A stretch of 25,439 bases of DNA from a virus (lineage: Duplodnaviria > Caudoviricetes): IMG/VR virus record IMGVR_UViG_3300021425_000172, positions 1 through 25,439 of that record. One strand, written 5' to 3'. The position numbers and the translations under genes are program-made. Within the stretch, counting starts at the first letter, position 1; every line of letters starts with the position of its first letter. The notes under the pieces were generated by a model. That model worked only from the letters and a program-made list of their open reading frames with translations. It did not search any database and had not been told where the DNA came from. This document shows positions 1 through 25,439 of the stretch, piece by piece.

Positions 1-127
1 TGATAATAACAATCTTGTGTAAATATGCTTGCAAGGAGTAAAATTATGTTGATTGAATATGTTGCTGATCTCAAACAAGATCTTGAACTTGAACAGTTGA
101 TTGATGAAAATCTCATAGATGAATGGT
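1..127 (+). repeat. Terminal overlap, copy 1 (identical to 25313-25439)
   Basis: TGATAATAACAATC...GATGAATGGT is repeated exactly at the end of the window. 127 is a common assembler k-mer length. Confidence 0.97.
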
Positions 128-228
128 TCCATCCATACAACGACACTTACATAATAGTCACAGAAAATGGTGACATCATACTAGATATACTAGAAAAACA
201 AGGTATTGAACCCATTATAAAGGGCTAA
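46..228 (+). CDS. Hypothetical small acidic protein (60 aa, MLIEYVADLK...)
   Basis: AAGGAG at 33-38 favours ATG46 over ATG25. GTAAATA lies at 19-25. The 5' end sits inside a structured region. Confidence 0.6.
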   Translation: MLIEYVADLKQDLELEQLIDENLIDEWFHPYNDTYIIVTENGDIILDILEKQGIEPIIKG

Positions 229-241
229 TCTAAGGTTCCTA

Positions 242-248
242 ATAAATA
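242..248 (+). promoter_or_regulatory. T4-type late promoter motif ATAAATA
   Basis: Intergenic, 5 nt upstream of ATG254; no Shine-Dalgarno present. Confidence 0.6.
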
Positions 249-253
249 ATAAT

Positions 254-697
254 ATGAAAAGAGTAGATGACCCAAGCACACCACAAAAGACAGGAAAACG
301 CAAGTATGGTACCAAAGAAGTACCTGGCGTTGTTGTGGGCAGAGACAAATTAGTTGTACCCCCAGAAGAAGTAGAACAACTAGCACAAATTGGTCTAAAA
401 GACAAAGAAATTGCTGCATGGTTTGGTATTAATGATAACACACTTCGTTTTAATTTTAGCGTAGAATTACTAAAAGGCCGTGAAAAAATGAAAATGAGTT
501 TGCGTCAAGCTATGATTAAAAATGCAACACATAACATGAATGCAGCACTACAGATATTCCTAGCCAAGAACTATTTAGGTATGAGTGATTCACCATTGGA
601 TGCAGAATCCAATGCTCCTTTGCCTTGGATAGAATCTGAAACTGTAGAAGTTGAAATTGAAGAATATGAGGAGATTGATGATGAAGAGATTGAATAA
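254..697 (+). CDS. Putative terminase small subunit (HTH-containing)
   Basis: HTH-like segment EVEQLAQIGLKDKEIAAWFGINDNTL, then A.QIFLAKNYLGMSD motif typical of phage TerS-like proteins, and an acidic tail. Confidence 0.65.
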   Translation: MKRVDDPSTPQKTGKRKYGTKEVPGVVVGRDKLVVPPEEVEQLAQIGLKDKEIAAWFGINDNTLRFNFSVELLKGREKMKMSLRQAMIKNATHNMNAALQIFLAKNYLGMSDSPLDAESNAPLPWIESETVEVEIEEYEEIDDEEIE

Positions 698-902
698 AGT
701 TTGGTGGAAAGGCAACGACGGTTACTACAAAGAAATCAAACCACGTATGTGGGAAGGTCCATTTGAAGAATACGTAGAAGAAACAGTAACTGACTCAGAT
801 TATGCTAATCCAGAAGTATCTAGCGTAGAAGTAGAACGTGTAGTAGAAGTAGATGAGCAAATTAATTTAACGCCAGCCAAAAAAGTGGTTGACAAACCTT
901 AA
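678..902 (+). CDS. Hypothetical protein (~74 aa)
   Basis: GAGGAG at 668-673 supports ATG678 or ATG681; overlaps the end of the preceding gene. Confidence 0.6.
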   Translation: MMKRLNKVWWKGNDGYYKEIKPRMWEGPFEEYVEETVTDSDYANPEVSSVEVERVVEVDEQINLTPAKKVVDKP

Positions 903-917
903 CTTTGACGCTAAACT
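889..917 (+). promoter_or_regulatory. Sigma70-type promoter P1
   Basis: TTGACA (889-894), 17-nt spacer, TAAACT (912-917). Shares GTTGACAAACCT with the promoter at 24560-24571. Confidence 0.7.
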
Positions 918-923
918 GTATAT

Positions 924-1041
924 AACGGTAAGAAAATTAGTTGCTCTATCATTAACAGAGCTTGAATCTGTTATAAACTACATGCCCTGTGCTACCGTGG
1001 GGCACTCCTTTGAATTAAAGGCTCTTAATTGAGCCTTTTTT
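924..1041 (+). ncRNA. Candidate small RNA 1 (~120 nt)
   Basis: No ORF between promoter P1 and an intrinsic terminator. Hairpins TAACAGA/TCTGTTA (953-973) and TGCCCTGTG/CGTGGGGCA (983-1004, three G-U pairs). Exposed anti-SD CTCCTT at 1005-1010. Confidence 0.55.
1017..1041 (+). terminator. Rho-independent terminator
   Basis: AAAGGCTC-TTAATT-GAGCCTTT followed by a T run. Confidence 0.85.
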
Positions 1042-1042
1042 C

Positions 1043-1071
1043 TTGACTTATGATAAATAATAGTATATAAT
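1043..1071 (+). promoter_or_regulatory. Sigma70 promoter P2 with ATAAATA embedded in its spacer
   Basis: TTGACT (1043-1048), 17 nt, TATAAT (1066-1071); ATAAATA at 1053-1059. Confidence 0.8.
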
Positions 1072-1095
1072 GTGTAATATAATAGGAGAATTAAA

Positions 1096-1524
1096 ATGGC
1101 AACTAATACACAACTTTCAATAGAAATAATGTACAAGCTCAAAGAGTTTCTTAATAATGAAATTCGTCAGAATGGTGAAATACAAATCAATAATAACCGT
1201 ATATGGAATGGCTGGCTACACAAAATGGACAATGAAGTATGGTATGGCATACTTCGCACATTACAACAATTAGAACGTGAACGCGGCGTACACTTTACAA
1301 TACATCAAAGTGAAGCAGTGCGTCAAGGTCTAGAACTACTAGACAAATATTCAGATTATTATGACAAAGTACTTGACATGAACAATCGTCATGTCAAAGC
1401 CAAAAGTGTTGCTTGGAAATGTTTACACACTGTTAGAGAAATATGGAATACGGCAGTAGGTGAAGATTTACCAAATAGCAATGTCAGTCGTGTTAAAACA
1501 AATTTTGGAGATATATTTGAATGA
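1096..1524 (+). CDS. Hypothetical protein (142 aa, probably helical)
   Basis: AGGAG at 1084-1088; first gene after promoter P2; no motif recognised. Confidence 0.85.
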   Translation: MATNTQLSIEIMYKLKEFLNNEIRQNGEIQINNNRIWNGWLHKMDNEVWYGILRTLQQLERERGVHFTIHQSEAVRQGLELLDKYSDYYDKVLDMNNRHVKAKSVAWKCLHTVREIWNTAVGEDLPNSNVSRVKTNFGDIFE

Positions 1525-1892
1525 AATACAAGTATGCAAACAGTAGTTATAAACCCCTAGCAGAAAATGAAAAAAAATGTAGTGGTAGACCTAAGGGAAG
1601 AAATCCTAGCCAATGGATGACAGGCCCAGATCCTCTAACACATGACAAACATTATGCCTATCTAAAACATAGAAGTCAAGCAATATATCGTGGCGATGAT
1701 TACAATCTAACTTGGGAAGATTGGCAAGAATTATGGCCTGATGAATTGTTTCTACAACGTGGAAGAAGTTCAGACAGTTTGTGTTTGATGCTTGTTGACA
1801 GAGATTGTGCATGGGATATGGACAATGTTGAAATGGTTACAAGAGCAGAGCTAACACGTAGAACTCATCATGGAGAACGCAATAAATGTTAG
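1521..1892 (+). CDS. Putative HNH-like phage endonuclease or nucleic-acid-binding protein
   Basis: Pattern SQA..RG..Y.LTWEDW.ELW...RGR....LCL...D...W..DNV resembles degenerate His-Me-finger phage proteins. ATGA-coupled to the previous gene and close to terL. Confidence 0.45.
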   Translation: MKYKYANSSYKPLAENEKKCSGRPKGRNPSQWMTGPDPLTHDKHYAYLKHRSQAIYRGDDYNLTWEDWQELWPDELFLQRGRSSDSLCLMLVDRDCAWDMDNVEMVTRAELTRRTHHGERNKC

Positions 1893-2101
1893 ATCCTAAC
1901 TTTGATCCATATGAAGAATTATTACAAATCAAAACTACACTAAACAATCTTATTAATGCACACAATGAGATGAGTAACATGTTTGTTGACCTTAGCAGTC
2001 AACATCAAAGAGTTACTAACATGTTAGGTAGAGCACAAAAAGATATACAATTATTATACAAACAAATAAAAATACTCAAAGAAGATAATGCAACTAAGTG
2101 A
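1886..2101 (+). CDS. Hypothetical coiled-coil protein (71 aa)
   Basis: GGAG upstream, heptad pattern, overlaps both neighbours. Confidence 0.75.
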   Translation: MLDPNFDPYEELLQIKTTLNNLINAHNEMSNMFVDLSSQHQRVTNMLGRAQKDIQLLYKQIKILKEDNATK

Positions 2102-3332
2102 CCCGCAACGTATAGTAGCAGATGATCCATCACGTTTTAAGGTAGTTGTAGCAGGTAGACGCTTTGGCAAAACTTATCTTAGTATGCGTGAAATATGCTT
2201 TCGTGCTAGAATACCCAACCAAGAAATATTCTATATAACTACAAGTTATAGAGCGGCTAAAATGATCTTATGGAAGCCCCTCAAACGTAGACTAATGGAT
2301 TTAAGATGGGTCAAGAAAATAAACGAATCAGAACTATCAATACTGTTGAAAAATGGTTCAACCATAAGCCTAAAAGGCGCAGAAGATCCAGACAAACTAC
2401 GTGGTGTAAGCCTTTCCTATGCAGTTATAGATGAAGCCGCAGAATGTAAACTAGATGCATTGTGGGGAGAGATTGTACGTCCTGCACTAGCTGACCAAGA
2501 AGGTGGCGCACTGTTTATTGGCACACCCAAAGGTAAATCAAATCCATTATATGACCTTTATAATTTTGCAGGCGATGAAACAAATAAAGATTGGAGTGCA
2601 TATCAGTTTACAACATTAGATGGTGGCTTTGTAAGTAAAGAAGAAATTGCAGCAGCCAAACAAGATATGAGTGAACGACAGTTCCGCCAAGAATTTCTTG
2701 CAACATTTGAAAGTTATGAAAACAGAGTTGCATGGGGCTTTGATAGAGAACAAAACTGCAAAGACCTACAAGATTATGATTTAAGAATTATACATGTTGG
2801 TATGGACTTTAACATCAATCCAGCATGTGCAACCATAGGTGTGCAAACAGACAAAGAAACACTGCACATAATAGATGAACTACAGATCTATAGTTCAAAC
2901 ACAGATGAAATGGCTGATGAGATAGAACGTAGATATCCTACTAGCAAAGTATTTGTATATCCAGATCCTAGTGGTTCAAGACGCCAAACGTCAAGTGGTG
3001 GTATGAGTGATCATACCATATTACAAAACAGAGGATTTGTTGTAAAAGCCCCTCGCAAACATGATCCTGTAAAAGATAGAATCAACGCTATCAATGCTCG
3101 TTTCTGCTCCGCAGAGGGCGAAAGAAAGCTATTTATTAGTAAAGCCGCTAAATACACTGTAGAAAGTTTGGACAAACATACATTTAAAGAAGGTACACAA
3201 GTGCCAGACAAAGACTCAGGATATGACCATATGTTTGATGCTCTAAGTTATTGTGTTGCATACATGTACCCAATAAGAAAGACAGTGAAGCAACAAGCAC
3301 AACCTGTAAGTTGGGGCCATAAAATTGTATAA
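2088..3332 (+). CDS. terL: Terminase large subunit
   Basis: Walker A AGRRFGKT, Walker B AVIDEAA, coupling motif FIGTPKG, RNase H-like nuclease motifs VGMDFN and DHMFDAL. Confidence 0.96.
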   Translation: MQLSDPQRIVADDPSRFKVVVAGRRFGKTYLSMREICFRARIPNQEIFYITTSYRAAKMILWKPLKRRLMDLRWVKKINESELSILLKNGSTISLKGAEDPDKLRGVSLSYAVIDEAAECKLDALWGEIVRPALADQEGGALFIGTPKGKSNPLYDLYNFAGDETNKDWSAYQFTTLDGGFVSKEEIAAAKQDMSERQFRQEFLATFESYENRVAWGFDREQNCKDLQDYDLRIIHVGMDFNINPACATIGVQTDKETLHIIDELQIYSSNTDEMADEIERRYPTSKVFVYPDPSGSRRQTSSGGMSDHTILQNRGFVVKAPRKHDPVKDRINAINARFCSAEGERKLFISKAAKYTVESLDKHTFKEGTQVPDKDSGYDHMFDALSYCVAYMYPIRKTVKQQAQPVSWGHKIV

Positions 3333-3341
3333 GGACACAAC

Positions 3342-4781
3342 ATGAACATAACAGATACCATTGAAAATCAAATTGATAGTATATTAACTGGCAACAATAT
3401 TTACGTTGAATTGCAAGACCGCTGGATATACTATTTGCAAAGTTACCTAGGCGGTCAAGAATATTCAGATGCAGGACATCTAACCAAATACGTTAATGAA
3501 ACAGCAGAACAATATCTTGCTAGATGCAGGACCACACCATTAGAAAATCACTGCTCAGCTGTTGTAAGTGTTTACAACAGTTTCTTATTTAGAAGAGCAC
3601 CAGATAGAGACCTTGGACTAATAGAAGGCATGGGCGAAGTTGAAGAATTACTTCGTGATTGTGATTTTGAAAACCGCAGCCTCAATCAATTTATGAATGA
3701 CTTGCACACATGGATGAGTGTGTTTGGCCATGCATGGGTTGTAGTAACACAAGCAAGTGTAGAAGCATACACACTTGCAGATCAAAGAGATCAAGGTGTA
3801 AGACCATACCTTTCAATGCTAACACCTCTTGCAGTGTTAGATTGGGAATATGACAGAATGCCAAGTGGCCGTTATGACTTAGGCTATTTCAAATATGTAG
3901 AAGATATTAATGGTAGTGTACGTGTAATCAAAGAATGGACCAAAGATGCTATCAAAACAACTACTGTAGATGCTGAAGAGGGTGTTATTGTAGATGAGTT
4001 GTTGGAAAATAATGAACTAGGTTATATACCAGCAGTTATATGTTATAACAAACGTTCAAGCCTACGTGGCATAGGTGAAAGTGATATTAATGATATTGCT
4101 GATCTACAAAAGTTTATCTACAATGCTACCTCAGAAGTAGAACAATCAATTCGTTTAAACACACACCCAAGCCTAGTAAAAACACCAGATACACAAGCAG
4201 GTATTGGTGCAGGTTCAATCATACATGTAGATGAATCAATGGACCCAGGCTTGAAGCCATATCTATTAGAATATACAGGTGCAAGTGTTGATTCAATTTA
4301 TACTGCAATCAAACATGCAACTGATGCAATTGACAAATTAGCAAACACAGGCGCTGTTAGGGCAACAGAAAGTCGTACAATGAGTGGAGTAGCAATGGAA
4401 ACGGAATTCCAATTACTAAACAGCAAATTGTCAAACAAAGCAAATTCAATCACACTTGCAGAAGAAAATATATGGCGCATAATTTGTGATTATCTAGGCA
4501 GACAGTGGACTGGCTCAATTGAATATCCTGGTTCATTTAACATTCGTGATACTGAAAGTGAAATAAATCAGTTACGCATAGCAAAAGATACTGCAACTTC
4601 AAGTAAAGTTATGGAATACATTGATCGTCAAATACTTGATTGGATGGATGTTGATGAAGAAGTTGATTTATTTGAACCACATGTTATGCAAAATCCTGAA
4701 ACGGGCGAAACACGCATAGCGCAAACAATGGACGAACACTTAGAGCTGGCTGCACAAGGTTGGATACATCCAGAGGAGTAA
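3342..4781 (+). CDS. Portal protein (SPP1 gp6-like)
   Basis: 479 aa directly after terL; motifs LGYIPAV, GIGESDI.DIADLQ, SGVAM..EFQLLN..L. Confidence 0.9.
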   Translation: MNITDTIENQIDSILTGNNIYVELQDRWIYYLQSYLGGQEYSDAGHLTKYVNETAEQYLARCRTTPLENHCSAVVSVYNSFLFRRAPDRDLGLIEGMGEVEELLRDCDFENRSLNQFMNDLHTWMSVFGHAWVVVTQASVEAYTLADQRDQGVRPYLSMLTPLAVLDWEYDRMPSGRYDLGYFKYVEDINGSVRVIKEWTKDAIKTTTVDAEEGVIVDELLENNELGYIPAVICYNKRSSLRGIGESDINDIADLQKFIYNATSEVEQSIRLNTHPSLVKTPDTQAGIGAGSIIHVDESMDPGLKPYLLEYTGASVDSIYTAIKHATDAIDKLANTGAVRATESRTMSGVAMETEFQLLNSKLSNKANSITLAEENIWRIICDYLGRQWTGSIEYPGSFNIRDTESEINQLRIAKDTATSSKVMEYIDRQILDWMDVDEEVDLFEPHVMQNPETGETRIAQTMDEHLELAAQGWIHPEE

Positions 4782-4784
4782 TTA

Positions 4785-4937
4785 ATGCCAGTAATGAAAT
4801 GTGCAAATGGTGGTTATAAATGGGGAGCATCAGGCAAATGTTTTCCAACAAAAGCACAAGCAGAAAAACAGGGGAGGGCAATCATGGCAAGCCGTGGAAA
4901 AAAGAAGAAGAAAAAAGGCGGATCTAGAGGCAAATAA
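4785..4937 (+). CDS. Small basic protein (50 aa, MPVMKCANGGYKWGASGKCFPTKAQAEKQGRAIMASRGKKKKKKGGSRGK); absent from the ORF track
   Basis: GAGGAG at 4773-4778, ATG4785, TAA at 4935-4937; translated by hand. Confidence 0.8.
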   Translation: MPVMKCANGGYKWGASGKCFPTKAQAEKQGRAIMASRGKKKKKKGGSRGK

Positions 4938-5259
4938 TTGGAATGAATACTTTTATAGTATTCGCAAAGTTTGTCCATGGAGTTATAGTGCTTGGAAATC
5001 TAACAAAATAGACATTGTTAGGTGGACAGGTGTTGTTTATGATCTAGGAGAACTAGAAGCTAGATGTTATGTGTTAGACAGAAAGCCTAGACTTCTAAAA
5101 AAAATAGAAAAACGTCTAAACGAACAAAGATCACACGAGGAATGGTTGCATAGTCATCCTTCATTTGGACCAAATGCTACACCACAACCTGTTCTTATAC
5201 AGCAAGACTATGCAAAACTAGCACAAGCAAGGAAAAAATACTATGGCAACGTATTATAG
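4894..5259 (+). CDS. Hypothetical protein with a VCPWS motif (start uncertain)
   Basis: Plausible part is WNEYFYSIRKVCPWS...EWLHSHP. The in-frame GTG4894 avoids most of the overlap with the 4785-4937 gene. Confidence 0.65.
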   Translation: MEKRRRKKADLEANNWNEYFYSIRKVCPWSYSAWKSNKIDIVRWTGVVYDLGELEARCYVLDRKPRLLKKIEKRLNEQRSHEEWLHSHPSFGPNATPQPVLIQQDYAKLAQARKKYYGNVL

Positions 5260-5437
5260 ATCACAATGCAAAACAGATTGTTCAGGACATCGTGCAGGGG
5301 CAAGATATGCACGTCGTGGTGGACGCAGTCTAACAAGAAGTAGTAGTAGTTTTAACAAAGGTATGCGTATTGTACAAGGACAACTCAAGAAAAAGGGTGT
5401 GCGTACAAGAATGGGCATAACTAAACGTAGCAAATAA
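5243..5437 (+). CDS. Small Arg/Lys-rich protein (64 aa)
   Basis: AAGGA upstream; CKTDCSGHRAG motif; very basic. Confidence 0.7.
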   Translation: MATYYRSQCKTDCSGHRAGARYARRGGRSLTRSSSSFNKGMRIVQGQLKKKGVRTRMGITKRSK

Positions 5438-5467
5438 CCGTAATAAAGGTGGTTTTGCAACATTTAG

Positions 5468-5474
5468 ATAAATA
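5468..5474 (+). promoter_or_regulatory. T4-type late promoter motif ATAAATA upstream of the scaffold-capsid operon
   Basis: Intergenic, ~40 nt before ATG5514, which has a strong AAGGAGG RBS. Confidence 0.65.
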
Positions 5475-5513
5475 ATTTTATAATATTAACTCTATAAGGA
5501 GGCGAGGTTAACA

Positions 5514-6200
5514 ATGGACCATAATACAGAAACATTGGCTATGAATGAAAGTGCAACTGAGGCACCAGCCACAACTGAAACTCAGGCAGAAGCAAAAACT
5601 TACACACAACAAGAAGTTGACAATATGATGGCTCGTATGCGAGGATCAATTGAACGTAAAGTTCTTAAACCTTATCAAGAATTAGGTGATCCAGAAGAGC
5701 TTAGAGCACTCAGAGATGCGGATGAAAAACGCAGACAAGAAGAGCAACTCAAGCGTGGGGAGTTTGAAAAGACTCTACAAGAATTAGCTTCTAAAAAGGA
5801 TCAGGAGATTCTAAAAAGAGACGAGATTATTAAGGAATACAAGGTAAATTCACCACTGCTTAATTCAGCAGCCAAATACAAAAGTGTTAATCCTGAACAG
5901 GTGCAAAACTTATTGGCAAGAAGTGTAAGACTTAATAGTGAAGGAGACGTAGAAGTAGTAGATAGTGCAGGAAGTGTTCGCTACAATGATTCAGGTGCAC
6001 CTATTGGTGTTGATGATCTAGTTAGAGAATTCCTAGATGCGAATCCGCATTTTGTACAACCTACACCTACAACTTCTAACACCAAAAGCAATCAAGGAAC
6101 TGGTGTAGGTTCTGAGGCTTTTGATCTTGCAAGTTTAGATTTAACCAATCCTGAACACAGAAAAATGTACAAACAAGCCCGTATAAAGGGTTTGATATAA
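5514..6200 (+). CDS. Capsid scaffolding protein
   Basis: KTYTQQEVD motif, long charged coiled coil, EFL..NPHF, disordered C-terminus; immediately before the capsid gene. Confidence 0.85.
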   Translation: MDHNTETLAMNESATEAPATTETQAEAKTYTQQEVDNMMARMRGSIERKVLKPYQELGDPEELRALRDADEKRRQEEQLKRGEFEKTLQELASKKDQEILKRDEIIKEYKVNSPLLNSAAKYKSVNPEQVQNLLARSVRLNSEGDVEVVDSAGSVRYNDSGAPIGVDDLVREFLDANPHFVQPTPTTSNTKSNQGTGVGSEAFDLASLDLTNPEHRKMYKQARIKGLI

Positions 6201-6227
6201 AATAGCCAATATTAAGGAGAAATTATT

Positions 6228-7046
6228 ATGGCAAACGAATATCTTTCAGGCTTTAGCTTAGAAGGTCTAGTAGTACCTACAAAAGCCGCAACGATTTACA
6301 CTGCTCAAGAGCAGTCTTTGTTCCTAGGTGGACAACTTGTTCCTATGGTCAATGTACCAGCAGGTTCACAATCAGCTCAAGTACCAGTACTTGGCGAAGT
6401 AACAGCTTCTTCAATCACAGATGATTCAGCTAACACTGACCTAGCTGCTCAAGTTATTGCAGATACTGTTGCAACTATCCCAGTTAACCTATATGCAGCT
6501 CGTTCTGTTGTACGTGACTTGGGCGGACTTGATCCAAACGAATTGGGTCGTGTACTTGGTAACGCTGTTGCTAAGAGCTTTGACACAGCAGTTCTAACTG
6601 CTATGGCAGCTGACCTAACAGAATCTACAACTGACTCTGTACCAATGACAGCTGATGCAATCTTTGACGCTGTTGCACAAATCCGTGCTAATGGTGAAAT
6701 GGGACAACTTTATGGTATCCTTTCTACTTCAGAAGCAAGCAACTTAATGAAAGCACTATACACTGACGGCAACTTTGCTGGTGGTGACTTCCAAACTGAA
6801 GCTCTACGTAATGGTTACGTAGGTAGTTTTGCTGGTGTACAGATGTTCCAATCTGCACTTGTTCCAGCAGCACACAGTGGCTTCATCTTTGGCCCAGATG
6901 CTTGCAGAATTGCTATGCAGAAGAATGCTGACATTGAAGTTCAGCGTAGAGCGGCCGCAGTTGGTAACGACGTTGTAGCATCAATTCACGCAGGTGTTGG
7001 TGTTGTTGACGGCAACCGTGGTGTACAGTTAATCAACGTAGCGTAA
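6228..7046 (+). CDS. Major capsid protein (HK97 fold, compact 272 aa)
   Basis: Follows the scaffold gene. LGRVLGNAVAKSFD backbone helix, VGSFAGVQMFQS, IEVQRRA; strong RBS and biased codon usage. Confidence 0.88.
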   Translation: MANEYLSGFSLEGLVVPTKAATIYTAQEQSLFLGGQLVPMVNVPAGSQSAQVPVLGEVTASSITDDSANTDLAAQVIADTVATIPVNLYAARSVVRDLGGLDPNELGRVLGNAVAKSFDTAVLTAMAADLTESTTDSVPMTADAIFDAVAQIRANGEMGQLYGILSTSEASNLMKALYTDGNFAGGDFQTEALRNGYVGSFAGVQMFQSALVPAAHSGFIFGPDACRIAMQKNADIEVQRRAAAVGNDVVASIHAGVGVVDGNRGVQLINVA

Positions 7047-7057
7047 GGGGACCAGTA

Positions 7058-7564
7058 ATGGCATTTATTACTGAAGATGATGTAATAATATCTTTTGCAG
7101 AATACAGTGATGTATTAGAAAAGGATAAGCGTCTATTTGACAGTAATGAAGGCTTGACTGACGATGTAGTTGAAGAAGCATGTATTAGAGCTACAGAACG
7201 CATTCTATCAAGATTGCGTTCTAGTACGTGGTGGAGAAGTTATTATCTAGAACGTACTACTACACCTCTAACTAGCTATAGTGATATACCATCACTTGAT
7301 CCTAGTAAGATCATTTCCAGAACCAGTGATTTCACAGAACTATGTGTTTACTGGGCATTAGCAGAATATATTCTACCACAAGTAGCAGATTTTGGTAATG
7401 AAGAGGATAGTGAAAAGAACAAGATGTCTTGGTATTCAAATAGATACGAAGGGTTGTTTGGTGAACTAATACAAGCAGGCGACTGGTATGATTTTGATGA
7501 CGACGGTACAGTCCAATCAGATGAAAAAGACGCAGGCGTTTATAATTTAATAAGGGTTAGATAA
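7058..7564 (+). CDS. Putative head-tail connector/adaptor
   Basis: First gene after the capsid gene; helical, 168 aa; synteny. Confidence 0.6.
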   Translation: MAFITEDDVIISFAEYSDVLEKDKRLFDSNEGLTDDVVEEACIRATERILSRLRSSTWWRSYYLERTTTPLTSYSDIPSLDPSKIISRTSDFTELCVYWALAEYILPQVADFGNEEDSEKNKMSWYSNRYEGLFGELIQAGDWYDFDDDGTVQSDEKDAGVYNLIRVR

Positions 7565-7956
7565 TGAGGACTCAAGTTATTGATAAAATTAAGGATCTAG
7601 CACTAACAGGTTACAATGTTAGCGTTGAATCTCCTTATGATGATAGCGGAAATCCTCTTTATATAAAAGATCCAAAAGTCTTTTATATTGACCACACCCA
7701 AACTGTACAAGAACCATTGTTCTTAGGTTTGGATGGATTGAATATAAACAATTCTACAACTTCAGTTACTGTTTACTTTACAGTTGACGCAAAGAACGTT
7801 CCAGCAAACTATGAAACTACAATCAATAGTTTGAAGGGCATAAAAGATACTATCAGTTTTGATGGTAGTGTTACAAGAAATTGTAACGTTAGTACTTCAT
7901 ACGAATCAGATTTAATGATTAGTGAGGTGGAATATAATTTTACTAGGATAACATAA
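7564..7956 (+). CDS. Putative tail terminator/neck protein
   Basis: 130 aa, between adaptor and tail tube; TAATG coupling; synteny. Confidence 0.5.
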   Translation: MRTQVIDKIKDLALTGYNVSVESPYDDSGNPLYIKDPKVFYIDHTQTVQEPLFLGLDGLNINNSTTSVTVYFTVDAKNVPANYETTINSLKGIKDTISFDGSVTRNCNVSTSYESDLMISEVEYNFTRIT

Positions 7957-7966
7957 GGAAAAAGCA

Positions 7967-8443
7967 ATGGCGAATTACATATATCCAGCACCAGGCGTCA
8001 CAGGAGTTGAAGCTACTCTTACACTAGAGATTGAAGCGGATGCAACTAATGACCAATTAGTGGTGCCAAGTTTACAGGACATTACTGTAAACGCAGCCAA
8101 TGACGTCTTTACATGGACGCAATTGGATGAAGGTTCTAAAAAGCAAGTTGCAACTACTGCAACTAACAGCCTTTCAATGAACCTTGTACTTGACCAAACT
8201 ACTTTCTTTGGTACAGCAGGCTCAGGATCTACTGCTTCAGCAGCAGGCGTCTTTGGCATGTCAACCCAAAAGGATCTAGTTAGTTTTGAACTCTACCTTG
8301 GGGATGAGTCAGACGGTAGCACAGGTAAGACAATAAGTGGCACAGGCTACATTACTGGTCTTGCTCCAACTGTTACTGCTGATGCACCAGTTTGGGTGTC
8401 ACCAATTACTATTACTGTAACAGGTGACTACACAGTAGCTTAA
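7967..8443 (+). CDS. Major tail tube protein
   Basis: 158 aa, Thr/Gly-rich beta protein; GTGYITGLAPTV...ITITVTG C-terminal pattern; followed by a terminator. Confidence 0.8.
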   Translation: MANYIYPAPGVTGVEATLTLEIEADATNDQLVVPSLQDITVNAANDVFTWTQLDEGSKKQVATTATNSLSMNLVLDQTTFFGTAGSGSTASAAGVFGMSTQKDLVSFELYLGDESDGSTGKTISGTGYITGLAPTVTADAPVWVSPITITVTGDYTVA

Positions 8444-8473
8444 CACTCAAGAGCTTGAGGGCGTAAGACGGGA

Positions 8474-8502
8474 AGAGGGGCTTTTGCGGCCCCTTTTTCT
8501 TT
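8474..8502 (+). terminator. Rho-independent terminator after the tail tube gene
   Basis: AGGGGCT-TTTGC-GGCCCCT followed by TTTTCTTT. Confidence 0.85.
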
Positions 8503-8508
8503 GATAAG

Positions 8509-8515
8509 ATAAATA
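8509..8515 (+). promoter_or_regulatory. T4-type late promoter motif ATAAATA
   Basis: Directly after the terminator and ahead of the tail-assembly operon. Confidence 0.65.
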
Positions 8516-8533
8516 TAATTGAAGGATAGATTT

Positions 8534-8707
8534 ATGGATATTATAGATTCAAAGACAGATGAAGAGATTATTCGCAGTATCATTGCAGAAGTTGCAAAAG
8601 CAAACAATGAATTGAACTGCGCACAAAATGATATTAAGAAAGCAAGAAATAGACTTGCATTTCTTATCATGCTAACAAATAAACTGATTGACAGACAAGG
8701 AGATTAA
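8534..8707 (+). CDS. Hypothetical coiled-coil protein (57 aa)
   Basis: AAGGA at 8522-8526 supports ATG8534 rather than TTG8519. Confidence 0.75.
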   Translation: MDIIDSKTDEEIIRSIIAEVAKANNELNCAQNDIKKARNRLAFLIMLTNKLIDRQGD

Positions 8708-8710
8708 CAG

Positions 8711-9034
8711 ATGAAACTACAACAATTAGCAAGCAAACCCCAATTAGTCAAAATTGTACTTGACGACGAAGCAACAATTAAACAATACGAAGAACCAATT
8801 GAGTTTTACGTACATGACCGTCAAGACATGGAGACTTTTCTTAAATTAGCAACACTAGAAGGTAATAATGACATCAGCAAAATTGCTGATATTGTCAAAG
8901 ATCTAGTTATGGATGAAAAAGGTAAAAAAATTATGCAGGATGGTGTGTTGTTACCACCTGAAGTAATTGTAAAGGTTGTAGAAAAAACAATTAATAACTT
9001 GGGAAACCAGGTAGCCCAGACTGGAGCGAAATAA
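8711..9034 (+). CDS. Tail assembly chaperone (lambda gpG-like)
   Basis: Between tail tube and tape measure genes; slippery heptamer G GGA AAC at 9001-9007 near its end. Confidence 0.8.
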   Translation: MKLQQLASKPQLVKIVLDDEATIKQYEEPIEFYVHDRQDMETFLKLATLEGNNDISKIADIVKDLVMDEKGKKIMQDGVLLPPEVIVKVVEKTINNLGNQVAQTGAK

Positions 9035-9288
9035 CACCAGAACAAAACGCTTGGATAACATTAGATTTTGTTGCCAAGCGTTATGGTAAATTACCAAGTG
9101 AAGTTCTTAGTTTGGGCAGTAGCATAGATATTAATTGTGCTATTATGAGTGTAGGGTATGAAAATTACCTAAATGAAAAGCACAAAAATGATGGTGGTAA
9201 GCCATCTCATAAATATAGTACAGAACAATTACAATCTATGATTGACAATGTAAGAAAGAGGGCAGCCAATGGCAGTGAAAATCAGTAA
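9001..9288 (+). CDS. -1 frameshift extension of the tail chaperone (gpGT-like, ~192-aa fusion); absent from the ORF track
   Basis: The -1 frame is open from GGGAAAC to TAA 9286-9288 (PGSPDWSEITPEQNAWITLDFVAKRYGKLPSEVL...) and fills the apparent gap. Confidence 0.8.
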   Translation, partial: GKPGSPDWSEITPEQNAWITLDFVAKRYGKLPSEVLSLGSSIDINCAIMSVGYENYLNEKHKNDGGKPSHKYSTEQLQSMIDNVRKRAANGSENQ

Positions 9289-9556
9289 AAATACGATGGG
9301 GCCAAGTATAGGTAAGATTGTTGCAAGGTTTGACAAATTGCCAAAAGAAGCATATGACTATTGGAAGAAAATTACTCCAAGAGATACTGGCAATGCAAAA
9401 CGTAGAACTAGATTACAAGGGCGTAAAATTAAAGCCAATTACAATTATGCTGTACCTCTAGACAAAGGTTGGAGTAAACAAGCGCCTAGAGGCATGAGCG
9501 AGCCAACTGACAAATATATTAGGCAACGCATAAAGCGTAGTATACTGAGGAAATAA
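9269..9556 (+). CDS. HK97 gp10-like tail completion/neck protein
   Basis: TPRDTGNAKR and YAVPLDKG.S.QAP.GM motifs; basic, 95 aa. Confidence 0.7.
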   Translation: MAVKISKNTMGPSIGKIVARFDKLPKEAYDYWKKITPRDTGNAKRRTRLQGRKIKANYNYAVPLDKGWSKQAPRGMSEPTDKYIRQRIKRSILRK

Positions 9557-9558
9557 GT

Positions 9559-11892
9559 ATGGCAGATTTAACATATACAGTTGATGTAAACACCGCAGGC
9601 GCCCAGCGAGCATTAAGCGGATTAAAATCTAGTATAGGAGGTATTGCATCAGCATTTGCAGGTGCATTTGCATTGACAGAAATAGCAAATGTATCAGCTA
9701 GATTTGAAGATCTTAGAACTACACTTGGTGTTTTATATAAAGATGTAGAAACAGGTGCACAAGCATTTGATCAAATCAAACAATTTGCCACAGAAAGTGT
9801 CTTTAGTGTAGAAGATTTAACCGCTACTGTTGTAAAATTAAAAGCAGCAGGTTTAGAACCTACTATAGACCAATTACGTTTATTTGCTGACGTATCTAGT
9901 GTTAGTGCTGATAGTGTAGGTGCATTACAAGCTATTACAGACTTATTTGCAAGAACTACAGAAGGTGGTTTAGGACTTGAAGACCTAAACAGACTTGCTG
10001 ATAGAGGTATTCCTGTCTTTAAAATCTTAGGTGATAGATTAGGCATATCAAGATTAGAAATATCAAAATTAGGACAAACTGCAGAAGGTGCTCAAGCTAT
10101 ATTAGCAGCACTTACAGAAGGATTAAGTGAAACATTTGATGGCACTAGTGCTGCAAGGGCAGGTAATTTAAGTCAAGCATTTAGTAACCTACAAGATGCA
10201 ATAGCAAATGCTGCTGATGCAATAGGTGAAGGCGGGTTTAATGATGCATTAACTGATGCAATAAACGGTGTTACAACATTTATAGGAAAAAATGAAGCAC
10301 TTATAAAAACTATTGGTGAAGCATTAGGTATTGCAATAAGATTTGCAGCAGATAATTTAAAATATCTTGCAGCTTTAATGGCAGGTGTATTTTCAGCAGC
10401 AGCAGCTGGTAGAATTATTGCTGTTGTAGGTGCTGTTGTACAACTTGCAAAAGGTTTTAGAGACGCCGCAATAGCAGGTACTTTATTACAAGGTGTTACT
10501 GGTATTGGTCTAGCAAAAGTTGCTGCAGGTGTTGCTGCCGCTTTAGGAACTGTAGCACTTATTGAAGAAGCAACAGGTGATGCTAGTGCTAATATTGATC
10601 AATTAAGACGTGATGCAGAAGCTCTTTCAGATGGCCCATTAATTGGTCCACTAACTGCACCTGAAGTACCAGAAATAACTACTGGTGATTCACAATCTCA
10701 ATTACAAATTATAAAAGATCAACAAGATGCAATAACAAGAAGTGCTATTAATTATTTTGATACATATAGAAATGGTGTAAATGATCTTATAAATGCAGTT
10801 GAACAAGAAAGTCAACTTCTTCAATTAACTGAAGAACAAGCCAATGTACAAAAAGGTTTAAATAATTTTTCTCAGCAATATTATAACACTGTACGTCCTT
10901 TACAACAAAAATTAACAGAATTAAAATTAAAAGACACAGATGAAGCTAGAACACAAGCTGCTGAAATAGAACGTCAAATTGGTTTAATTACTGATCTATA
11001 TAATACTAGTAGTGATAGATTAAGAGAGACACTTGAATTACGTGAATTAAATCGTCTTGCAGAAGAAAAATCATTATTACTAACAGAAACAAGATTAAAT
11101 CTAGAATCTGATTTGAATGATTTAGTCAGACAATCGTCAAGAGAATTACGTGATTTATCTTTATCACCTTTAGAACGTGATTTACAACAAATTAATTACG
11201 AAGTTGAAAACACATTAATGGCAAGTATTAATCGCCTTAAACAATCTTGGCGCAATGGCGTATTAACTACTGATGAATATATTGCAGGTATTAAAGCATT
11301 AGAAGAACAAGCTAAACAAGCGGAAGACACATTAAGAGAAAATGCTCTTAAAACACGTGAAACACAACGCTCATTTGCATATGGTTGGAAAGAAGCATTT
11401 GAAAGTTATGCAGAAGATGCAACTAATGCAGCTAAAGCCGCAGAACGTATTTTTGAAAAAACTACCAAAGGCATGGAAGATGCTATTGTAAACTTTGCCA
11501 AGACTGGTAAGTTTGAATTTAAGAGTTTAGTTAATAGTATCTTAGAAGAATTGTTACGCAGTCAAATACAACAACTATTTGCAGATATATTTGGTGTATT
11601 TGGAAGTGGTGGCAGAGGTTCAGGTGGATCTAACTTCTTTAGTGATCTATTTGCAGGCTTCTTTGCAAGTGGCGGATTGATTCCATCAGGTAAGTTTGGT
11701 GTTGTAGGTGAAAATGGTCCTGAACTAGTAAGTGGTCCTGCTCAAGTTACACCAATGACAGGCGGTACTGCTGTTACATATAATATTAATGCTGTTGATG
11801 CAAGTAGTTTCAAATCAATGGTGGCAAGAGATCCAGGATTTATTCACGCAGTGGCACAACAAGGTGCTCGCAAGGTACCAGTAAGGAGATAA
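9559..11892 (+). CDS. Tail tape measure protein
   Basis: 777 aa, Ala-rich helical; EDLNRLADRGIP tape-measure motif; C-terminal FASGG...GVVGENGPELV. Confidence 0.93.
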   Translation: MADLTYTVDVNTAGAQRALSGLKSSIGGIASAFAGAFALTEIANVSARFEDLRTTLGVLYKDVETGAQAFDQIKQFATESVFSVEDLTATVVKLKAAGLEPTIDQLRLFADVSSVSADSVGALQAITDLFARTTEGGLGLEDLNRLADRGIPVFKILGDRLGISRLEISKLGQTAEGAQAILAALTEGLSETFDGTSAARAGNLSQAFSNLQDAIANAADAIGEGGFNDALTDAINGVTTFIGKNEALIKTIGEALGIAIRFAADNLKYLAALMAGVFSAAAAGRIIAVVGAVVQLAKGFRDAAIAGTLLQGVTGIGLAKVAAGVAAALGTVALIEEATGDASANIDQLRRDAEALSDGPLIGPLTAPEVPEITTGDSQSQLQIIKDQQDAITRSAINYFDTYRNGVNDLINAVEQESQLLQLTEEQANVQKGLNNFSQQYYNTVRPLQQKLTELKLKDTDEARTQAAEIERQIGLITDLYNTSSDRLRETLELRELNRLAEEKSLLLTETRLNLESDLNDLVRQSSRELRDLSLSPLERDLQQINYEVENTLMASINRLKQSWRNGVLTTDEYIAGIKALEEQAKQAEDTLRENALKTRETQRSFAYGWKEAFESYAEDATNAAKAAERIFEKTTKGMEDAIVNFAKTGKFEFKSLVNSILEELLRSQIQQLFADIFGVFGSGGRGSGGSNFFSDLFAGFFASGGLIPSGKFGVVGENGPELVSGPAQVTPMTGGTAVTYNINAVDASSFKSMVARDPGFIHAVAQQGARKVPVRR

Positions 11893-11898
11893 ACAGAT

Positions 11899-12279
11899 AT
11901 GAGTTTTCAATGGGTATTTGATAACGCAACAGATTTAAGTATTAACAGATTAGATACAGTTGCCAGCACACAAGCAAGAGATGGTACTATAAAAGCAACC
12001 AGTAGAGGTACACCTAAAAAGATCTTTACTGTTACACTACCAGACGGTCCTAAATGGAGTGATAATATTTCAAACATAGAAGCAATTGAAGCATTAGATC
12101 GTCATACAACAGATAATATTACAATAGATTATGCAGTACATGATTGGTATTATAATTTTACAGATCCAGGCGTAGATGAAGAAGCATATACAGTTATTTG
12201 TATAAGTTTTCCGCAATGGAAAGTATTTGGTTATGATCAAATCAGTTGGGATGGCCCATTTGTATTTGTGGAGGTATAA
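11899..12279 (+). CDS. Putative distal tail protein
   Basis: 126 aa, first gene after the tape measure gene; synteny. Confidence 0.55.
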   Translation: MSFQWVFDNATDLSINRLDTVASTQARDGTIKATSRGTPKKIFTVTLPDGPKWSDNISNIEAIEALDRHTTDNITIDYAVHDWYYNFTDPGVDEEAYTVICISFPQWKVFGYDQISWDGPFVFVEV

Positions 12280-12876
12280 ATGGCGAATTTAGACGCATAT
12301 ACCAGCGTAAGAACTGCACTATTTGTAAGAATAGATGTAAATGAATATAGAACTACTAGTTCAGGATCATTTGCACCACAAATTCTAACATTTAGTGATT
12401 ATGATACTACGTTTAATATCAATGGTTATGATTATACACCACTTGGCGAGTTTCTAACTATTACGCCAACCACAAGTGAATTACGTCCAAGTTCAAATAG
12501 TATATCTATTAGTATAAGTGGTGTTCCAACAGATAATGTTGCTGAAGTTTTATACAGCAAAATTAAAGGAAGCCCAATAAAAATATATCGTGGTTATTTT
12601 GATGTAAGCACAGGCACGCAAATTGGTAGCACAGAAGGTAGATTCTTTGGTAGTATAAACAATTTTAGTATTTTGGATGAATTAGATGTTACGGCTAGAT
12701 TCAGCACAAATATTATTGAATTTGAATGTGCTAGTTCAGTAGATACACTAGCACAAAAATTAACAGGTAGAAAAACCAATCCACAAAGCCAACAAAGATT
12801 TTATCCAAATGATTTATCAATGAATAGAGTGCCAACACTTAAAGGTACAAAGTTTAAATTTGGAGCGCAAGAATGA
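12280..12876 (+). CDS. Putative minor tail/baseplate hub protein
   Basis: ISISGV, IKGSPIKIYRGYFD, RFFG.I, GRKTN..SQ.RFYPND pattern of tail-tip hub proteins; synteny. Confidence 0.6.
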   Translation: MANLDAYTSVRTALFVRIDVNEYRTTSSGSFAPQILTFSDYDTTFNINGYDYTPLGEFLTITPTTSELRPSSNSISISISGVPTDNVAEVLYSKIKGSPIKIYRGYFDVSTGTQIGSTEGRFFGSINNFSILDELDVTARFSTNIIEFECASSVDTLAQKLTGRKTNPQSQQRFYPNDLSMNRVPTLKGTKFKFGAQE

Positions 12877-13625
12877 GTTTTATAGATACATTAGGCGGAT
12901 TAGCAAAAAGCGCATATGGATTTCTAAGTGGCAAAGGTATTGCCAATAGTTTAGCAAGAACTGCTATATTAGGTTATGCATTGAATAGAACAATAAGCAA
13001 TGCCAACAAAGCAAATGAACAACCTGATCCTGGTACAGAAGTTCTTATTGATCCAGACACAGAATATAAAATACCTGTAGTATATGGTAGTGCATATATT
13101 ACTGGTAAAATTACAGATGCTGTAATGGCAGATAACAACACTACAATGTGGTTATGTCTTACCCTTTGTGAAAAGACTGGTAAACTAATTGATGATACAC
13201 AAAGTGTTATAAGTTTTGATGAAGTTTATTTTAATAATTTTAGATTAAGTTTTGGTAGTAATGGTTATAGTGTAGATTATATTTGGGATGATAGCAATAA
13301 TAATTCTGATGTATGGGCAAATCAAATAGAAGTATATCCATTTAATGGTGGTTCTACAAGTCCTGTATATTTTACTAATGAAACTACAGGTAACACACAA
13401 AATGCATATGATATTATGCCAGGTTGGACCAGTAATCATACAATGGATAATTTAGTATTTTGTATTGTAAGAATCAATTACAATAAATTTAAGAAACTTA
13501 CTAATATTGGTGAAATGAAATTTAAACTTACCAATACAATGAGTCAACCAGGTGATGTGTTGTGGGATTATATGACTAATACACGTTATGGTGCAGGTAT
13601 AAGTCAGGAGATCTACAAACAATGA
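12873..13625 (+). CDS. Tail tip/central fibre protein, N-terminal part (gpJ-like)
   Basis: IPVVYG motif and PGDVLWDYMTNTRYGAGI motif at the very C-terminus. Confidence 0.65.
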   Translation: MSFIDTLGGLAKSAYGFLSGKGIANSLARTAILGYALNRTISNANKANEQPDPGTEVLIDPDTEYKIPVVYGSAYITGKITDAVMADNNTTMWLCLTLCEKTGKLIDDTQSVISFDEVYFNNFRLSFGSNGYSVDYIWDDSNNNSDVWANQIEVYPFNGGSTSPVYFTNETTGNTQNAYDIMPGWTSNHTMDNLVFCIVRINYNKFKKLTNIGEMKFKLTNTMSQPGDVLWDYMTNTRYGAGISQEIYKQ

Positions 13626-15442
13626 GCAGCTTACAAGATCTAAACACCTATTCAACAAATACAATTACTTTTACTGATAACCGTCCTAGTAGTGTTATAT
13701 TAAGTTATCCAACTGCTAGAGATGTTAATCGTGTTATAACTACTAAAACAATAACATTACAAAGAAAAATTGATATTGTAGAAATAATAAAACCTAATCT
13801 TGCACTAGTACAATTTATAGTTACTGTACCTGTTATAGGTCATACAATAGACTTTGGTACTTTACCTAGTGGAGTAACATTAACAACTGTAGATAACACA
13901 CATACAATTAGTGGTATAGATAGTGTGAGTGATTGGGACGCAATAAAAGCACCAACTATAACATTACCAAATGATTTCTTTGGTAATTTCTTTTGTACAG
14001 CTATAATAAAATATTATGATAACCAAGCAATTCAATATGTAGAAGTAGAATGGCAAGATGGTATTGATGCACCACAAGTGTTAATGGAACCTTCAATTTC
14101 AATAAGTGTTACACCTGATGTTATTTGGGGTGGTGAATCTATACTGCAATCTTCGTTTACTATAATTACAGGACTTAAAGATATTTTCTTAGTAAGTACA
14201 GGTAGTATTAGTATTGATAGTAGAATAGATTGGGTATCATTGGCTGCAAATTTACCTGCTATAGCAAGTATAGATGCAGAATTAAGTGTAACACCTGATT
14301 TAGAACCAGTGTTAAGTATAAGCAATCCAAATAATAATACAACAGATATAAATGATGATTTTGGATTAATGGGAATTACAGCAGACAGCGATTATATTGT
14401 TGTAGGTGCCCGTCTTGAAGATGATAATAGTACAGGTGACGCAGGTATTGCATATGTATTCAGTGCAACAAATGGTAGTTTAGTTTACACATTAGAAAAT
14501 CCACAAGCAACAACTGCAGATTATTTTGGTTTTAATGTTGCACTAACATCAAATTATATTGTTGTAAGTGCTAACCAAGAAGAAGGTGCAGATGGCAATG
14601 ATGGTGCAATTTATATCTATGCTAAATCAGATGGATTATTAGATCATACAATTGAATCTCCAGCAGCATCAGGTAATTCATATTTTGGTACACATTTAGC
14701 AACTATAGATTATGCTAATGATAAAGTTGCTGTTTCACAACCAATTCAAGACAAAGTATATTATGATGTAGATTGTAGTACAGGATCATTAAATGCAGGT
14801 AGTGTAATTACAGAAAGTGGTATCTTTGATCCTAGTATTCCAAATCCATATAATGTATTTGATGCACATGGAGGTTGGTTTATTGCAGGAGAACCACAAA
14901 ATTATCAAGTTAATATTTGGCAAGGTGGTACTAAACAGTATACACTTAGTGAAACAGATACAGCAACAGATAGCTTAGGTAGATTTGGTGGTGCAGTTGC
15001 AATCAGTGATAGTTATTATGCTATTGCAGGTTATAGTACAAATAATGGCGATGGTAGAGTATGGGTTGGACAACTTAGTGATGGTGCAATATTAGGTGAA
15101 ATAGATTGTCCTGTAGGAATTGGATCACCTCCGTCTGATGGAAAAGAAAGATTTGGTTTTGATATAGAATTAACTGATGATTATTTGATGATAACTGTTG
15201 AATCAATAGTAAAATCAGATATTGAAGGTAGAGTATGGATATATGATCCAGCAACTCAAGCAGCTATTCCAGAGAAAAAAGTATATCCACCAGATTCATT
15301 AATTACACCTGAAGGTGAAAGCGGAGATATTCCAATATTTGCACAATATATTGGTACTGACAAACAAGATCGTGTTATTGCACGTGGTAAAGATTATGAA
15401 GGTAATCAATACGTATACGTATATGATTTAGGTATAGCTTAA
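13622..15442 (+). CDS. Virion protein with a C-terminal FG-GAP-like beta-propeller (606 aa)
   Basis: Repeated blades DDFG..IVVGA..AGIAYVF, DYFG..IVVSA..GAIYIY, RFGGAVAI..GRVWV, RFGFDI..GRVWIY. Confidence 0.75.
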   Translation: MSSLQDLNTYSTNTITFTDNRPSSVILSYPTARDVNRVITTKTITLQRKIDIVEIIKPNLALVQFIVTVPVIGHTIDFGTLPSGVTLTTVDNTHTISGIDSVSDWDAIKAPTITLPNDFFGNFFCTAIIKYYDNQAIQYVEVEWQDGIDAPQVLMEPSISISVTPDVIWGGESILQSSFTIITGLKDIFLVSTGSISIDSRIDWVSLAANLPAIASIDAELSVTPDLEPVLSISNPNNNTTDINDDFGLMGITADSDYIVVGARLEDDNSTGDAGIAYVFSATNGSLVYTLENPQATTADYFGFNVALTSNYIVVSANQEEGADGNDGAIYIYAKSDGLLDHTIESPAASGNSYFGTHLATIDYANDKVAVSQPIQDKVYYDVDCSTGSLNAGSVITESGIFDPSIPNPYNVFDAHGGWFIAGEPQNYQVNIWQGGTKQYTLSETDTATDSLGRFGGAVAISDSYYAIAGYSTNNGDGRVWVGQLSDGAILGEIDCPVGIGSPPSDGKERFGFDIELTDDYLMITVESIVKSDIEGRVWIYDPATQAAIPEKKVYPPDSLITPEGESGDIPIFAQYIGTDKQDRVIARGKDYEGNQYVYVYDLGIA

Positions 15443-15452
15443 GGATTAACAG

Positions 15453-17327
15453 ATGGCAGATAGAACACAATTTGAAATTAATGGCGTAATAGATACAAAC
15501 AACAGTGTGTTAGATAATCTTAATGCATTAGCAAATGCTGCTGGATGTTTTCTTACATGGGATCCAAATGAAGGTAGATGGATTGTTATATTAAACACAA
15601 CTACTGGTAGTATAAAATCATTTGATGATTCAAATATACTTGGTGATATAAATGTTAGCGGTAGTGGATTAACAGAACTTTATAATGCAGTTAGTGCAAA
15701 ATTTCCAAATAAAGATACAAGAGATACAACTGATGTTGTAGAATTAACAACACCTGATGCAGATAGATTTGAAGAAGAAATTGATAACACATTAGAAATA
15801 ACTTTACCATATACAAATGATCCTGTGCAAGCACAATATATTGCAGCAAGAGAATTAAAACAAAGCCGTTTAGATCTAATCATTGAATTTGCTACAAATT
15901 TTGAAGCAAACACACTTAAAGCAGGTGATGTTATTGATGTAACAAATGTAGGTTTAGAATTTACCAACAAATTATTTCGTGTTATACAAGTAGAAGAAAC
16001 AGATGAAGATGATGGTAATTTAATATTTAATATACTTGCACAAGAATATGATGAAGATATCTATACTGTAAATGATTTAGAATATGATTATCGTAGTAAT
16101 TTTACTGGAATTAAATCAGTAGTATTCAATGAAGAAATAGCAGCTAATGATGACATTGATTTTGGTAATCAAATGGCACGACTACTTGCTGCAAACTTAG
16201 GTGTTGGTTTATTAAGAAGTTTCTTTACAAGTGATCCTGATACTGGTGAAGTATTAACTCAAGGTATAGAATTTGCAAATCAAGATAATCAAGAATTATT
16301 AGAAGCAGGTGCTAAAAAACCTGATTTATCTCATACACTTACTGATTCACAAATATGTTCTGGTTTTGAAGTTAGTGTTGATTTAGATTGGGCAACAGAT
16401 TGTGATGTTTGTCTGTTAAACACACCTAGTTATACATATGATTATACTATTACAGGAGCAACAGCAAGCGAAGTTAATGTTGATTTAGAAGGTACAGTTA
16501 CTTTAACTGAAAAAACAGGATCATTTTCATTTATTCCAACAGTAACAGAACCAAAAACTATTACTGTTACAATTGGTAATGATAGTACAGCTATTGATGT
16601 TTCACCAGCTCCTGAAATTTATGCATCAAATGTAGTTGCAAGTAGTACAACTATTACAGAAGGTGATACAATTACGAGTGTAACTGTAACAACTGTAGGT
16701 GTTGATAATGGTGATACTATTGATTATACTATATCAGGTAGTGCTTCATCAAAAGTAAGTTCTCCAGCTTTAACTGGTACAGTAACTATTAATTCAAATA
16801 CAGGTACCTTAGGTCCAATTATTACAACTGATAATAGTGCATATAATGAAGAAGAAGAATTAATTATAACATTTACATATCCAGATGAACCAATAGATTA
16901 TGGTTGTGGATTAGGTGTTAACAGTGTAACAATTATTGTTGAAAATAATGACACAACAGGTCCTATTACACCAGATATTCCTAAACCTGGTGATTATGAT
17001 TGTGAATATGTACAAGTACCTATTATATGGTGTGGTACATTTGATCCTGATACACAATATATTAAAGATATTGAAGTAAAGAAATATGCATACTTGCCAG
17101 TAGCACAAGCACCTATAAGAGCAACAGCAGTACCAACAGCAGTTACAATTACCAATCCAGGTACAGCAAGTGCTGCAATTAGTATTACAACAACTACAGA
17201 CATTGATACTTTTAGTACAGGTATTGGTGGTGCATCAATTAATGTTATTACTAGTTTTAATACACCGCCATCAGGAGGTGATACAATGATAACAGGTACT
17301 ACTACTACATTCTTTGGTTACTGGTAA
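15453..17327 (+). CDS. Tail tip protein, C-terminal part (phage tail hub domain plus Ig-like domains)
   Basis: FEINGVIDT, L.AGDVIDVT...KLFRVIQVEE...AQEYDEDIY; Thr-rich Ig/Calx-like region (TITEGDTI). Confidence 0.7.
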   Translation: MADRTQFEINGVIDTNNSVLDNLNALANAAGCFLTWDPNEGRWIVILNTTTGSIKSFDDSNILGDINVSGSGLTELYNAVSAKFPNKDTRDTTDVVELTTPDADRFEEEIDNTLEITLPYTNDPVQAQYIAARELKQSRLDLIIEFATNFEANTLKAGDVIDVTNVGLEFTNKLFRVIQVEETDEDDGNLIFNILAQEYDEDIYTVNDLEYDYRSNFTGIKSVVFNEEIAANDDIDFGNQMARLLAANLGVGLLRSFFTSDPDTGEVLTQGIEFANQDNQELLEAGAKKPDLSHTLTDSQICSGFEVSVDLDWATDCDVCLLNTPSYTYDYTITGATASEVNVDLEGTVTLTEKTGSFSFIPTVTEPKTITVTIGNDSTAIDVSPAPEIYASNVVASSTTITEGDTITSVTVTTVGVDNGDTIDYTISGSASSKVSSPALTGTVTINSNTGTLGPIITTDNSAYNEEEELIITFTYPDEPIDYGCGLGVNSVTIIVENNDTTGPITPDIPKPGDYDCEYVQVPIIWCGTFDPDTQYIKDIEVKKYAYLPVAQAPIRATAVPTAVTITNPGTASAAISITTTTDIDTFSTGIGGASINVITSFNTPPSGGDTMITGTTTTFFGYW

Positions 17328-17330
17328 AAC

Positions 17331-17377
17331 TTTTTTGAACTTTTTTTGACTTTTTTCAGCTTTTTTTCATGATTTTT
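17331..17377. repeat. Five helically phased T-tracts
   Basis: T6, T7, T6, T7 and T5 starting at 17331, 17341, 17351, 17361 and 17373. Confidence 0.8.
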
Positions 17378-17387
17378 GAAGATTGGA

Positions 17388-17394
17388 CTAAATA
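17388..17394 (+). promoter_or_regulatory. Late promoter variant CTAAATA
   Basis: Intergenic, at the start of the fibre operon. Confidence 0.55.
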
Positions 17395-17471
17395 CATACA
17401 AGCAGACAATCATACTTGGTTGTCTGTTTCGTCAAACAAGCAGACAACATATATTATACAAGGAGATTATT

Positions 17472-17864
17472 ATGTCAGCAGCAAGTGATTATCTTGAACT
17501 TAAAGTCCTAGACCACGTTTTAGGCAACACAACTTATACTCCAGCAAGCACACTTTATCTAGGTCTTTGGACCGCAGATGATGGCCTAGAATCAGGTACT
17601 GTTACTTCAGAAGTATCAGGCGGTTCTTATGCACGTCAATCAATTACTTTTGACGCAGCTTCAGGCGGGTCAGCAGACTCAGCGGCTACTGTTACTTTCC
17701 CAACTGCAACTGCAAACTGGGGAACAATTACTCATGTTGCAATCATGGACGCATCTACTTCAGGTAACGTGCTATTCCACGGTTCTGTAACAACTTCTAA
17801 GACAATTGAAAGCGGAGATACTTTCCAAGTATCAGCAGGCAACCTAACAATTAGCCTAGCTTAA
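17472..17864 (+). CDS. Conserved phage virion/tail-associated protein (130 aa)
   Basis: AAGGAG supports ATG17472; SDYLE..VLDH, EVSGGSYARQ, FPTATANWGTITH motifs; capsid-like codon bias suggests high expression. Confidence 0.8.
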   Translation: MSAASDYLELKVLDHVLGNTTYTPASTLYLGLWTADDGLESGTVTSEVSGGSYARQSITFDAASGGSADSAATVTFPTATANWGTITHVAIMDASTSGNVLFHGSVTTSKTIESGDTFQVSAGNLTISLA

Positions 17865-17870
17865 TTTGTT

Positions 17871-17910
17871 ATTAGGGTGTCAGTACAGTGCTGGCACCCT
17901 AATTTTGTTT
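17871..17910 (+). terminator. Long hairpin, terminator or processing site
   Basis: 15-bp stem ATTAGGGTGTCAGTA/TGCTGGCACCCTAAT (two G-U pairs) followed by TTTGTTT. Confidence 0.7.
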
Positions 17911-17930
17911 ACTAACGAGGAGAAAAGCCA

Positions 17931-19319
17931 ATGGCAACTATTGTAACAAGAGCAGGTAAAGGATCACAGCTATCATGGAATGAAGTTGATGCCAACTTTA
18001 CTAATCTTAACGACGACAAAGTTGAATTAACAGACCTAAGTGTCACGCAAAATAGTGCCAGCGGTAATGGCACACTTACATATAGTAATAGTACAGGTGT
18101 GTTTACTTACACTCCACCAGATTTATCAGGTGCAGGCGGACTTTCAAACGTAGTAGAAGATACAACACCACAACTAGGTGGCAGTTTAGATGTAAACAGC
18201 CAACAAATTGTTTCTACTTCAAATGGTAATATTGTACTAGCACCAAACGGTACTGGTAAAGTTAAACTAGACGAAGTGTTTTGGCCTAAACTTCCAACTA
18301 CTACAAGTTCAGGATATACTGGCACAGTTAGTGCTATAGATGATTTTGCATCAACTTTAGAATTAGATAGCACATCAGGATTAAGTGTTGATGATGTTAT
18401 ACAATTTAATGGTTCAGACGTTATTAGTTCAGGCTTATCAGATTACACAGATTATTACATTGTTGATATTGATGGATTTAATATTCAAGTATCGTCTACT
18501 CAAGGTGGCTCAGCAGAAACATTAACAAACGTTGATCCAATATCAGACTTTAACTGGGAAGTTGCAGGCACTACTACAATTGATATTAGTGGTGGTGAAG
18601 TTCTTACTATTGCTGCAAACCAAACACTAAGTTGGAGTACGCCAAGTGCAGGTATTTCAAATCTTGTTGAAGATACAACACCACAACTAGGTGGTAATTT
18701 AGATACTAATACCAAGAATATTGCCTTTGGTGATAGTTCTGTACCAGGTACAGACAATACCTTAATATTTGGTGCAAGCAATGATCTTTTAATATATCAT
18801 AATACTGTTAATAGTGTTATATCAGAAGAAGGCACAGGTAAATTAGAAATTAAAGGTAGTCAAGTAGATATAACTGATACAGCTGGAAATGTTGGTATAA
18901 GAGCAAGTGCAACAGATACTAGACTTTTTCATCTTAGTAGTTTAAGATTACAAACTACAACTACTGGTATTAGATTATGGGATGGTATTGACGGCCAAGG
19001 TCATGAAGTTGCAGATATTCAATTAGAAGATTATGCAGAAACTGTATATTCACTAGGCTCAACTGATTCGCCAACTATTACAGTTTCAAACGGAAATGTA
19101 CAAACGGTAACAATTACAAGTGGATTGTCATTGCCAGCATTTTCAGATGCAGCAACAGGACAAAGTGTAACATTATTAGTTACAGGTTCAGGTACTGCAA
19201 CTGGAACAGCAGCCTATAAATTTGCAGGTGGCAATACCACACTTACTTCTTACAGTGTTGTAAGCGTATTTTATGATGGCACAACTTATTGGGCCTCTAT
19301 TGCAACAGATTTCCAATAA
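17931..19319 (+). CDS. Tail fibre protein 1
   Basis: N-terminal TIVTRAGKGS...DANFTNLN anchor, GVFTYTPPDLS, two EDTTPQLGG.LD.N modules; Gly/Ser/Thr-rich. Confidence 0.8.
   Translation: MATIVTRAGKGSQLSWNEVDANFTNLNDDKVELTDLSVTQNSASGNGTLTYSNSTGVFTYTPPDLSGAGGLSNVVEDTTPQLGGSLDVNSQQIVSTSNGNIVLAPNGTGKVKLDEVFWPKLPTTTSSGYTGTVSAIDDFASTLELDSTSGLSVDDVIQFNGSDVISSGLSDYTDYYIVDIDGFNIQVSSTQGGSAETLTNVDPISDFNWEVAGTTTIDISGGEVLTIAANQTLSWSTPSAGISNLVEDTTPQLGGNLDTNTKNIAFGDSSVPGTDNTLIFGASNDLLIYHNTVNSVISEEGTGKLEIKGSQVDITDTAGNVGIRASATDTRLFHLSSLRLQTTTTGIRLWDGIDGQGHEVADIQLEDYAETVYSLGSTDSPTITVSNGNVQTVTITSGLSLPAFSDAATGQSVTLLVTGSGTATGTAAYKFAGGNTTLTSYSVVSVFYDGTTYWASIATDFQ
18156..18694 (+). repeat. 26-bp exact direct repeat within fibre 1 (18156-18181 and 18669-18694)
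   Basis: GAAGATACAACACCACAACTAGGTGG occurs twice. Confidence 0.85.
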
Positions 19320-19330
19320 GGAGTAACTGA

Positions 19331-20071
19331 ATGTTTGGAGCAAGTAGATTAGCATACCTAGCAAAGACAGCAGCGGCAGGCGGCGCAACATACCGCTCAG
19401 ATACATATTCTAGTAATGTATATCTTGCACTACCCTTTGATAGTACAAATCAATTTGATGATGTTAGTCCTGAGATTAATAGTAGTAGTACACAGGCAAC
19501 TGCTAGTAATGGTCCAAACAGTTCAATAACTTCTACACAAGTTAAGTGGACATCTACACCAAATTATACCAATGCATTTGAAAATGGTGGTGAAGTTTCT
19601 GGTGTGGCAAGTTCTTCTTACGCATTAAGCACAAGTATACCAAGTGTTAGCGGAACTTATGTTGTAGAAGGTTGGTTTTATGCCAATGATAACAGAAGTA
19701 ATTATAACTGGACATTAAGTAGTGCTGATTCAGGAGGACGTTGGTTGTTTAGTTTTAACACTACTACAACTATTACTTTTGGTAGCGAAAACAATATTGG
19801 CATTGGTACAGGATGGGCACATGTAGCTGTTGTATGTGATAGTGGTACTAGAAGATTATATGTAAATGGTTTATACAAAGGTCAGTGGACTAGCAGTAAC
19901 ACTGGATTTAGTACATTGCATGTTGGTCAATTTAATGCAGGTGATACTAGAGATTTTGATGGACATATTCAAGATCTACGTGTTACTATTGGTAGTAATA
20001 GAGGTTATACTGGTACAAATACAGGATCAGCTAACTTTACATTGCCAAACAGTATAGTGGAGAGTTTCTAA
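19331..20071 (+). CDS. Concanavalin A-like/LamG lectin-domain virion protein
   Basis: VEGWFY, WAHVAVV...RRLYVNG, FDGHIQDLRVT. Confidence 0.85.
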   Translation: MFGASRLAYLAKTAAAGGATYRSDTYSSNVYLALPFDSTNQFDDVSPEINSSSTQATASNGPNSSITSTQVKWTSTPNYTNAFENGGEVSGVASSSYALSTSIPSVSGTYVVEGWFYANDNRSNYNWTLSSADSGGRWLFSFNTTTTITFGSENNIGIGTGWAHVAVVCDSGTRRLYVNGLYKGQWTSSNTGFSTLHVGQFNAGDTRDFDGHIQDLRVTIGSNRGYTGTNTGSANFTLPNSIVESF

Positions 20072-20232
20072 TGATTTATACAATAAAATATGAAAAAAAT
20101 GGAATAGAAACTACTCAAGAATATGAGTGGACTGAAGAAAAAACTTGGATAGAAATAAAACAAATTACAGATACTTTAGATTTTGATAATATTCTTTTCC
20201 AAGGTTACATAGATAATGAGGATCAAATATGA
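20071..20232 (+). CDS. Small acidic protein (53 aa, MIYTIKYEKNGIETTQEYEW...); absent from the ORF track
   Basis: GGAG at 20059-20062; TAATG coupling upstream and ATGA coupling downstream; fills the gap exactly. Confidence 0.7.
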   Translation: MIYTIKYEKNGIETTQEYEWTEEKTWIEIKQITDTLDFDNILFQGYIDNEDQI

Positions 20233-21881
20233 GTACAATAGTAACAAGAGCAAGTAAAGGTTCACCGCTTACATATGCTGAAGGTGATGCTAACTTTACA
20301 AATTTAAACAATGACAAATTAGAAAATGTCAGCGAGGATACAACACCTACGCTTGGTGGAGAACTTGATGCCAACAGTAACAAAATTGTAAATGTTACTG
20401 ATCCTACTTCTGCTCAAGATGCTGCAACAAAAGCCTATGTAGATAGCGCAACATCTACAATAGACGAAGCAACAAAAATAAAAGCTACAGTAGATAATAA
20501 AAGTGGCGGCACACTAGCTAAAGGAACTCCAGTATATATTACAGGTGCAACAGGTAACACATATCATGTTGATGCTGCAAGAGCAGATACAGCCAGCAAA
20601 ATGCCAGCAGCTGGTGTATTAGCACAACAATTAACTGCTGATCAAGAAGGTGAAATGATTATTGCTGGTTTTATTAATGGCGTTGACACAAGTACATTTA
20701 CAGCAGGTGATGAAATTTATGTAGGTGCAACAGGTGGTTTTGTTAATTCAGCACCTACAGGCGAAAGCAATTTAATACAAAAATTAGGTGTAGTTTCAAC
20801 AATTGATTCTACAAATGGTGCAGGATTAGTTCAAGGTGCAGGTAGATCAAATGCAGTACCTAACCTAGATGATGATCAATTCTTCCTAGGCAATGCCAGC
20901 AACCAAGCAGTAGCAACAGATTTTTCAGTAGCAGTACAAGCAATTAGTATTGATTATACAGACTTGAGTGTGTCAACAACCGCTGCAGGATCAGCAGCAC
21001 TTGCATATAACAATACTTCAGGTGTGTTTACATATACACCACCTGATTTAAGCAGTTATCTTACAACTGAAACAGATCCAGTTGTAGGTGCAATCACAGG
21101 TATTGTAAAAGCAGATGGCGCAGGCAATATTTCAGCAGCAGTTGCAGGTACTGACTATCTTGCAAGTTACACAACTGAATTATCAGAAGATACTTCACCA
21201 GTACTAGGTGGAAATTTAGATGTAGGCAGTAGTTCAATTGTTTCTTCAAGTGCAGGAGATATTGCAATTACACCAGATACAACAGGTAAAATTATACTAG
21301 ATGGATTAAATTGGCCAACATCAGATGGTACTAGTGGACAAGTATTACAAACAGATGGATTAGGACAATTAAGTTTTGCTACACCAAGTGGAGGATCTAG
21401 TGGTATACCATGTGCTATTGGATTAGTAATGAATGGTTCAGAAACTGCATATACATCTTTGACTATCAATAGTGCAGGTCAAGCCAATCCTATAGTAATT
21501 CAAAATGATGGTGGAATTTCAGGCATAAGCACAGGATCGCAAACTATTAGTGGTAATACAGTATATACTTTTACACTTCCTGCAGGAACTTGGTGGATTG
21601 AATGGCCTCCAATGTCTACAGATGGTGGTTATTCAAATATTATGTATCGCGATTATACAAATAGTGCTGATTTGATGAGTCCAACTTTGCAAGGATCTAG
21701 TGGATATATTATGAATAGTACAAGTCAACGATGGATGGGTGATATGTCAGGTTATTTTACAATAACAAGTAGTACAGAAATATACCTTCAACAAGATGGA
21801 ACTAGTAGTAGTATACCATATAGTTTGTATAATGCTGCTTGGATGTTTCCAATATTTGTAAAGTTTTGGAAATTAGCTTAA
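20229..21881 (+). CDS. Tail fibre protein 2 (paralogue of fibre 1)
   Basis: TIVTRASKGS...DANFTNLN, DPTSAQDAATKAYVD, GQVLQTDG.GQLSF fibre motifs. Confidence 0.8.
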   Translation: MSTIVTRASKGSPLTYAEGDANFTNLNNDKLENVSEDTTPTLGGELDANSNKIVNVTDPTSAQDAATKAYVDSATSTIDEATKIKATVDNKSGGTLAKGTPVYITGATGNTYHVDAARADTASKMPAAGVLAQQLTADQEGEMIIAGFINGVDTSTFTAGDEIYVGATGGFVNSAPTGESNLIQKLGVVSTIDSTNGAGLVQGAGRSNAVPNLDDDQFFLGNASNQAVATDFSVAVQAISIDYTDLSVSTTAAGSAALAYNNTSGVFTYTPPDLSSYLTTETDPVVGAITGIVKADGAGNISAAVAGTDYLASYTTELSEDTSPVLGGNLDVGSSSIVSSSAGDIAITPDTTGKIILDGLNWPTSDGTSGQVLQTDGLGQLSFATPSGGSSGIPCAIGLVMNGSETAYTSLTINSAGQANPIVIQNDGGISGISTGSQTISGNTVYTFTLPAGTWWIEWPPMSTDGGYSNIMYRDYTNSADLMSPTLQGSSGYIMNSTSQRWMGDMSGYFTITSSTEIYLQQDGTSSSIPYSLYNAAWMFPIFVKFWKLA

Positions 21882-21898
21882 TATAAGGAAATAATTAG

Positions 21899-23464
21899 AT
21901 GGATCAGTATTACGTAGATGAAGGTTACTGGGTAGATGGTTATGCTGGTTATCTAGCTGAAGCTGTTATACGACTTAGTCCTTACATTGACGAAAGTTAT
22001 ATAGATGCAGGTTATTTTGAAGATCAAGGTGTTGTTACAGGACTAAGTATAGATTTTGATGTTGTTATTAATCTAGAAGCAGAAGAATTAACAGCAGTAG
22101 CTTCTATGTCTATTGACATAGGTGTAATTAAACAATTTGATGTTGATTTTGGTGCAGCATTTACTCCAACTATAACTGTAAATGCAATTAAACGTCCTGA
22201 TGTATTTGTAGAAAGTGCGTTTACACAAACTGCTGATGTTAATATTACAGCAAGTGCAGAAAGTCTACTTGAATACTTTGCAAATCTAGATGCCCAGGCC
22301 GCAAGATTGCGCAGTATTTCTGAAACTCTAGACGCACAATTCAATCAATCAGCGGCAGGTACTCTTACTAAAGATTACTCCGCTGATTTTGCATCTGTAG
22401 CCTCTATAAATGCAGATGTAACACGCATACACCCAGGTGCAGCTACATTTGATAGTGCATTTACACAATCAGCAACAGGTGATAAATTTAAAGGCCTAGT
22501 AGGTGAACAATTAGATAGTGCATTTACAATAGATCTAGTATTAGGTGTAACTGTTGACATTTCACCAGCTACATTTAGCAGTGCATTTACACAAACAGCA
22601 ACAGGCGTAAGAATACACCTAGGTGCAGCTACATTTGATAGTGCATTTACACAAACTACAGATGTTGTTAAAACTACAGATACAAGTTCTAATCTAAGTA
22701 GTGCTGCAACATTAGCAATAGATCCATTCCGTATTGTAGAAGGTGCCGCTAACTTTGGTGCAGCGTTTACTCCAACCTTAACAGTAGAAGCAATTAAACG
22801 TCCAATTGTATACTTAGAAAGTGCATTTACACAAAATGCTGATATAAGTGTTATACCAGCTGGACAAGCATTGCTTGACAGTGCATTCTCAATTAGTGCA
22901 GATGCAAATATTATAAAAGGTTATGATGCAACATTTGCAAGTGCGTTTACACAAACTGCTGATGCAAGTCGCATTAGAGGTTATGATGCAACATTTGCAA
23001 GTGCATTTACACAAACAGCAACAGTAGGATTCTTAGTTAATCCTGGTACTAATTTTGGTGATGATCCTGAATTCCCAGATACATTACATTTTGAATTTAC
23101 ACAAAGTGCAAGTAGCACTATTGTTACAGAATTAGATGTTGAATTTACTGCTATTGCAAGTATTGTTAATGTAGAACCAACAATTATTAAACCAATAGGT
23201 GCTACATTAAATGCAGCATTTACACAAGACATTACATCTACTAGAATAAGATTTAGTAGTGTAACATTAGATGCAGAATTTACACAGTCTGCAAGCATAG
23301 GATATATTGTTGATGCAAACATTGCATTAAACAATGTATTTGATGCTAATATTATTATTAGGACTATACATCCTGAACATTTTGTGTATACGATACCAAG
23401 AGAATCTCGTGGATATACCATTCATGAGGAAACAAGAATTTACACTATACAAGGAGCAAGCTAA
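21899..23464 (+). CDS. Repeat-rich structural protein (~20-aa F.SAFTQ.A repeats)
   Basis: Many SAFTQ-type units; DNA repeats 22435-22468/22621-22654 and 22918-22956/22978-23016. Confidence 0.8.
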   Translation: MDQYYVDEGYWVDGYAGYLAEAVIRLSPYIDESYIDAGYFEDQGVVTGLSIDFDVVINLEAEELTAVASMSIDIGVIKQFDVDFGAAFTPTITVNAIKRPDVFVESAFTQTADVNITASAESLLEYFANLDAQAARLRSISETLDAQFNQSAAGTLTKDYSADFASVASINADVTRIHPGAATFDSAFTQSATGDKFKGLVGEQLDSAFTIDLVLGVTVDISPATFSSAFTQTATGVRIHLGAATFDSAFTQTTDVVKTTDTSSNLSSAATLAIDPFRIVEGAANFGAAFTPTLTVEAIKRPIVYLESAFTQNADISVIPAGQALLDSAFSISADANIIKGYDATFASAFTQTADASRIRGYDATFASAFTQTATVGFLVNPGTNFGDDPEFPDTLHFEFTQSASSTIVTELDVEFTAIASIVNVEPTIIKPIGATLNAAFTQDITSTRIRFSSVTLDAEFTQSASIGYIVDANIALNNVFDANIIIRTIHPEHFVYTIPRESRGYTIHEETRIYTIQGAS

Positions 23465-23466
23465 CC

Positions 23467-23805
23467 ATGGCTATCAACAGAACTGGTTTTAACCAAACAA
23501 ACTATGGGCTTGACATAGATAAAGATGTTGAAGCCCAATTAACTTATACCTTTAACTGGAGTGAATGGCTACCTACATCAGATACCATTGCAACAGTAGA
23601 ATATTCAGTTGCTGCAAGACGTAATGACCCAACACCTGTTACTATTGTTTCAGAAGGCATTACTGATGCTAACACTGACACTTATGTAGAATTATCAGGT
23701 GGACAAGCAAATAAAACTTATGTAGTTACATGCAAAGTGACCACAAACGACGGTCTCATTGATCGTCGTTCTTTTCGTTTAAACGTAGTTAATAGGAGTG
23801 CATAA
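23467..23805 (+). CDS. Putative Ig-like fibre/tail adaptor protein
   Basis: DKD..A.L.Y.F.WSEWL...DTI ... LSGG....Y.VTC.VTT..G....RSF pattern. Confidence 0.6.
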   Translation: MAINRTGFNQTNYGLDIDKDVEAQLTYTFNWSEWLPTSDTIATVEYSVAARRNDPTPVTIVSEGITDANTDTYVELSGGQANKTYVVTCKVTTNDGLIDRRSFRLNVVNRSA

Positions 23806-24080
23806 TGGCTACATCTACAGAACCATCAGATTTAGAATATGAAAATTTGAGTGTTCATGTAGACAAATGTAGTCTGCGTTATGAACAGATGCAAAATAAA
23901 TTGGAAGCAATAGACGTGCAATTTGAAAAAATAGATCACCGTTTTGATAAACTTGACGAACGCATTGATCGCATTGAAACTGATCTTAAGAAAGGTAACA
24001 CTGCGATCATAGTTGCACTTGTAGGAGCAACTGCAACTATCATTGCCGCATTCGTAGGAATAATAATTGCAATCATTTAA
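23805..24080 (+). CDS. Coiled-coil protein with a C-terminal transmembrane helix (holin-like candidate)
   Basis: FEKIDHRFDKLDERIDRIE heptads followed by hydrophobic AIIVALVGATATIIAAFVGIIIAII. Confidence 0.6.
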   Translation: MATSTEPSDLEYENLSVHVDKCSLRYEQMQNKLEAIDVQFEKIDHRFDKLDERIDRIETDLKKGNTAIIVALVGATATIIAAFVGIIIAII

Positions 24081-24088
24081 ATATTGTT

Positions 24089-24379
24089 ATGGACAAGACA
24101 ATACCACCAGAAATTGCACAACGACTTAAAAAAAATAGAAAAGGCAACATAACTTGTGAGCCAAAAGCTATAAATTTTTGTGAAGACTGTGGTAAAGATA
24201 TTGGTGGCCAGCACAGAATATGTAAGGCGCAGGTTAGTAATAGAGTTGAAAAACATTGGCACATAAGATGTAATATATGCAACCTAATACAAAATCCTCA
24301 TACCAAAAAGTATGAATTTAACAGTTGGGAAGACAAACAAGCCTATTTAAAAGGGGAAAATGATAATAAAGATAAATAA
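24089..24379 (+). CDS. Putative zinc-finger protein (96 aa)
   Basis: CEDC ... CNIC; TTAAATA (24077-24083) 5 nt upstream; no SD. Confidence 0.7.
   Translation: MDKTIPPEIAQRLKKNRKGNITCEPKAINFCEDCGKDIGGQHRICKAQVSNRVEKHWHIRCNICNLIQNPHTKKYEFNSWEDKQAYLKGENDNKDK
24372..24378 (+). promoter_or_regulatory. T4-type late promoter motif ATAAATA driving candidate sRNA 2
   Basis: Overlaps the stop codon of the zinc-finger gene; the first RNA stem begins 5 nt downstream. Confidence 0.6.
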
Positions 24380-24382
24380 TAT

Positions 24383-24556
24383 TGTAAGCAGTGAAGCTAG
24401 TTTCCATTAAACTTTATCTTTATTGCCATTTAGAATGAGTTCCTATATAGGTGATCTGCTTACACTTTATATCATAACAGTTCTGACATGTATTGATATA
24501 ATTTTATTCCTATTATGACTTTAAACCCCCAGCGATAACCTCAAAGGGGGTTTTTT
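24383..24556 (+). ncRNA. Candidate multi-loop antisense RNA 2 (~175 nt)
   Basis: Stems TGTAAGCAG/CTGCTTACA (24383-24391/24456-24464) and TTATATCA/TGATATAA (24467-24474/24494-24501), then a terminator. Loops are complementary to translation-start regions. Confidence 0.65.
24523..24556 (+). terminator. Rho-independent terminator
   Basis: AAACCCCC, 15-nt loop, GGGGGTTTTTT. Confidence 0.75.
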
Positions 24557-24560
24557 CTAG

Positions 24561-24605
24561 TTGACAAACCTAAAAAATGGTGTTATTATACTAAAGAGAT
24601 AAATA
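24561..24605 (+). promoter_or_regulatory. Sigma70 promoter P3 followed by ATAAATA
   Basis: TTGACA (24561-24566), 17 nt, TATTAT (24584-24589) with extended -10 TG; ATAAATA at 24599-24605. Confidence 0.8.
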
Positions 24606-24625
24606 ATAATAGGAAGGCAATAGAG

Positions 24626-24925
24626 ATGAAAGCACAAGACAGAGAACAACAGCAATTGATTGGTTATTGGGCAAAGACCCAAGGCTTTAGTCTCAAGGCC
24701 TTAGAACGTACAGATTTATCTACACTACAGGCATTGCGTTTGGCATCAAACTGTTTAAAACAAAGACAGTTTCTTAACCAACATGACATTACTACATTTG
24801 CAACATACATAAACAATTTTCGCACAGGCAAAACTATTAATAAGGCACATACCGCAGGCGTATTTCGCAAGGCTAGACGACTACAACGTTCACAGGCAAA
24901 GACCACGAGAAAAGCAACTCGTTAA
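24626..24925 (+). CDS. Hypothetical basic protein (99 aa)
   Basis: AGGAAGG RBS; Arg/Lys-rich C-terminus; has its own promoter; followed by a structured non-coding tract. Confidence 0.8.
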   Translation: MKAQDREQQQLIGYWAKTQGFSLKALERTDLSTLQALRLASNCLKQRQFLNQHDITTFATYINNFRTGKTINKAHTAGVFRKARRLQRSQAKTTRKATR

Positions 24926-24940
24926 ACCAGTGCTCAAAAA

Positions 24941-25190
24941 CCCTAGTTGTAATATTGACGGCTAATGACCTAGGTGTGTTAGATGTTGCTGATACAGCAT
25001 CTAATTATACAGGGCCGCAGATTTGCTCACTACATTCAAGGAAACTTATGTAGCAGAGTTGGAAGTTTCAATGCATCCGTCTTCCATAAAATCTGTATCA
25101 GTCGTGTGTGAGAGTTCAAGACACACGAGACGGCTATAGTAAGAGTGTAGAAGCACTATTTTTTTTGTTTCTCCTCTTACTATAGCCGTC
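24941..25190 (+). ncRNA. Highly structured non-coding element (candidate ncRNA or origin)
   Basis: Nested stems with G-U pairs, a GAAA tetraloop, and a perfect 17-bp stem at 25129-25145/25174-25190. Confidence 0.5.
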
Positions 25191-25312
25191 GTATGACTTC
25201 AAGTTCAAGTTAAAATTAATTGTTTAATATCACTTGTTAGTTTGAGCGATAGCAAACATGAGCTCTGATAAGAGCGAATACACTTAACGCAGTTAAGTGT
25301 CTTGATTGTTTG

Positions 25313-25439
25313 TGATAATAACAATCTTGTGTAAATATGCTTGCAAGGAGTAAAATTATGTTGATTGAATATGTTGCTGATCTCAAACAAGATCTTGAAC
25401 TTGAACAGTTGATTGATGAAAATCTCATAGATGAATGGT
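25313..25439 (+). repeat. Terminal overlap, copy 2 (identical to 1-127)
   Basis: Exact match to bases 1-127. Confidence 0.97.

Follow-up and report, generated by a model that had tools for sequence, protein, structure and literature searches.

A family of predicted antisense small RNAs with a conserved start-site complement in small uncultured phages carrying T4-type late promoters

A new family of predicted small RNA, its general kind already known, was found in about 30 distinct small uncultured phages, which keep the unit at the end of the virion operon. One of them is the phage analysed here, IMG/VR record IMGVR_UViG_3300021425_000172, of which the whole stretch of 25,439 nt is referred to as the window. 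With moderate confidence, and judged from sequence, the RNA would act as a late-made brake on several early gene starts driven by sigma70-type promoters. The window is a complete phage record with a terminal repeat of 127 nt, a GC content of 36% and a coding share of 94%. Its plus strand carries terminase, portal, capsid and tail genes, and none of the scanned ORFs was recognised as a polymerase, primase, helicase or integrase. The terminase shows 43-46% identity to those of the nearest named relatives. By layout, the nearest named genome is DSL-LC06, which has been placed together with 50 uncultured genomes in an orphan cluster (PMC10611076).

The unit lies on the plus strand, 3′ of holin-like and Cys-rich genes. 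As the initial annotation had described, an ATAAATA (24372-24378) is followed by a structured unit, a terminator, a sigma70 promoter and a gene for a basic protein of 99 aa. The TAAATA box (24373-24378) has the sequence of a T4-late-type promoter core and stands 4 nt before the stem, a spacing that is the same in members found via protein homology. T4 spacing places position +1 at about G24384, the start of the stem, and the fold, the family alignment and the family model delimit a predicted small RNA of about 173 nt (24384-24556). Closing stem P1 (24383-24391 with 24456-24464), based on fold and covariation, encloses a large loop, the whole spanning 24383-24464. The seed in this loop (24413-24430), delimited by alignment, pairing with leaders and accessibility, consists of a lineage-specific 5′ extension matched to the next leader (24413-24423) and an invariant core A-n-UGCCAUU (24422-24430), complementary to AAUGGCA. 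Opening the seed costs at most 1.5 kcal/mol in 26 of 27 members. Further along the loop a first anti-Shine-Dalgarno element (24440-24446) reads UUCC here and CUCC in most members; it is kept in 14 of the 16 members found without a seed pattern and in 29 of 31 clusters. Folding predicts a second hairpin (24467-24501) with CUGACA (24483-24488) in its loop. A second anti-Shine-Dalgarno stretch (24492-24516), recognised from duplex pairing with gene starts, has 10 nt paired with the starts of genes 24626 (the 99-aa gene) and 1096, and by sequence and fold the unit ends in an intrinsic-terminator-like hairpin with a U tract (24523-24556). The fold z of the window unit was -1.94, with 8 of 200 shuffles as good. 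No tRNA or tmRNA was found, and Rfam gave no match to the unit in the window or in six loci including the window region. An upstream hairpin (24358-24387/24402-24431) was considered as a conserved read-through mask and rejected, being present in only 2 of 27 members (the window and, weakly, L005).

Members were recruited through homologues of the 99-aa gene, through the element behind that gene and through pattern scans. The first pattern scan returned mostly ordinary minus-strand genes, and tighter patterns with a stem filter were used instead. Under one rule 31 clusters at 85% identity were obtained, given here as about 30 because L067 is probably a chance hit, L020 is doubtful and the rule does not cover a longer form (L219/L255). 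The common layout is a TAAATA box, 4 nt, the closing stem, the large loop, one or two hairpins and a U tract, and in the loop A-n-UGCCAUU precedes CUCC or UUCC. Among 25 sequences 93.9% of the closing-stem cells are paired and two-sided changes occur in 7 of 10 pairs, a count that is too high, since 22 of the 25 are pattern-scan hits retained for their stem energy; in slid controls the paired share does not exceed 57%. A scan that made no use of the seed gave 57 hits, of which 20 had the closing stem (16 distinct) and 37 fell below the stem cut-off, three of the latter bearing the seed. UGCCAU was present in 15 of the 16 distinct members and CGCCAUU, one change away, in the remaining one, so the seed is no artefact of the search patterns. 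The family model also matched loci beside homologues of both target proteins (L157, L152/L154, L275). Around the 99-aa family, 8 of 11 distinct loci with enough context carry the unit, while at L016, L017 and L020 it does not stand next to the gene. The RNA model did not match DSL-LC06, where its best hit had E 1.4. No description of the RNA or of this phage group's promoters was found in the literature, the alignments of PMC10690425 lying outside that search, and the RNA could be among the 8,495 unnamed IMG/VR candidates described there.

A related arrangement was seen at L017 (3852-3955) and L154 (about 7690-7796), where a hairpin of TAAATA-n4-TGTAG type is fused in cis to the leader of a 99-aa-family gene, its loop complementary to bases preceding the ATG.

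In the window, the pairing proposed in the initial annotation between the loop and the start of the 99-aa gene was confirmed in its details. Positions 24413-24427 form 15 consecutive pairs with 24616-24630, covering the ATG at 24626, and both non-Watson-Crick positions are G-U (24415/24628 and 24420/24623). The adjacent Shine-Dalgarno sequence is matched twice, by 24440-24446 (with 24609-24615) and by 24507-24516 (with 24606-24615); the two anti-Shine-Dalgarno stretches compete for the same bases of the leader, and the combined duplex of 15+7 pairs carries a 12-nt bulge on the small RNA side. This target site (24606-24630), supported by energy and covariation, comprises the Shine-Dalgarno sequence, a GGCA docking site (24616-24619) and the ATG, with a net energy of -19.1 kcal/mol after opening costs. 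The comparison with other gene starts that the annotation had called for placed the next gene best of 34 (-25.2, the next at -20.8), yet only third among non-self 50-nt windows of the genome. A run of at least 15 pairs with the start of 24626 arose in 14 of 3000 shuffles and the duplex energy of -25.2 in none of 3000, and a run of that length with any of the 34 starts was reached in 229 of 1500. The pairing case from the window by itself is thus suggestive and weak; that the pairing is more than chance follows from the covariation among relatives.

The covariation between loop and target in related genomes, named by the annotation as a check, was found: 50 of 54 cognate cells pair, against 290 of 420 after swapping partners. 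Nine members dock on a GGCA of the next leader. Over helix positions 5-10 their 54 cognate cells comprise 45 Watson-Crick pairs, five G-U, one A-C and three others, and position 5 is paired in every case, as U-A in five members, G-C in three and A-U in one. The cognate assignment is the best of all permutations for seven pairs (p = 2e-4) and reaches p = 2e-5 over all 17 pairs with a same-strand leader, values that overstate independence because the members are related and that are biased towards cognate pairs by the choice, in each member, of the best GGC behind the downstream promoter. L030 has only four pairs with its next leader, and members with an ATG-GC start show weak cognate specificity (ranks 1-10 of 17). 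Taken together, the intermolecular covariation is strong support for a predicted pairing between small RNA and leader. Phage small RNAs usually come to light when a single infection is sequenced, and it is difficult to infer what they target. The family gives small RNA and target together, with intermolecular covariation as a rare kind of evidence for a trans-acting pair, and the natural variants of small RNA and leader are ready-made compensatory tests.

The conserved part of the loop, UGCCAUU..CUCC, is the complement of GGAG-N-AAUGGCA. By its sequence it is a generic module of anti-AUG-GC and anti-Shine-Dalgarno elements, and the next gene is one of several predicted targets. Gene 24626 starts with ATG-AAA, so that the invariant CAUU has no partner there, and the next gene has a start of exactly the GGAG-N-AAUGGCA type in L169, L202, L215, L171, L192, L085, L258 and L275. 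An intermediate form, AAAGGCA-n4-AATGGCA, occurs in L157, L171 and L192. Over 29 loci, ATGGC or AGGCA stands at 25 of 30 genes that come first behind a sigma70-type promoter and at 75 of 235 other genes, a count that omits 24626 and contains a mis-called start for L255. Where the module is inverted (L181, L199, L207, L209), the top-scoring start is that of the module's first gene, often with matching Shine-Dalgarno flanks. In these four loci and in L157 the module lies on the opposite strand at a distance of 0.5-1.9 kb and still carries the site, which requires action in trans. In several members (for example L182, L215, L192 and L210) the score of a structural gene equals or exceeds that of the neighbour, and starts with a Shine-Dalgarno sequence and AUG-GC are common; the core is therefore generic. 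An accessible seed and conserved, covarying complementarity to target leaders were found, as expected of a trans-acting antisense small RNA. Of the repressor put forward in the initial annotation, the conserved, structured and separately terminated RNA with a covarying loop stood, but not its dedication to the next gene alone.

A second predicted target in the window (1043-1102, plus strand) consists of a TTGACT-17-TATAAT promoter with an embedded TAAATA, followed by the start of gene 1096-1524, where GGAG (1085-1088) precedes AAATGGCAA (1094-1102). Its net energy is -11.1 kcal/mol, and the homologues of gene 1096 in L274 and L275 keep the promoter and the GGAG..AAAATGGCA start. A possible third site (25346-25365, plus strand) holds the Shine-Dalgarno sequence and ATG of the 60-aa ORF 46-228 in its terminal-repeat copy. 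It forms 20 consecutive pairs with 24492-24511, seen in 3 of 1500 shuffles, and no equivalent of this match was present in 23 relatives, which makes it specific to the window. Upstream of gene 1096 lies a second ORF-free unit (890-1042). Its promoter, near 890, is of TTGACA type, a terminator-like hairpin runs to about 1041, and a stretch (936-944) is complementary to the first codons of 1096. The start sequence AGAGGAGACAGCGTAATG is common to three successive genes of L004 (4720-5390).

The promoters of RNA and target were compared with those of T4. T4 late promoters are described as TATAAATA at -13 to -6, read by gp55, the first base being poorly conserved in relatives (PMC1524935). In the window, TAAATA boxes precede operons at 20, 243, 1054, 5469, 8510, 17389, 24078, 24373 and 24600, and 8 of the 12 copies on the plus strand are found outside coding sequence. 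The box is present before 5 of 13 operon starts here and before 5-8 of 12-17 in six related genomes or parts of genomes, and it occurs at operon starts in all seven family or related genomes. The corresponding figures are 15 of 44 in T4-like HTVC008M (100 of 147 kb) and 0 of 12 in HTVC112P. As in T4 (PMC1524935), the TAAATA stands before virion operons with no -35 box and a predicted start about 6 nt downstream. In contrast to T4, where gp55 works with gp33 and gp45, no gp55 or gp45 was detectable in the window or in 17 family loci (tblastn, E<1, with one HTVC008M query each, which a divergent factor would escape), and the box is also found inside or behind sigma70 promoters of early genes.

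The target gene itself has such a dual promoter (24561-24605, by sequence), with a sigma70-type part at 24561-24589 (TTGACA-17-TATTAT with TG, 11 of 12 positions matching) and a TAAATA at 24600-24605, and the same pair is present in relatives. The initial annotation had read the target as driven by the host RNA polymerase and lacked the TAAATA at 24600; its sigma70 promoter is there, but only as one half of the pair. Since no gp55-type polymerase factor was detected, the polymerase would probably be that of a helper phage, and a helper-dependent late transcription with borrowed gp55 is plausible from the gene content. DNA polymerases of families A and B were each found in 0 of 5 genomes; the annotation of HTVC112P also lacks a DNA polymerase, so this absence alone is no proof of helper dependence. 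The phages of 25-37 kb, including DSL-LC06, form a candidate helper-dependent group. The RNA marks small phages that have T4-type late promoters but no detected late sigma factor as candidate helper-dependent satellites that make their own virions.

The controlled module was examined as well. The 99-aa gene (24626-24925, plus strand) encodes a basic protein of the QLIGYW family. Its model is confident and all-helical (pLDDT 93); Foldseek found nothing in PDB or BFVD at E<=0.001, and the best VIA Z was 6.5, to generic bundles. Two assignments were rejected: T4 gp59, an atlas lead with a score of 0.88 that failed profile comparison (probability 0.04), and a DnaB N-terminal domain, hit in 5 of 80 members at E 0.006 or weaker, which is too weak. 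The product of gene 1096, considered as a hidden sigma factor, gave a model with pLDDT 86, a best VIA Z of 6.1, again to generic bundles, no Foldseek match and no atlas hit. Neither product yielded an assignable fold.

Nine AGGC copies at 24615-24897 (in 320 nt, with 0.87 expected) are the densest array in the genome. They use the rare codons AAG, CAG and GGC (5 of 7, against 6 of 80), and the array is kept in relatives and also in the ORF-free leaders of L030, L038 and DSL-LC06. The repeats are possibly protein-binding. The array must have a role of its own, as the seed has GCCA in place of GCCU and the array also exists in DSL-LC06, which lacks a match to the RNA, and the GGCA docking site, being the first of the array, has another reason for conservation.

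Behind the gene lies a conserved structured non-coding element (24930-25310, plus strand), recognised from nucleotide conservation and covarying helices. It is more conserved in nucleotides than the 99-aa gene, has two-sided changes in 33 of 60 predicted pairs and a T-rich loop, and ends in a GNA-triloop hairpin (25277-25303). Rfam gave no match to this element, which moves with the 99-aa-family gene when the module is inverted (L157) and may be considered a candidate origin or primer RNA. The slot beside the RNA is variable between members, with primase and helicase in L209 and L201 and unassigned genes of 229-516 aa in others. From these other members, rather than from the window, the slot is probably a replication module. 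In L038 and L173, about 245-930 nt after the TAAATA of the RNA, some 600-700 nt without a long ORF follow a dual promoter, and the RNA keeps 9-10 Watson-Crick pairs with the 5′ end of this region; as a paired leader exists there without an ORF, outcomes other than a block of translation are possible. A similar ORF-free stretch fills the slot in L030. All three stretches are possibly large non-coding or primer RNAs.

In the proposed mechanism, the conserved hairpin would be transcribed from the T4-late-type TAAATA as a trans-acting small RNA, by a gp55-type polymerase that is probably a helper phage's. Its open loop would pair with the Shine-Dalgarno and AUG-GC starts of sigma70-driven early transcripts and block entry of the 30S subunit. 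In the lineage of the window the seed would dock on the GGCA just upstream of the ATG; the bases 5′ of the seed would have co-evolved so that the helix reaches the start codon, with the core keeping its fit to gene 1096. If the module that is silenced has its role in replication, the RNA would be a brake from early to late. Such a route by RNA would be added to the early-to-late switch, and a generic module could be re-aimed at whatever module is swapped in.

The same RNA and pairing could control the whole downstream transcript instead, the real object being the element at 24930-25310 and not the protein, through premature termination as with P4 CI or through folding of a primer RNA as with ColE1 RNA I. 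The pairing of L038 and L173 with a roughly 700-nt ORF-free region speaks for this, as do the element, which outconserves the gene and has covarying pairs and the GNA-triloop hairpin, the AGGC array along the leader, and the primase and helicase that fill the slot elsewhere. We nevertheless think this unlikely: in most members the site is exactly the Shine-Dalgarno sequence and start codon, the spacing of anti-Shine-Dalgarno and anti-AUG elements suits a ribosome site, the element is no more than a candidate origin, and control of the whole transcript could itself follow downstream from a brake on early starts.

Another reading has the core aimed mainly at mRNAs of a T4-like helper or the host with GGAG..AAUGGC starts, the matches to own genes being secondary autoregulation. 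The core is invariant also where the next gene has no AAUGGCA, no AATGGC start was found in the examined DNA of L191/L073 or L140, 8 of 106 HTVC008M genes (100 kb), including those for tail tube, tape-measure and VrlC, have such a start, and SviR, as described (bioRxiv 10.1101/2022.04.08.487710), is a precedent. HTVC008M is only a stand-in for the helper, however, and its best score (-22.9) is weaker than that of the own target (-25.2). Such starts are also seen in 5 of the 32 window genes, several of which are structural genes, and in 4 of 51 HTVC112P genes, indicating neither avoidance nor specificity. Outside targets as the main aim are accordingly improbable. A broader version, to which we would give a small chance, holds that the phages of 25-37 kb are widespread satellites of T4-like phages which sense the late sigma factor of the helper, and that the RNA may mask both their own replication module and helper virion genes with GGAG..AUG-GC starts. 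If true, the RNA would be a general start-site mask, one loop mimicking the 16S anti-Shine-Dalgarno and the initiator anticodon.

Pairing in cis, within a read-through transcript past the terminator into the next gene, is slightly less probable still than outside targets. Both helices form when 24383-24640 is folded as one molecule, and in L017/L150 and L152/L154 a similar hairpin is joined to a leader of the same gene family, but a terminator and a fresh promoter separate unit and target in every member examined, and the site is kept on opposite-strand modules or more than 1 kb away. That no functional RNA exists, the unit being a relic inverted gene start or minus-strand mini-ORF and the match a product of duplication and AT-rich chance, is very improbable: on the minus strand the loop does read as a textbook Shine-Dalgarno sequence with ATG-GCA, the early scan hits were mostly ordinary genes of that strand and the window seed also pairs with 24365-24376, but the minus-strand frames stop after 3-5 codons without a common peptide (L182, L210, L038, L215, L171), stem and loop-to-leader both covary, G-U exceeds A-C by 5 to 1 and the upstream hairpin masks the seed in two members only.

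The proposed late-made brake on early starts was compared with known systems. ColE1/ColE2 RNA I are copy-number RNAs encoded in cis on the opposite strand and fully complementary to their targets. The likeness is an antisense RNA directed against the 5′ terminus of a transcript that runs on into a candidate origin or a rep gene, whereas the RNA here is a separate gene with a match of 6-15 nt. The initial annotation had compared the unit with P1 C4 and P4 CI without recognising a family. The absence of an Rfam match agrees with the latter. The RNA would work in a similar way to C4, CI and SviR but, on the comparisons below, belongs to none of them. P4 CI is described as processed from the leader of the operon it controls, pairing with the flanking seqA and seqC, causing premature termination and maintaining lysogeny (PMC4825925). 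Shared with CI, as described, are a small antisense RNA on the strand of its targets, imperfect pairing at several sites and a place upstream of, or in control of, what is here a probable replication module in a satellite-like element. The present RNA is not processed from the leader of a controlled operon with targets on both sides: in all members it has its own promoter and a terminator upstream of the target promoter, it also has predicted opposite-strand targets, and it shows a T4-late-type promoter, an anti-Shine-Dalgarno and anti-AUG seed, and no integrase seen here.

C4 of P1/P7 is described as lying within the c4-icd-ant operon and serving lysogeny (PMC8198154), and it is likewise, on that description, a phage-encoded antisense repressor of adjoining genes. 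Rfam models of C4 type gave no hit at gathering score in the window and none at E<=1 in six loci, and icd and ant had no PHROG or Pfam match among the neighbours of the unit, which match nothing else either. SviR of the Vibrio cholerae PLE satellites is described as trans-acting, conserved throughout its family and directed at several targets; its induction depends on the helper, and PLEs are chromosomal islands parasitising ICP1 (bioRxiv 10.1101/2022.04.08.487710). The likeness, compared by description only, is that of a family-wide conserved, trans-acting satellite small RNA with several targets. The phage of the window is not a PLE by gene content; in contrast to a PLE it encodes its own head and tail, and helper targets are a possibility.

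A hairpin with CUGUCA in its loop near the 5′ end of the RNA could form a kissing pair with a downstream CUGACA or CUGACG. Candidates were seen in L038, L085, L171, L173, L192, L199, L210, L212 and L157, and the window has the downstream half only.

Follow-up and report, generated by a model that had tools for sequence, protein, structure and literature searches.

A conserved pseudoknotted RNA of aquatic phages and bacterial islands, a candidate replication primer in putative satellites of T4-like phages

Immediately downstream of a small basic protein gene, a 25,439-nt stretch of viral DNA (the window) carries an element of about 270 nt whose pseudoknotted fold is conserved, and comparison of its relatives supports the view that it is a novel structured RNA. 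Our preferred reading, in which our confidence is a little better than even, is that this RNA would serve as a self-anchoring, ColE1-like primer origin of satellites of T4-like phages. A preliminary description of the same DNA had suggested two roles, a noncoding RNA bound by the 99-aa basic protein or a replication primer RNA, and it is the second that appears to gain most support. The primer role is favored because of a repeat shared by the RNA and the DNA that follows it, a box further downstream, and the replicase-less genomes in which the element resides.

The 250-nt segment at 24941 to 25190 has a folding energy of −91.5 kcal/mol (z = −7.1) that none of 200 shuffles equaled; its reverse strand reaches −76 kcal/mol (z = −5.3). 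A rough scan of 101 intervals of the genome, with eight shuffles each, gave the lowest z value at 25001 to 25250. Low values (−5.6 to −7.7, from eight shuffles only) were also seen at 17751 to 18000, 22251 to 22500, and 23251 to 23500; one of these intervals holds a terminator-like hairpin (17865 to 17930), and the others correspond to a repetitive tail gene. Covariation, which had been proposed as a check, was assessed with pair counts from 63 relatives (alignment A4) and mutual information from 83 members. In a structure of 49 pairs, 89.5% of the cells were paired across the 63 sequences, and 37 pairs showed two-sided changes. None of 500 shuffles reached the observed level and slid controls paired at 34 to 48%, although these controls are lenient because the structure was chosen on the same 63 sequences. 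The 250-nt structured element previously described folds far better than chance and covaries, but several of its helices were wrong, and the earlier description had overlooked the pseudoknot and the repeat as well as the T4-type promoter and the signals of DNA type downstream. The element also reaches 3′ past 25190, to about 25300.

The consensus layout consists of P1, P2, a pseudoknot (pk1), a three-way junction of P3, P4, and P5, and two further hairpins, P7 and P8, with many pair types at each of P1, P5, and pk1. All of the previously quoted motifs that were checked are in place, and the differences lie in what pairs with what. P1 (24942 to 24946 with 24970 to 24974, CCTAG/CTAGG) pairs at 99.7%, each of its five pairs showing two-sided changes, and closes a near-invariant 23-nt loop that includes CGGC at 24959 to 24962. 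It supplants a proposed TAGTTGT/ACGGCTA helix, the first pair of which forms in 5% of sequences and the other columns of which are near-invariant; a CCCT/AGGG closing helix is likewise unsupported, as pairing at three of the four columns is limited to 29 to 48% of sequences. P2 (24979 to 25004; 79.7% paired, six of six pairs covarying) retains the TTAGAT/ATCTAA stem drawn before but not its GCTG-ATA-CAGC tip, the bases of which form pk1 instead. The P2 loop (24989 to 24995) is the 5′ strand of pk1 and 25095 to 25101 is its 3′ strand; the pseudoknot is 90.9% paired, with two-sided changes at all seven pairs. Within the three-way junction (25019 to 25101), the inner six of the pairs assigned earlier stand as P3 (25019 to 25024 with 25089 to 25094), but the outer ones are displaced by pk1. 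The CTACAT..AAG-GAAA-CTT-ATGTAG arm, P4 (25030 to 25053), with its GNRA-type loop, is optional, being missing in many members, and the TGGAAG/CTTCCA arm, P5 (25060 to 25065 with 25081 to 25086), is backed by the 63 relatives and has a conserved 15-nt loop. The relatives also back the hairpin placed at 25102 to 25128, here P7 (25103 to 25127; 88% paired, six of six pairs covarying), and the base of the long hairpin P8 (25129 to 25190), but the 17-bp stem that P8 forms in the window varies in length among them.

The 3′ strand of P8 contains an invariant GCCGTC. Two sequences are near-invariant, GWCGGCTA of the P1 loop and TAGCCGTC, and their local partner varies. The P1-loop CGGC has two invariant GCCG partners, at 25014 and 25185; the GCCG at 25014 to 25017 is a candidate for a second pseudoknot, 99.6% paired and never varying, and hence without covariation evidence. 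The two alternative partners suggested in the earlier description, which would make these pairings mutually exclusive, seem plausible, with this GCCG as a third, and since the strands are invariant, covariation does not choose among them. In marine members a hairpin with a U-run is nested in P8. The U-run occurs only in some clades and is missing in many freshwater members, and a terminator inside P8 was rejected as a family-wide feature.

An Rfam search, another of the proposed checks, gave nothing at gathering score in the window and nothing at the element in seven bacterial loci; Rfam 15 holds no such family, and four matches at E values of 0.7 to 3.4 were set aside as chance. The earlier judgment that the element is not a tRNA, tmRNA, RNase P, or intron was borne out: models of these RNAs, of group I and II introns, and of known ribozymes left it unmatched, and no ribozyme or intron family matched it even at an E value of ≤10. 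In neighboring DNA, the same search tool did detect tRNAs and a genuine group I intron. Polynucleobacter-1 (RF01718) is likewise an orphan structured RNA of freshwater Burkholderiales (PMC2864571), but its consensus sequence is different. It was rejected as a match: none of 11 sequences (the window, five relatives, and five Polynucleobacter genomes with the element) scored above its gathering cutoff of 37 bits, and the best score, 14.7 bits, fell at a place without the element. Polynucleobacter-1 is at most a parallel system. We found no description of the element in the literature; its motifs are absent from the searchable supplements of Fremin 2023 (PMC10690425), the alignment archives and three large files of which lay outside the search and may list it. 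Even if the primer reading is wrong, the element represents a well-supported RNA family missing from Rfam 15.

Protein and motif scans, with three viral patterns, a single metagenome scan, and a single genome scan, were combined with nhmmer to find members. At least 124 related loci match the element profile among at least 167 distinct viral and metagenome anchor matches, 43 of the 167 being chance; the metagenome scan points to about 530 stretches in all. The genome scan gave 53 matches, 29 of them real and, by title, nearly all from freshwater Betaproteobacteria (Polynucleobacter, Limnohabitans, Oxalobacteraceae, Methylophilaceae, and others). The remaining 24 are chance motif matches in Prochlorococcus (22), Limnothrix, and Nanopelagicus. 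The member set is biased, as all scans rest on conserved motifs, and counts over members are non-independent, as members are related. Loci L202 (marginal), L009 (divergent middle), and L122 and L282 (3′ anchor not found) were dropped before counting, as were near-duplicates. L009, on the minus strand of the phage genome G002 (1840 to 2330), is a divergent variant with an unrelated middle that keeps the P1-loop motif, the 3′ motif, and the downstream hairpin.

The 29 bacterial loci lie in islands that carry the basic gene (26 loci), a divergently oriented DUF6641 gene (23), a small tyrosine recombinase (22), a large integrase (15), and a clamp-loader-like ATPase (5); no capsid family is among the genes that the islands share. 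Eight islands were tested for end repeats, which were 45- to 46-nt copies of a tRNA end in three (spanning 6.4 to 8.0 kb), 17 nt in two, 10 nt in one, and none in two. An integrase with att sites at a tRNA was found in islands only and not in the window, and the small tyrosine recombinase is absent from the six phage genomes examined (the window and five relatives). Phages and islands share the basic gene, the element, the downstream tract, and little else, and the gene and element that they have in common point to a function that both need, such as replication. The DUF6641 gene, represented by 9023 to 9682 in L274 and found at 22 other loci, is not mentioned in the literature searched. The islands at L262 (13009 to 13677) and L306 (13409 to 14206) encode an ATPase, either a clamp-loader-like one of 223 aa (phrog_168) or one of phrog_1250, that is a possible tool to load or jam the sliding clamp of a helper. 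Locus L256, in Polynucleobacter sp. 71A-WALBACH, has the element behind a different, 379-aa gene in the usual slot of the basic gene, and a group I intron (RF00028, 54.5 bits; 11337 to 11565, minus strand) at the island edge, where ARAGORN finds no tRNA.

The window itself is a complete circular phage genome of 25,312 bp after removal of a 127-nt terminal repeat (CheckV: direct terminal repeats, 100% complete). All of its credible genes are on the plus strand, and ORF profile scans identified small and large terminase, scaffold, major head, and tail proteins. Among the 26 window ORFs scanned there was no match to a polymerase, primase, helicase, integrase, or sigma factor (best such E value, 0.059) and none to an endolysin. 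Five near-complete relatives (28.8 to 32.5 kb; CheckV completeness, 93 to 100%) also encode virions. At an E value of ≤1e-5, no polymerase, primase, helicase, or sigma factor was found in 81 ORFs, comprising 13 of the 26 from the window and 68 of the 190 listed for these relatives, the latter picked as non-structural and no longer than 480 aa; the other 13 window ORFs gave no significant match of this kind, and Toprim was found in none of the five relatives. There is no close isolate phage (TerL identity, at most 46%), and the element is absent from isolate phages (blastn, 50,697 records). A tail fiber of the window matches large aquatic myoviruses, and the window genome is possibly a virion-coding satellite of a T4-like phage. 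In relatives G002 to G005 (loci L313 to L320), methyltransferase, HNH, and further accessory genes of the sort usual in large aquatic phages occur in blocks, some on the opposite strand behind TAAATA boxes.

T4 late promoters have an 8-bp box starting at −13 and no −35 element (PMC2988020), and the late promoter sequence of cyanomyoviruses is NATAAATA (PMC2984593). A TAAATA box, the core of T4-type late promoters, precedes the basic gene on the plus strand of the window (24600 to 24605), at −26 from its start. In 24 of 26 island copies, and in most freshwater contigs, TAAATA starts exactly at −11. With the AUG as the probable transcription start, this position agrees with that of a T4-type late promoter, an TATAAATA-like box at −13 to −6 with no −35 element. 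In 50 kb of the T4-like pelagiphage HTVC008M (62 starts examined), TAAATA is at −11 in 9 of the 19 genes that it precedes. The plus strand of the window has 12 TAAATA sequences, 9 of them within 85 nt before a start codon, 1 heading a candidate small RNA, and 2 inside genes. Transcription of the element would be switched on by a coinfecting T4-like phage; we infer such a helper because no sigma factor was found in the elements. In the window, a sigma-70-like promoter (TTGACA-17-TATTAT with a TG extension; 11 of 12 consensus matches) also lies upstream of the basic gene on the plus strand, at 24561 to 24589, and TTGAC occurs at −65 to −68 in the window, L001, L005, and L007 and is mostly absent in freshwater members.

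The candidate small RNA (24373 to 24560, plus strand) lies between the TAAATA of 24373 to 24378 and a terminator-like hairpin (24537 to 24552) with a T run. Its segment at 24413 to 24427 is complementary over 15 nt, 13 of them Watson-Crick, to the leader and start codon of the basic gene, and the pairing is accompanied by matching changes in L001, L002, L005, L007, and L008. The antisense signal is limited, appearing in 9 of 18 leadered members versus 24% of cross-pairs and in none of 53 leaderless ones. On this complementarity, the RNA would be an antisense brake on the basic gene in the clade of the window. Above-background pairing is also seen between this RNA and SD-plus-ATGGC starts, both of the window's own genes and of HTVC008M late genes.

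The basic gene (24626 to 24925, plus strand) encodes a 99-aa, five-helix protein of net charge +15 (AlphaFold pLDDT, 89.6) and always lies just upstream of the element, with which it is presumably cotranscribed. Among 57 upstream ORFs, 49 fall in one basic helical family, 7 are of a different basic type, and 1, that of L056, lacks basic character and was probably picked in error; two unrelated families of basic proteins occupy the same slot. The 99-aa protein has no match in Pfam, PDB, or BFVD, and fold searches with it gave generic helical bundles only (Z ≤ 6.8), a result compatible with the existence of a relative. An Atlas lead to the gp59 helicase loader (0.88; 107 of 256 features) found no support in hhalign (probability, 0.1 against two gp59 sequences) or among the fold matches listed. 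Further upstream, a 96-aa four-cysteine (zinc-finger-like) protein, conserved in seven marine members, is encoded at 24089 to 24379.

The 3′ part of the P7 loop, R1 (25113 to 25120), recurs identically on the same strand as R2 (25202 to 25209), which in members lies 12 to 20 nt after the last helix. Being identical to R2, the loop could pair with the template strand of R2, its predicted site. R1 and R2 share a block of at least 6 nt in 69 of 83 members, versus 19% of 830 cross-pairs; the block occurs only at those two places, and no complementary third strand exists within 700 nt in the 69 members. It varies widely within one protein family, and YCAAG is common to two unrelated protein families, so the repeat fits nucleic acid pairing better than protein-read iterons, a reading that we disfavor. 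The divergent L009 keeps a repeat of its own. In the flanks (70 of 104 members parsed), mismatches of G in R1 with A in R2 occur 47 times and the reverse never, as rG-dT wobble would allow; in total, 78 positions are wobble-compatible, whereas shuffles average 50 (maximum, 68). Against wobble, C in R1 with T in R2, which is a mismatch, occurs 51 times versus 31 for T with C, and the G/A bias could alternatively reflect pairing, noted by eye, of R1 G's with C's just before R2. Overall complementarity between R1 and R2 is not above that of cross-pairs (28 of 83 versus 35%). The predicted hybrid of R1 with the template is short, at 6 to 9 bp.

R2 is followed on the plus strand by an A+T-rich, G-poor tract (25210 to 25240), the predicted site of unwinding and of the switch from RNA to DNA; in the family, the G fraction is 0.08 and the A+T fraction 0.66 at 20 to 40 nt after the last helix. 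Next comes a GAGCG-N-AGC box (25244 to 25253), a GC-G..A-GC mini-hairpin that resembles the primosome assembly region of ColE1 and phiX174. GC-G..A-GC mini-hairpins are stable as DNA. Downstream counts use 81 members, as 23 of 104 had less than 150 nt downstream. The GAGCG-N-AGCG box is on the plus strand in 60 of the 81, on the minus strand in 3, against a count of 0.6 in shuffles, by a post hoc pattern that was written after the family had been seen and widened to catch phiX174. Box loops are all of the G..A form, and 43 of 67 are not GNRA. Further on, a hairpin at 25280 to 25300 (plus strand) has a DNA-type C-GCA-G triloop, and C-GNA-G hairpins occur on the plus strand in 41 and on the minus strand in 19 of the 81 members, with about 2 in shuffles. 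From the core to this downstream tract, loops shift from RNA-like to DNA-like types, in keeping with the primer reading. No conserved antisense promoter lies over the RNA (6 minus-strand TAAATA sequences in 78 members; in the window, one weak sigma-70 site with 9 of 12 matches), and GC skew gives no clear switch.

These features can be assembled into a model for the primer. The late sigma factor of the helper, of the gp55 type, would read the TAAATA box and so transcribe the basic gene and the RNA, with the host sigma-70 promoter as a second route in marine members. The RNA would fold during synthesis, and its single-stranded P7 loop would pair with the template strand of R2 behind the polymerase, nucleating a persistent R-loop. 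The hybrid would be trimmed or terminated in the A+T-rich tract near 25210 to 25240, and its 3′ end would prime the leading strand. The displaced plus strand would then expose the GC-G..A-GC and C-GNA-G DNA hairpins for helicase and primase loading by host PriA or by helper gp59/gp41. The basic protein may help to fold or protect the hybrid, and in the clade of the window the upstream small RNA may limit its translation as a control of copy number or timing.

The same features have been weighed against other readings. In one, which we think unlikely, the RNA is released and, together with the basic protein, works in trans as a ribonucleoprotein whose target might be, for instance, the helper phage or the machinery of the host; R1 and R2 would then be twin protein sites or a pseudo-symmetric RNA module. 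The fixed linkage to the basic protein, the compact pseudoknotted core with its invariant loops, and the potential of R1 G's to pair with the C's before R2 would all suit such a particle. It leaves unexplained, however, how replicase-less genomes replicate and why hairpins of DNA type, on either strand, immediately follow the RNA, and the same repeat block accompanies unrelated proteins.

Whether the folded polymer is RNA at all bears on a second reading, that the whole region acts as single-stranded DNA, as an origin or a substrate for packaging or recombination. G-U pairs and a GNRA loop had been taken as a sign of RNA. G-U outnumber A-C pairs by 230 to 86, and the plus strand folds better in 52 of the first 60 members; the G-U excess fixes the strand but not the polymer, as G-T pairs and strand bias do not separate RNA from DNA. 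The DNA-type loops downstream, and the small tyrosine recombinase that follows in 22 of the 29 island loci, would also fit DNA. Yet the commonest loops of the core include GNRA types and none of the C-GNA-G type, the core sits on one strand directly behind a promoter and an ORF, and no phage genome among the six has the recombinase. We regard this reading as improbable.

Maturation of the transcript by a ribozyme activity of the element, through self-cleavage or self-splicing that possibly also makes the 3′ end of the primer, would be compatible with the primer model, and the double-pseudoknot-like core with invariant unpaired residues is suggestive of a ribozyme; given the lack of any ribozyme or intron family match at an E value of ≤10 and of an exon context, we consider it quite improbable. 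Least probable of all is a cis-acting, put-like antiterminator or attenuator controlling polymerase run-through into the downstream genes, for although, on the circle, the window genes all follow the element on a single strand, and the nested hairpin with its U-run and the mutually exclusive pairings would suit such a switch, the downstream genes have their own TAAATA boxes and differ between members, and many freshwater members have no U-run.

A broader proposal, which we offer tentatively and rate below an even chance, is that these are widespread parasites of T4-like myoviruses, ranging from islands of 6 to 8 kb to tailed phages of 25 to 32 kb, with no replicase or sigma factor of their own. 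They would sense the late sigma factor of the helper at one promoter, and their transcript would anchor itself through the coevolving repeat and prime replication, the repeat setting incompatibility and the small antisense RNA setting timing. If the primer reading is right, nature would have arrived at RNA-primed replication a second time, by a route unrelated to that of ColE1, and the element would explain how abundant small aquatic phages without replication genes have their DNA copied. Cultured Polynucleobacter and Limnohabitans strains would then harbor satellites of T4-like myoviruses, among them ones that build virions themselves, and the replicon would switch on only upon T4-like infection.

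The closest parallel is with ColE1 (NC_001371), in which G6 runs lie at 928 to 933 and 1175 to 1180, an A5 run at 1193 to 1197, and the box at 1332 and 1349. These boxes are 135 to 155 nt past the A5 run on the RNA II strand, and the pattern has two more matches elsewhere (four in 6,646 bp); in its widened form it also occurs in the F-G intergenic region of phiX174. We take the ColE1 and phiX174 boxes to be functional primosome sites, and the ColE1 G run presumably pairs with the template and anchors a persistent hybrid. Priming by RNA II exposes a primosome site downstream that recruits PriA (PMC3640518). With the element read as a primer, both systems would have a long folded transcript running into the origin without a replicase gene, a short sequence that occurs once in a loop upstream and again close to the switch point (a likeness of pattern only), GAGCG-N-AGCG boxes downstream on the displaced strand, and a small helical protein and antisense control nearby. 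The element differs in having no sequence or fold likeness to the ColE1 primer, about half its length, and a pseudoknot; no Rfam match to RNA II or RNA I was found at the element. The G run of ColE1 is fixed, whereas the repeat of the element is variable and coevolving. The element has a T4-type late promoter with a protein gene upstream on what is presumably the same transcript, and its candidate antisense RNA has a gene of its own and would target the protein leader rather than overlap the primer 5′ end. ColE1 is a plasmid, whereas the element resides in phages and islands, and blastn with an island copy found no match in 72,556 plasmids. The most likely reading, with the scales tipped slightly in its favor, is that the element works like the ColE1 primer but is not a member of the ColE1 family.

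The oriF and oriG origins of T4 offer a second parallel, a promoter and then a transcript and then an A+T-rich unwinding tract, with the R-loop RNA priming the T4 replisome (PMC3016281). They use middle promoters and require no specific RNA sequence or fold, whereas the fold of the element is conserved, its promoter is of the late type, and it would reside in a parasite. The same source reports that the T4 replisome copies any preformed R-loop in an unwinding element and, against the primer reading, that T4 UvsW unwinds R-loops late. Since the ColE1 site recruits PriA and the T4 replisome uses preformed R-loops, host and helper enzymes could both serve.

Phage satellites such as P4, PICI, PLE, and tycheposons are small tRNA-integrated islands tied to the late program of a helper, and PLE uses a small RNA. 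The islands described here resemble them in having an integrase and att repeats at a tRNA. To our knowledge, known phage satellites as a rule encode their own Rep or primase, whereas none was found in these elements. Members of the window type differ further in that they encode the entire virion; what they would take from the helper is transcription and replication, not structure.
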